Positions 1 to 54,767 of a stretch of 54,767 bases of DNA are shown piece by piece. Origin of the DNA: Actinomycetales bacterium. GTDB taxonomy: Bacteria; Actinomycetota; Actinomycetes; Actinomycetales; Microbacteriaceae. The stretch covers positions 1-54,767 of the forward strand of contig JBBQDC010000001.1 of the NCBI GenBank assembly GCA_038319305.1, given 5' to 3'. The notes beneath the pieces are model-generated. The model had not been told where the DNA came from. It ran no database searches and saw only the letters and a list, made by a program, of their open reading frames with translations. How positions within the stretch are numbered: the stretch's first letter is position 1; every line of letters starts with the position of its first letter. The translations under genes and the position numbers were made by a program.

Positions 1-135
1 GTCCGCCGTCCGGACGAACCGGTCGCCGCTCCAAGCGGGGACACCGCTCACGATGTCGAGCCACACGTCGTCGCGGTCCTCGTGCCGCAGCCTCGTCACG
101 CCGGTCACCGGGTCGACGTCGAGTATCCCACGAGA
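1..135 (-). pseudogene. Possible fragment of an S9 (DPP-IV-like) peptidase, running off the window edge
   Basis: Manual minus-strand translation GILDVDPVTGVTRLRHEDRDDVWLDIVSGVPAWSGDRFVRTAD resembles an internal segment of actinobacterial S9 peptidases; in-frame TGA lies just upstream. Not in the ORF track. Confidence 0.35.
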
Positions 136-221
136 TCGCGGTCACGGATGACCGGGGTCGCCGCTGTTCGACGATCCGGATCACCAATCTGATCAAGGAA
201 CTGCCGAATCGAGCCCAGATA

Positions 222-270
222 TAGAAACGGCCGGGCGGACCACCCAGGAGGGTGCTCCGTCCGGCCGTCA
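222..270 (-). terminator. Probable intrinsic terminator of the ANTAR regulator gene
   Basis: Inverted repeat ACGGCCGGGCGGA (227-239) / TCCGTCCGGCCGT (256-268), followed by TTTCT on the minus strand, ~30 nt after the stop. Confidence 0.65.
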
Positions 271-301
271 AAGTCTGAGCCGCTGCTGGTGTCTCGCGCT
301 G

Positions 302-907
302 TTATTTTTTGGCGCTGAGCTGTTCGATGATCGCCTGGGCGACGTCGTGCATGGTGAGCCGGCGGTCCATGGATGCCTTCTGGATCCAGCGGAACGCCTC
401 CGGCTCGCTGAGCCCCATTTTCTCGTTGAGCAGGCCCTTGGCCCGGTCGACGAGCTTGCGGGTCTCGAAGCGCTCGACGAGGTCGGCCACCTCGGCTTCG
501 AGGGTGATGATCTGGCTGTAGCGCGAGAGGGCGATCTCGATCGCGGGCAGTAGGTCGTTCGGGGTGAACGGCTTGACCACGTACGCCAGCGCGCCGGCCT
601 CAGTGGCTCGCTCGACCAGTTCTTTCTGGCTGAACGCGGTCAGCAGAACGACGGGGGCGATGTGCGCCTTGGTGATGCGCTCGGCCGCGGAGATGCCGTC
701 GAGGTGGGGCATCTTCACGTCCATGATGACCAGGTCGGGCCGAAGCTCGGTGGCTAGGGCGACGGCGGTTTCTCCGTCGCCGGCTTCACCCACCACCTCG
801 AACCCGGCGTCACGGAGGATTTCGACGATGTCGAGGCGGATGAGGGACTCATCCTCGGCAACGACAACGCGGCGAGGAGGTACTGGGGTGGAGTCTTGGT
901 CGGTCAC
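302..907 (-). CDS. pdtaR: REC-ANTAR response regulator (PdtaR/Rv1626-like)
   Basis: REC motifs VVVAEDE, DLVIMDVKMP, YVVKPF; ANTAR motif RAKGLL...EAFRWIQKASMDRR. Start moved to GTG 907 because the longer ORF overlaps the tRNA. Confidence 0.9.
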   Translation of the reverse strand: MTDQDSTPVPPRRVVVAEDESLIRLDIVEILRDAGFEVVGEAGDGETAVALATELRPDLVIMDVKMPHLDGISAAERITKAHIAPVVLLTAFSQKELVERATEAGALAYVVKPFTPNDLLPAIEIALSRYSQIITLEAEVADLVERFETRKLVDRAKGLLNEKMGLSEPEAFRWIQKASMDRRLTMHDVAQAIIEQLSAKK

Positions 908-945
908 GGGGGAAAGCCTACGGTATTCTGATGCAGGTGTTGTGA

Positions 946-1031
946 GCCGGTGTGGCGGAATGGCAGACGCGGAGCACTCAAAATGCTTTGTTCGCAAGGA
1001 CGTGTGGGTTCGAGTCCCACCACCGGTACCA
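946..1031 (+). tRNA. tRNA-Leu (anticodon CAA)
   Basis: Acceptor GCCGGTG/CACCGGT, D-loop TGGCAGAC, anticodon arm GAGCA-CTCAAAA-TGCTT, long variable arm, GGTTCGAGTCC T-arm, encoded CCA. Confidence 0.96.
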
Positions 1032-1085
1032 ACACCTCAGCCTGAAATCTCTCTTCCACGGGGCATTTTGCCTCGTCCGCCTGAC

Positions 1086-1565
1086 TCAGTCGTGAGCAGG
1101 TCGAGCGGCATTGCCGCGCTGCATGTCTTCTTCCAGGAGAGCGGTGATCGATCGTAGCGTCTCCGGGGACACATCCCCGAGGGTGCGAGCCGCGAAATTG
1201 ACGACGCGCTGGGCACGCAGGCTCTTCACGAACGCCAACTGGGAGTCGACACGTTCCGGGAGGTCGCCGTCAGAACCCAGCAGATACTCGGGTGGGATGC
1301 GGAAGAACTCACCGATGCCCGTGAGCAGGTCGACATCGGTCACGAGAGGTCCGTCCCCGGTGATCATGTAGGCCCACCGGGCGCGGGAGAGCGACAGGCC
1401 CCTCGCCTGGAGCCCCGCGGCGATCTGCTTGTAGGTGTGCGGCGTATTGCCCTCGGCAACAACGACGTCGAGCAGGAGGTTGAGCTTGCGCGCCAGTTCG
1501 CGCTGCGGGCTGATCCGTTCGTCCTGTGGGACGACTGTTCCGTCGATGACTCCGGGATCAATCAT
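1086..1565 (-). CDS. EspR-like (XRE-type HTH) DNA-binding protein
   Basis: LARKLNLLLDVV..PHTYKQIAAGLQARGLSLS..EFFRIPPEY..ERVDSQLAFVKSLR..FAAR aligns by eye with the EspR/Rv3849 pattern; ATG 1565 with AGGA upstream. Confidence 0.7.
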   Translation of the reverse strand: MIDPGVIDGTVVPQDERISPQRELARKLNLLLDVVVAEGNTPHTYKQIAAGLQARGLSLSRARWAYMITGDGPLVTDVDLLTGIGEFFRIPPEYLLGSDGDLPERVDSQLAFVKSLRAQRVVNFAARTLGDVSPETLRSITALLEEDMQRGNAARPAHD

Positions 1566-1569
1566 GGTG

Positions 1570-2604
1570 TCAAGTCCTGTCGAGTGTCGCTGAGCCGGCG
1601 AGGGTGGCGGCGGGAGGTGACGTGATGGGTTTCGCCCGAACATGGTCCTCGGCGGCGTTGATCAGCATCCGTTCGGATGCAGTCACGTTCTGGGCGGGAT
1701 CGAGGAGCAGGCTGTCCCGAATCTCGACGTATCGCCGGTACAGGTGGGCACCAGGATTTCTGACGAGGAGGAGCCCCAGGTGGGAAAGGTCACGCTCGAT
1801 GCTGAGCTCTGGGAACCCAGCCAGCAGGCGCTCCCACAGCGGGGTGATGCGCCAGAGCAGCACCCGGTCGCGAGCAGACTTCCGGGTGATCTGGATGGCG
1901 TCGGCCCCGGCCGTCAGGCCCAGCCCGACGGCGAGGCTGATCGGTGCCGCGAACAGGGAGAACTGGTACAGGGAGAGAAGCCACCCTTGGAAGGCGAATC
2001 CACCGAAGATGACCGACACAGCCGCGCTGGCCAGGCTGATAATCGTGTAGACGAGAATCCAGAAGCATCCGAACACCACAGCGCCCAGAGCGACCCGGGT
2101 GACAGTACGGCGCTGGGTGCGCCGGTCCCTCAGACAGGCCGAGGCCACCGAGACGGAGAAGAACGCGATCGCCAGCCAGGTGGTGGCGGCGTATAGCGCA
2201 TAGTCAGCACGGGAGAGGAACGGCAGACGGATGTCGTCGCTCAGGTGCCAGTCACCGCCGAAGAACAGGAGAGCCTGTACGAGAATGATCGCACCGGCAA
2301 CCAGAGCGGTCACCTTCCGCCGCCGGGGTGTGAGGCCGCGCGGCGAGATCGCTTCCTGCACAAGGTTGCTCACGAGTGCCACGGAAACAATGGCGGTCGC
2401 GTGAAACAGGAAGTACGTGACGTGAACTCCGCCGAGCAGGGGATCGATGCGGTAATACACGAGATCCGGTTGCAGAGTCAGGGTCGTTGCGAGGGCGGTG
2501 AGCACCCAGAACAGTGATCGACGATGCCCTCGAACGAAGAAGGGAACACAGAACGCAACGGCGACCCAGAGGGCACCCGACACTGAGAGCAGGATGATCT
2601 GCAC
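1570..2604 (-). CDS. 7-TM membrane protein with C-terminal soluble domain (MAB_1171c family / DUF6545-like)
   Basis: Seven hydrophobic segments in the first ~235 aa, then PLWERL..FPEL..LYRRYVEIRDSLL, typical of this family. Confidence 0.7.
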   Translation of the reverse strand: MQIILLSVSGALWVAVAFCVPFFVRGHRRSLFWVLTALATTLTLQPDLVYYRIDPLLGGVHVTYFLFHATAIVSVALVSNLVQEAISPRGLTPRRRKVTALVAGAIILVQALLFFGGDWHLSDDIRLPFLSRADYALYAATTWLAIAFFSVSVASACLRDRRTQRRTVTRVALGAVVFGCFWILVYTIISLASAAVSVIFGGFAFQGWLLSLYQFSLFAAPISLAVGLGLTAGADAIQITRKSARDRVLLWRITPLWERLLAGFPELSIERDLSHLGLLLVRNPGAHLYRRYVEIRDSLLLDPAQNVTASERMLINAAEDHVRAKPITSPPAATLAGSATLDRT

Positions 2605-3098
2605 TACAGCACCCGGCCGAAACCGTTGCGGGGACCGCTGGCTGCGTCGGCGTTGTCGTTCAGCATGATCAGGGCCAGCTGATCACCGATAGCTTCGGCC
2701 AGGGCCTCCTGCTCGTCAGTGAAGTTGCTGCGAGACAGCGCGTAGGCGATCGAGTCCAGCGGGATGAGAGGCGCAAGCAACGCCACCCGCTCCACCGGTA
2801 CGAGCACTTTCTCGTGCCTCAGGATCATGTGTCCGAATTCGTGGTTGATGAACTGTTGGCGGTGAACGGCGGAGTCCGTCGGCGCGTGATGGATGCGCTC
2901 GAAGTTCTCCCCCGCGACCTCGATCCACAATCCGCAGACCCCGGCGTCGAGCAGTCGCGAACTGGCCGCGCGAATCACGATCGGCCTTCCACGCAGCCCT
3001 TCCATGTGGCGGTGCAGCTTCTCGGCGGTCAACGGACGCGGTAGTCCGAGGGCAGCCACCAGAGAACGCGCCCGCTCCGTGCGTGCTTCGTAGTTCAC
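2604..3098 (-). CDS. IrrE/ImmA-like zinc metallopeptidase domain protein
   Basis: CGLW..HRQQFINHEFGHMIL (HExxH) and downstream EQEALAE; its stop overlaps the next start by 1 nt. Confidence 0.75.
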   Translation of the reverse strand: MNYEARTERARSLVAALGLPRPLTAEKLHRHMEGLRGRPIVIRAASSRLLDAGVCGLWIEVAGENFERIHHAPTDSAVHRQQFINHEFGHMILRHEKVLVPVERVALLAPLIPLDSIAYALSRSNFTDEQEALAEAIGDQLALIMLNDNADAASGPRNGFGRVL

Positions 3099-3146
3099 GG
3101 ACTGCTCCCGTTCCTGCGCCGCCGGCCTCCTGAGGCCTGATCGGTG

Positions 3147-3202
3147 ATATTAGACATGTCCAACAGATGCTAACGTGATCATTGGTTGGACATGTCTACG
3201 CT
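3147..3202. promoter_or_regulatory. Perfect 14-bp inverted repeat (putative operator) overlapping divergent -10 boxes
   Basis: TAGACATGTCCAAC (3151-3164), 20-nt spacer, GTTGGACATGTCTA (3185-3198); TAATAT on minus (3152-3147), TACGCT on plus (3197-3202). Confidence 0.7.
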
Positions 3203-3278
3203 AGCGGGTCGGGGGACCTGCGCGCGCCACGGGCCGTCCAGTCACGCTCCGTCGTGGAGTTCACGCGCACAACCTCAT

Positions 3279-3310
3279 GGGCGACACCGAAGGGGAACAG
3301 GGTGTCGCCC
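3279..3310. repeat. Perfect 10-bp inverted repeat / hairpin
   Basis: GGGCGACACC (3279-3288), 12-nt loop, GGTGTCGCCC (3301-3310). Confidence 0.6.
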
Positions 3311-3354
3311 GGAGGCGGTGGGTCGGAGATATGCGACGCTGAGACCTGCAGCAC

Positions 3355-3396
3355 GAGAAAGCCCCGCCACCCGAAACCGGGCGGCGGGGCTTTTTC
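3355..3396. terminator. Bidirectional intrinsic terminator downstream of pyk
   Basis: AAAGCCCCGCC..GGCGGGGCTTTTT GC-rich stem with A-tract before and T-tract after. Confidence 0.85.
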
Positions 3397-3409
3397 GATT
3401 CAGCCGGCG

Positions 3410-4855
3410 CTACTTCTTCGCGTAGGCCGGGTGCACCTCATTGTGGGCATCGCCCACGCAGTGCACACGGATGTCGTTCGTGGAGCCCGCAATTCCGGGA
3501 GGGGAACCGCTGATGACGACGACCTTGTCACCGAGCTGGGCCAGACCCTGGCCCAGCAGGATGTCATCTACCTGTCCGAACATGGCATCCGTGTGGGTGA
3601 CCCGGTCGACGAGGTACGTCTGGATTCCCCAGGTGAGGGCCAGACGACGACGGATGCCGGGCTCCGGGGTGAAGGCCAGCATGGGGATCTTCGACCGCAG
3701 ACGGGACATCCGTCGGGCCGAGTCACCAGACTCCGTGAAGATGCAGAGAAACTTCGCTTCGACGAACTCGGCAACCTCGATGGCGGCAAGGGTGATCGCG
3801 CCACCCTGGGTGCGCGGCTTGTTCGTCAGCGGAGCAATGCGTTCCAGGCCGTGGTCCTCGGTCGACGCCACGATGCGCGCCATCGTCTGGACCGTCACGA
3901 CGGGGTATTCGCCGACACTGGTTTCGCCGCTGAGCATGACCGCATCCGCGCCGTCGAGCACGGCGTTGGCGACGTCAGACGTCTCCGCGCGCGTCGGCAC
4001 CGGGCTGTGGATCATGGACTCAAGCATCTGTGTCGCCACGATGACCGGCTTCGCCATGCGGCGGGCAAGCTCGACCGCGTGCTTCTGAACGATCGGAACG
4101 GCCTCGAGTGGGAGTTCCACGCCCAGGTCTCCACGGGCGACCATGATGGCGTCGAATGCGTCGACGATGCCTTCGAGGTTCTCGACGGCCTGCGGCTTCT
4201 CGATCTTCGCGATCACGGGAACGCGACGGCCTTCTTCAGCCATGATCTCGTGCACCCGGGTGATGTCGGCAGCGTCGCGAACGAATGACAGTGCGATCAG
4301 GTCCGTGCCGAGGCGGAGACCCCAGCGCAGGTCGGCCTCGTCTTTTTCAGACAGGGCCGGCACGTTGACGGCCACGCCGGGCAGGTTAATGCCTTTGTTG
4401 TTTGAAACAGGGCCGGCGACGATGACCTTCGTCGTCACGACGGTACCGTTTGTGACCACGACCTCGACCTTGACCTTGCCATCGTCGATCAGCAGGAAGT
4501 CGCCCGGCTTGACGTCCATGGGCAGGCCCTTGTACGTGGTGCCAGAGAGTTCCTTGGTGCCGAGGACTTCTTCTGTGGTGATCTTAAAGATGTCGCCGAC
4601 GGCCAGTTCGTAAGGGCCGCCTTCGAACTTTCCGAGCCGAATCTTCGGTCCCTGCAGGTCGACCATGACGGCAACGGCGCGGCCGGAATCGTTCGCAGCT
4701 TTCCGTACGTTGGCGTAAACGCCCTCGTGGACTTGGTAGTCCCCGTGGCTCAGGTTCATCCGACAAACGTCGACGCCGGCATCGATAAGGGCACGAATTT
4801 GATCGTAGCTGGCTGCTGCCGGCCCGAGCGTGGCGACAATTTTGGCGCGTCTCAT
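3410..4855 (-). CDS. pyk: Pyruvate kinase
   Basis: KIVATLGP, RMNLSHG, DLQGPKIR, MVARGDLGVE, ATQMLESM, VMLSGET. Confidence 0.98.
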   Translation of the reverse strand: MRRAKIVATLGPAAASYDQIRALIDAGVDVCRMNLSHGDYQVHEGVYANVRKAANDSGRAVAVMVDLQGPKIRLGKFEGGPYELAVGDIFKITTEEVLGTKELSGTTYKGLPMDVKPGDFLLIDDGKVKVEVVVTNGTVVTTKVIVAGPVSNNKGINLPGVAVNVPALSEKDEADLRWGLRLGTDLIALSFVRDAADITRVHEIMAEEGRRVPVIAKIEKPQAVENLEGIVDAFDAIMVARGDLGVELPLEAVPIVQKHAVELARRMAKPVIVATQMLESMIHSPVPTRAETSDVANAVLDGADAVMLSGETSVGEYPVVTVQTMARIVASTEDHGLERIAPLTNKPRTQGGAITLAAIEVAEFVEAKFLCIFTESGDSARRMSRLRSKIPMLAFTPEPGIRRRLALTWGIQTYLVDRVTHTDAMFGQVDDILLGQGLAQLGDKVVVISGSPPGIAGSTNDIRVHCVGDAHNEVHPAYAKK

Positions 4856-4965
4856 ACTGAAAAATCTCCGGTTTCCGCGCTGTTTTGGCGCATATTCACT
4901 GTTGATGGTCGGGAGACCACGGGGTAGTGGATCTCTTGGAATCGAATCACTGGATCAGTGACCAA

Positions 4966-6415
4966 TCAGATTGCGAAGGCGTGATCGGTCGGTTTGACCG
5001 GTGCAGGCAGTTGCGTCTCGCCTTCGAGGAATTTGTCGACGGCTGCCGCAGCAGCCCGACCTTCGGCGATCGCCCAGACGATGAGCGACTGGCCACGGCC
5101 GGCATCACCAGCGACGAACACGCCTTCGTGGCTGGTCTGGTAATTAACGTCACGTTCGACATTACTCCGCCCATCGACCGGAACGTGCAGCTGGTCGCTC
5201 AGCTCGCGCGACTCGGGGCCGGTGAAGCCCATGGCCAGGAGCACCAGGTCCGCGGGGATCTCACGCTCCGTTCCGACCTTGGGGACACGGCGTCCGTCGA
5301 GGAATTCGGTCTCGGCCACGCGAATGGCGCGCACCTCACCGACGTCGTTGGCAAGAAACTCCACCGTCGACACCAGGTACTCACGGTTGCCGCCCTCTTC
5401 GTGGGCGCTGGACACCTCGAACAGCGTCGGTGAGAGCGGCCAGGGCTGGTGCTCCGGTCGTTCCGCGCCCGGCTGGCGGCCGATGGCGAGGTTGGTGACG
5501 GACGCCGCGGCCTGGCGGTGAGCCGTGCCGATGCAGTCCGCGCCGGTGTCGCCGCCGCCGAGTACGACCACGTGCTTACCCTCGGCGGTGATCTGCTGGT
5601 TGACCGTGTCGCCGGCGCCAACCTTGTTCTGCTGCACCAGATATTCCATGGCGAAGTGCACGCCGGGAAGGTCGCGGCCGGGGATCGGAAGGTCTCGGGG
5701 CACCATGGCCCCCGTGGCGACCACCACGGCGTCATAGCGGGCCCGAAGGTCGTCCCAGGTGATGTCCACGCCGATGGTCACCCCTGCGCGGAAACGTGTG
5801 CCCTCGGCAGTCATCTGCCCCAATCGAGTTTCGAGATGCTTCTTCTCCATCTTGAAGTCCGGAATGCCGTAGCGAAGCAGCCCGCCGATGCGGTCATCGC
5901 GTTCGAAGACCGCGACCGTGTGCCCGGCCCGGGTGAGCTGCTGGGCGGCTGCGAGGCCCGCCGGGCCCGATCCGACTACGGCGACCGTCTTGCCGGTGAG
6001 GCGTCCCGGCGGCTGGGGCTGCACCCATCCGTTGGCAAACGCCTGGTCGATGATGGAGACCTCGACCTGCTTGATGGTGACCGGCGGCTGGCTGATGCCG
6101 AGCACGCAGGCCGACTCACAGGGCGCCGGGCAGAGGCGGCCGGTGAACTCGGGGAAGTTGTTGGTCACATGGAGCCGTTCGATGGCCTGGCGACCCTCAT
6201 CGCGCCAGGTGAGGTCGTTCCACTCCGGGATGATGTTGCCGAGGGGACAACCCTGCTGGCAGAACGGCACACCGCAGTCCATGCAGCGTCCCGCTTGGCG
6301 TTTCAACTGCGTGGCGTCGCCCTGCTCATAGACCTCTTTCCAGTCCATGAGACGAACGGACACGGGGCGACGGGGCGGGAGCTCCCGCGCCGGGGTCTTG
6401 AGGAATCCCTTCGGA

Positions 6416-6423
<8 letters not shown>
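4966..6423 (-). CDS. gltD: Glutamate synthase small subunit
   Basis: MADPKGFL start, [42 protein letters not shown]. Confidence 0.97.
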
Positions 6424-10993
<4,570 letters not shown>

Positions 10994-11116
10994 TGGACCG
11001 TCCTCACGAAAGTAACTGGCAAGTGGGGACGACGCTGGCCCGCTCAGGTAGACATTTGCGCGGCGGCCCGTCATATCGGGTCACAAGCCGTGGAACAGGT
11101 TGAAGGTTACCTGAGC

Positions 11117-12094
11117 CTAGAGGCGCGAGTTGCTGGTGCTTGTGGCTGCAACGTCGTCTGTTCCGGCGGGATCGACGGCCTCGTCACCGTGGTCCTCGGG
11201 GTCCGAATCAAACTCATCAGATTCTACCTCAGCGTCGGGCCCCTTCCACTCCCGCCCGGAAACATACACGCTCGTGGGCAGGCCCGTGTGGCGCCGGGTC
11301 TGAATCGCGATCAGAATGATCCCCAGCAGGATGGCGGTGAAGGCGGCCCACACATTGGTGCGGAGGCCGAAGAACATCTCGCTCGGGTCCACCCGGATCG
11401 ACTCGAAAAAGCTACGGCCGAGACCGTACCAAATCAGGTAGACGCCGAAGGCCTTGCCCCAGCGGAGCGCGACCGTGCGTTCGATCGCCAGGATGAGCAC
11501 AACGCCGACCACGTTCCAGATCATCTCGTAGAGGAAGGTGGGGTGGAACAGGGTCTCGGGGGGAAGCCCGATCGGGAAAGCCGGGTTGGCGGCGGAGATC
11601 TCGAGGCCCCACGGCAGGTCGGTAGGCAGCCCGAAGAGCTCCTCGTTGAACCAGTTGCCGAGTCGCCCCATGGCTTGCGCAACAAGCATCCCGGGGGCCA
11701 GGGCGTCGGCGAAGGCCCAGAACCGGATCCCTGACATACGGCAGCCGATGTACGCGCCGACGGCGCCACCCAGAAGCGCTCCGAAGATGGCGTTACCGCC
11801 GTTCCAGATGGCGAAAACCTCCAGCGGGTTGGCGCCCTCGAAGAAATAGTCGGAGGGGTGCGTGAACACATGGTAGAAGCGCGCGCCGACGATGCCAAGC
11901 GGAACAGCCCAGAGGATGATGTCGAGCACCACGCCCGGCTCACCGCCGCGCGTGCTCAGCCGGCGGGACGTCATCACGGTGGCGGCAATGATTCCGGCCA
12001 GGATGCAGAGGGCGTAGGCGTGGATGGTGAACGGGCCGAGGGTGAAGGAGCTCCATTCGGGGCTCGGGCTCGGGATGCTCAGAAAAAAAGACAC
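11117..12094 (-). CDS. lgt: Prolipoprotein diacylglyceryl transferase
   Basis: GARFYHV, QAMGRLGNWFNEELFG, HPTFLYE; GTG 12094 chosen from AAAGGT RBS. Confidence 0.95.
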   Translation of the reverse strand: MSFFLSIPSPSPEWSSFTLGPFTIHAYALCILAGIIAATVMTSRRLSTRGGEPGVVLDIILWAVPLGIVGARFYHVFTHPSDYFFEGANPLEVFAIWNGGNAIFGALLGGAVGAYIGCRMSGIRFWAFADALAPGMLVAQAMGRLGNWFNEELFGLPTDLPWGLEISAANPAFPIGLPPETLFHPTFLYEMIWNVVGVVLILAIERTVALRWGKAFGVYLIWYGLGRSFFESIRVDPSEMFFGLRTNVWAAFTAILLGIILIAIQTRRHTGLPTSVYVSGREWKGPDAEVESDEFDSDPEDHGDEAVDPAGTDDVAATSTSNSRL

Positions 12095-12164
12095 CTGGGG
12101 ACTACCTTTCATCGTGGCGTCGGACACCGTGAAGGAGCCGAACGACCGCCTCGGTCAACTTACC

Positions 12165-13001
12165 TTAGCTGGCGGGGCGGATATCCCGGGCGCCGGCAGC
12201 CAGATCACGGGCGAGGGCGGCAACGGCCGGCACTCCCCCGTCGGACAGAGCTTTGACCAGCGCGGATCCCACGATGGCGCCGTCCGCGTAGGCGAGGATC
12301 TCCCGGACCTGGTCCGGGGTGGAGATGCCGAGGCCGACGCAGGCGCTGGTGGAACCAGCGGCACGGAGACGCTCGACGAGTACCCGGGCGGCGGAGTCCA
12401 CGTCGCCGCGGGCGCCCGTGATACCCATAGTGGAGACCGCGTAGACGAAGCCACGGCTGGCCTCCACGGCCTGACGCAGCCGCTCGTCGGACGACGAGGG
12501 TGCGGCGAGGAAGACTCGGTCGAGGCCCGTGCGCGTGCTGGCGCCCACCCAGGCGGACGAGTCGTCGGGGATGAGGTCGGGCGTGATCAGGCCGGCGCCG
12601 CCGGCGGCGAGCAGGTCGTCAGCGAACCGGTCGACGCCGTATTGCAGAATGGGGTTCCAGTAGGTCATCACCAAAACGGGTACATTCACCTGGGTGGTGA
12701 TCGCCGCCACGGCTTCGATTCCGTGGCGCAGCCGGAAGCCGTTCGCCAGGGCCTGCTGGGTCGCCGCCTGGATGACCGGCCCGTCCATCACGGGGTCGGT
12801 GTAGGGCAGGCCCAGTTCGAGGATGTCGACGCCGCTGTTCGCGATGGCCACCGCAGCGTCGATGCTCTCGGTCAGGGTCGGGAATCCGACCGGAAGGTAG
12901 CCGATCAGGGCGCCGCCGCCCTCGGAGCGGCGGCGATTGATGGCCGACTCAACCGTGCTCGTCGTTCGGGTTGTGGGGCCCGTTCCTGTTTCCGTGCTCA
13001 T
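12165..13001 (-). CDS. trpA: Tryptophan synthase alpha chain
   Basis: [31 protein letters not shown]. Confidence 0.97.
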
Positions 13002-14215
13002 AGCTGTGCCGCGCCTTTGTCGAGCAGGTCGAAGTACCGACCTGCGGTTTCCATGTCCTTGTCGCCTCGGCCGCTGAGGTTCACCAGGATGGTGGCGTCG
13101 GGGCCGAGCTGCTTGCCAAGGTCGAGGGTGCCGGCGAGGGCGTGTGCCGACTCGATGGCCGGGATGATGCCCTCGGTGCGGCTGAGCAGCCGGAGGGCGC
13201 TCATCGCCTCATCGTCGGTGACGGGCAGGTAGGTGACCCGGCCGATGCTGGCGAGCCAGGCGTGTTCCGGCCCGACTCCCGGGTAGTCCAGGCCAGCGGA
13301 GATCGAGTGCGACTCCACGGTCTGCCCGTCTTCGTCCTGCAGGAGGAAACTTCGGGCCCCGTGCAGGATGCCGGGGCGCCCCTTGGTGATCGTCGCGGCA
13401 TGGCGGAGGGTCTCCGCTCCGTCGCCGCCGGCCTCATAGCCGAACAGGGCCACCTCCGGGTCGTCGAGGAAGGCGTGGAAGATACCCATGGCGTTGGAGC
13501 CGCCGCCGACGCAGGCTGTGACCGCGTCGGGGAGACGCCCGGTGAGGTCTAGGACCTGCTGGCGCGCTTCATCACCGATGATCTTCTGAAAGTCCCGCAC
13601 CATGGCGGGGAACGGGTGCGGGCCCGCGACAGTTCCGAAGATGTAGTTGGTGGTTTCGACGTTGGTCACCCAGTCGCGCATGGCGTCGTTGATCGCGTCT
13701 TTGAGGGTGCGGGACCCGGTCTTGACCGGCACGACCTCCGCGCCGAGAAGACGCATCCGTGCCACGTTCAGAGCCTGACGTTCCGTGTCGACCTCGCCCA
13801 TGTAGACGACACAGTCGAGCCCGAACAGGGCGGCGGCCGTCGCGGCCGCCACACCGTGCTGGCCGGCGCCGGTTTCGGCGATCACGCGGGACTTGCCGAT
13901 GCGCTTTGTGAGTAGGGCCTGGCCGAGCACGTTGTTGATCTTGTGCGAGCCGGTGTGGTTGAGGTCCTCCCGCTTGAGGATGACGCGGGCACCGCCGGCA
14001 TGCGCGGCGAACCGAGGTACCTCGGTGATCAGCGACGGCCGACCGGTGTAGGTGCGGTGGAGTTCCATCAGTTCGGCCGCGAAGGCCGGGTCCTGCCGGG
14101 CCAGCACGTACTCGTCGGTCAGTTCATCGAGGGCAGCGACGAGGGATTCGGGAACGAACCTCCCGCCGAAGCCGCCGAAATACGGACCTGATTCTGTTCT
14201 GAGGGACTTGGACAT
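12998..14215 (-). CDS. trpB: Tryptophan synthase beta chain
   Basis: [43 protein letters not shown]. Confidence 0.98.
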
Positions 14216-14986
14216 TTAAACCGCCAGGAATTCGGAAAGTGTGCGGATGGGATCGTTCGTGACGAGGGCCTCGCCGACGAGCACGATGTCGGCGCCGGCG
14301 GCGCGGTAGTGCGCCACGTCGGCGGCGGTCTTGACGGCGGACTCGGCGACGCGAACGACGCCGGAGGGGATTCGGTCAGCCAGCCGGCCGAAGAGGTCCT
14401 GATCGAGGAGGAACGTGGACAGGTCGCGGGCGTTCACCCCGACGAGGCCGGCGCCGATGTCCAGGGCCCGGTCGACCTCCTCGGCGCTATGGGTCTCCAC
14501 CAGGGCGGTCATGCCGAGCTGGCGCACGAGGTCGTGCAGGGAGCTCAGGGTGGCCTGGTCGAGTGCCGCGACGATAAGCAGGACCATATCGGCACCTGCC
14601 GCCCTGGCCTCAAAGACCTGGTAGGGAAGGCCGATGAAGTCTTTACGCAGCACCGGGATGCGCACGGCCGAGCGCACCTGCTCCAGGTCGGATAGGGAGC
14701 CGAGGAACTTGCGCCCCTCGGTGAGGACGCTGATCGCGCTGGCACCGCCGAACTCGTAGGAAACAGCGAGGGCTGCAGGGTCGGAAATCTCGGCCAGGGT
14801 ACCGCGTGACGGGCTGGCGCGCTTGACCTCCGCGATGATTTTCACCTTTTCCGCGGGAGCCAGTACAGAGAGGGCATCGATCGCCGGTGATTGTTCGAGG
14901 GCGGCTGCCTCGACGAGTGAGAACGGACGGGCGGCCCGACGCTGCTCGGCGTCGGCGACTGCCCCGGCTAGAAGGTCAGACAGCAC
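14216..14986 (-). CDS. trpC: Indole-3-glycerol phosphate synthase
   Basis: IAEVKRASPS, ISVLTE, LRKDF, GVNARDL; start estimated at GTG 14986. Confidence 0.96.
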   Translation of the reverse strand: MLSDLLAGAVADAEQRRAARPFSLVEAAALEQSPAIDALSVLAPAEKVKIIAEVKRASPSRGTLAEISDPAALAVSYEFGGASAISVLTEGRKFLGSLSDLEQVRSAVRIPVLRKDFIGLPYQVFEARAAGADMVLLIVAALDQATLSSLHDLVRQLGMTALVETHSAEEVDRALDIGAGLVGVNARDLSTFLLDQDLFGRLADRIPSGVVRVAESAVKTAADVAHYRAAGADIVLVGEALVTNDPIRTLSEFLAV

Positions 14987-14990
14987 TCGA

Positions 14991-15215
14991 CTAGTGGCCT
15001 TGGTGCGAAGTGTCGGCGACGCCATAGCCGATTTTGGCAAGGACCCAGCCGACCACGAGACCGGCCACGAGCAGACCAACGGAGGCCCAGACGAGCCACG
15101 GGATCACGAGGAAGAAGGCGATGGTGCCGATCGTGATGGCGAGAAGCATGATGGTGACGGCGGTCCAGGCCGCAATCGAATGGCCTTCACCTGGGTCTAC
15201 CGATTCGAAGCTCAT
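14991..15215 (-). CDS. Small 2-TM membrane protein of actinobacterial trp clusters (DUF6704/HGxxPAAW-like)
   Basis: DPGEGHSIAAWTAV plus two hydrophobic helices; AGGAG RBS. Confidence 0.75.
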   Translation of the reverse strand: MSFESVDPGEGHSIAAWTAVTIMLLAITIGTIAFFLVIPWLVWASVGLLVAGLVVGWVLAKIGYGVADTSHQGH

Positions 15216-15315
15216 GGTTCTCCTTTTGTGCGTTGACGGGCAAAACAAGTCTAGCGGCCCCGCGGTTCCCCGGCCTCCCCAGCGCACCAGGTGAAACCGG
15301 GAATCAGGTCTCGAT

Positions 15316-15963
15316 TCAGTGCGAAGCGGTCGGGTCCTCGCCGCGACTCAGGCCGTCCCAGTCGTCGACGGCATCGCGTTCCGGGGCGGAAGCCTCAATG
15401 GTGTCCTGGCCCTCGGCATCCGTCGCACCAGCCGGTTCGGCAACGTCGAAGCGCACGGCCTGGTAACGAGACGTTGCTCCAGGCCAGCGCCCAGCCGTGG
15501 CGAGAACCCCGACCCCGGCACCGGTCATGACCACGCCCGCAAGCAGTGCGACGAACGGCCACGGTGTCACGGCGGCAGAGACGACGGCGTCGACGACCGA
15601 GTCCGCGCCGGAGATCCCGGTCGCATCGGTGACGGCGCCGGCACTGGCCGCCGCGGGATCGGTGATGGCCAGAAGAGCGGAGAGGACCACGGAGAAGCCG
15701 AGCAGCACCTCGAGAATACCGAGGACCAGCCGGATGACCGGTCCCGCGATACTGAGGGCGCCGGCGAGGGCCAGTCCGGCAAGGGCGAGGGCCGTCACTC
15801 CGGGGGCGGCCGTGGAGCCGGACACCTCGAGGCTTTGCAGAGCGGAGCCGGACTGCCCCACGGCGGTGTACACCCAGACCTGGGTCCAGGCCAGCAGGGC
15901 AAGCCCGCTGGCCCCCAGCACCACGAGGATGTGCCCGAGCTTGAGGCGCCGTGCGGATGCCAC
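15316..15963 (-). CDS. Trp biosynthesis-associated membrane protein
   Basis: Four TM segments, C-terminal DDWDGLSRGEDPT, position after trpE. Confidence 0.85.
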   Translation of the reverse strand: MASARRLKLGHILVVLGASGLALLAWTQVWVYTAVGQSGSALQSLEVSGSTAAPGVTALALAGLALAGALSIAGPVIRLVLGILEVLLGFSVVLSALLAITDPAAASAGAVTDATGISGADSVVDAVVSAAVTPWPFVALLAGVVMTGAGVGVLATAGRWPGATSRYQAVRFDVAEPAGATDAEGQDTIEASAPERDAVDDWDGLSRGEDPTASH

Positions 15964-17529
15964 CTAACGCACCCGCTTCATGGCGTTCGCGACCGCGACA
16001 GCGCGGAGGGGAGCCGCTGCCTTGTTCTGCGACTCCTGGTATTCCGACGCCGGATCGGAGTCGGCGACGAGTCCACCGCCGGCCTGCACGCGGGCGACGC
16101 CGTTCATGATCGTAGCGGTACGGATGGCGATGGCCAGGTCGGCGTCCCCCGCGAACCCGAAGTAGCCGACCACTCCCCCGTACACGCCCCGCTGCGCTGG
16201 CTCGAGCGCGTCAATGATCTCTAGGGCGCGCGGTTTCGGGGCCCCGGAGAGGGTGCCGGCAGGGAACGTGGCGCGAAAGACGTCGATGGCCGACCGACCC
16301 GGCAGCAGGTTTCCCTCGACCGAGGAGACCAGGTGCATGATGTGACTGAACCGCTCGATCCGCATGAACTCGGTCACCTCGACCGACCCGGGCGCGCACA
16401 CCTTGAGCAGGTCGTTGCGGGCCAGGTCCACGAGCATCAGGTGCTCGGCGCGTTCCTTGGGGTCACCGGCCAGTTCTGCTTCGAAGTCGGCGTCGGCGTC
16501 GGGTGTCGCACCGCGCGGCTTCGACCCGGCTATCGGATGCGTGAACACGCGGTCGTTCTGCACCTTCACCAGAGCCTCCGGGGAGGAGCCCACGATCCAG
16601 TAGGTCTCCTTCTCCGGCGACTCCAGGCTCAGCAGATACATGTAGGGCGACGGGTTGAGGCTGCGCAGCACCCGATAGACGTCGATGGGGTCGGCCGTGC
16701 ACTCCTGGTCGAACCGCTGGGATACAACCACCTGGAACACATCGCCGTCGACGATGTGCTCCTTGGCGACGTCGACCGCGGCCAGGAAGTCCTCGCGACG
16801 AGTGCGGTTCGTCGGCGAGGCAGGCGTGGCCAGGTTGACCTCGGCTAGCCAGGCCTCTGAGGGCTCCGCCAGGCGGGCCTGCAGGGCGTCGAGGCGAACC
16901 TGGGCGGCACCCCATAGGGCATCCGGTTCGTCGTGGCCATCGTTGAGCACGTTGGCGATGAGCTGCACGGTGCCGTATTTGTGGTCGATCACGACGAGGT
17001 CGGCCACGAAGCTGAAGGCCTGGCCGGGAACGTCGTAGTCCGCCGGGGGACGGTTCGGCAGACGCTCGATCTGGCGGATCGCCTCCCAGCCGATGAATCC
17101 GACGAGGCCGCCGGTCAGGGGCGGGTGGCCGGGCATCCGCGGAGTTTCCCAGCGTTCGTAGAGAGCCGCGAGGCAAGCGAGCGGGCGGAGGCCGGCGGCA
17201 TCGCCGAGGGCGCGCTCGGCCGAGAGTCCGTAGTCGAGCCAACGGGTCTCGTCGCCCTGCTGGGTGAGCACACCGAACGAGGACACACCCACGAACGAGA
17301 AGCGGGACCAGATGCCGCCCTGCTCGGCGGACTCAAGCAGGAAGCTTCCCGGCTGGCCGGCCGCGAGCTTGCGGTAGATGCCCACCGGCGTCTCACCGTC
17401 AGCGAAGAGCTCGCGCACCACGGGGAACACCCGGTGGCCGTCGATCAGGCTCGCAAACTGTTCGGCGGTGGTCGAGGCGGACGGGGAGGCCGCGTTCGAG
17501 GCCGCAGTGGTGGAGCTGGTCGGCGCCAT
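15964..17529 (-). CDS. trpE: Anthranilate synthase component I
   Basis: FLLESAE, FQVVVSQR, NPSPYMY, PIAGS, EHLMLVDLARND, GTLSGAPK; start estimated at ATG 17529. Confidence 0.96.
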   Translation of the reverse strand: MAPTSSTTAASNAASPSASTTAEQFASLIDGHRVFPVVRELFADGETPVGIYRKLAAGQPGSFLLESAEQGGIWSRFSFVGVSSFGVLTQQGDETRWLDYGLSAERALGDAAGLRPLACLAALYERWETPRMPGHPPLTGGLVGFIGWEAIRQIERLPNRPPADYDVPGQAFSFVADLVVIDHKYGTVQLIANVLNDGHDEPDALWGAAQVRLDALQARLAEPSEAWLAEVNLATPASPTNRTRREDFLAAVDVAKEHIVDGDVFQVVVSQRFDQECTADPIDVYRVLRSLNPSPYMYLLSLESPEKETYWIVGSSPEALVKVQNDRVFTHPIAGSKPRGATPDADADFEAELAGDPKERAEHLMLVDLARNDLLKVCAPGSVEVTEFMRIERFSHIMHLVSSVEGNLLPGRSAIDVFRATFPAGTLSGAPKPRALEIIDALEPAQRGVYGGVVGYFGFAGDADLAIAIRTATIMNGVARVQAGGGLVADSDPASEYQESQNKAAAPLRAVAVANAMKRVR

Positions 17530-17531
17530 AG

Positions 17532-17978
17532 TCAGTCCTTTGCCTCGTCGCTGGGTGCCGCGTCCTGTGCCGCGGGGCGGGTGCCGGTCGCGACGTCGAC
17601 GCCGCGCCCGTCGAAGCAGGTGTGGGAGCCCGTGTGGCAGGCTGCCCCGACCTGGTCGGCCTGCACCAGGAGGGTGTCCGCGTCGCAGTCCAACGCAGCG
17701 GACTTCACGTATTGGCCATGGCCCGAGGTGTCTCCCTTGCGCCAGAATTCCTGGCGGCTGCGCGACCAGAACGTGACGCGCCCCTCGCTGAGGGTGCGGC
17801 GAAGAGCCTCTCGGTTCATCCAGCCGAGCATGAGCACCTCGCCAGTGTCCCACTGCTGGATCACGGCCGGCATCAGGCCATCGGCGTTGAAGACGGCCCG
17901 AGCCAGGGCCTCGTCGATGGTGGAGAGCACATCGGTCATCGTCAGAGCCGTTTCGGTTCGGGTGGAGCAGGGCATCAT
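17532..17978 (-). CDS. hisI: Phosphoribosyl-AMP cyclohydrolase
   Basis: [28 protein letters not shown]; true start may be ATG 17939. Confidence 0.95.
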
Positions 17979-18739
17979 CAGCGCACGGGCAGTCCGGCGT
18001 GCCGGAGCTCCGCCTTGACGTCGCCAACGGTCAGTAGTCCGCCGTGGAAAACGGATGCCGCGAGCACAGCATCCGCCCCCGCCGCAATGGCCGGGGCGAA
18101 ATCTTCGACCCGGCCGGCGCCGCCGGACGCGATCACCGGTACGGTGCTCAGGCCGCGCATCAGCGCGATGAGTTCGACGTCGAAGCCGGCCTTCGTGCCG
18201 TCGGCGTCGATGGAGTTCACGAGCAGCTCGCCGACCCCCAGTTCGATGGCCGTGCGCGCCCAGGCGAGGGCGTCGAGGTCGGTTTCGGTGCGGCCGCCGT
18301 GGGTGGTGACGACGAAGCCGGACTCGGTGCTCCCGCTGCGCTTCACGTCGAGCGAGAGCACGAGCACCTGGGAGCCGAACCGGTCGGCGATCTCGCCGAT
18401 CAGCGCCGGTCGCTTGATGGCGGCGCTGTTGACACCCACCTTGTCGGCGCCGCTGGCCTGCAGCCGGGACACGTCCTCGACCGTGCGAATGCCGCCGCCC
18501 ACCGTGAGCGGAATGAAGACCTGCTCCGCGGTGGCGCGCACGACGTCGTAGGTGGTGGAGCGGTTGTCGACCGTGGCGGTCACATCGAGAAAAGTGAGCT
18601 CGTCGGCACCCTGCTCGTAGTAGCGGCGGGCGAGTTCGACCGGGTCTCCTGCGTCACGCAGGTTCTGGAAGTTCACACCCTTGACCACGCGGCCGTTGGC
18701 CACGTCGAGGCAGGGAATGACCCGCACCGAAAGACTCAC
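17978..18739 (-). CDS. hisF: Imidazole glycerol phosphate synthase cyclase subunit
   Basis: [31 protein letters not shown]. Confidence 0.97.
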
Positions 18740-18774
18740 GATTGTGCCTCCATTGTGGTTCGCCGCATCAATCG

Positions 18775-19614
18775 CTACAGCCGCGCGTTGTGGATGGAAC
18801 TGATCAGGATGGCGCGCGCCCCGAGTTCGTAGAGGGCGTCCATCACGTGGTTCGTGTTCAGGCGCGGGATCATCACGCGCACGGCGACCCACTCCGGGTC
18901 GTGCAGGGGCGACACTGTGGGCGACTCAATGCCCGGCGCCAGCAGGCAGGCCTCGTCGAGAAGCGTCTGCGGGATGTCGTAGTCCATCAGCACGTACTGG
19001 CGGGCCACGAGCACGCCCTGCAGTCGGCGCAGGAGCGTCGCGATACCGGGCTTGTCGTTCTCGGAGCTGATCAGCACGGCCGTGGACTGCAGGATGACCG
19101 GGCCGAAGATCTCGAGGCCGGCCTTACGCAGGGTGGACCCGGTGGAGACGACGTCGGCAACGGCATCCGCCACTCCCAGCTGCACGGCAGACTCCACCGC
19201 GCCGTCGAGGGTGACCAGGGTTACGCTGACGTCGTGCTCGGCGAGGAAAGCCTCAACCAGTCCGGGGTAGCTGGTGGCGACGCGGAGGCCTGACAGGTCG
19301 GCCAGGTCGGTGAACCGGCCGTGTGGGCCGGCAAAGCGAAAAGTGGAGTCGCCGAAGTCGAGGCTGGCGATCTCCTGGGCGGTGGAGGCCGAGTCGAGCA
19401 GCAGGTCGCGGCCGGTTATTCCCACGTCGAGGGCTCCGGAGCCCACGTAGGTCGCGATGTCGCGGGGACGCAGATAGAAGAACTCCACGTCGTTGCGGGG
19501 GTCGGCGACAACGAGGTCGCGCGGGTCGCGGCGGCCGGTGTAGCCGGCCTCGGACAGCATCTGCGCGGCGGTTTCGGACAACGAGCCCTTGTTGGGCACG
19601 GCAATTCTCAGCAT
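18775..19614 (-). CDS. hisG: ATP phosphoribosyltransferase (long form)
   Basis: [36 protein letters not shown]-terminal regulatory domain. Confidence 0.96.
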
Positions 19615-19690
19615 TTCAGCACTCTCTGCGTCTTCAGGATCTGGCACAATGTCTCACGGGGTGACCGGGTGGTCTGCTCGGTGGCGGGTG

Positions 19691-19954
19691 TCACAGATGG
19701 CGGTACACGTCGGCGGGGGTCAGCCCCTTCGCCAGCATCATCACCTGAACGTGGTAGAGCAGCTGGCTCATTTCGGCGGCGGTCTCGTCGTCACTCTGGA
19801 ACTCGGCGGCCATCCAGACCTCGGCGGCTTCTTCGACGATCTTCTTGCCGATGCCATGCACGCCGGCATCGAGTTCTCGCACGGTCCCCGAGCCGTCAGG
19901 TCGGGTCCGTGCTTTGTCGCTCAGTTCAGCGAACAGTTCGTCAAAAGTCTTCAC
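19691..19954 (-). CDS. hisE: Phosphoribosyl-ATP pyrophosphatase
   Basis: [29 protein letters not shown]. Confidence 0.96.
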
Positions 19955-19966
19955 TTCCCTAGGGTA

Positions 19967-20635
19967 CTAGTGCGCGTGCCCGTGTTCGGTCGCGGCGGCG
20001 CGCAGCCGGGCGATCTGCTGCGCCGGGTCTGCGGCTTTGAACACGCTGGACCCGGCGACGAACGTGTTCGCCCCGGCCTCGGCGGCGATGACGATGGTGT
20101 CCTCGGTGATACCGCCGTCGACCTGCAGCCAGACGTCCAGGCCGGACTTCTTCACGGCGTCCGACAGGGTACGAAGCTTGCGCATGGTCGAGGGCATGAA
20201 GCTCTGCCCGCCGAAGCCGGGTTCGACCGTCATCACCAGCACCTGGTCGAATTCGGGCAGCAGCTCGAGGTAGGGCTCGATGGCCGTTCCGGGCTTGAGG
20301 GCGATGCCGGCCCGGGCGCCGATCGAGCGCAGCTTGCGGGCCAGCCCGACCGGGTTCGTCGTGGCCTCAGCGTGGAACGTGACCGAGAACGCACCGGCCT
20401 CGGCATAGCCAGGTGCCCACCGTTCCGGGTTCTCGATCATCAGGTGCAGATCGAAGGGCAGCGGGGACACCTGGGCGAGGCGGTCGACGACGGGCGGGCC
20501 GAACGTCAGGTTCGGCACGAAATGGTTGTCCATGATGTCGACGTGCACGAGATCGGCGGTGCGGATGCGACCCAGGTCCCGTTCGAGATTCGCGAAGTCG
20601 GCGGCGAGGATGCTGGGGTTAATCCGGGTGACCAT
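19967..20635 (-). CDS. rpe: Ribulose-phosphate 3-epimerase
   Basis: PSILAADF, HVDIMDNHFVPNLTFG, MTVEPGFGGQ, VDGG. Confidence 0.97.
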   Translation of the reverse strand: MVTRINPSILAADFANLERDLGRIRTADLVHVDIMDNHFVPNLTFGPPVVDRLAQVSPLPFDLHLMIENPERWAPGYAEAGAFSVTFHAEATTNPVGLARKLRSIGARAGIALKPGTAIEPYLELLPEFDQVLVMTVEPGFGGQSFMPSTMRKLRTLSDAVKKSGLDVWLQVDGGITEDTIVIAAEAGANTFVAGSSVFKAADPAQQIARLRAAATEHGHAH

Positions 20636-20662
20636 GTCTTCACCCTACTGCGGCGAGGACGA

Positions 20663-22111
20663 CTACTTCGTGCGCTCGAGCAGGGTGATGAACATGGCGT
20701 CGGTACCGTGCCGGTGCGGCCACAACTGCACGCTGCCGCCGTCGCCGGGCAGGTCAAGCTCGGAGCTGCTCAGCCCCTGAAGCACGGATGCCGTGTCGAG
20801 GGTGCGCACACGACCGTCCCACGTCTTGAGCGCGGTGGCCACGATCCCGCGAGTCTCCGCGATGTGCGGCGAGCAGGTGACGTAGGCAAGCACCCCGCCC
20901 GGCTTGAGCGCGCCGAGGGCGGCGTGGATCAGGCCGGACTGCAGGTCGGAGAGTTCGGCGACGTCCTTGGGCTGTTTGCGCCACCGAGCCTCCGGGCGCC
21001 GGCGCAGCGCGCCGAGTCCGGTGCAGGGAGCGTCGAGGAGGATGCGGTCGAATTCCTCTGGGTGGTCGTCGCCGAACCCGGTGCCGTCCTGCTCCCAGAC
21101 CGGCACCTCGGCTGGCACGGCCGCCAGCGCCCTGCGCACGAGCGCGGCGCGCGCCGGGACGAGCTCGTTGGCGACGAGGCTGGCCCCGCCCGCCAGTGCC
21201 TCGGCTGCGAGCAGGGCGGCCTTTCCGCCGGGGCCGGCACACAGGTCCAGCCACCGCTCCCCCGGTGTCACCGGGCGGGCCCGGCTCAGGGCGAGCGCCG
21301 CCAACTGGGATCCCTCGTCCTGCACCCGGAGCCGGCCGCCGCTGTCGTGCATCAGGTGCGCGGGGTCGCCGCCGGCGAGCACGAAGCCGGCAGGCGAGAA
21401 GTCGTTGGGGCGGCCGAGCCCGTCGGTGTCCTCGGTGTTGCTGAGTCCAGGCAGGATCACCATGTTGACCTTGGGGGCGGCGTTGTCGGCGACCAGAAGC
21501 TCGTCGAGCTCGGCCTCACGGCCCTCGAGGCGCAGCGACTGCCGGAACGCGCGCACAACCCAGACCGGGTGCGAGTGCAGGGCGGCGAGACGGTCGTCGT
21601 CACCGGTGGCTTCGCTGAGAACGCGGTCGCGCCACTCGTCTGCACTGGAGCGCGAGATGGTGCGCAGCACCCCGTTGGTGAAGCCGGTGGCGGCGCGGGA
21701 GCCCACCTGGCGGGCGAGCTCGACGGACTCGTTCACGGCGGCGTGGGTGGCCACCCGGGTGGCGAGCAGCTGGTGCGCGCCGAGACGCAGAACGTCCAGG
21801 ATGGCCGGGTCGATCGCGCTGACGGGCCGACCGGCCGCGTCGGCGATCACGCGGTCGTAGAAGCCCTGCATGCGCAGGGTGCCGTAGGTCAATTCGGTGG
21901 CCAGCGCGGCATCCGCCGTGCTGAGTGCGGCCCGCTTGATGCGGGTGGGGAGCAGCAGGTTCGCGTAGGCGTCGGATTCCCGCACGGCGGCAATGACCTC
22001 GTAGGCCACCCTCCGGGCCGGCTGAACGAAATCGGCCGGAGGGCGCTCCGAGGTGCGGCCACCCTGACGGCGGTCACCCTGCGACCGGCTCTGGCCGCGG
22101 TTGTCGCTCAT
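20663..22111 (-). CDS. rsmB: RsmB/NOP2-family rRNA m5C methyltransferase
   Basis: NusB-like N-terminus, VQDEGSQL, DLCAGPGGK, DAPCTGLG, YVTCS; start estimated at ATG 22111. Confidence 0.92.
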   Translation of the reverse strand: MSDNRGQSRSQGDRRQGGRTSERPPADFVQPARRVAYEVIAAVRESDAYANLLLPTRIKRAALSTADAALATELTYGTLRMQGFYDRVIADAAGRPVSAIDPAILDVLRLGAHQLLATRVATHAAVNESVELARQVGSRAATGFTNGVLRTISRSSADEWRDRVLSEATGDDDRLAALHSHPVWVVRAFRQSLRLEGREAELDELLVADNAAPKVNMVILPGLSNTEDTDGLGRPNDFSPAGFVLAGGDPAHLMHDSGGRLRVQDEGSQLAALALSRARPVTPGERWLDLCAGPGGKAALLAAEALAGGASLVANELVPARAALVRRALAAVPAEVPVWEQDGTGFGDDHPEEFDRILLDAPCTGLGALRRRPEARWRKQPKDVAELSDLQSGLIHAALGALKPGGVLAYVTCSPHIAETRGIVATALKTWDGRVRTLDTASVLQGLSSSELDLPGDGGSVQLWPHRHGTDAMFITLLERTK

Positions 22112-23025
22112 GAGGCAACCACCTCCGTCGCCGCCACTCCACGCCACCAATCAATTGCCTTCATCTGTGTCTTTCCGGCCGGTTGCACGGTGACGAGCTC
22201 GAGCGGCTCGGTCCCCGTTCCAATCAGCACTTTCTTATCGATCTCTCGGATCAGGCCGGCCGGTTGGGGCTCGGCTCGCTGGGTCAGGGCCACGCCCTGG
22301 AGTTTGAGGCGGGCAGCACCGATCACCGTGAACGCGCCCGGTTCCGGGGTAACCCCGCGCACCCGGTTCTGCACCGAGATGGCTGGTTCGGACCAGTCGA
22401 TGTGGGCATCTTCGAGGGTCAGCTTGGGGGCCAGGGTGACCGGTCCGGACTGCGGGACCGACTGGATGCCGCCGGCCTCGAGGGCGTCGATCACCTGCAG
22501 CAGCAGGCGCGCACCGCTGTCGCTGAGGTCGCCAAGCAGGCTGCCCGCGGTATCGTCGGCAGCGATGGTCTGCGTCAGCTGGGCGAACACGGCGCCGGCA
22601 TCGAGTTCCGGCACCAGCTGGAAGACGGCGGCGCCGGTCAGCGCATCCCCCGCGATCAGGGCGCGCTGCACGGGAGCGGCGCCGCGCCAGCGCGGGAGCA
22701 GAGAGAAGTGCAGGTTGATCCAGCCGAGCCGGGGCACTGACAGAAGCGGTTCGCGCACGAGCCCGCCGTACGCAACGATGACTCCCAGGTCAGGCTGCAG
22801 CGCGGCGATCTGGGCGGTCGCGGCCTCGTCGAGGCGATTGGTCTTGAGCAGAGGCAGCCTCAGTGCCGCGGCGGCCTGCGCCAGTGGCGACGGGGTGAGC
22901 ACGCGCTTGCGGCCGAGTGGGGCATCCGTCCGGCTGATCACGGCCGCGAGGTCGTGGTCGGATCGGGCCAGCGCGACCAGGCTGGGAACGGCCGCCTGGG
23001 GCGTTCCGGCGAAGACGAGTTTCAT
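22108..23025 (-). CDS. fmt: Methionyl-tRNA formyltransferase
   Basis: VFAGTP, VAYG, NLHFSLLPRWRGAAP, LDAG. Confidence 0.97.
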   Translation of the reverse strand: MKLVFAGTPQAAVPSLVALARSDHDLAAVISRTDAPLGRKRVLTPSPLAQAAAALRLPLLKTNRLDEAATAQIAALQPDLGVIVAYGGLVREPLLSVPRLGWINLHFSLLPRWRGAAPVQRALIAGDALTGAAVFQLVPELDAGAVFAQLTQTIAADDTAGSLLGDLSDSGARLLLQVIDALEAGGIQSVPQSGPVTLAPKLTLEDAHIDWSEPAISVQNRVRGVTPEPGAFTVIGAARLKLQGVALTQRAEPQPAGLIREIDKKVLIGTGTEPLELVTVQPAGKTQMKAIDWWRGVAATEVVAS

Positions 23026-25074
23026 TTAGAGCAGCTCCGGGTCGTCGAATCGTACTTTGAGTGTAGGCGCGGGGCGGAAGGACGCCCCTTTCGGACGCCG
23101 GCGACGGGCGGCGTTCCGCACGATCGCGGCCTTGAGCGCACGGGCCACCTCGTCGCCACTGGCATAGGGTAGCCGCACGATCGCGCGCACGAGGGGTTCC
23201 TCGGTGGTGACCGGGCCGAGCACGTCGACGCCGTCCATTCCCGCGAGGTCGGCCAGGGCCGCGGCGACATCGTCGTCGGTGCCGGTGACGGATGCCGCCC
23301 GAACGAAGGGTGGGAACCTCAGCTGCCGGCGATCGGACAGTTCCGACGCGGCAAGCATTTCGGGCTGCCAGGAGTTGAGCGCCCGGGCGACGAGCCCACC
23401 CACGCCGACCAGGATCACGGCGGCACCCGGAGCTGCGAGGGCCGCGGCGTTGGACCACCAGCGCAGGCAGTCCTCCTCTACCCGCAGGGATTCGCGTGCG
23501 AGCATTCGTTCGCCGTCGAGGAGGAGGATGGCCCGGTATCCGCCCGTGGGGATCGGCTCGGCCCCCCGGGTGGCGATCACCAGGGCCGGGGCGTCGCCGA
23601 GGTGCTGCAGCGGGTGGTCACCGTCGGCGACGATGATGCGTGCGCCGGGGAAGGCCCGACCGAGTTCTTCGGCGGTGCGCCCCGTGCCGAGGGTGACGAC
23701 CCGCAGGGTCTGCCCCTCGCAGTGCGTGCACCTCCAGTTCGCGGCCAGCGCCCCGCACCAGCGACACGACGGGGCGGAGTTCTTGGAAGCCAGCGCAAGG
23801 GGACCCTGGCAGGTGGTGCAGCGGGCGGCCTTCTTGCAGCTCTGGCAGGCGAGCATCGGCGCGTAACCGGGGCTGGCCACCTGAACCAGCACGGGGCCGT
23901 GGAGTAGCGCCTCCTTGGCGGCCCGCCACGCGGACGTCGGGATGCGCGCGGCTCGGGCCTGCTGGTCAGGCTCGGACTGGAAATCGGTGGGAATGACCCG
24001 CGGATGCCGATTCGCTGCGGGGTGCACGGCGGTGAGCCAGCCCAGCTCGACCAGCCGCTGCACCTCGACCGTACGCGAGTGGCCGAGGAAGACGAGGGCG
24101 CAGCCGGACTGGCTCTGCCGCACGAGCGCGGCGTCGCGGGCGTGCACATAGGGGCTGAGAGGTTCGCTGTGAAGCGGGTCGCCGTCGTCAAAGACCGCAA
24201 TCAGGCCGAGATCGTGGGCCGGCGCGTAGACAGCCGACCGATTGCCGAGCACGATCCGCGGTGCCAGGTCAAGGGCAGCGAGGAAGGCCCGGTAACGGTC
24301 CGGGTTCGGCTGGCGCGCGTCGACGCGGCTGACCGATCCGGCCGGGGCGAGCAGGTCGAGGGCAGCCTGCAGCTGGTCCTGGTCCCGGTAGTCCGGAACG
24401 ACCAGAATGGCGCTCCGCCCTGCGGCCAGGCTGGTCACCGCGAGTTCGGCCAGGGTGAGCGCCCATTGGCCGATCGTCTGCCCGTCCGGCAGCAGCTGCA
24501 GGTCGGGCACCGCGGCCACGCAGAGCCGCGCGCTCCGGGCGACGGCCGTGTCGAGGGTGCCGGCCGGGTAGTCGGCGAAGGCCAGCCTGCCGGGAGCGGC
24601 GGTAGCGGCCACAGCGCAATCGCTCTTCTCGGCCGTCCCGTCGGCGGCCGCTGACCGCGCCACCAGCCAGGCCTTCTCCACCCGCACCTGGCGCGGTGGC
24701 ACGGCAAGTCGGATGATGTCGCTGGCATTCCCCGAGGCTCGGTCGGCAACCCGGCGGGCAAGCTCCCACACGTCGGGCGTGAGCACCTGGGCGGCGGAGA
24801 CCACGCTTTCGAGCGGGCTGAGCGCACCACGGAAGTCGATACCCATGTCCAGACCGGGCAGGGCTCCGGGATCCGCGGCCGGTGCGGCCGGATCGAGGAC
24901 CTCGATCAGGTACCCGTCGGCGACACGCCCGGCCGAGCGCAGCGGAACCCGTACGCGCACGCCGGGCAGGGCAACGCCGACCAGCTCGTCGGGGATGCTG
25001 TAGTCGAACAGATGGTCGAGCTGCGGCAGCGGCGAGTCGATGAGCACCCGGGCTACGAGGCCGGAGCGGGTCAT
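23026..25074 (-). CDS. priA: Primosomal protein N' (actinobacterial type)
   Basis: LDHLFDY 3'-binding domain, four CxxC, GTGRTAEEL, FPPF; position between metK and fmt. Confidence 0.9.
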   Translation of the reverse strand: MTRSGLVARVLIDSPLPQLDHLFDYSIPDELVGVALPGVRVRVPLRSAGRVADGYLIEVLDPAAPAADPGALPGLDMGIDFRGALSPLESVVSAAQVLTPDVWELARRVADRASGNASDIIRLAVPPRQVRVEKAWLVARSAAADGTAEKSDCAVAATAAPGRLAFADYPAGTLDTAVARSARLCVAAVPDLQLLPDGQTIGQWALTLAELAVTSLAAGRSAILVVPDYRDQDQLQAALDLLAPAGSVSRVDARQPNPDRYRAFLAALDLAPRIVLGNRSAVYAPAHDLGLIAVFDDGDPLHSEPLSPYVHARDAALVRQSQSGCALVFLGHSRTVEVQRLVELGWLTAVHPAANRHPRVIPTDFQSEPDQQARAARIPTSAWRAAKEALLHGPVLVQVASPGYAPMLACQSCKKAARCTTCQGPLALASKNSAPSCRWCGALAANWRCTHCEGQTLRVVTLGTGRTAEELGRAFPGARIIVADGDHPLQHLGDAPALVIATRGAEPIPTGGYRAILLLDGERMLARESLRVEEDCLRWWSNAAALAAPGAAVILVGVGGLVARALNSWQPEMLAASELSDRRQLRFPPFVRAASVTGTDDDVAAALADLAGMDGVDVLGPVTTEEPLVRAIVRLPYASGDEVARALKAAIVRNAARRRRPKGASFRPAPTLKVRFDDPELL

Positions 25075-25093
25075 CGGCGGCGCGCCTGCCAGG

Positions 25094-26287
25094 TCACAGT
25101 CCGGCAGCGCTTCTCAGCTCGTCGACCCGATCGAGGCGCTCCCAGGTGAAGTCGGGAAGCTCACGACCGAAATGGCCGTAGGTGGCCGTCTGTGCGTAGA
25201 TCGGGCGCAACAGGTCGAGGGAGTGGATGATCGCGGCTGGACGCAGGTCGAACACCTCGCGGATCGCCGCCGTGATGAGCCGGTCGGCCATGACCCCGGT
25301 ACCGAAGGTCTCCACGTAAAGCCCGACCGGAGAGGCCTTGCCGATCGCGTAGGCAACCTGGATCTCGAGGCGCTCGGCAAGCCCGGCGGCCACGGCATTC
25401 TTGGCCACCCAGCGCATGGCATAGGCGGCCGAGCGGTCGACCTTCGACGGGTCCTTGCCGCTGAAGGCGCCTCCGCCGTGCCGGCTGGATCCGCCGTAGG
25501 TGTCGATGATGATCTTGCGGCCGGTGAGGCCGGCGTCCCCCTGTGGGCCGCCGATCTCGAATCGTCCGGTGGGGTTGATCAGCGTGTGCAGTTCGGATGA
25601 GTCCAGATCAACGCGGTCGAGCACCGGGCGGATGACGAGTTCCTCGACCTCCGCGCGCAGCTGCTCGTTGGATACCTTCGGTGAATGCTGGGTCGACAAC
25701 ACGACCGTCTCGACAGTGCGCGGCGTCATGCCGTCATAGCCGATGGTGACCTGGGTCTTGCCGTCGGGCCGCAAGTAGTCGAGCTCACCGGACTTGCGCA
25801 CCTCGGCGAGGCGTTCGGCGAGGCGGTGTGCGATCCAGATCGGGATCGGCATCAGCTCGGGGGTCTCCCGGGTGGCGTAGCCGAACATGATGCCCTGGTC
25901 GCCGGCACCCTGGCGGTCGAAGTCCTCGACGCTGGATTCCTCCCGGCGCTCGAAGGCGTTGTCCACACCCTGCGCGATATCGGGCGACTGGCCGCCGATG
26001 GAGATCTCGACGCCGCAGGAGCGACCGTCGAACCAGACGTCGGAGGAGTCGTAACCGATGTCCGTGATGCATTTGCGCACGATCGACGGGATCTCGACGT
26101 AGGCCTCGGTGGTGACCTCGCCGGCGACGTGCACCAGACCGGTGGTGACCAGGGTCTCGACGGCGACCCGGCTGTGCGGGTCTTCCGCCAGCAGGGCGTC
26201 GAGAATACTGTCAGAGATCTGGTCGCAGATCTTGTCGGGGTGACCCTCGGTTACCGACTCCGAGGTGAAGAGGCGTAGATCGCGCAT
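25094..26287 (-). CDS. metK: S-adenosylmethionine synthetase
   Basis: [35 protein letters not shown]. Confidence 0.98.
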
Positions 26288-26459
26288 CTGGCCCGTCTCT
26301 GTTGCTGAACAACGTGTAGAAGAAATGAACGTGGAAAAGACACAAGCTGCGTCCGGCCGGAACAGGCTAAAAGCGCTGGTCGTTCTGGTCGGGAACCGGT
26401 GCAGACCACCGCTGTTGCCGGCCATCGGCGACGCGGGCGAACGGATGCCCGGGACTGGT

Positions 26460-27674
26460 TCAGGCGATCAGGTCAAGAATGCGACTTGCCACCGACAATT
26501 TGGTTCCGGAGGCCTCACACACTATATCTCCGCCGCGATCAAGCACCGTGATCGCGTTACGGTCCGAGGCGAAACCCTCCACCCAGCCCACGCGGTTGAC
26601 CACCAGGAAGTCGCAGCCCTTCCGCAGCATCTTCGCGCGACCGAGGGCCAGCAAGAGACCTGGATCCAGCTCCGTCTCGGCGGCGAACCCGATCAGGATC
26701 TGACCTGGCCGCCTGGCCTGGGCGAGCCCGGCGAGGATGTCGGGGTTGCGGGTCAGCTCGAGCAGCAGAGTGTCGCCGGTGTCGTCTTTCTTGATCTTGT
26801 CGGAGCGCACATGCACCGGCCGGTAGTCGGCGACCGCGGCCGCCATGACCACGACGTCGGCTCCGGCGGCGGCGTCCGCCACGGCCGCTTCGAGTTCGAG
26901 CGCGGTGCCCACGAGCCGCAGCTCCACCGCCGCGGGGACGGCAACCTCGAGGTTCGCGCCGATGAGGGTGACCCTGGCGCCCCGAGACAGGGCGGCCTGC
27001 GCCAGGGCGACCCCCTGCTTGCCGCTGGAGCGGTTGCCGAGGAAACGAACGGGGTCGAGGGGCTCGCGTGTGCCGCCGGCGGTGATCACGATGTGTTTGC
27101 CGGCCAGATCGGCGCTCAACGCGTCGGAGCGGTCGGCCGCAGCGAGGGTCTCGAGGGCCGCGGCGACGATCGTGTCAGGCTCTTCCATCCGGCCGGCCCC
27201 GGCGTCGGAGCCGGTGAGCCGGCCGACCCCCGGTCCGACGACGATGACGCCGCGAGACCTCAGGGTGGCCACATTGGCGACCGTGGCCGCGTTGTTCCAC
27301 ATCTCGGTGTGCATCGCCGGGGCGATGACGAGCGGGGCCGTACTGGCCAGGATGGTGTTGCCGAGCAGGTCATCCGCAAGACCGGCGGCAAGCTTCGCGA
27401 TGGTGTTTGCGGTGGCCGGGGCCACGACGATCAGGTCAGCGGACTGACCGATGGCCACGTGCCGCACCTCGGCGACCCCCTCATAGAGGTCCGTGTGTAC
27501 GGGGTTGCGGGAGATGGCCTCCAGGGTGGGCTTGCCGACGAATCGCAGCGCCGCCTCCGTCGCCACCACATGCACGGAGTCCCCCCGCAGCACGAAAGCG
27601 CGCACGACATTGACGGCCTTGTAGGCAGCGATGCCGCCGGTTATCCCGACGACGATCGTGCGACCTGACGACAT
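26460..27674 (-). CDS. coaBC: Bifunctional PPC decarboxylase/PPC synthetase
   Basis: [50 protein letters not shown]. Confidence 0.97.
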
Positions 27675-27698
27675 CCTGCGCGCTTGGCGTTCGGTGTG

Positions 27699-27956
27699 TT
27701 ACTCGACGATGGGGCGAGAGGTGAGCTTGTCTTCGTTGATCTCGCGGAGGGCGACGGACAGCGGCTTGTCGTCGACGGTCGAGTCGACGAGCGGCCCGAC
27801 GTTGTCGAACAGGCTGCCTTCGTGCAGGTCGGCGTAGTAGTCGTTGATCTGACGAGCGCGCTTGGAGGCGAAGACCACGAGGGCGTACTTGGAGTCGACC
27901 TTGGTGAGCAGGTCGTCGATGGGCGGGTCAATGATGCCAGTGAGCTTGGTAGCCAT
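27699..27956 (-). CDS. rpoZ: RNA polymerase omega subunit
   Basis: [31 protein letters not shown]. Confidence 0.96.
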
Positions 27957-28017
27957 TGGTGTCACTCCTTCAGAGCGGTTTGTGCTGCGAAACGCGCAGA
28001 ATCACGGAAAACGGGCG

Positions 28018-28938
28018 CTACGGCAGCAACGGCGCCGTACGCAGATTCATCAAGTCTACGACCTCGCGCGCCGCTTCGCCCACGTCGTGGTTCACGACCC
28101 GGAAATCAAACTCCCCCTGGGCCGCCAATTCGAGCTTGGCTGTCTCGAGCCTGCGAGCCTGTTCGGTGGGTGCCTCGGTGTCCCGTCCAATCAACCGGCG
28201 CACCAATTCGTCCCAGCTAGGTGGGAGCAGGAAGACCAGTCTCGCCTCCGGCATTGCCCGGCGAACGGCCCGGGCACCCTGGATGTCGATCTCCAGGAGA
28301 ACACTGTGTTCCAGGTTCAACGCCTCCGTGACCGGACCCCGCGGGGTTCCGTAACGATACGCGTTGTGCACGGTCGCCCACTCGAGTAGCTCGCCGGCTG
28401 CGACCATCCGGTCGAATTCGGCGTCGTCGACGAAGAAGTAGCTCACACCCTCGGTCTCGCCCGGGCGTGGTGCACGCGTGGTGGCCGACACCGACAGGTG
28501 TACGTCCGGATAGTGCTGGCGGATATGCGCCGCGACGGTTCCCTTTCCGACCGCGGTCGGACCGGCCAGCACAACCAGCTTCGCGGAGGAATCGCCACGC
28601 CGTGCGGCGGTACGGGTGGTGAGAAAATCTCGCAGGCGATCGCGCTGGTGCTTACCGAGACCTCCGAGTCGCTTCGACGGGGAAATCTCGAGCTTCTCCA
28701 TGATGCGATGCATCTTGGTGATGCCGATCGCCGGGATGCTGATCAGGAACTCGGTCACCCGAAGGCGTCCTTCGATGCCTTCAGGGCTCTCGGTCGCGGC
28801 AGCCAAAACTTCTAACGCGGTACGTTTTCCGTGCGCGATCTCGCTTTTAACTGCGGCGCGCGCGCGGCGAGCAGCCACGGCGGCCCGCGAGGCGGCAACC
28901 CGGTCGACGTCGGGTGGGGTAGGGCGATTCTCAGCCAC
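28018..28938 (-). CDS. gmk: Guanylate kinase with N-terminal actinobacterial IHF (mIHF/MihF)-like domain
   Basis: N-term AARRARAAVK..LRVTEFLISIPAIG..IMEKLEISPSKRLGGLGKHQ (mIHF-like), in frame with GPTAVGKGT, SATTRAPRPGE, YGTP, LEIDIQGA. Confidence 0.92.
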   Translation of the reverse strand: MAENRPTPPDVDRVAASRAAVAARRARAAVKSEIAHGKRTALEVLAAATESPEGIEGRLRVTEFLISIPAIGITKMHRIMEKLEISPSKRLGGLGKHQRDRLRDFLTTRTAARRGDSSAKLVVLAGPTAVGKGTVAAHIRQHYPDVHLSVSATTRAPRPGETEGVSYFFVDDAEFDRMVAAGELLEWATVHNAYRYGTPRGPVTEALNLEHSVLLEIDIQGARAVRRAMPEARLVFLLPPSWDELVRRLIGRDTEAPTEQARRLETAKLELAAQGEFDFRVVNHDVGEAAREVVDLMNLRTAPLLP

Positions 28939-29818
28939 GGGCAGCTCCTGCTTCAACTACTCGGCGCGCAATCGCTTGTTTGATTCGGTCGGGGCCGACC
29001 GCTAGAACGCTGCGCGATTCACTCACGATAACGCCTTGAGCGTACCCCCCGTACAAGTTCCCCAGATCAGAGACCGCAGCGCCCTGGTGGCCGAACCCGG
29101 GAGCGAGGATCGGGGTGAGCCCTCGGACGGGCGCTGCCGAGAGGTCCAGACCGAATGTGGCCAGGTTCAGCGTGGCGCCGAGCACCACCCCGAAGGAGCC
29201 GAGCCAGGAGGTCCCGGTCCTGGCATTGCGCTCGGTGACGTCATCGAAGACGGACCGGGCAACGGTCTGGCCTGCCTGGATCCCGTCGGCGATCACGGCT
29301 CGCTGGAGCGCCGCTGCCTCGGGGTTCGACGTGGCGGCCAGAACGAAGATGCCCTTGCCGGTTTGAGCGGCCAGGGTGAAGACCGGTTCCAGTGAGCCGA
29401 CGCCCATATACGCGTTCACGGTGATGGCGTCGGCCTCAAGGGGCGACCCCTCGCTCAGCCATGCCTGGCCGTAGGCCTCCACACTGGTGCCGAGGTCGCC
29501 ACGTTTGACGTCAGCGATTGTGAGCAGGCCGGCCGCACGGGCATCAGCCAGAACCCGTTCCAGGGCGATGTACCCGGCAGAGCCGAAACGCTCGTAGAAG
29601 GCCACCTGGGGCTTCACCAGGCCAACCTGGCCGGCGGCGGCGGCCACGACCTTTCGGCCGAAGGACTCCGCCCCGGCGGCCGAGTCCGGCAGACCCCAGT
29701 CGGTCAGGAGCCAGGCGTGCGGGTCGATGCCGACGCAGACCTGTCCCCGGAGCGAGAAGGCCTCGCCCAACCGGTCACCGAAGGCGGTCGACCCTGCCGG
29801 TTCGTGCGCCGGGATCAC
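28931..29818 (-). CDS. pyrF: Orotidine-5'-phosphate decarboxylase
   Basis: [31 protein letters not shown]. Confidence 0.95.
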
Positions 29819-32800
29819 AGGGCCGCAGTCCGGGTGAGCCCGTATTCCTGCAACGAGGTCACCTCGAAGCCGCCGCGGATCGCATCAATCGACGCCACGG
29901 CGGCGCTCAACTCGGCGATGGTGGTGAACAGCGGGAGGTCCGCGGCGACCGCGGCCGCGCGGATCTCGTAGCCGTCGGCGCGGGCGGTGCGACCGCCCGG
30001 CGTGTTGATGACGATCTGCACCTCTTCACGACGGATCAGTTCCACGATCGACACGTCCGCCTCGTCGGCCTTCTCGCTGAACTTGGTGACGATGCTGGCA
30101 CGAATGCCGTTTCGCTGCAGAACCTCGGCGGTCCCCTCCGTGGCGGTGATGGAATAACCCAGCTGCTGCAGCCGCAGCATGGGCAGGATGATCGCGCGCT
30201 TGTCCCGGTCGGAGACCGACACGAAGACGGTGCCGGTGAGCGGGATTCCGCCGTAGGCGGCGAGCTGGCTCTTGGCGAAGGCCCGCGGGAAGTCACGATC
30301 GATGCCCATGACCTCGCCGGTCGAGCGCATCTCCGGGCCGAGCACGGAATCCACGACAAGTCCCTCCGGCGTGCGGAACCGGTTGAACGGCAGCACGGCC
30401 TCCTTCACGGCAACCGGCGCGTCCATCGGAACCCGGGATCCGTCGATCAGCGGCAGCATGCCTTCGGCCTTGAGCTCGGCGATCGTCTTGCCGACCATGA
30501 TCAGAGCGGCGGCCTTGGCCAGGGTGATGCCAAGCGCCTTGGCCACGAACGGCACCGTGCGCGAGGCGCGCGGGTTCGCCTCGAGCACGTAAAGCACGCC
30601 GGCGCCGATGGCGAACTGCACGTTGAGCAGGCCGCGCACGCCGATACCGCGAGCGATGCCCAGCGTTGCCTCACGCACCCGGTCGATCTCCGCACGACCG
30701 AGGGTGACCGGCGGCAGGGTGCAGCTCGAGTCGCCGGAGTGGATACCGGCCTCCTCGATGTGCTCCATCACGCCGCCGATGTAGAGCTCGGTACCGTCGT
30801 AGATCGCGTCCACGTCGATCTCGATGGCATCGTCGAGGAACCGGTCCACGAGCAGCGGATGCGACGGGCCGATGATGCCCTGGCCGGCCATCCGGTTGAA
30901 GTAGTCGGCCAGCGATGCCGAGTCGTAGACGATCTCCATTCCGCGGCCGCCGAGCACGTAGCTCGGGCGCACGAGCACAGGGTAGCCGATCTCCTCGGCC
31001 ACGACGAGGGCTCCGGCGTAGTCGGTGGCGACGCCGTTGCGGGGAGCAAGCAGGCCAGCCTGGTCGAGGATGCTGGAGAACAGCCCGCGCTCCTCGGCCA
31101 GGTCGATGGCCTCCGGGGTGGTCCCAAGAATCGGGATGCCCTCAGCTTCGAGTCCCTTGGCGAGGCCGAGCGCGGTTTGGCCGCCCAGTTGCACAACCAC
31201 GCCCACGAGCTCGCCGCTCTGGCTTTCGGCGTGGATCACCTCGAGCACGTCCTCAAGGGTGAGCGGCTCGAAATAGAGCCGGTCGGAGGTGTCGTAGTCG
31301 GTCGAGACCGTCTCCGGGTTGCAGTTGATCATGATCGTCTCGTAGCCGGCCTCAGAGAGGGCGAACGAGGCGTGCACGCAGGAGTAGTCGAACTCGACGC
31401 CCTGGCCGATCCGGTTCGGGCCGGAGCCGAGGATGACGACCTTCTTGCGGTCGCTGGGCACAACCTCTGTCTCCTGGTCGTAGCTGGAGTAGTGGTACGG
31501 CGTGAGTGCGGGAAACTCCCCCGCGCAGGTATCCACGGTCTTGAAGACCGGGCGCACGCCGAGGATGTGGCGCACTGTGCGCACATCCGCTTCGCCGAAG
31601 CCGCGCAGTTCGCCGATCTGGGCGTCGGAGAAGCCGTGGTCCTTGGCGGTGCGAAGAATGTCGGTGTCGAGACGCTCAGCGGCGGCGATCTCGTCGGCGA
31701 TCTCGTTGATCAGCACGATCTGGTCGATGAACCACGGGTCGATCTTGGTGGCCTCGAAGACCTGCGGGATGGTGGCGCCCTTGCGGAGCGCCTGCTGCAC
31801 GGTCACGATCCGGCCGTCGGTGGGCACCTCGGCGACCGTGAGCAGTTCCTCGACCGTGCGAGTCTCCGCACCCCAGTGGAAGGACGAGCCGCGCTTCTCG
31901 AGCGAGCGGAGCGCCTTCTGCAGCGCGGACGCGAAGCTGCGGCCGATGGCCATCGCCTCACCCACGGACTTCATCGTGGTGGTCAGGCGCTGGTCGGCGG
32001 CAGGGAACTTCTCGAAGGCGAACCGCGGCACCTTCACCACGACGTAGTCCAGGGTGGGCTCGAAGCTGGCCGGGGTGACGCCGGTGATGTCGTTCGGGAT
32101 CTCGTCGAGCCGATAGCCGAGTGCGAGCTTAGCGGCGATCTTGGCGATCGGGAAGCCGGTCGCCTTGCTCGCCAGGGCGGAGGAGCGGGAGACGCGTGGG
32201 TTCATCTCGATCACGATGATGCGGCCGTCGGCCGGGTTGATCGCGAACTGGATGTTGCAGCCGCCGGTGTCGACGCCCACAGCGCGGATGATGTCGATGC
32301 TGATGTCGCGCAGCTTCTGGTATTCACGGTCGGTCAGGGTCAGCGCCGGCGCGACGGTGATCGAGTCTCCGGTGTGCACACCGACCGGGTCAACGTTCTC
32401 GATCGAGCAGACGACAACCGTGTTATCGGCCGTGTCGCGCATCATCTCAAGCTCGTACTCCTTCCAGCCGAGGATGGACTCCTCGAGCAGAACCTCACTG
32501 GTGGGGCTCTGGTGAAGGCCGTCGCCGACGATGCGACGCAGTTCGGTCTCGGTGTACGCAAAGCCGGAACCGAGCCCCCCCATGGTGAAGGAGGGGCGCA
32601 CCACGAGCGGGTAGCCGAGGTCGTCGGCGAAACCGACGGCCTCCTCGACCGTGTGGGCGATGTAGGACCGGGCGACGCCGGCGCCCACACCCTGCACCAG
32701 CTGCTTGAAGATCAGGCGATCTTCGCCCTTCTGAATGGCGTCGAAGGAGGCACCGATCAGTTCGACGTCGTACTTGGCCAGGATTCCACGCTCATGCAGC

Positions 32801-33102
32801 TGAATGGCCGCGTTGAGCGCTGTCTGGCCGCCGAGGGTCGGAAGGATCGCATCCGGGCGTTCTTTGGCGATGACCGTTTCGAGGATCTCCGGGGTGATCG
32901 GCTCGATGTAGGTGGCGTCGGCGAAGTCGGGGTCGGTCATGATCGTGGCGGGGTTGGAGTTGACCAGGATGACCCTGACCCCCTCGGCCCGCAGCACGCG
33001 GCAGGCCTGGGTTCCGGAGTAGTCGAACTCGCAGGCCTGGCCGATCACGATCGGACCGCTTCCGATGACGAGAACGCTGTTGATGTCGTCGCGCTTGGGC
33101 AT
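29815..33102 (-). CDS. carB: Carbamoyl-phosphate synthase large subunit
   Basis: [22 protein letters not shown], duplicated ATP-grasp domains, MGS-like tail. Confidence 0.98.
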
Positions 33103-34277
33103 TACTTGGCGTCTCCTGCTCCGGTGTTCGCTCGATGCGCGACCACCACATCCCTGAACCGATCAAAAAGGTATTCGGCGTCGTGCGGGCCGGCCGCCGA
33201 CTCCGGGTGGTATTGCACCGAGAAGGCAGGTATATCGAGGCAGCGGATGCCCTCGACCACCTGGTCATTGAGGCTGTAGTGGCTCACTTCCACCCGGCCG
33301 AAGCCGGTGCGGGACTCGTGCACACCCTCGATGGGCATGTCCACAGCGAAACCGTGGTTCTGCGAGGTGATTTCCACCTTGCCGGTGGTTTTGTCGAGCA
33401 CGGGCTGGTTGATGCCTCGGTGCCCGAACGGCAGCTTGTAGGTGCGGAAGCCGAGGGCGCGGCCGAGCAACTGGTTTCCGAAGCAGATCCCGAAGTACGG
33501 CAGGCCGGCCCGCAGAACCTCCTGGAGGAGGTTCACGTGGGCGTCGGAGGCGGCCGGGTCGCCGGGGCCGTTCGAGAAAAACAGGGCCGACGGGTTCAGT
33601 GACAGCACGTGCTCGGCGGTGACCGACTGCGGCAGCACCAGTACCTCGAATCCCCGTGCGGCCAGGTGATTGAGGGTGGAGGTCTTCACACCGAGGTCGA
33701 GCACGGCGACCGAGCCGATGCGCTCACCCTGTGCGGGCATCGAGAATGGTTCGACCGTCGAAACCTCGTCGGACAGGTTGCGGCCGCGCATACCGGCGCC
33801 GCCCTGCACCAGCTCGAGCTGCTCACCGTCGGAGAGGGTGAAACGGTCACCGGAGAAGATTCCGCTCTTCATGGCACCGGCCGCGCGGATGTGGCGGGTG
33901 ATCGCACGGGTGTCGATGCCGCTGATCCCGACGACTCCCCCGCTTTCGAGGTCGTCGTCGAGGCTGCGGGTGGACCGAAAGTTGGAGGCGATCCGGGAGG
34001 GCTCTCGCACGACGAAGCCGGAGACCCAGATGCGCCGGGATTCCATGTCCTCGTCGTTGGCACCGGTGTTGCCGATGTGCGGTGCCGTCATCAACACGAT
34101 CTGCCCGGCGTAGGACGGGTCAGTGAGCGTCTCCTGATAGCCGGTCATGCCGGTGGCGAAGACGATCTCGCCCAGGGTCTGTCCCACACTGCCATAGGCA
34201 CGGCCGTCGAAACGGCGGCCGTCTTCGAGCACGAGCACGGCAGGAGTGGGTCGGTCGGGGGTCGTTGCGTTGCTCAC
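33102..34277 (-). CDS. carA: Carbamoyl-phosphate synthase small subunit
   Basis: [34 protein letters not shown]; start estimated at GTG 34277. Confidence 0.97.
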
Positions 34278-34278
34278 G

Positions 34279-34812
34279 CTACGCCTCGCTTTCATCGCGC
34301 GCGGCCGGGCGCAGGGCATCGGCCGCAATGGTTCGGATAGCGTCGTTCACGCTGACGCGGTCGGATGGGTCAAGGATGCGGAAGTAGCTGTCGACGATCT
34401 GGTTCGAGGCGTCGGGCAACCGCCAACCGAGCAGCAGCAGGCCGTCGGTCTCAACGGCCCGGTCGATCGCGACGGTCGCGTCTTGCAGCACGGCGATGGC
34501 CGAGGCAGGGATGAACACGGCTTCCTCGCCGGCCAGGGCTAGGATCACGCCGGCCTCGGTGATGGTCAGGTGGGCGCGGGCCCGGAAGCCCAGTCCGCGG
34601 ATCTGCAGGCGTTCGAGGGGCTGGGCGCGCAGGGTAGTGGCGACGTAGAGCACCGAGGCGGAGGCCAGCTGGACGGCCAGTTCGACCGGAAGCAGGTAGC
34701 CGGACGGCAGGGCGGCATCCCGGCGGCTGCGGGCCCGCCAACTGCGCAGCATGAGCCCGAGCAGTCCGAGCAGCACGGCGACGGTGATGAGCGTGGCGAT
34801 GGTCCTAGCCAT
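34279..34812 (-). CDS. Conserved membrane-anchored protein of actinobacterial pyr operons (Rv1382-like)
   Basis: N-terminal TM, YVATT..PLERL..GLGFRA; position between pyrC and carA. Confidence 0.75.
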
Positions 34813-36154
34813 GGGTGTCCTCCCCGAATGCGGCGATCTCGTCGGCGGGCCGCAGCGCGCCATCCAGCACGGTGGCGTAGCCCCGGTGGAACGTGGCGAG
34901 CACCTGGCCCGGCAGGGTCATCGCCAGGTAGGGCGAGTTGGCGCTCTTGCCGAACAGGCTCCCCCGCCCGAAGACACGACTCGCGGCCGGGTCGTACAGC
35001 GTGAGTTCGGCCGGTGCCCCGACAAGGAGACCCTGACCCTGGCTGCCCAGGCGGCCGATCCGGGCGGGCTCCTGGGAGAGCACACGGGCAATATCCGTCC
35101 AGTCGAGCAGGCCGGTGTCAACGACGGCCGCGTGCACCACGGACAGGGCGGACTCGAGCCCGACCATGCCATTCGCCGCGGCATCCCACTCGCAGTCCTT
35201 CGCCTCGACCGGGTGCGGGGCGTGGTCGGTGGCCACGATGTCGATGGTGCCGTCGGCAAGTCCGGCGCGCAGGGCCTCGACGTCTTCCCGGCGGCGCAGC
35301 GGCGGGTTGACTTTGAACCGGGCGTCGTAGCCGACGACCAGGTCTTCGGTCAACAGCAGGTGGTGCGGGGTGGCCTCGGCGGTCACGCTGATGCCGCGGG
35401 CCTTGGCCCAGCGGATGACGTCGACCGAGCCGGCCGTCGACACGTGGCACACGTGCAGGCGGGACCCGACGTGCTCGGCCAGCAGAACGTCGCGGGCGAT
35501 GATCGATTCCTCGGCGACCGCCGGCCAGCCGATCATGCCCAGCTCGCTGGAGAGTGCGCCCTCGTTCATCTGGGCTTTCTCGGTCAGGCGCGGTTCCTGG
35601 GAGTGTTGGGCGACGACCCCGTCGAAGGCCTTGACGTATTCGAGGGCCCGGCGCATCAGCAGCGGGTCGGAGACGCAGAAGCCATCGTCGGAGAAGACCC
35701 GCACCCGGGCGCGGCTCGTGGCCATGGCGCCCAACTCGGCCAGGCGCTCCCCTGCGAGCCCGACGGTGACGGCGCCGATCGGCTGCACGGTGACGTAGCC
35801 GGCGCGCTCCCCCAGGGCGAGGACCTGGTCGACGACCCCGGCGGTGTCCTGCACGGGCGAGGTGTTGGCCATGGCGAAGACGCTGGTGAAACCACCGATG
35901 GCCGCGGCCTGGCTACCGGTCAAGATGGTCTCGTTCTGTTCTCCGCCCGGTTCCCGCAGGTGCGTGTGCAGGTCGACCAGGCCGGGCAGGGCGATCAGGC
36001 CGGCCGCGTCGACAACGGTCGCGCCCGCGCGGGAGAGGCCGGAGCCGATTTCCGCGATGCGACCGCCCGCGAGCACGAGGTCGGTGCGGGTGCCGTCCGG
36101 GAGTGTCGCACCCCGGATCAGGTACTGCGTGCTGGCAGCGCTATCGCTGGACAT
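34805..36154 (-). CDS. pyrC: Dihydroorotase
   Basis: PGLVDLHTHLREPG, KVNPPLR, ATDHAPH. Confidence 0.96.
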   Translation of the reverse strand: MSSDSAASTQYLIRGATLPDGTRTDLVLAGGRIAEIGSGLSRAGATVVDAAGLIALPGLVDLHTHLREPGGEQNETILTGSQAAAIGGFTSVFAMANTSPVQDTAGVVDQVLALGERAGYVTVQPIGAVTVGLAGERLAELGAMATSRARVRVFSDDGFCVSDPLLMRRALEYVKAFDGVVAQHSQEPRLTEKAQMNEGALSSELGMIGWPAVAEESIIARDVLLAEHVGSRLHVCHVSTAGSVDVIRWAKARGISVTAEATPHHLLLTEDLVVGYDARFKVNPPLRRREDVEALRAGLADGTIDIVATDHAPHPVEAKDCEWDAAANGMVGLESALSVVHAAVVDTGLLDWTDIARVLSQEPARIGRLGSQGQGLLVGAPAELTLYDPAASRVFGRGSLFGKSANSPYLAMTLPGQVLATFHRGYATVLDGALRPADEIAAFGEDTHG

Positions 36155-37105
36155 CTATGAATCCTCCCGATCGCCGGACAACAGCAGATACAGTGCCGCC
36201 ATCCGCACTGAAACTCCGTTTGCAACCTGTTCACGCACGGTTGAGCCGGCCGAATCGGCCGCAGCTGAAGATATCTCCAGGCCGCGATTCATGGGGCCGG
36301 GGTGCATCACAATGGTAGTCGGAGCAAGGCGGCCGAAGCGCTCATCGTCCAGCCCCCAGCGGCGCGAGTACTCGCGGCTGTTCGGGAAGAAGGCGGCGTT
36401 CATGCGTTCCTGCTGGATGCGCAGCATCATCACCACGTCGGGCCCGGCGTCGATGGCCCGGTCCAGGTCGAAGCCCGTCTGGGCCGGCCAGCCGCTCATA
36501 TTCATCGGCAGCAGTGTGGGCGGTGCGATCAGCGTCACCTGCGCGCCGAGCGTGGTGAGCAGCCACAGGTTCGAGCGGGCCACCCGGGAGTGCAGAACGT
36601 CGCCGACGATGGTGACCGTGACCCCGTCCAGGCCCTTGCCGCGGGCGGCACCCTGGTGCAACCGGCGACGAATGGTGAACGCGTCCAGCAGCGCCTGGGT
36701 TGGATGCTCGTGGGTGCCGTCACCGGCGTTGATGATGCCCGCATCGATCCAGCCGCTCTCGGCGAGCACATGGGGGGCCCCGGAAGCCGGGTGGCGAATG
36801 ACGACCCCGTCGGCGCCCATCGCGGCGAGGGTCTGGGCGGTGTCCTTGAGGCTTTCGCCCTTCGACACGCTCGATCCCTTGGCGCTGAAGTTGATCACGT
36901 CGGCGCTGAGCCGCTTCGCGGCAGCCTCGAAGGAGATGCGGGTGCGGGTGGAGTCCTCGAAGAAGAGGTTGACGACGGTCTTGCCGCGCAGGGTGGGGAG
37001 CTTCTTCACCTCGCGGTTGGCGACATCCGCCATATCCTCGGCGATGTCGAGCAGCAGGATCGCCTCATCGCGGCTCATGCCCTTGGTCGACAGGAGGTGC
37101 CTCAT
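36155..37105 (-). CDS. pyrB: Aspartate carbamoyltransferase catalytic subunit
   Basis: [26 protein letters not shown]. Confidence 0.97.
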
Positions 37106-37683
37106 GACGCGTCCTCCACGTCTGCGCCGTCAAGGGATCCACCGTCCAGGGATCCGCCGTCGATGCTGACGAACTCGTCGCCGTCGACCTCAAGCAGGTG
37201 CAGGTTGATGCGTTCCGCGGTCGAGCTGGGCAGGTTCTTGCCTACGAAGTCCGCCCGGATCGGCAGGTCGCGGTGGCCGCGGTCCACGAGAACGGCCAAC
37301 CGCACGATGGTGGGGCGCCCGTGGTCACCAAGGGCGTCGAGGGCGGCACGGATGGTGCGGCCCGAGTAGAGCACATCGTCGACGAGCACAACCGTGACGC
37401 CGTCGATGCTGCCCGGCACCAGGGTGCGGGTCGGCGTTCGGGTGCGGGTGTGGCCCAGGTCGTCGCGGTACATGGTGACGTCGAGGGAGCCGACCCGGAC
37501 ATCCGTCGCTGTGGGCTCGATCCGCCGGATGGACTCGGCGATGCGCCGAGCCAGAACGACTCCGCGGGTGGGGATGCCCAGAATCACCAGATTCTCAGCG
37601 CCTCGATTGGACTCCAGGATCTCATGGGAGATGCGAGTCAACGCTCGAGCGATATCAGCCTGGTTCAACACGGTGCGTGCCAT
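37102..37683 (-). CDS. pyrR: Pyrimidine operon regulator / UPRTase
   Basis: [47 protein letters not shown]. Confidence 0.97.
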
Positions 37684-37691
37684 CAACCCGA

Positions 37692-37727
37692 CCTCCTTCC
37701 CCGCCTCACCGGACGGCTGTTAAAGGA
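37692..37727 (-). promoter_or_regulatory. PyrR-binding RNA element overlapping the pyrR Shine-Dalgarno
   Basis: Minus strand TCCTTTAA-CAGCCGTCCGGTGAGGCGG-GGAAGGAGG matches the PyrR-box pattern; candidate -10 TAGAGT at 37748-37743. Confidence 0.8.
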
Positions 37728-37882
37728 TGTCTTAACGAGTTCACTCTAGCAGCTGCGCCAGCGGTGACACTGGACACCGCGATCGTGCCCGATGGTCGTG
37801 CCTGACCAGACCTGCCTTCACCCGGGCCAGGTCCCGTTCGCCGGGGTCAGCTACCTCGGGATTACCCTCCGTGTCCCTGCGC

Positions 37883-37907
37883 TGAACCGAAAGACCGCCT
37901 ACGTCGT
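37883..37907 (+). promoter_or_regulatory. Putative ECF sigma promoter (TGAACC-N16-CGT)
   Basis: TGAACC 37883-37888, 16-nt spacer, CGT 37905-37907, ~60 nt upstream of a secreted protein gene. Confidence 0.45.
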
Positions 37908-37968
37908 GGTTATCAGTATCGGGTTCCGCAATCGGTCCCGCCCAGTGCAAGCGATAAAGGAGACGATC

Positions 37969-38499
37969 GTGCACCTCACTCGAACAGGCCGGGTACTCAC
38001 CACGGCCACCGCAATCGCCATGGTTTTCACTGGATTATCCATCGCGCCGGCCTTCGCCCACAGCGGCGACGACTCCCGCGGCGGCCATTCCGTCGTGCGT
38101 GTCCACCTCATGGGAAGCCAGCCGGCTCCGGCGAGCCCGGTCATCGCTGGTATCAACCCCGGGGGTGCTCCCTGGGTGAATGGCCGCAGCACGGTACGCG
38201 TGCGTGAGGACGGCCGCATCAAGGTGAAGATTCGCGGCCTCGTGATTCCACCGCCGATCGGCACCGGGGTGAACCCGGTCGCATCCGTCGTCGCCACCCT
38301 CGTCTGCAACGACACGGTCGGTGAATCCACCGATCCCTTTTCTCTCAGCCCGTCCGGTGACGGACGAACCCGCGACACCATCGCTGTGCCGGAGGATTGC
38401 GCAGACCCGACCGTGCTCATCCAACCGGCAGCGAACCGAACGTTGTACATCGCGTCCGGGACGACCAGGCGGGACAACGAGAAGCGCGACGACAAATAG
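37969..38499 (+). CDS. Hypothetical secreted protein
   Basis: AAGGAG RBS before GTG 37969; Sec-type signal ending APAFA-H; beta-rich body with two Cys. Confidence 0.75.
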   Translation: MHLTRTGRVLTTATAIAMVFTGLSIAPAFAHSGDDSRGGHSVVRVHLMGSQPAPASPVIAGINPGGAPWVNGRSTVRVREDGRIKVKIRGLVIPPPIGTGVNPVASVVATLVCNDTVGESTDPFSLSPSGDGRTRDTIAVPEDCADPTVLIQPAANRTLYIASGTTRRDNEKRDDK

Positions 38500-38617
38500 T
38501 CAGCTCCGCGCACTCGAATGCTCCGAGAACGGTGCCGATCACCTCACAGCCGAGGGATCGCCCAAATCGCGCCGCCGGCTCGTTTGGGTTGATGGTGATT
38601 GTTGACCTCTGGGCGCG

Positions 38618-39037
38618 CTATGCGGATGGTGCGGTTTGGGCGATGCGGCCGAGCAACCCATTCACGAACCCGGCCGAGTCGTCCGTCGACAGGATCTTGG
38701 CGGCCTCGACCGCTTCGTCGATGGCGACGGCGTGAGGGACGGCATCGTTGAAGAGAATCTCCCAGATTCCGATCCGCAGGATCGCGCGGTCGACAACGGG
38801 CATGCGGTTGAGGGTCCAGCCCTGCGAGTACGTCTCGATCAGTTCGTCGATCTCCTCGCGGTGATCGACGACGCCGTCAACGATGTCCCGGGCGTAAAGC
38901 CAGGACGCCATCCGAGCCGGCTCGCTCGCGGCGCGCTGCGCCTCGAGGGCGAGCGACTCCGGGATGGTGCTCTGGCGCACATCCGCGGCGTACAGGATGT
39001 CGATCGCGCGCTTGCGCGCCTTGGTCCGAGCACTCAC
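38618..39037 (-). CDS. nusB: Transcription antitermination factor NusB
   Basis: SARTKARKRA, RMPVVDRAILR, AIDEAVE, FVNGLLG; GTG start overlaps the efp stop. Confidence 0.96.
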   Translation of the reverse strand: MSARTKARKRAIDILYAADVRQSTIPESLALEAQRAASEPARMASWLYARDIVDGVVDHREEIDELIETYSQGWTLNRMPVVDRAILRIGIWEILFNDAVPHAVAIDEAVEAAKILSTDDSAGFVNGLLGRIAQTAPSA

Positions 39038-39597
39038 TAGTTGACGCGGCCCAAGTAGTCCCCGGTGCGGGTGTCGACCTTGACGCGGGTGCCCTGCTCG
39101 AGGAACAGCGGAACCTGAATCTGGAAGCCCGTTTCGACGGTGGCCGGCTTGGTGCCGCCGGTCGAGCGGTCGCCCTGAAGGCCCGGCTCGGTGTACGTGA
39201 TTTCGAGCACGACGGATGCCGGCAGCTCGACGTACAGCGGGTTTCCGTTGTGCAGGGCGATCGTCACGTTCTGGTTCTCGAGCATGAAATTGACGGCGTC
39301 GCCCACGACGACGGCCGGCACATGCAGCTGATCGAAATCGGACACGTCCATGAAGACGTAGGAGTCGCCGTCCGCGTACAGGTACTGGAAGTCCTGACGG
39401 TCGACGTTCTCGGTCTCGATCTTCGCACCGGCGTTGAAGGTGCGGTCGACGGTCTTGCCCGTCACGACGTTCTTCAGCTTGGTACGGACGAACGCGCCGC
39501 CCTTGCCTGGCTTGACGTGCTGGAAATCGGTGACTGCCCACAGCTGGCCATCGATGTTGAGTACGACGCCATTTCGGATATCGGCGGTTGATGCCAT
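39037..39597 (-). CDS. efp: Elongation factor P
   Basis: [32 protein letters not shown]. Confidence 0.98.
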
Positions 39598-39709
39598 GAA
39601 AAGGTGTTCCGTTCACTTGGTTCAATTAGGAAGGTGCGCGGCCGAATCGGCCTCAAGTGAGTGTAGTTGCCCCGCACCCCGAGCACCAAAGGCGGGAGAC
39701 CGGACCGCG

Positions 39710-40159
39710 CTACGCGGTGCGCGGCACCGACCGGGCAATGAAGTCCAGGGCCAGAAGGTAGGAATCGAAGCCGAAGCCGGCGATCACACCGGTGGCGACG
39801 GCGCTGACGACGCTCGTGTGGCGGAACGTTTCCCGGGCGTGCGGGTTGGACAGGTGCACCTCGACCAGGGTCACGCCGGCCTTGGTCACGAGAGCGGCGG
39901 CATCCCGCAACGCGTAGCTGTAGTGCGTGAACGCCGCCGGGTTCAGGATGACGGGGATGCACCCATCGACGGCCTCGTACAGCCAGTGGATGAGCTCGGC
40001 CTCGTCATCCGTCTGGCGCACGTCGACCGTCAACCCTTCAGGGGCGGCCTGCGTCAAGGTGGACCGGAGCTGGTCGAGGTCGGCCGAGCCGTAGACGTCG
40101 GGTTCGCGGCTGCCAAGCCGTCCCAGGTTCGGGCCGTTCAGAACGAGGATTGTACTCAT
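39710..40159 (-). CDS. aroQ: Type II 3-dehydroquinate dehydratase
   Basis: LNGPNL..LGSREPDVYG, NPAAFTHYS, EVHLSNPHARE. Confidence 0.96.
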   Translation of the reverse strand: MSTILVLNGPNLGRLGSREPDVYGSADLDQLRSTLTQAAPEGLTVDVRQTDDEAELIHWLYEAVDGCIPVILNPAAFTHYSYALRDAAALVTKAGVTLVEVHLSNPHARETFRHTSVVSAVATGVIAGFGFDSYLLALDFIARSVPRTA

Positions 40160-40191
40160 GCCCTCAGCCTAAGGGAGTGCGCGGCGACCGC

Positions 40192-40235
40192 GTCAGCAGC
40201 GTGGGTCAGCACCGTGGGACAGCACCGTGGGTCAG
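40192..40235. repeat. 13-bp tandem repeat, ~3.4 copies
   Basis: GTCAGCAGCGTGG / GTCAGCACCGTGG / GACAGCACCGTGG / GTCAG. Confidence 0.8.
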
Positions 40236-41182
40236 GGGAGGACCGGTCCCACCGACACCATGACGCAGTAGACCAGGATCATCACCAGCGAGTAGCGGAA
40301 CATCCGCCGGGACCAGGCGGCGGGATCGGTGGCCTGCAGTCCGACGACGCCGAGCCAGATCCAGTAGGCGCCGAGAACGCCCATAACCGCCGTGTAGGCG
40401 TAGCCAACGTAACCGAACACCGGCAGGAGCAGGGTCGAGACGACGAATCCGACCGTATACACGAGGATCTGCACCGTGGTGTTCGGGATGCCCCGCACGA
40501 CGGAGATGACGGGCACGCCGGCGCGGGCGTATTCGTCGTGGCGGTAGATGGCGATGGAATAGAACTCGGGCATCTGCCAGAGGAACACGGCCAGGAAGGC
40601 GAGCACGGCCCCGACGTCGATGGCGCCGGTGACGGCGACGTAGCCTGCCAGGATGGGCGCGGCGCCTGAGACGCTGCCGACTAGGGTGCCGTGGATCGAC
40701 AGGCGCTTGGACAGCATCCCGTAGAGCACGACGTAGACGAGGAAGCCGCCGAGGCCGACGACGACCACGAGCCAGTTCGTCCAGGCGATGAGCATCGCCA
40801 TGCCGAGGACGAACAGCAGGCTGGAGAAGATCACCGCGTTCCGAACACCGATGCGGCCGGTGACCGTGGCCCGCTTCTTGGTGCGTTCCATCACCGTGTC
40901 GATGTCGCGGTCGAGCACATTGTTGAGCACGGTGGCCGAGGCGATCACGAGGGTGGTCCCCACGCAGAGCGCGGCAAACAAAAAGAGATCCACCTGGCCT
41001 CGGGCCGCCAGCATGAAGCCGGCCGCGGCCGTGAGCGCGTTGCCGTACAGCACACCGGGCTTGGTCAGTGAATAGTAGCGCGTGATCGTGTCACGGATGC
41101 CGGTGCCGGCCGCGCGCTCGGCCAGCGCCCCGTCGGTGCCGTCCACCCGATTGCGAACGAAGAATGGTGCGCGCGCAGTCAT
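40232..41182 (-). CDS. cyoE: Heme O synthase (protoheme IX farnesyltransferase, UbiA family)
   Basis: LTKPG, NNVLDRDIDTVMERTKKR, VGSVSGAAP, WQMP; start uncertain. Confidence 0.88.
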   Translation of the reverse strand: MTARAPFFVRNRVDGTDGALAERAAGTGIRDTITRYYSLTKPGVLYGNALTAAAGFMLAARGQVDLFLFAALCVGTTLVIASATVLNNVLDRDIDTVMERTKKRATVTGRIGVRNAVIFSSLLFVLGMAMLIAWTNWLVVVVGLGGFLVYVVLYGMLSKRLSIHGTLVGSVSGAAPILAGYVAVTGAIDVGAVLAFLAVFLWQMPEFYSIAIYRHDEYARAGVPVISVVRGIPNTTVQILVYTVGFVVSTLLLPVFGYVGYAYTAVMGVLGAYWIWLGVVGLQATDPAAWSRRMFRYSLVMILVYCVMVSVGPVLP

Positions 41183-41376
41183 GCGGAAAGGGTTCCCATC
41201 GGGTCGTCGGTCTTGATCAATCATAAGCCGCGAATTCTGTGCGCCAACCGTGCCCGCCGACATCGCATCTTCCGCGCGCCGCGGCCGTTCTCTGGCTCTA
41301 TCCGGCCTTGATCCGCGGCGGTATGGTGACCCAACCGGTCGTTTGGCCGGTAGCAGGCCAAGGACAAGGGTGTGGC

Positions 41377-41553
41377 ATGGCCGGAAGATTCGAAATCTAT
41401 CAAGACCCGTCGGGCGGCTACCGGATCTGTTTCTCAGCGGACAACGGTCCAAGCATCCCATCGCCGGAAACCTATCGCACTGAGGACGAGGCCAGGGAGA
41501 GGATTGAATCCCTCCGCACCAACGTCAGCCCGCGCAGCCGCCGTCCAGTCTGA
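41377..41553 (+). CDS. Single-domain YegP/DUF1508-like small protein
   Basis: MAGRFEIYQDPSGGYR..ADNG..SPETY..A..IESLRTN matches the DUF1508 pattern. Confidence 0.65.
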   Translation: MAGRFEIYQDPSGGYRICFSADNGPSIPSPETYRTEDEARERIESLRTNVSPRSRRPV

Positions 41554-41609
41554 GGCGCGCGCCTCCGTGTAATGGTCTGAACCATCACGCGTCACGTCAG
41601 AGGAAAAAA

Positions 41610-42344
41610 TTGACCGATCACGAGAGTGAGGAACGCCGGTCTCAAGACGACCGGCGCGGCACCGTGCCGGGCAGCGTCAACGCCCGCAAACGCCGGCGGG
41701 GTCGCATCCTCCGAGACGTGTTCGTCATCTTCGCCATCGCCCTGGTCATCTCGGTCCTGACCGAGGCCTTCCTGATCCGTTCGTTCTACATTCCGACGGG
41801 ATCGATGCAGGACACCCTGCAAATCAACGACCGCATCATCGTGAACGAGCTTGTCCCCGACGTCGTCGCTATCGATCGCGGCGACATCGTGGTGTTCACC
41901 GACCCCGGCGGATGGCTGGGCCCGGTCGCGCCGGCCCCGCGCGCGGCAGGGCACCGCATCGTCGACGGCATTCGCCGGCTCGCCGCGGGGGCCGGGGTGG
42001 AGGCTCAGGACGCCCATGGCCATCTCGTCAAACGCGTCATCGGTCTCCCCGGAGACGACGTGGCCTGTTGCGACGCCTTGGGTCGCACCACCGTCAACGG
42101 CAAACCGATCAACGAGCCCTACCTCAAACTGCCGCCCGAGGTCACCCGAACGTCGGAACTTGATTTTTTCGTGACCGTGCCGGCCGGATCTCTCTGGGTC
42201 GAAGGCGACAACCGCTACAACTCTGCGGACAGCCGGCTGCACACAGCCACGCCCGGAAACGGATTCGTGCCCGTTGCCAATGTGGTCGGCCGGGCGTTCG
42301 TGATCAACTGGCCGCTCAAACACTGGTCCTGGCTCGAGAACTAG
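41610..42344 (+). CDS. lepB: Signal peptidase I (S26), probably an additional paralog
   Basis: TM, IPTGSM (Ser), RGDIVVF, VKRVIGLPGD (Lys), GDNRYNSADSR. Confidence 0.92.
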   Translation: MTDHESEERRSQDDRRGTVPGSVNARKRRRGRILRDVFVIFAIALVISVLTEAFLIRSFYIPTGSMQDTLQINDRIIVNELVPDVVAIDRGDIVVFTDPGGWLGPVAPAPRAAGHRIVDGIRRLAAGAGVEAQDAHGHLVKRVIGLPGDDVACCDALGRTTVNGKPINEPYLKLPPEVTRTSELDFFVTVPAGSLWVEGDNRYNSADSRLHTATPGNGFVPVANVVGRAFVINWPLKHWSWLEN

Positions 42345-42361
42345 GCCGACGCCCGAAAGGG

Positions 42362-42859
42362 CTAGCGGGACTCCTGACCCTGGCTGCCTCGACCTGAGGC
42401 CAGAAGTGTGGCCGCGGACTGACCCGCAGAGGACCAGGGCCCAGTCCAGCCGATCACTGCGTGGGCCGCGGTCGGCATCGAGACCAACCTGCGCGTGAGA
42501 AGGGAGGCCAGCTCCTCCATCCCGGGGTTGTGGCCGACGAGAACGACCGTGTGCGCCTCGTCGGGCAGGGCCTGCACGACCTTGAGCAGTTCGCCGGCCG
42601 ACGCCGCGTACACGCGCGTGTCGATGGTGGTCGGCGGGGGCCCCTCGAGCTCACCCGCCGCGAGTTCCCAGGTGGCGCGCGCCCGTTCCGCCGGCGATAC
42701 GACCGCGAGATCGATGTGATAGCTGCTGTGGGCCAGCCATGCCCCGGCGCGCGGCGCCTGCCCCAAACCGCGCTTGGCCAGCGTACGGTTGATGTCTGCC
42801 TGCCCACCCGACCAGTCCGACTTCGCGTGACGCAACAGAATCAGGGTGCGCTCAGGCAT
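42362..42859 (-). CDS. SixA-like histidine phosphatase family protein
   Basis: LILLRHAKS, SPAERA, LVGHNPG. Confidence 0.88.
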   Translation of the reverse strand: MPERTLILLRHAKSDWSGGQADINRTLAKRGLGQAPRAGAWLAHSSYHIDLAVVSPAERARATWELAAGELEGPPPTTIDTRVYAASAGELLKVVQALPDEAHTVVLVGHNPGMEELASLLTRRLVSMPTAAHAVIGWTGPWSSAGQSAATLLASGRGSQGQESR

Positions 42860-42973
42860 CCGCCGGCCTCGTTTTCACCCAGACCAACCGCTCTTCGATG
42901 ACCATCATTGTCCCAGTCTGCCACCGCTCCCGGGCCCAAGACCCTGCTGGTGAGAGCCCGGCAGAGGAGAGCA

Positions 42974-43390
42974 CTACGCGAACGAGTCCATCAGCCGGGA
43001 ACGCAGCAGGAATCGCACGCCTCGCGGCGCTTCGACGGAGAAGCCGCCGCCACGGCCGGGAACGACGTCGACCGCGAGGAAGGTGTGGTTCCAGTATTCG
43101 AACTGCTCGGCCGCCATCCAGAAGTCAATCGGCTGCGCAGCCTCTCCGGCTGGGGCGATGTCGAGCCGGCCGAGGAGCACGTCTCGATCCGAGGTGATGA
43201 ATTCTCCGTCCGGATAACACATGGGCGAAGAGCCGTCGCAGCAGCCCCCGGACTGGTGGAACATCAGCGGGCCGTGCTCGTCCCAGAGGGTGCGGAGCAG
43301 TTCAACCGCGACGGCGGTGAGCTCCACCCGCGGAATCGTTTCGCCCGGGATGGTGATCGTTGCGGTGACGCCTGAATCCGGCATGGCCAT
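42974..43390 (-). CDS. DUF779 family protein
   Basis: HGPLMFHQSGGCCDGSSPMCY, GRGGGFSVEAP.GVRFL. Confidence 0.9.
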   Translation of the reverse strand: MAMPDSGVTATITIPGETIPRVELTAVAVELLRTLWDEHGPLMFHQSGGCCDGSSPMCYPDGEFITSDRDVLLGRLDIAPAGEAAQPIDFWMAAEQFEYWNHTFLAVDVVPGRGGGFSVEAPRGVRFLLRSRLMDSFA

Positions 43391-43525
43391 TCCCTTCTCG
43401 CGGGCCGGAGCCCAGGGGCCGTCGGGGATGCTCTCCTCGCCGACCCCTGGGCTGTCCAGCCCGGCTGGGTGCTGCGTGTGATCCGGCTGTCGGGCCAGCT
43501 GTTGGCCGAACCGGTTGTTCGAGGC

Positions 43526-45049
43526 TTAGAAGAAGCCCAACGCGTTCTCGGAGTACGACACCAGCAGGTTCTTCGTCTGCTGGTAGGCGCTCAGTGCGAG
43601 CTTGTTGTTCTCCCTACCGATCCCTGAGCTCTTGTAGCCTCCGAACGATGCTCCCGCGGGGTAGGCGTGGTAGTTGTTCACCCAGACCCGGCCAGCCTGG
43701 ATGTCCCGCCCGGCCTTGTAGGCAATGTTGCCGTTGCGCGACCAAACGCCGGCGCCGAGCCCGTACAGGGTGTCGTTGGCGATCGAGATGGCGTCGTCGT
43801 AGTCGATGAAGCTCGTGACCGCGAGCACCGGTCCGAAGATCTCCTCCTGGAACAGACGCATCTTGTTGTGCCCCTCGAAGATGGTCGGTTCCACATAGTA
43901 TCCGCCGCTCAGATCACCACCCAGGTCAACCCGCTCACCACCGAGTGCCAGGCGGGCGCCCTCCTTCTTGCCGATGTCGATGTAGGACAGTATCTTCTCC
44001 AGTTGGTCGTTGCTCGACTGGGCACCGATCTGGGTGATGGTGTCGAGCGGGTTGCCCTGAATTGCCTTGCGGGTGCGCTCGACGGCGTCGCCCAGAAAAT
44101 CGTCGTAGATCGGCTTCTGCAACAGCGCCCGGCTGGGGGCCGTGCAGACCTCGCCCTGGTTGAACGCGAACAGCACGAACCCTTCCTGAGCCTTGTCGTA
44201 GAAGGCATCCTTCTCCTGGGAGACGTCACTGAAGAAGATGTTGGGACTCTTGCCGCCGAGTTCCATGGTGGACGGGATGATGTTGGCACTTGCGTACTGC
44301 ATGATCAAGCGGCCGGTCGAGGTCTCACCGGTGAAGGCGATCTTGCGGATCCGCGACGACGAGGCAAGCGGCTTGCCGGCCTCGATGCCGAACCCGTTCA
44401 CGACGTTGAGCACACCCGGAGGGAGAACATCGCCGATCAGTTCGACCAGCACCATGATCGACACCGGGGTCTGCTCGGCCGGCTTGAGCACGATTGCGTT
44501 GCCGGCGGCCAGGGCCGGGGCGAGCTTCCAGACCGCCATCAGGAGGGGAAAGTTCCACGGAATGATCTGCCCGACGACACCGAGCGGCTCGTGGAACTGG
44601 TACGACACCATGTCGCCATCCAGCTCGGCGTGGTCGCCATCCTGCGCCCGGATCGCCGAGGCGAAATATCGGAAGTGGTCAGAACAGAGCGGAATGTCCG
44701 CGTTCAGGGTCTCCCGGACCGGTTTGCCGTTCTCCCAGGTCTCGGCGACGGAAAGCAGGTCGAGATTTGCGTCGATGATGTCGGCGATCTTGTTGAGGAT
44801 GGCCGCGCGCTCGGTCCCGGAGGTCTTGCCCCACGCCGGTGCCGCCTTGTGGGCGGCATCCAGTGCCAGTTCGATGTCCTCCGCGGTGCCGCGTGCCACC
44901 TCGGCGAATGGCTTCCCGTTGACGGGCGAGATGTCTTCGAAGTACTGGCCCCTGACGGGCTTCACCCACTCGCCCCCGATCCAGTTCTCGTAGCGGGGCT
45001 TGAAGGTGACTAGGGCGCCCGGTGTTCCGGGGTTGGAATAGACGGTCAT
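43526..45049 (-). CDS. NAD-dependent aldehyde dehydrogenase (AldB/ExaC type)
   Basis: [49 protein letters not shown]; GAGGAG RBS. Confidence 0.95.
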
Positions 45050-45107
45050 GATGTCTCCTCGTCGACGACGTTGTCGGTGGGCTCCGCGGGCAGCGGACTT
45101 GGCCTTG

Positions 45108-45150
45108 AGCCTAGGAAGGAGAACGTTGCTTCAGCGTTGCAGAATCTTGC
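45108..45150 (-). promoter_or_regulatory. Putative aldehyde dehydrogenase promoter with direct-repeat activator site
   Basis: TAGGCT on minus (45113-45108); CGTTGC at 45124 and 45135, CTTGC at 45146. Confidence 0.45.
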
Positions 45151-46501
45151 GAGCGGGTCTCTCGGCGCCGGTCGGCTTGAGTTCTTCCTCGATCCGGCTC
45201 AGGCGTGCCACCACAGATGCCCGTTTCGGCGACCGGGCCGGCAGCAGCTCCAGGCACGCGCGCCAGACCTCGCTGTCGTAGGTGGCCTCGTCGGTGCGGG
45301 CGTATTCCAGCAGAAGGTCGGCGGAGGCGTCACTGAGCATGGCCTGCCGCAGCCGCGCCGAAATCTCCGCGCGGATCTCAACGATCCCGGGCGCGGTCGA
45401 GCTCGGGAGCACTGCACCGCGGTAGGCCCCCAGCGCCACCCGATGTGCGCCGCGCTCCAGGAAGGCCAGCACGCGCTGGGCGTCCAATTCGAGGGATGTC
45501 TCGAGCCGGTAGGGCCGGGAAGCGATGCTGATGCGGGGGCTGCTGTGTTTGAGCACCTTGCGCAGTCGCACCATCTCCGCGCGCAGGTTGTCGACTGCGT
45601 TGGCCTGGTCGGTGAGCAGCATGGACAACCGATCGGCCGAAAGCCCGTCTCGGTTCCATGCCAGCAGGGTGAGGATCTCCGCGTGCCGGGGGCTGATTTC
45701 CACCCTGCCGTCGGCGTTGTCGAGCTGGCCGTGGTCGCGGCCGAGCACCTCCAAGCTGGCCGGTGACGGCCGCTCAGAGGGTACCGGCGGTGCCGAACCG
45801 AAGAAGCGGGCCACCGTCGGTGAGGTCGCTGCCGCGCTCAGCCGCTGGATCCGCAGTTCCGCTTCCAGGGCTGCGACGGCCGCCTCCACAAGCGGGAGGG
45901 TCTGCGGGGCCACAGCCTCGTCGCCTCCCGTGATGTCGATGACGCCGAGGATGGAGCCGGATTGCGGATCGTGGATGGGTACGGCCGTGCAGCTCCAGGG
46001 ATGCGCCAGCTGGTTGAAATGCTCGGCCCGCTGAATCTGGATTCCGTGATTGAGGGCAAGCGCGGTGCCCGGAGCGCTCGTGCCGACCCGGCGCTCGGAC
46101 CAGTCTGACCCCTCGACGAACAGCATCCCCTCCGCCTTGTTCCGCACGGATCGGTCACCGTCGATCCAGAGCAGGCGGCCGAACTCGTCGCCGATGGCCA
46201 CGATCAGGCCGGAGTGGAAGGCGTGCCGGATGAGCAGGTTGTGCGCGACCGGGAGAACGGCGGCCAGCGGATGCCGGTCACGCAGCTCGCGCAGCTCGTC
46301 GGAGCTGAGTTCGGGTTCGGGGGCGAGCCTCAACGGATCGAGACTGAGGGAGAGCGACCGTTGCCAGGACTCCTGCACGAGCTTGCGCACGCCCGGACCG
46401 ATGAACCGCTCCGCGACGGCAGCCTCATGGGCTGCCGCCAGGGTCGCGTAGGAACCACCTCCGGATTCCCCGGCCGAACGAACGATCCACGGACTCGTCA
46501 T
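45131..46501 (-). CDS. GAF-domain transcriptional regulator (AcoR-like GAF plus winged-helix region)
   Basis: ESWQRS, WSERRVGTSAPGTAL, WSCTAVPIHDP, RHAEIL..LRAEMVRLRK..SRPYRL; GGAGG RBS before ATG 46501. Confidence 0.88.
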   Translation of the reverse strand: MTSPWIVRSAGESGGGSYATLAAAHEAAVAERFIGPGVRKLVQESWQRSLSLSLDPLRLAPEPELSSDELRELRDRHPLAAVLPVAHNLLIRHAFHSGLIVAIGDEFGRLLWIDGDRSVRNKAEGMLFVEGSDWSERRVGTSAPGTALALNHGIQIQRAEHFNQLAHPWSCTAVPIHDPQSGSILGVIDITGGDEAVAPQTLPLVEAAVAALEAELRIQRLSAAATSPTVARFFGSAPPVPSERPSPASLEVLGRDHGQLDNADGRVEISPRHAEILTLLAWNRDGLSADRLSMLLTDQANAVDNLRAEMVRLRKVLKHSSPRISIASRPYRLETSLELDAQRVLAFLERGAHRVALGAYRGAVLPSSTAPGIVEIRAEISARLRQAMLSDASADLLLEYARTDEATYDSEVWRACLELLPARSPKRASVVARLSRIEEELKPTGAERPARKILQR

Positions 46502-46583
46502 CAAACCTCCGAACAACCTTGGTCAGCGGTGACCGGGTACGCCCGGATTGGCTCAGTCTAGGCCCAGCGATGCGGCGCGCCGG

Positions 46584-47702
46584 TTAGGAGCCGATCTCCT
46601 GATAGGCGGCGAAGAGCAGAGACGAGTCTGGTCCCTCGAGCACGGTCGGCTTGCCGATGTCGTCGAGCACGATGAAACGCAGCATGCCGCTGCGGGTCTT
46701 CTTATCGCGCTGCATCGTGGCGAGGAGGGTGTTCCAGCGGCCGACCGGGTAGGTGGTGGGCAGGGTGAGCGATTCGAGAATGCGACGGTGCCGGTCGACG
46801 GCCTCGTCCGAGAGCCGACCACTCAGCCGCGCGACCTCGGCCGCGAACATCATGCCTACGGCGACGGCCGCCCCGTGGCGCCAGCCGTAGCGTTCGGCGT
46901 GCTCGACCGCGTGGCCGAGCGTGTGCCCGTAGTTCAGGATCTCGCGCAGGCCCGACTCCTTGAAGTCCTCCCCTACGACCCTGGCCTTCATTCCGATCGC
47001 GAGTTCGAGCACGCGCCGGAACTGCGGGGTGTGTGGGTCGGTGACGGCCGCGACATCCGCTTCGACAATGTCGAGGATCTCGGGAAGCTGAATGAAGCCT
47101 GCCTTCACGATCTCGGCGAAGCCGGCCAGGATCTCGTTGCGCGGCAGGTCGTCGAGCACGTCCAGGTCGCAGATGACGGCGGCAGGCGCGTAGAAGGTGC
47201 CCACGAGGTTCTTGCCCTCTGCGGTGTTGATCCCGTTCTTGCCGCCGACGGCCGCGTCGACCATGCCGAGAACGCTGGTCGGGATCTGCACGAGGCGCAC
47301 GCCGCGCAGCCAGGTTGCGGCGACGAAGCCGGCCAGGTCGGTGACGGCGCCACCGCCGAAGCCGATGACGGCATCCGTGCGGCTGAAGTCGCCCTGTCCC
47401 ATGACCTGCCAGCAGAAGGCGGCCACCTCGACGCGCTTGGCAGCCTCGGCATCTGGCACTTCGGCGATCAGCACCTCGAACTTGCCGAGCAGGCTCTCGC
47501 GCAGGGCGACGGCGCGAGCACCCAGGTGGGAGGTGTGCACGATGAGAACCTTGGCCACCTTCGGGCCGAGCTGTTCGACGACGTCGTCGATGAGGCCGCG
47601 CCCGATCAGCACGGGGTAGCTGTCGGTGCCCGCAACCGTGATGACGGTGGTGGCTGCCTCGGTGGCGGGCTTGGTGGTATCAGGCACAGGTGCTCCGGTC
47701 AT
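46584..47702 (-). CDS. aroB: 3-dehydroquinate synthase
   Basis: GGGAVTDLAGF, DAAVGGKNGIN, LNYGHTLGHAVE, HGAAV; ATGA overlap with the aroK stop. Confidence 0.97.
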   Translation of the reverse strand: MTGAPVPDTTKPATEAATTVITVAGTDSYPVLIGRGLIDDVVEQLGPKVAKVLIVHTSHLGARAVALRESLLGKFEVLIAEVPDAEAAKRVEVAAFCWQVMGQGDFSRTDAVIGFGGGAVTDLAGFVAATWLRGVRLVQIPTSVLGMVDAAVGGKNGINTAEGKNLVGTFYAPAAVICDLDVLDDLPRNEILAGFAEIVKAGFIQLPEILDIVEADVAAVTDPHTPQFRRVLELAIGMKARVVGEDFKESGLREILNYGHTLGHAVEHAERYGWRHGAAVAVGMMFAAEVARLSGRLSDEAVDRHRRILESLTLPTTYPVGRWNTLLATMQRDKKTRSGMLRFIVLDDIGKPTVLEGPDSSLLFAAYQEIGS

Positions 47703-48214
47703 GATCTTTTCTGGGTCCATGTGACGACGTCATCAGCGATGGCGTCCAGGGGACGGTGTGAGGTATCGAAGCGGATGCCGGCCAGCGCCTCATAAAGGGG
47801 GCGCCGTTCTGCATAGATGCGCTTCCAGTCGGTGATGCCGCCCTTCAGCAGAGGCCGTTTGGCTCCGCCAATCCGTGCTCTCACGGCGCGAGCGGACACG
47901 CTCAGGTACACCACGGAGCACCCGGCCAGGTCGGCCTGGGTCTCCACATCGAGCACGGCTCCCCCGCCGAGCGAGACAACGGCCTGCTCGGTGATTGCCT
48001 GTGCCACGGCCCGGCGTTCGAGCGCTCGGAAGTGTTCCTCGCCGTGCTGCTCGAAGATGTCCTTGATCGGCCCGTGCTCGGCGACGATGCGATGGTCGGT
48101 GTCGATGAACGGCACCTCGAGGGCCCTGGCCACGCGGCGGCCGATCTTGGTCTTGCCGGCAGCCATGGGCCCGATGAAGACGAGAGGCAGGATCGGATGC
48201 GTCGGCGCGGCCAT
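47699..48214 (-). CDS. aroK: Shikimate kinase
   Basis: GPMAAGKT, DTD, GEEHFRALE, SLGGG, RPLL. Confidence 0.95.
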   Translation of the reverse strand: MAAPTHPILPLVFIGPMAAGKTKIGRRVARALEVPFIDTDHRIVAEHGPIKDIFEQHGEEHFRALERRAVAQAITEQAVVSLGGGAVLDVETQADLAGCSVVYLSVSARAVRARIGGAKRPLLKGGITDWKRIYAERRPLYEALAGIRFDTSHRPLDAIADDVVTWTQKRS

Positions 48215-48232
48215 TGCGGGGAGTCCGGCGGT

Positions 48233-49438
48233 CTAGAGGGAAGCGTCGCTGGACGCGCCCGACTGGAGGTTCGCCGGGATGTTGGCCAGGTAGGAGTCCA
48301 GATTTCGGCGGGTTTCGACGATCGAGTCGCCGCCGAACTTCTCCAGGACCGAGTTCGCGAGCACCAGGGCGACCATCGCTTCGGCAACCACGCCGGCGGC
48401 AGGCACGGCACAGACATCCGACCGCTGGTGGTGCGCCGGGGCGGCCTCGCTCGTGGCCACGTCAACCGTGCGGAGCGCGCGCGGGATGGTGGAAATGGGC
48501 TTCATTCCGGCGCGCACGCGCAGAACTGTCCCGGTGCTCATGCCGCCTTCGGTGCCGCCGGCCCTGTCGCTGACGCGCTGGATGCGACCGTCGGATTGCA
48601 CGAGCTCGTCGTGGGCCTCAGAGCCGCGCCGGGTGGTGGTCAGGAAACCGTCGCCGACTTCGACGCCCTTGATAGCTTGGATGCCCATCAGAGCCGCCGC
48701 CAACTGCGAATCGAGGCGGCGGTCCCAGTGCACGAACGAACCGAGTCCGGGGGGAAGGTTGTAGGCCAGCACCTCCACGACGCCGCCAAGGGTGTCACCG
48801 TCTTTGTGAGCCAGATCGACCTCGGCCACCATCCGGGCAGAGGTGGCGGCGTCGAAGCAACGCAGGGGGTCGGCGTCGAGGGCCGCGACGTCACCGGGTG
48901 CGGGAAGAAGCGCGTTCTCAGGCACACGGACCGACCCGATCGACAGAGTGTGACTGACCAGGCTGATGCCGAGCTCAGCCAGGAACGAGCGGGCGACGGC
49001 ACCGAGCGCGACACGGGCGGCGGTTTCCCGGGCGCTGGCACGCTCGAGCACCGGTCGGGCCTCGTCGAAGCCGTACTTCTGCATGCCGACCAGGTCGGCG
49101 TGACCGGGGCGGGGGCGGGTCAGCGGGGCGCCGCGACCGCGGCCGGCTGTGGTCTCCACCGACTCGGGGCTCATCACCTCGACCCACTTGGGCCATTCGG
49201 TGTTGCCGATCCGCAGGGCAACCGGCCCACCCATGGTGAAACCGTGGCGCACGCCGCCGGAGATGTTCAGTTCGTCCTGCTCGAACTTCATGCGCGCGCC
49301 GCGGCCGTAGCCGAGTTTGCGGCGCGCAAGGTCGAGGCGGATCGCATCTAGAGTGACCGGGATTCCAGCGGGCAAACCCTCGACAATAGCGATGAGTTCG
49401 GGACCGTGGGACTCTCCGGCAGTGAGCCAACGAAGCAT
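48233..49438 (-). CDS. aroC: Chorismate synthase
   Basis: [37 protein letters not shown]. Confidence 0.98.
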
Positions 49439-49443
49439 GACCA

Positions 49444-50325
49444 CTATCCTGTCACAGCCTGTCGGGTCAGGGCGCCGCGCATGGCCTGCAGCACCGCGTC
49501 CTCGTTCGGCAGCGGCTCGAACGGGTCACCGGAGACGAATATTCGCACCTGGATCAGAGCCTGGTGCAGCAGCATCCCCTCGCCGGACACCGCTGTGCCG
49601 CCGGCTGACGACCAGGACTGAGCGAGGGTGCTGGGCCAGGGTGAATAGCTCACGTCGAACAGGAGCGCCTGCCGGCGCAGCGCGGCCGGGAACTCGGCGC
49701 CCGGGGCGCTGCCCCCAGGCAGGGTGCTGATCACCAGTTCGCTGACGCGCGCCGGGCTCGGCAGATCGGTCAGCGGGAAGACCGTGACCACAACCCCGAG
49801 GCTGTGCCCGAGGTCGATCAGGTTGGCAGCCTTCGCCGGGGTACGCACGAGAATGTCGACCATCTCCGCCCCCAGCTCGGCCGCGGCGACGAGAGCGGAT
49901 GCCGCGGTTGCGCCGGCGCCGAGCAGGGTCACGTGCACCGCACGCCGCACCCCGGCTTCGGCAAGGGCGCGCACCAAGCCGGTGACGTCCGTGTTGAAAC
50001 CCTGCAGCGTGCGCCGGCCGTCGGCCTCGCCGATCAGCACCGTGTTGACGGATCCGGTCTGAGCGGCGACCCGGTCGACGCCATCGAGGTGCGCCTGCAC
50101 CTCGTGCTTGAGGGGCATCGTGAGAGAGAGGCCGAGCCAGTAGGCACCCTGGGATTCGAGGAAGGCCGGCAGCCCGTCGGCAGAAACCTGCACGGCGTCG
50201 TAACGCCAGTCCAGGCCCAGCGCTTTGTAGGCGGCGCGGTGCAGCGTCGGCGAGAGGGAGTGCTCGATGGGTGAGCCCAGAACCGCGAGGCGCCGCGCGG
50301 GGGCGGATGAGACTGGCTCAGCCAT
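49444..50325 (-). CDS. aroE: Shikimate dehydrogenase
   Basis: [33 protein letters not shown]; start estimated at ATG 50325. Confidence 0.94.
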
Positions 50326-51568
50326 ATTCGGGGTGCTCCTCCATCCAGGCCAGCCATTTGGCAACAGCGGTGTCATGCTCCTCGATCGTGGTGGAGAAGA
50401 TCGTCTCCCCCGTGTCGAGGTTCCAGGACACGAAGTACAGCCAGGAGCCGTCGGCCGGGTTAACTGCGGCATCGATCGCGATGTCGCCCGGGTTCGAGAT
50501 CGGTCCGACTGGCAGCCCAGGGTGCACATAGGTGTTGTAGGAGTTGGCGGCGTCGGCACGTTCGGCATCCGTTGTCTTCACACGGTCCGTCGCCCCGGTA
50601 CCGTAGGCCACGGTGGCGTCGGACTGCAGGAGTCCGCTCTCCCACTGTGCCGGGTCGAGCCGGTTCAGGAAAACGCGGGAGACCTTGTAAAAGTCCTCTG
50701 TGAGGCCTGCCTCGCGCTGGATCAGGGCCGCGAGCACGATGGTCCGCCACCGGTTCTCGGGTGCGATGCCGGCGGTGTCGAGGGCCTCGAACTGGCGGTC
50801 GACCAGTGTGCGAATGGCTTCGGGCGCCGTGGTCTCCGGAGGGAACGTGTAGGTGGCCGGGAACAGGAACCCCTCCAGGGTGGTGGCCTCGGCAGGAAGT
50901 CCGTAGGGCGCCACGTCGGCGGCCGCAGCCTTGAGATCAGCCAGGGAAATGCTGGTGCCCTCACTGATCAGTTGAAGCACCGACGTGGTCGTGGTTCCTT
51001 CCGGAATCACCACCGTCTGTTCGAGCTTGTTGTCCGCGTCGAGCAGGGCGTCGAGGGCGGCGCGGCCGCTCATCTTGCTGGCAAGGCGATAAGCGCCAGG
51101 CTGGAACACGGGCGCCGGCGTTTCCGCGCGCAGCAGCTGGTAGAACGCGTCGTAGCTCTTCACCACGTCCTGGTCGACGAGGGATTTCGCGATGTCCTGA
51201 CCCGTTTCACCCTCGTGGATCATCACCACGACCTCTGTATCGCCGGCGCCGTCGTAATCTGCCGGTCCCTGCACCATGGCAATCACCAGTCCGATCGGTT
51301 CCTGGAGCAGGACGGCGGCTCCACCGGCGAGTCCAACCATGACCAGGAAGACGATCAGGCAGCCCCAGGCGCCCCGACGGCTCTTCTTCTGCGGCACTGA
51401 TGCGGAATCCAGCAGAGCGCGACGACTCGACCGGGTGCCCTCGTCACGGGACACCCGGATCGCCCGGCGCGAGCTGAGCAGATCGGTCGGGTCGGTCGGG
51501 TCGGTGGCTTCGCTTGGATCGCTTGGATCGCTTGGAGGTCCGGTGGTATCGGCGGGAGGAGGTGTCAT
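50318..51568 (-). CDS. mltG: Endolytic transglycosylase MltG
   Basis: TM, IPEG, EGFLFPATY, LIQRE, LQSD, YNTY..GLPVGPISNPG, LYFV. Confidence 0.93.
   Translation of the reverse strand: MTPPPADTTGPPSDPSDPSEATDPTDPTDLLSSRRAIRVSRDEGTRSSRRALLDSASVPQKKSRRGAWGCLIVFLVMVGLAGGAAVLLQEPIGLVIAMVQGPADYDGAGDTEVVVMIHEGETGQDIAKSLVDQDVVKSYDAFYQLLRAETPAPVFQPGAYRLASKMSGRAALDALLDADNKLEQTVVIPEGTTTTSVLQLISEGTSISLADLKAAAADVAPYGLPAEATTLEGFLFPATYTFPPETTAPEAIRTLVDRQFEALDTAGIAPENRWRTIVLAALIQREAGLTEDFYKVSRVFLNRLDPAQWESGLLQSDATVAYGTGATDRVKTTDAERADAANSYNTYVHPGLPVGPISNPGDIAIDAAVNPADGSWLYFVSWNLDTGETIFSTTIEEHDTAVAKWLAWMEEHPEYG
51482..51537. repeat. In-frame 9-bp tandem repeats in the mltG 5' region
   Basis: (TCGGTCGGG)n and (TCGCTTGGA)x3, encoding PSDPSDPSE..TDPTDPTD. 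Confidence 0.7.
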
Positions 51569-52089
51569 CGTTGAGGCTGCCCTTCATTCGGTGCGGCAGC
51601 TGGGGGAACGGCAGCTGAAAGCGGGTCAGGCCCGGGCTCCACGGCGGTGCCGGCAGGCGTGCCCAGGGTGCGCTCGGTGTCGAGGGCGTGCTGGAGGATG
51701 ATGACGGCGGCGACCTGGTCGACCACGGGCTTCTGAGCTTTGGCCTTCCGCCCCGCCGCACGCAGAACCGACTGCGCCGCCACCGTGGAGAGGCGCTCAT
51801 CGACCAGGCGCACCGGAACGGTCAGGGATCTGGCCAGAAGTTCGGCGAACCCTACCGCATCCTCTGTCGACGCCGTCCTGCTGCCTGAGAGCGCGAGCGG
51901 CAGCCCGACCACAACCTCGACGGCGTCGACCTCGGCCACCACGGCCATGATCCGAGCCACATCCAGGCTGCCCGAGTGGTCGCGGTGGACGGTCTCGACC
52001 GGGGTCGCCAGCATGCCGTGCGAGTCGCTGCGGGCCAGACCGATCCGGGCTTTCCCGACATCAACCCCGACCCGCACACCGTGACGCAT
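51565..52089 (-). CDS. ruvX: YqgF/RuvX pre-16S rRNA nuclease
   Basis: GVDVGKARIGLA.SD, VVGLP, VDERLST, VDQVAAVIIL. Confidence 0.95.
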   Translation of the reverse strand: MRHGVRVGVDVGKARIGLARSDSHGMLATPVETVHRDHSGSLDVARIMAVVAEVDAVEVVVGLPLALSGSRTASTEDAVGFAELLARSLTVPVRLVDERLSTVAAQSVLRAAGRKAKAQKPVVDQVAAVIILQHALDTERTLGTPAGTAVEPGPDPLSAAVPPAAAPNEGQPQR

Positions 52090-52093
52090 GAGT

Positions 52094-54748
52094 TCAGCCT
52101 GCTATGGCAGATCGAACGGCCGCGAGGGCGTTCGGGATGGCGGCGACGTTGGTGCCGCCGCCCTGGGCGAGGTCGTCCTTGCCGCCGCCACCGCCGCCGA
52201 GGATACCGGCGACCTGCTTCGCCAGGGCACCGGAGCGATGGCCGGCCTCCCGGGCAGCAGGGTTGGTGGCCACGATGACGACGGGCTTGTCGGCGACCAC
52301 GGCCGCAAGGGCCACGACCGCCGGCGTGCTGCCGAGCTGGGTGCGCGTGGCCGTGACCAGCATGCGCAGGTCGTCGGCGGAGCCCAGCGTGCCGACATGC
52401 TCGGCCACGACGCTGACGGAACCCGCCAGCGCGGCCGAGGCAACGAGGGAAGGTACCTTGTCGGAGAGTGCCCGCGCCTCGAATACGGCGATCTTCTTCT
52501 CGGCGGCCTTGAGGCTCAGCACGAGCTCATTGATGCGCTCGGGCAGCTGCTCCCGGGGCGTCTTCAGATTCGCGGTTAGCTGGGAGACCAGGGCGCGCTC
52601 GGCGGCCAAATCGCGGAAGGCCTCGAGGCCCACCAGCGATTCCACCCGGCGATTCGTGGAACCGACCGAGCCTTCACTGACGAGGCTGATCATGCCGATC
52701 TCGGCGCTGGAGCTGACATGGGTTCCGGCACACAGCTCACGCGACCAGGGGCCACCGATGTCGACGACACGCACACGATCGCCGTACTTCTCGCTGAACA
52801 GGGCCATCGCACCGAGCGCTTTAGCCTCGGCCAGAGGGAGTTCCCGGGTGAGCACCGGCAGATTGTCCCGGATGGCATTGTTGGAGATCTCTTCGATCTC
52901 GCTGCGGGTCGCCGGGGACAGCGCCTGGTTCCAGGAGAAGTCCAGGCGGAAAAAGCCGGCCTTGTTGTATGAGCCGGACTGGTGGGCGTTCGGGCCGAGT
53001 ACCTGGCGCAAGGCGGCGTGCAGAACGTGGGTGCCGGAGTGCGCCTGGCGGGCGCCGCGACGCCAGTCAGGGTCGACCACACTGGTGGCGGCGTCCCCGA
53101 CGCCGACCTCACCGGACCGCACCTGCACCTTGTGGCTGATCAGACCCTTGACCGGCTTCTGTACGTCGAGCACCTCGAGCTCGTAGCCGGTGCCCACGAT
53201 CAGGCCGGCGTCGGCCTCCTGGCCGCCCGATTCCGCGTAAAGGGCGGTCTCGGCCAGGATCACCTCGGCGATCTCGCCGGAGACGGCTCGGTCGACGGAG
53301 AGCCCGTCCACGATGATCCCGAGCACGCTGGATTCCGTCTTCAGGGCGTCGTAACCGGTAAAGACGGTCTCCCCTGCCGCACGGAAGACGCTGTAGACCG
53401 ACAGATCGGCGAGGTGCGTCTTCTTGGCCTTGGCGTCGGCCTTGGCCATTGCGCGCTGCTTGGCCATCAGAGTGTCGAAGGCCTCGCGATTGACGCTGAG
53501 CCCGGCCTCCTCGGCCATCTCGAGGGTGATCTCGATCGGGAAGCCGTAGGTGTCGTGCAGGAGGAACGCGGTGTCACCCGGAAGAATGGTCTTGTCGGCC
53601 TTCTTCGTCTTCGCGACGGCGAGATCCAGCACAGCACTCCCGCTGGCGAGGGTGCGGAGGAAGGTCTCCTCCTCCGCGTAGGCGGCCTGGCTGATGCGAG
53701 CGTAGTCGGCCTTGACCTCAGGGTAGGCGCCGGCCATGGCGTCGCGCGAGGCCGGGAACAGTTCGGGGAAGGTCGCGGCGTCGACGCCGAGGAGGCGCAT
53801 GGCACGCACGCTGCGGCGCATCAGGCGACGCAGGATGTACCCGCGCCCCTCGTTGGATGGCATCACACCGTCGCTCATCAGCATCAGGGATGAGCGCACA
53901 TGGTCGGCGACGATGCGCATCCGCACGTCGTCGTCGTGCACGGCGCCGTAACGGCGACCGGACAGCTCAGCGGCCCGGTCGAGAACCGGACGGACCTGGT
54001 CGATCTCATACATGTTCTGCACGCCCTGTTTAAGGAAGGCCACGCGCTCCAGACCCATGCCGGTGTCGATGTTCTTCTTCGGCAGGTCGCCGAGGATGAC
54101 GAAGTCGTTCTTGCTGGTGCCCTCACCGCGCAGATACTGCATGAAGACGAGGTTCCAGATTTCGACATAACGGTCGTCGTCGGTGGCCGGGCCGCCATCG
54201 ATGCCGTAGGCAGGGCCGCGGTCGAAGAAGATCTCGGAGCAGGGTCCGGCAGGCCCGGGCTGGCCTGTAGACCAGTAGTTGGTGTCCATCCCGAGACGCT
54301 GGATGCGGTGCTCGGGCAGGCCGAGGGCGCGCCAGTAGCGGAAGGCTTCGTCGTCATCCTCGTAGACGGTGACCCAGAGGTCTTTCTCGGCAAAGCCGTA
54401 GCCGCCGTCTGACTCGGAGCTGGTGAGCAGCTCCCAGGCGTAGCCGATCGCCTGTTCCTTGAAATAATCACCGAACGAGAAGTTGCCGTTCATCTGGAAG
54501 AAAGTACCGTGACGCGGCGTCTTGCCGACCTCTTCGATGTCGTTGGTGCGGATGCATTTCTGCACACTCGTCGCCCGCGGGTACGGGGCCGGTACCAGAC
54601 CGGTCAGGTACGGCACGAACGGGACCATTCCGGCCACCGTGAAGAGGAGTGTCGGGTCGTCGCTGACAAGCGAAGCGGAGGGGACAACGGTGTGTCCGCG
54701 ATCAGCAAAGAAGTCGAGCCAGCGCCCGCGAATTTCAGCAGTCTGCAT
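52094..54748 (-). CDS. alaS: Alanine--tRNA ligase
   Basis: DPTLLFTVAGM, EIWNLVFMQ, IDTGMGLER, HSGTH..ELCAGTH, GGGGGK..AQGG. Confidence 0.99.
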   Translation of the reverse strand: MQTAEIRGRWLDFFADRGHTVVPSASLVSDDPTLLFTVAGMVPFVPYLTGLVPAPYPRATSVQKCIRTNDIEEVGKTPRHGTFFQMNGNFSFGDYFKEQAIGYAWELLTSSESDGGYGFAEKDLWVTVYEDDDEAFRYWRALGLPEHRIQRLGMDTNYWSTGQPGPAGPCSEIFFDRGPAYGIDGGPATDDDRYVEIWNLVFMQYLRGEGTSKNDFVILGDLPKKNIDTGMGLERVAFLKQGVQNMYEIDQVRPVLDRAAELSGRRYGAVHDDDVRMRIVADHVRSSLMLMSDGVMPSNEGRGYILRRLMRRSVRAMRLLGVDAATFPELFPASRDAMAGAYPEVKADYARISQAAYAEEETFLRTLASGSAVLDLAVAKTKKADKTILPGDTAFLLHDTYGFPIEITLEMAEEAGLSVNREAFDTLMAKQRAMAKADAKAKKTHLADLSVYSVFRAAGETVFTGYDALKTESSVLGIIVDGLSVDRAVSGEIAEVILAETALYAESGGQEADAGLIVGTGYELEVLDVQKPVKGLISHKVQVRSGEVGVGDAATSVVDPDWRRGARQAHSGTHVLHAALRQVLGPNAHQSGSYNKAGFFRLDFSWNQALSPATRSEIEEISNNAIRDNLPVLTRELPLAEAKALGAMALFSEKYGDRVRVVDIGGPWSRELCAGTHVSSSAEIGMISLVSEGSVGSTNRRVESLVGLEAFRDLAAERALVSQLTANLKTPREQLPERINELVLSLKAAEKKIAVFEARALSDKVPSLVASAALAGSVSVVAEHVGTLGSADDLRMLVTATRTQLGSTPAVVALAAVVADKPVVIVATNPAAREAGHRSGALAKQVAGILGGGGGGKDDLAQGGGTNVAAIPNALAAVRSAIAG

Positions 54749-54767
54749 TAGTTCCGTAGTTCGTTGT

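Follow-up and report, generated by a model that had tools for sequence, protein, structure and literature searches.

At one end of a 54,767-nucleotide stretch of DNA from a bacterium of the family Microbacteriaceae (contig JBBQDC010000001.1; hereafter the window), genes for a small zinc peptidase, a seven-helix membrane protein and an EspR-like regulator lie almost without gaps, which raises the question of whether their products work as one signaling system. A sequence-only reading had proposed that the membrane protein is a receptor whose cytoplasmic tail controls the peptidase, which in turn inactivates the regulator, possibly in stress or phage sensing.

Organization of the Locus

All three genes are encoded on the minus strand: M, an ImmA/IrrE-type peptidase gene (positions 2604–3098; 164 aa, GTG start); T, a gene for a MAB_1171c-like membrane protein (1570–2604; 344 aa, GTG start); and H, an EspR-family XRE regulator gene (1086–1565; 159 aa, ATG at 1565), for which an alternative frame of 185 aa from 1643 overlaps T. 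The stop of M and the start of T share a single base (TAGTG, at 2604) and a 4-nt gap (1566–1569) separates T from H, and inspection of the open reading frames thus bore out the spacing and common orientation reported earlier. GC3 is 0.78–0.80 vs. a GC2 of 0.43–0.48 in M, T, and H, with pyk alike, and comparison with four orthologous Cryobacterium loci indicates purifying selection on all three (dN 0.07–0.32, dS 0.51–1.21). Because of this reading frame layout, the pyk-like GC3/GC2 values and the purifying selection, M, T, and H are genuine genes and not chance frames.

The neighbors of the cassette in the window are pyk and a tRNA-Leu(CAA) gene (946–1031, plus strand). The tRNA adjacency to which attention had been drawn is real but incidental, since the cassette is also found elsewhere in the genus, at several sites, and is not accompanied by an att duplication. 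Across genomes of the genus, its neighbor may be pyk, a methionine-synthase-like gene, an ArsR gene, or another gene (names read from translations). A mobile element integrated at tRNA-Leu was ruled out for want of an att repeat and an integrase: no duplication of the tRNA 3′ end flanks the cassette within 900–3500, where the sole 16-nt match falls inside M, and no integrase reading frame lies between the tRNA and pyk. The tRNA was also the sole match of the Rfam scan.

The Peptidase M

From its sequence and structure model, M is a stand-alone, single-domain M78/ImmA-IrrE-type zinc metallopeptidase. It carries the motifs H86-E-F-G-H90 and E129-QEALAE135, with E131 and E135 as candidate zinc ligands. 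HExxH is present in 148 of 150 relatives, and of the 151 alignment rows, 149 retain the catalytic Glu, 145 retain E131, and 142 retain E135; C55, W58, H79, H95, and R123 are likewise conserved in the family. The model (pLDDT 87.7) has the fold of the IrrE N-terminal domain, and its best matches are PprI (Z 8.8, rmsd 3.3, 101 aligned) and CapP (Z 8.4; 5.8, 129), in agreement with the IrrE/ImmA-like assignment first made from the HExxH motif. The Mycobacterium tuberculosis transcription regulator 6d2s follows at Z 8.0, the first chain outside these relatives scores Z 4.9, and BlaR1 only Z 3.1. M from the window does not reach the PF06114 cut-off (10.2 bits vs. 22, E 0.65), while 48 of 125 relatives match this family at E ≤ 0.01, and M therefore belongs to a divergent subfamily. 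A PDB sequence search with the M profile gave nothing significant, and Foldseek with the model gave zero matches at E ≤ 0.001. The C-terminal HTH-like and GAF domains of the ssDNA-activated IrrE/CapP subgroup are absent, the GAF match being sub-threshold (14.1 vs. 22.4 bits). M ends instead in a hydrophobic-Gly tail (FGRVL), a motif found in 89 of 150 relatives vs. 33 ± 5 for random 16-mers.

The Membrane Protein T and Its Predicted Complex With M

T has seven hydrophobic helices within residues 2–232 followed by a soluble tail, which contains the segment LYRRYVEIRD (residues 288–297) and a DUF6545 domain (residues 245–322) predicted to be cytoplasmic. Its assignment to the DUF6545/MAB_1171c group, also anticipated, is sustained by a PF20182 score over the cut-off (39.6 bits vs. 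24.4) and by a match to NF042915 at E 4.3e-25 (residues 11–303), although the latter stays below its cut-off (88.5 bits vs. 100); NF042915 is matched by 86 of 88 aligned T relatives at E ≤ 0.001. With 20 K/R on inner loops vs. 3 on outer loops, the predicted topology is N-out/C-in. The T model (pLDDT 87.1) combines this topology with the seven-helix arrangement of GPCRs, with TAS2R as the top fold match (Z 14.3, rmsd 3.6 over 216 residues; 6–15% identity to GPCRs), a Z of ∼13–14 being close to the values that unrelated helical bundles reach. Among 48,161 chains searched, the best 50 VIA matches of T comprise 47 GPCR chains, LYCHOS, and 2 designed GPCR-like folds, and no transporter. Foldseek with the model gave zero matches at E ≤ 0.001. 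A GPCR family sequence signature was not found: no GPCR Pfam family was matched by 88 T-family members at E ≤ 0.05, where only single weak matches to HisKA_7TM, WLS-like_TM, and PalH occurred, and a PDB sequence search with the T profile gave no significant GPCR or other match. The fold alone shows no function, since its Z is near that of chance bundles and GPCR-like seven-helix folds are common in bacteria (PMC13581589, PMC10760455). Based on these fold searches, T is predicted to have a receptor-like, GPCR-like fold rather than a transporter-like one, which is the side on which the earlier reading had come down without noting the GPCR-like fold, and the “transporter” label of the MAB_1171c family finds no support in them.

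The transmembrane domain of T diverges fastest in the Cryobacterium comparison (dN 0.33 in three of four pairs vs. 0.09–0.23 in the tail and 0.07–0.11 in M and H). An ESM Atlas search with the T homolog P0224 returned no clusters other than DUF6545 or unnamed actinobacterial ones, and the terms DUF6545 and MAB_1171c do not occur in nine text supplements of PMC13581589. A dead HD-GYP domain was considered for the DUF6545 tail and is unsupported, both by hhalign (0.3%, 7 columns, with a thin template of Neff 1.4) and by hmmsearch against five HD-GYP domains. The substitution T371K in MSMEG_6430, a candidate T homolog, is probably a stock difference, since it was found in two unrelated selections (PMC6386362, PMC6692514).

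T is predicted to dock M on its inner face. The modeled T-M complex has an ipSAE of 0.73 vs. 0.00 for the best of three controls. In calibration, 116 of 157 solved complexes attained the mark used, against 2 of 215 mismatches, a yardstick that is rough for the T-M case. Model runs agree in at least 92% of contacts, with a partner pLDDT of at least 76. In one predicted contact, the DUF6545 helix of T (a folded helix, 285–301) lies on the H79/Q82/D139 face of M, where D297 of T (91% conserved) would pair with H79 of M (79%); in the other, the C-terminal tail of M sits inside the cytoplasmic cavity of the T bundle. The predicted interface is extensive and near the HExxH helix (residues 76–82 and 132–146). 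The contact between cytoplasmic tail and protease that had been postulated is thus reproduced by structure prediction, whereas the second one, through the M tail, had not been foreseen. As sets, the interface residues are no more conserved than others, either in T (0.37 vs. 0.34, p 0.41) or in M (0.36 vs. 0.40, p 0.69).

The Regulator H and Its Putative Operators

H is, as judged by profile comparison, a full-length EspR homolog, and its EspR-like assignment proved sound: positions 18–127 align with EspR 6–112 in the comparison with M. tuberculosis EspR structures (E 1.9e-9), and hhalign against a mycobacterial EspR ortholog gave 98.4% over 118 columns at about 31% identity. Its architecture, an N-terminal HTH and a C-terminal dimerization domain, is homologous to that of Rv3849. 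H is not an ortholog of espR, as it lacks the Rv3848–Rv3850 synteny and falls outside the mycobacterial EspR clade. In the dimerization domain, a hydrophobic-Arg pair (L/M/V/F-Arg) at positions 116–117 is found in 30 of 35 diverse members, and L116|R117 is a candidate site of cleavage by M, by analogy with related repressors. DdrO is cleaved in its dimerization domain at L106|R107 (PMC12828697) and CapH at F82|R83 (10.1101/2022.04.27.489752), yet the family member Rir has the motif and no detectable cleavage (PMC12828697). EspR itself is described as autoregulated, with its activity abolished by truncation of the C-terminal dimerization domain (PMC3315491).

Two palindromes, a proximal TAGACATGTCCA (3151–3162) and a distal TGGACATGTCTA (3187–3198; inverted repeat I1), are spaced 36 bp apart upstream of M. 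Exact TRGACATGTCYA matches are confined to these two sites, against 0.06 expected for a genome of 2.74 Mb, and the PWM scores of the two (26.5 and 22.9) compare with 14.7 for the next best genome site. The palindrome is kept in loci L001–L008 and precedes M in several distinct chromosomal locations, i.e., it moves with the cassette. This palindrome pair, a new result, is likely the H operator, to go by its sequence and distribution. Exact-match and PWM scans revealed no convincing third strong operator in the 86%-complete genome; no target gene is evident, since the strong operator is confined to the cassette there, and the nucleoid-wide binding of EspR is not seen for H with its two strong sites. 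Between the palindromes, TAGCAT (3167–3172, minus strand) is a candidate −10 element of the M-T-H promoter, aligned as TAGCA[T/C] in seven of eight loci and as TATCAC in one; a sigma-70 scan gave no full promoter.

Distribution of the Cassette

The three families were found together across Actinomycetes, as had been expected for a functional triad. In a 151-genome order sample, peptidase matches of at least 31 bits define 26 loci in 22 genomes (L097, at 29.5 bits and lacking T and H, was left out); an H gene lies within 5 kb of M in all 26, an intact T directly downstream of M in 25, the remaining locus having a frameshifted T, and H directly upstream of M in 20, counts in which related genomes are not independent evidence. 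In 33 of 44 M-T pairs, the two reading frames overlap. When loci of family f5 were centered on DUF6545, M was directly upstream in 11 of 12 and H was detected in only 5. Among 121 genomes sampled from one family, 69 carry the system, and Streptomyces-like genomes have several copies each. In mycobacteria, the peptidase adjoins the espR ortholog in 45 of 78 genomes, a new result that links the cassette to the true espR locus, and an orphan espR without a neighboring peptidase looks like a derived loss.

A Proposed Receptor-Gated Switch and Its Alternatives

Co-occurrence and translational coupling of the intact genes, the kept catalytic residues, the receptor-like fold, the T-M model, and the operator-like palindromes make it probable that M-T-H is a one-operon, receptor-gated protease-repressor switch. 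T, the GPCR-like bundle, would hold M on the cytoplasmic face until a signal received via T switches M on; M would then cut H at L116|R117 in the dimerization domain, and cut H would leave the palindromic operators, with autorepression by H and positive feedback as the presumed consequences. The signal may be a small molecule or a cell-envelope cue read by the fast-evolving transmembrane domain. Tethering with signal-driven activation is weakly favored over simple release. Cleavage of H by M is likely by analogy with ImmA, IrrE, and CapP.

The same T-M complex could also serve an output other than H cleavage, with M acting as a stoichiometric antirepressor that would bind monomeric H, a mode reported for the phage pair Rir-Crh, or with the T tail or another protein as the main substrate of M. 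The modeled interface is as extensive and as near the HExxH helix as that of a substrate might be, and the peptidase-like domain also matches the transcription regulator 6d2s, but the near-invariant catalytic Glu, the hydrophobic-Arg motif that H shares with cleaved repressors, and a T contact formed by a folded helix rather than an extended strand make such an output unlikely. That the locus is a toxin-antitoxin or abortive-infection module, in which H represses and M or T is toxic upon stress or phage infection, appears quite improbable. It would fit a patchy distribution (the genus carries the cassette in 27 of 41 genomes, at several sites), the occurrence of M relatives in Mycobacterium phage Adler and in 99 plasmid records, where some bear the annotation “toxin,” the absence of strong operators other than those of the cassette itself, and the TA-like role proposed for COG2856-Xre pairs (PMC2701414). 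The “toxin” labels, however, probably descend from that very prediction, the pair has been stably retained next to espR in 45 of 78 mycobacterial genomes, and the neighbors are mostly cell-wall or metabolic enzymes and not defense genes (one HsdM, two ArdC-like genes, and one integrase among 84 scanned). PADLOC matched 0 families at E ≤ 1 for M, T, or H, which also leaves the suggestion of phage sensing unsupported.

Least credible, and hardly to be expected, is that T is a transporter co-regulated by an ordinary ImmA/ImmR-like pair without any control of the peptidase. This would accord with the name “putative transporter” borne by NF042915 and with a MAB_1171c mutant with less biofilm that is listed among transport genes in PMC8707978, but the consulted text and tables of that report contain no transport assay and call MAB_1171c a conserved hypothetical protein. 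The lack of transporters among the best 50 matches, the N-out/C-in seven-helix topology, and a T-M model that passes where its controls score 0.00 also argue against it.

Comparison With Known Systems

ImmA/ImmR of Bacillus subtilis ICEBs1, IrrE(PprI)/DdrO of Deinococcus, and CapP/CapH of CBASS likewise pair an M78-type HExxH+E fold with an XRE repressor that has a C-terminal dimerization domain, and ImmA is similar in size to M, which is without a GAF domain. These systems work in the cytoplasm and respond to DNA damage, ssDNA, RecA, or RapI (10.1101/2022.04.27.489752; PMC12828697; 10.64898/2026.05.16.725639). In contrast to ImmA, IrrE, and CapP, the M gene is coupled to a seven-helix gene whose product is predicted to bind M, and the repressor is of the EspR type. 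In BlaR1/BlaI and MecR1/MecI of staphylococci, a membrane sensor with zinc protease activity brings about repressor cleavage and switches the operon on, BlaR1 combining an M56 protease with a penicillin-binding domain outside the cell in a single polypeptide. The logic of membrane sensor, zinc protease, and (here proposed) repressor cleavage is shared, whereas the putative sensor is here a separate seven-helix bundle that lacks an extracellular domain, and a soluble M78 protein takes the part of the protease. Like eukaryotic GPCRs, T is predicted to have seven helices in their arrangement with N-out/C-in topology, and the tail of its partner is predicted in the cytoplasmic cavity, where the C-terminus of G-alpha sits in GPCRs; unlike them, it shows no GPCR-family sequence match, only 6–15% identity and no G protein, and the fold does not imply common descent. 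To our knowledge, a heterotrimeric G protein or arrestin partner is not to be expected in Actinomycetota. Bacterial GPCR-like seven-helix domains occur as fusions with histidine kinases or with diguanylate cyclases (PMC13581589, PMC10760455), while the transducer of T would be a non-fused protease. H shares full-length homology with EspR (Rv3849, M. tuberculosis), which is described as a global, nucleoid-associated regulator and is not known to have a partner protease or receptor, but is distant from it, has another recognition helix, and has apparently two strong sites per genome.

Meaning for the Family

No description of the triad architecture was found in the literature outside subscription journals. 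If true, the receptor-gated switch would be an undescribed bacterial route from an outside signal to gene expression, would add phosphorylation-independent transmembrane signaling for Actinomycetes, and would lead to re-annotation of a family labeled “putative transporter” or “toxin.” A bacterial GPCR-like bundle coupled to a non-fused partner would also bear on the origin of GPCR-type coupling, and the three-gene, one-operator cassette offers a compact system for reconstitution. A broader proposal, which we advance tentatively and regard as rather doubtful, is that MAB_1171c/DUF6545 proteins form a large family of GPCR-like “protease-coupled receptors,” in which a separate protease transducer would plug its C-terminal tail into the cytoplasmic cavity in the manner of G-alpha and destroy an EspR-type regulator, the EspR of the tuberculosis bacillus then being an orphaned output arm, freed from proteolytic control when one mycobacterial lineage lost both the receptor and its protease. 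Such a history for EspR is suggested by fast-growing mycobacteria, which retain the receptor and the protease beside espR and in which, the species being harmless, EspR turnover becomes testable.

Organization and recurrence of the cassette

The sequence-only reading had proposed three co-oriented genes beside a tRNA, and ORF calling found all three frames on the reverse strand: the zinc peptidase gene M (2604–3098, 164 aa), the seven-transmembrane (7-TM) protein gene T (1570–2604, 344 aa) and the EspR-like helix-turn-helix (HTH) regulator gene H (1086–1565, 159 aa), with a 1-nt M/T overlap at 2604 and a 4-nt T/H gap; tRNA-Leu(CAA) lies at 946–1031, and translated M carries the HEFGH (H86–H90) and EQEALAE (129–135) motifs. 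The cassette sits between tRNA-Leu and pyk, and on the far side of the tRNA an ANTAR response regulator (302–907, reverse strand; domain match), which we take to be PdtaR-like, adjoins it as an ordinary conserved neighbour; the tRNA-Leu adjacency is incidental. Cryobacterium loci are the closest named relatives. All three genes show coding-type base bias, and dN is far below dS in each when compared with four orthologous loci.

Within an order sample of 151 genomes the M profile matched in 31, and about 10 kb fetched for every match of at least 31 bits gave 26 loci from 22 genomes. The proposed recurrence of the triad in other actinobacteria holds there: H is present in 26/26 loci (directly 5′ of M in 20), an intact T lies directly 3′ of M in 25, and the remaining locus has a frameshifted T. 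H-M-T is the usual order, and M-T-H in the window is a rearrangement. A locus with a weaker M match (L097) has neither T nor H, and phylum-wide only 13 of 251 genomes matched M, 11 of the 13 from the window's class. M and T frames overlap in 33 of 44 pairs. Of 12 loci centred on DUF6545 and sampled from one family (f5), M is directly upstream in 11, with H detectable in only five. M relatives are carried on 99 plasmid records, and phage Adler has the order XRE, XRE, M and a 1,221-bp gene. Loci from kindred genomes do not count as independent cases.

Neighbouring genes were surveyed by scanning 84 of the 177 called; four SLT transglycosylases, two M23 peptidases and one penicillin-binding protein were found, together with FAD oxidoreductases in the family sampled via DUF6545, the tail domain of T. 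In the order sample, four alpha/beta hydrolases lie immediately 3′ of T. At L063, L064, L068, L079, L080 and L084 the gene directly 3′ of T, often translationally coupled to it, encodes a product of ~200 aa with no Pfam match; such products may belong to the system as a fourth part or be a target that the loci share. Bigger clusters with additional, divergently arranged H and M genes occur at L078, L080 and L082, two of which adjoin a 660–790-aa protein without a Pfam match.

The peptidase and its predicted membrane partner

PF06114 barely matches the window's M (10.2 bits) and is matched by 48 of 125 aligned members at E ≤ 0.01. M has 543 representative homologues at E ≤ 0.001, and among the best 150 of these HExxH is retained in 148. 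Conservation reaches at least 90% for E131, E135, G56, W58, H95 and R123, and 81–87% for C55 and H79. The structure model (pLDDT 87.7) resembles Deinococcus PprI (Z 8.8, rmsd 3.3, 101 aligned), CapP (Z 8.4) and the M. tuberculosis regulator 6d2s (Z 8.0), the next chain scoring 4.9; Foldseek ranked CapP first, yet only at E 0.03. Because of the weak PF06114 score, the kept motifs and the PprI/CapP fold, M is a divergent, ImmA-sized M78 peptidase without its own sensor domain, and the IrrE/ImmA-like assignment stands for this divergent subtype. Database proteins P0108, P0140, P0095 and P0149 resemble H-M, M-7TM or M-DUF6545 fusions, which may be genuine or have arisen artefactually from frameshifts.

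In the model of T (pLDDT 87.1), the seventh of seven helices continues into the cytoplasmic domain, and the loops carry 20 K/R inside vs 3 outside; the domain search places DUF6545 at residues 245–322. Of the best 50 among 48,161 representative chains, 47 were GPCRs from several classes and the other three were LYCHOS and two designed folds of GPCR-like type. A bitter-taste receptor led the list (Z 14.3, 216 residues aligned at rmsd 3.6; a repeat comparison was alike), with the caveat that helical bundles can reach Z ~13–14 through common arrangement and that identity is 6–15%; Foldseek E-values for T were not significant. Bacterial kinases and cyclases with GPCR-like 7-TM domains are described in two reports (PMC13581589, PMC10760455). 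When same-site orthologues are compared, dN of the TM domain is 0.33 for three pairs and 0.10 for the fourth, with dS raised too, against 0.09–0.23 for the tail and 0.07–0.11 for M or H; such fast divergence is to be expected if the sensing module is exchangeable. In BFVD, the viral proteins that matched the 7-TM bundle best were tail-less Gordonia and Mycobacterium phage membrane proteins of 220–260 aa (E 0.008–0.6, TM-score 0.53–0.67 by target), possibly phage-borne relatives of T or decoys.

The suggested protease–tail contact was recovered by structure prediction, the model of T(1–325) with M and Zn giving ipSAE 0.73 where none of three controls rose above 0.00, with at least 92% contact agreement among runs and partner pLDDT of at least 76. 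Of 157 solved complexes 116 reach the ipSAE mark, as do 2 of 215 mismatches, a rough calibration for this task. A PDB sequence search found no solved structure akin to T, so recall of a homologous complex is less likely; known GPCR–G protein complexes could bias the pose. In the predicted complex, M residues 76–82 and 132–146 lie under the DUF6545 helix 285–301, pairing H79 of M (79% conserved) with D297 of T (91%), and M residues 157–164, F160 central, would meet the cytoplasmic helix ends of T (28–31, 81–86, 156–173, 227–232). The corresponding region of GPCRs binds the G-alpha C-terminus. A C-terminal hydrophobic-Gly motif is found in 89 of 150 M relatives vs 33 ± 5 in random windows. Against the predicted contacts, the interface residues, as a set, are not more conserved than others. 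The CapP surface that docks CapH (10.64898/2026.05.16.725639) would map by simple residue offset near W58/I69 of M; both lie outside the T–M contact list, which weakly favours a tethered M that would be switched on in place rather than released.

The regulator and its putative operators

H has no significant match in Pfam or NCBIfam, and a profile built from 55 relatives aligns with both the HTH and the dimerisation domain of M. tuberculosis EspR (E 1.9e-9), as its EspR-like description would have it. The 129-aa ‘transcriptional regulator’ 9sf2_A, a recent PDB entry, weakly resembles the C-terminal half of H (E 0.014) and EspR (7.5e-4); a literature search found no paper for this code.

Upstream-region alignment revealed that the palindrome TRGACATGTCYA occurs twice, at 3151–3162 and 3187–3198, with a spacing of 36 bp and a conserved TAGCAT between the copies. 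The window's genome holds no other exact copies (0.06 expected), and the pair has PWM scores of 26.5 and 22.9, with the next site at 14.7. The pattern occurs in 33 of 41 genomes of the genus vs 5 with a reversed control; read from tables, 21 of 27 genomes with a close M have it within ~200 bp 5′ of that gene, with several chromosomal locations represented, and in the other six it is just 3′ of H (five) or absent near M (one). Related H proteins are accompanied by related palindromes: L071 and L072 carry three sites of the TTGAGCATGCTCAA type, and the same core is found 5′ of M in L062. H is most probably a repressor of its own operon; the window's genome (86% complete) shows no other evident H target, the main gap in a switch model. 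At L154, L171, L173 and L181 the putative operator is 3′ of H, and in two of them the following gene presumably resembles a photolyase-related protein.

Within the proximal putative operator an ATG starts a 20-codon frame (3095–3157, reverse strand) whose TGA overlaps the GTG start of M, which suggests a nearly leaderless transcript beginning in the operator; the arrangement recurs in L001 and L003, and the operator ATG is in frame with M in L005, L007 and L176. Divergent from the operators, a structured non-coding stretch (3200–3400, forward strand) moves with the cassette and contains hairpins (~3204–3222, ~3279–3310) and a two-way terminator-like stem (3354–3397). Compensatory changes affect 13 of 25 consensus pairs across 13 loci, the z-score without the terminator is only −2.0 and inconsistent across loci, and Rfam gave no match; the stretch might serve the switch as a small-RNA output.

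The mycobacterial espR locus

L096 contains a true EspR orthologue (229 bits), and T and M are oriented convergently to its gene; espR, the 7-TM gene and the peptidase gene (L096:3165–8308) have a GDT1 gene on one side and a DUF6474 gene on the other. In that genus espR is present in 78 of 81 genomes and M lies within 4 kb of it in 45 of the 78; named relatives of this M type are mainly Mycolicibacterium. Ten M-free loci were fetched, and in them espR directly adjoins DUF6474. In M. tuberculosis espR is presumably followed directly by Rv3850. The gene immediately before espR there is rv3848 (PMC3315491). In a quick tree with SH-aLRT support only, from which M. tuberculosis EspR is itself absent, the ten orphan EspRs (a clade of nine and one single) nest among M/T-linked EspRs, and a sister genus with linked EspR falls outside; this nesting indicates that orphan espR would reflect loss, not gain, of M and T. 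In the wider family, where the unpublished genome G511 is counted (as nowhere else), M occurs in 69 of 121 genomes and, counted by eye, lies ~5 kb or less from DUF6474 in 21 genomes of eight genera. MSMEG_6431 is the EspR homologue (PMC5315357), and MSMEG_6430, a membrane protein no shorter than 371 residues (PMC6386362), may be the T counterpart.

Possible function of the cassette

Known M78 peptidases cut in the repressor dimerisation domain at L106|R107 (DdrO), F82|R83 (CapH) and F95|M96 (ImmR), according to PMC12828697 and 10.1101/2022.04.27.489752. EspR is described as dimerising through its C-terminal domain, losing activity on removal of ten residues and binding its own promoter (PMC3315491). 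H has L-R at 116–117, a position where 30 of 35 diverse members show L/M/V/F then Arg, making L116-R117 a candidate cleavage site; these residues may be conserved for dimerisation instead. Antirepression without proteolysis, or a substrate other than H, is a minor possibility. A toxin–antitoxin or defence module seems quite unlikely. That T is an independent transporter is very improbable. T scores slightly below the cut-off of the MAB_1171c-like family NF042915; PMC8707978 places MAB_1171c, a conserved hypothetical protein with a biofilm phenotype, among transporters, and the text and tables covered give no assay of transport.

The cassette is read, with somewhat better than even confidence, as a receptor-gated protease–repressor switch, sharing its protease–repressor logic with ImmA/ImmR, IrrE/DdrO and CapP/CapH. 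BlaR1/BlaI has a like switch logic. In the literature covered (most subscription journals being outside its scope) no description was found of a GPCR-like bundle coupled to an EspR-type regulator and an M78 peptidase that is a separate protein.
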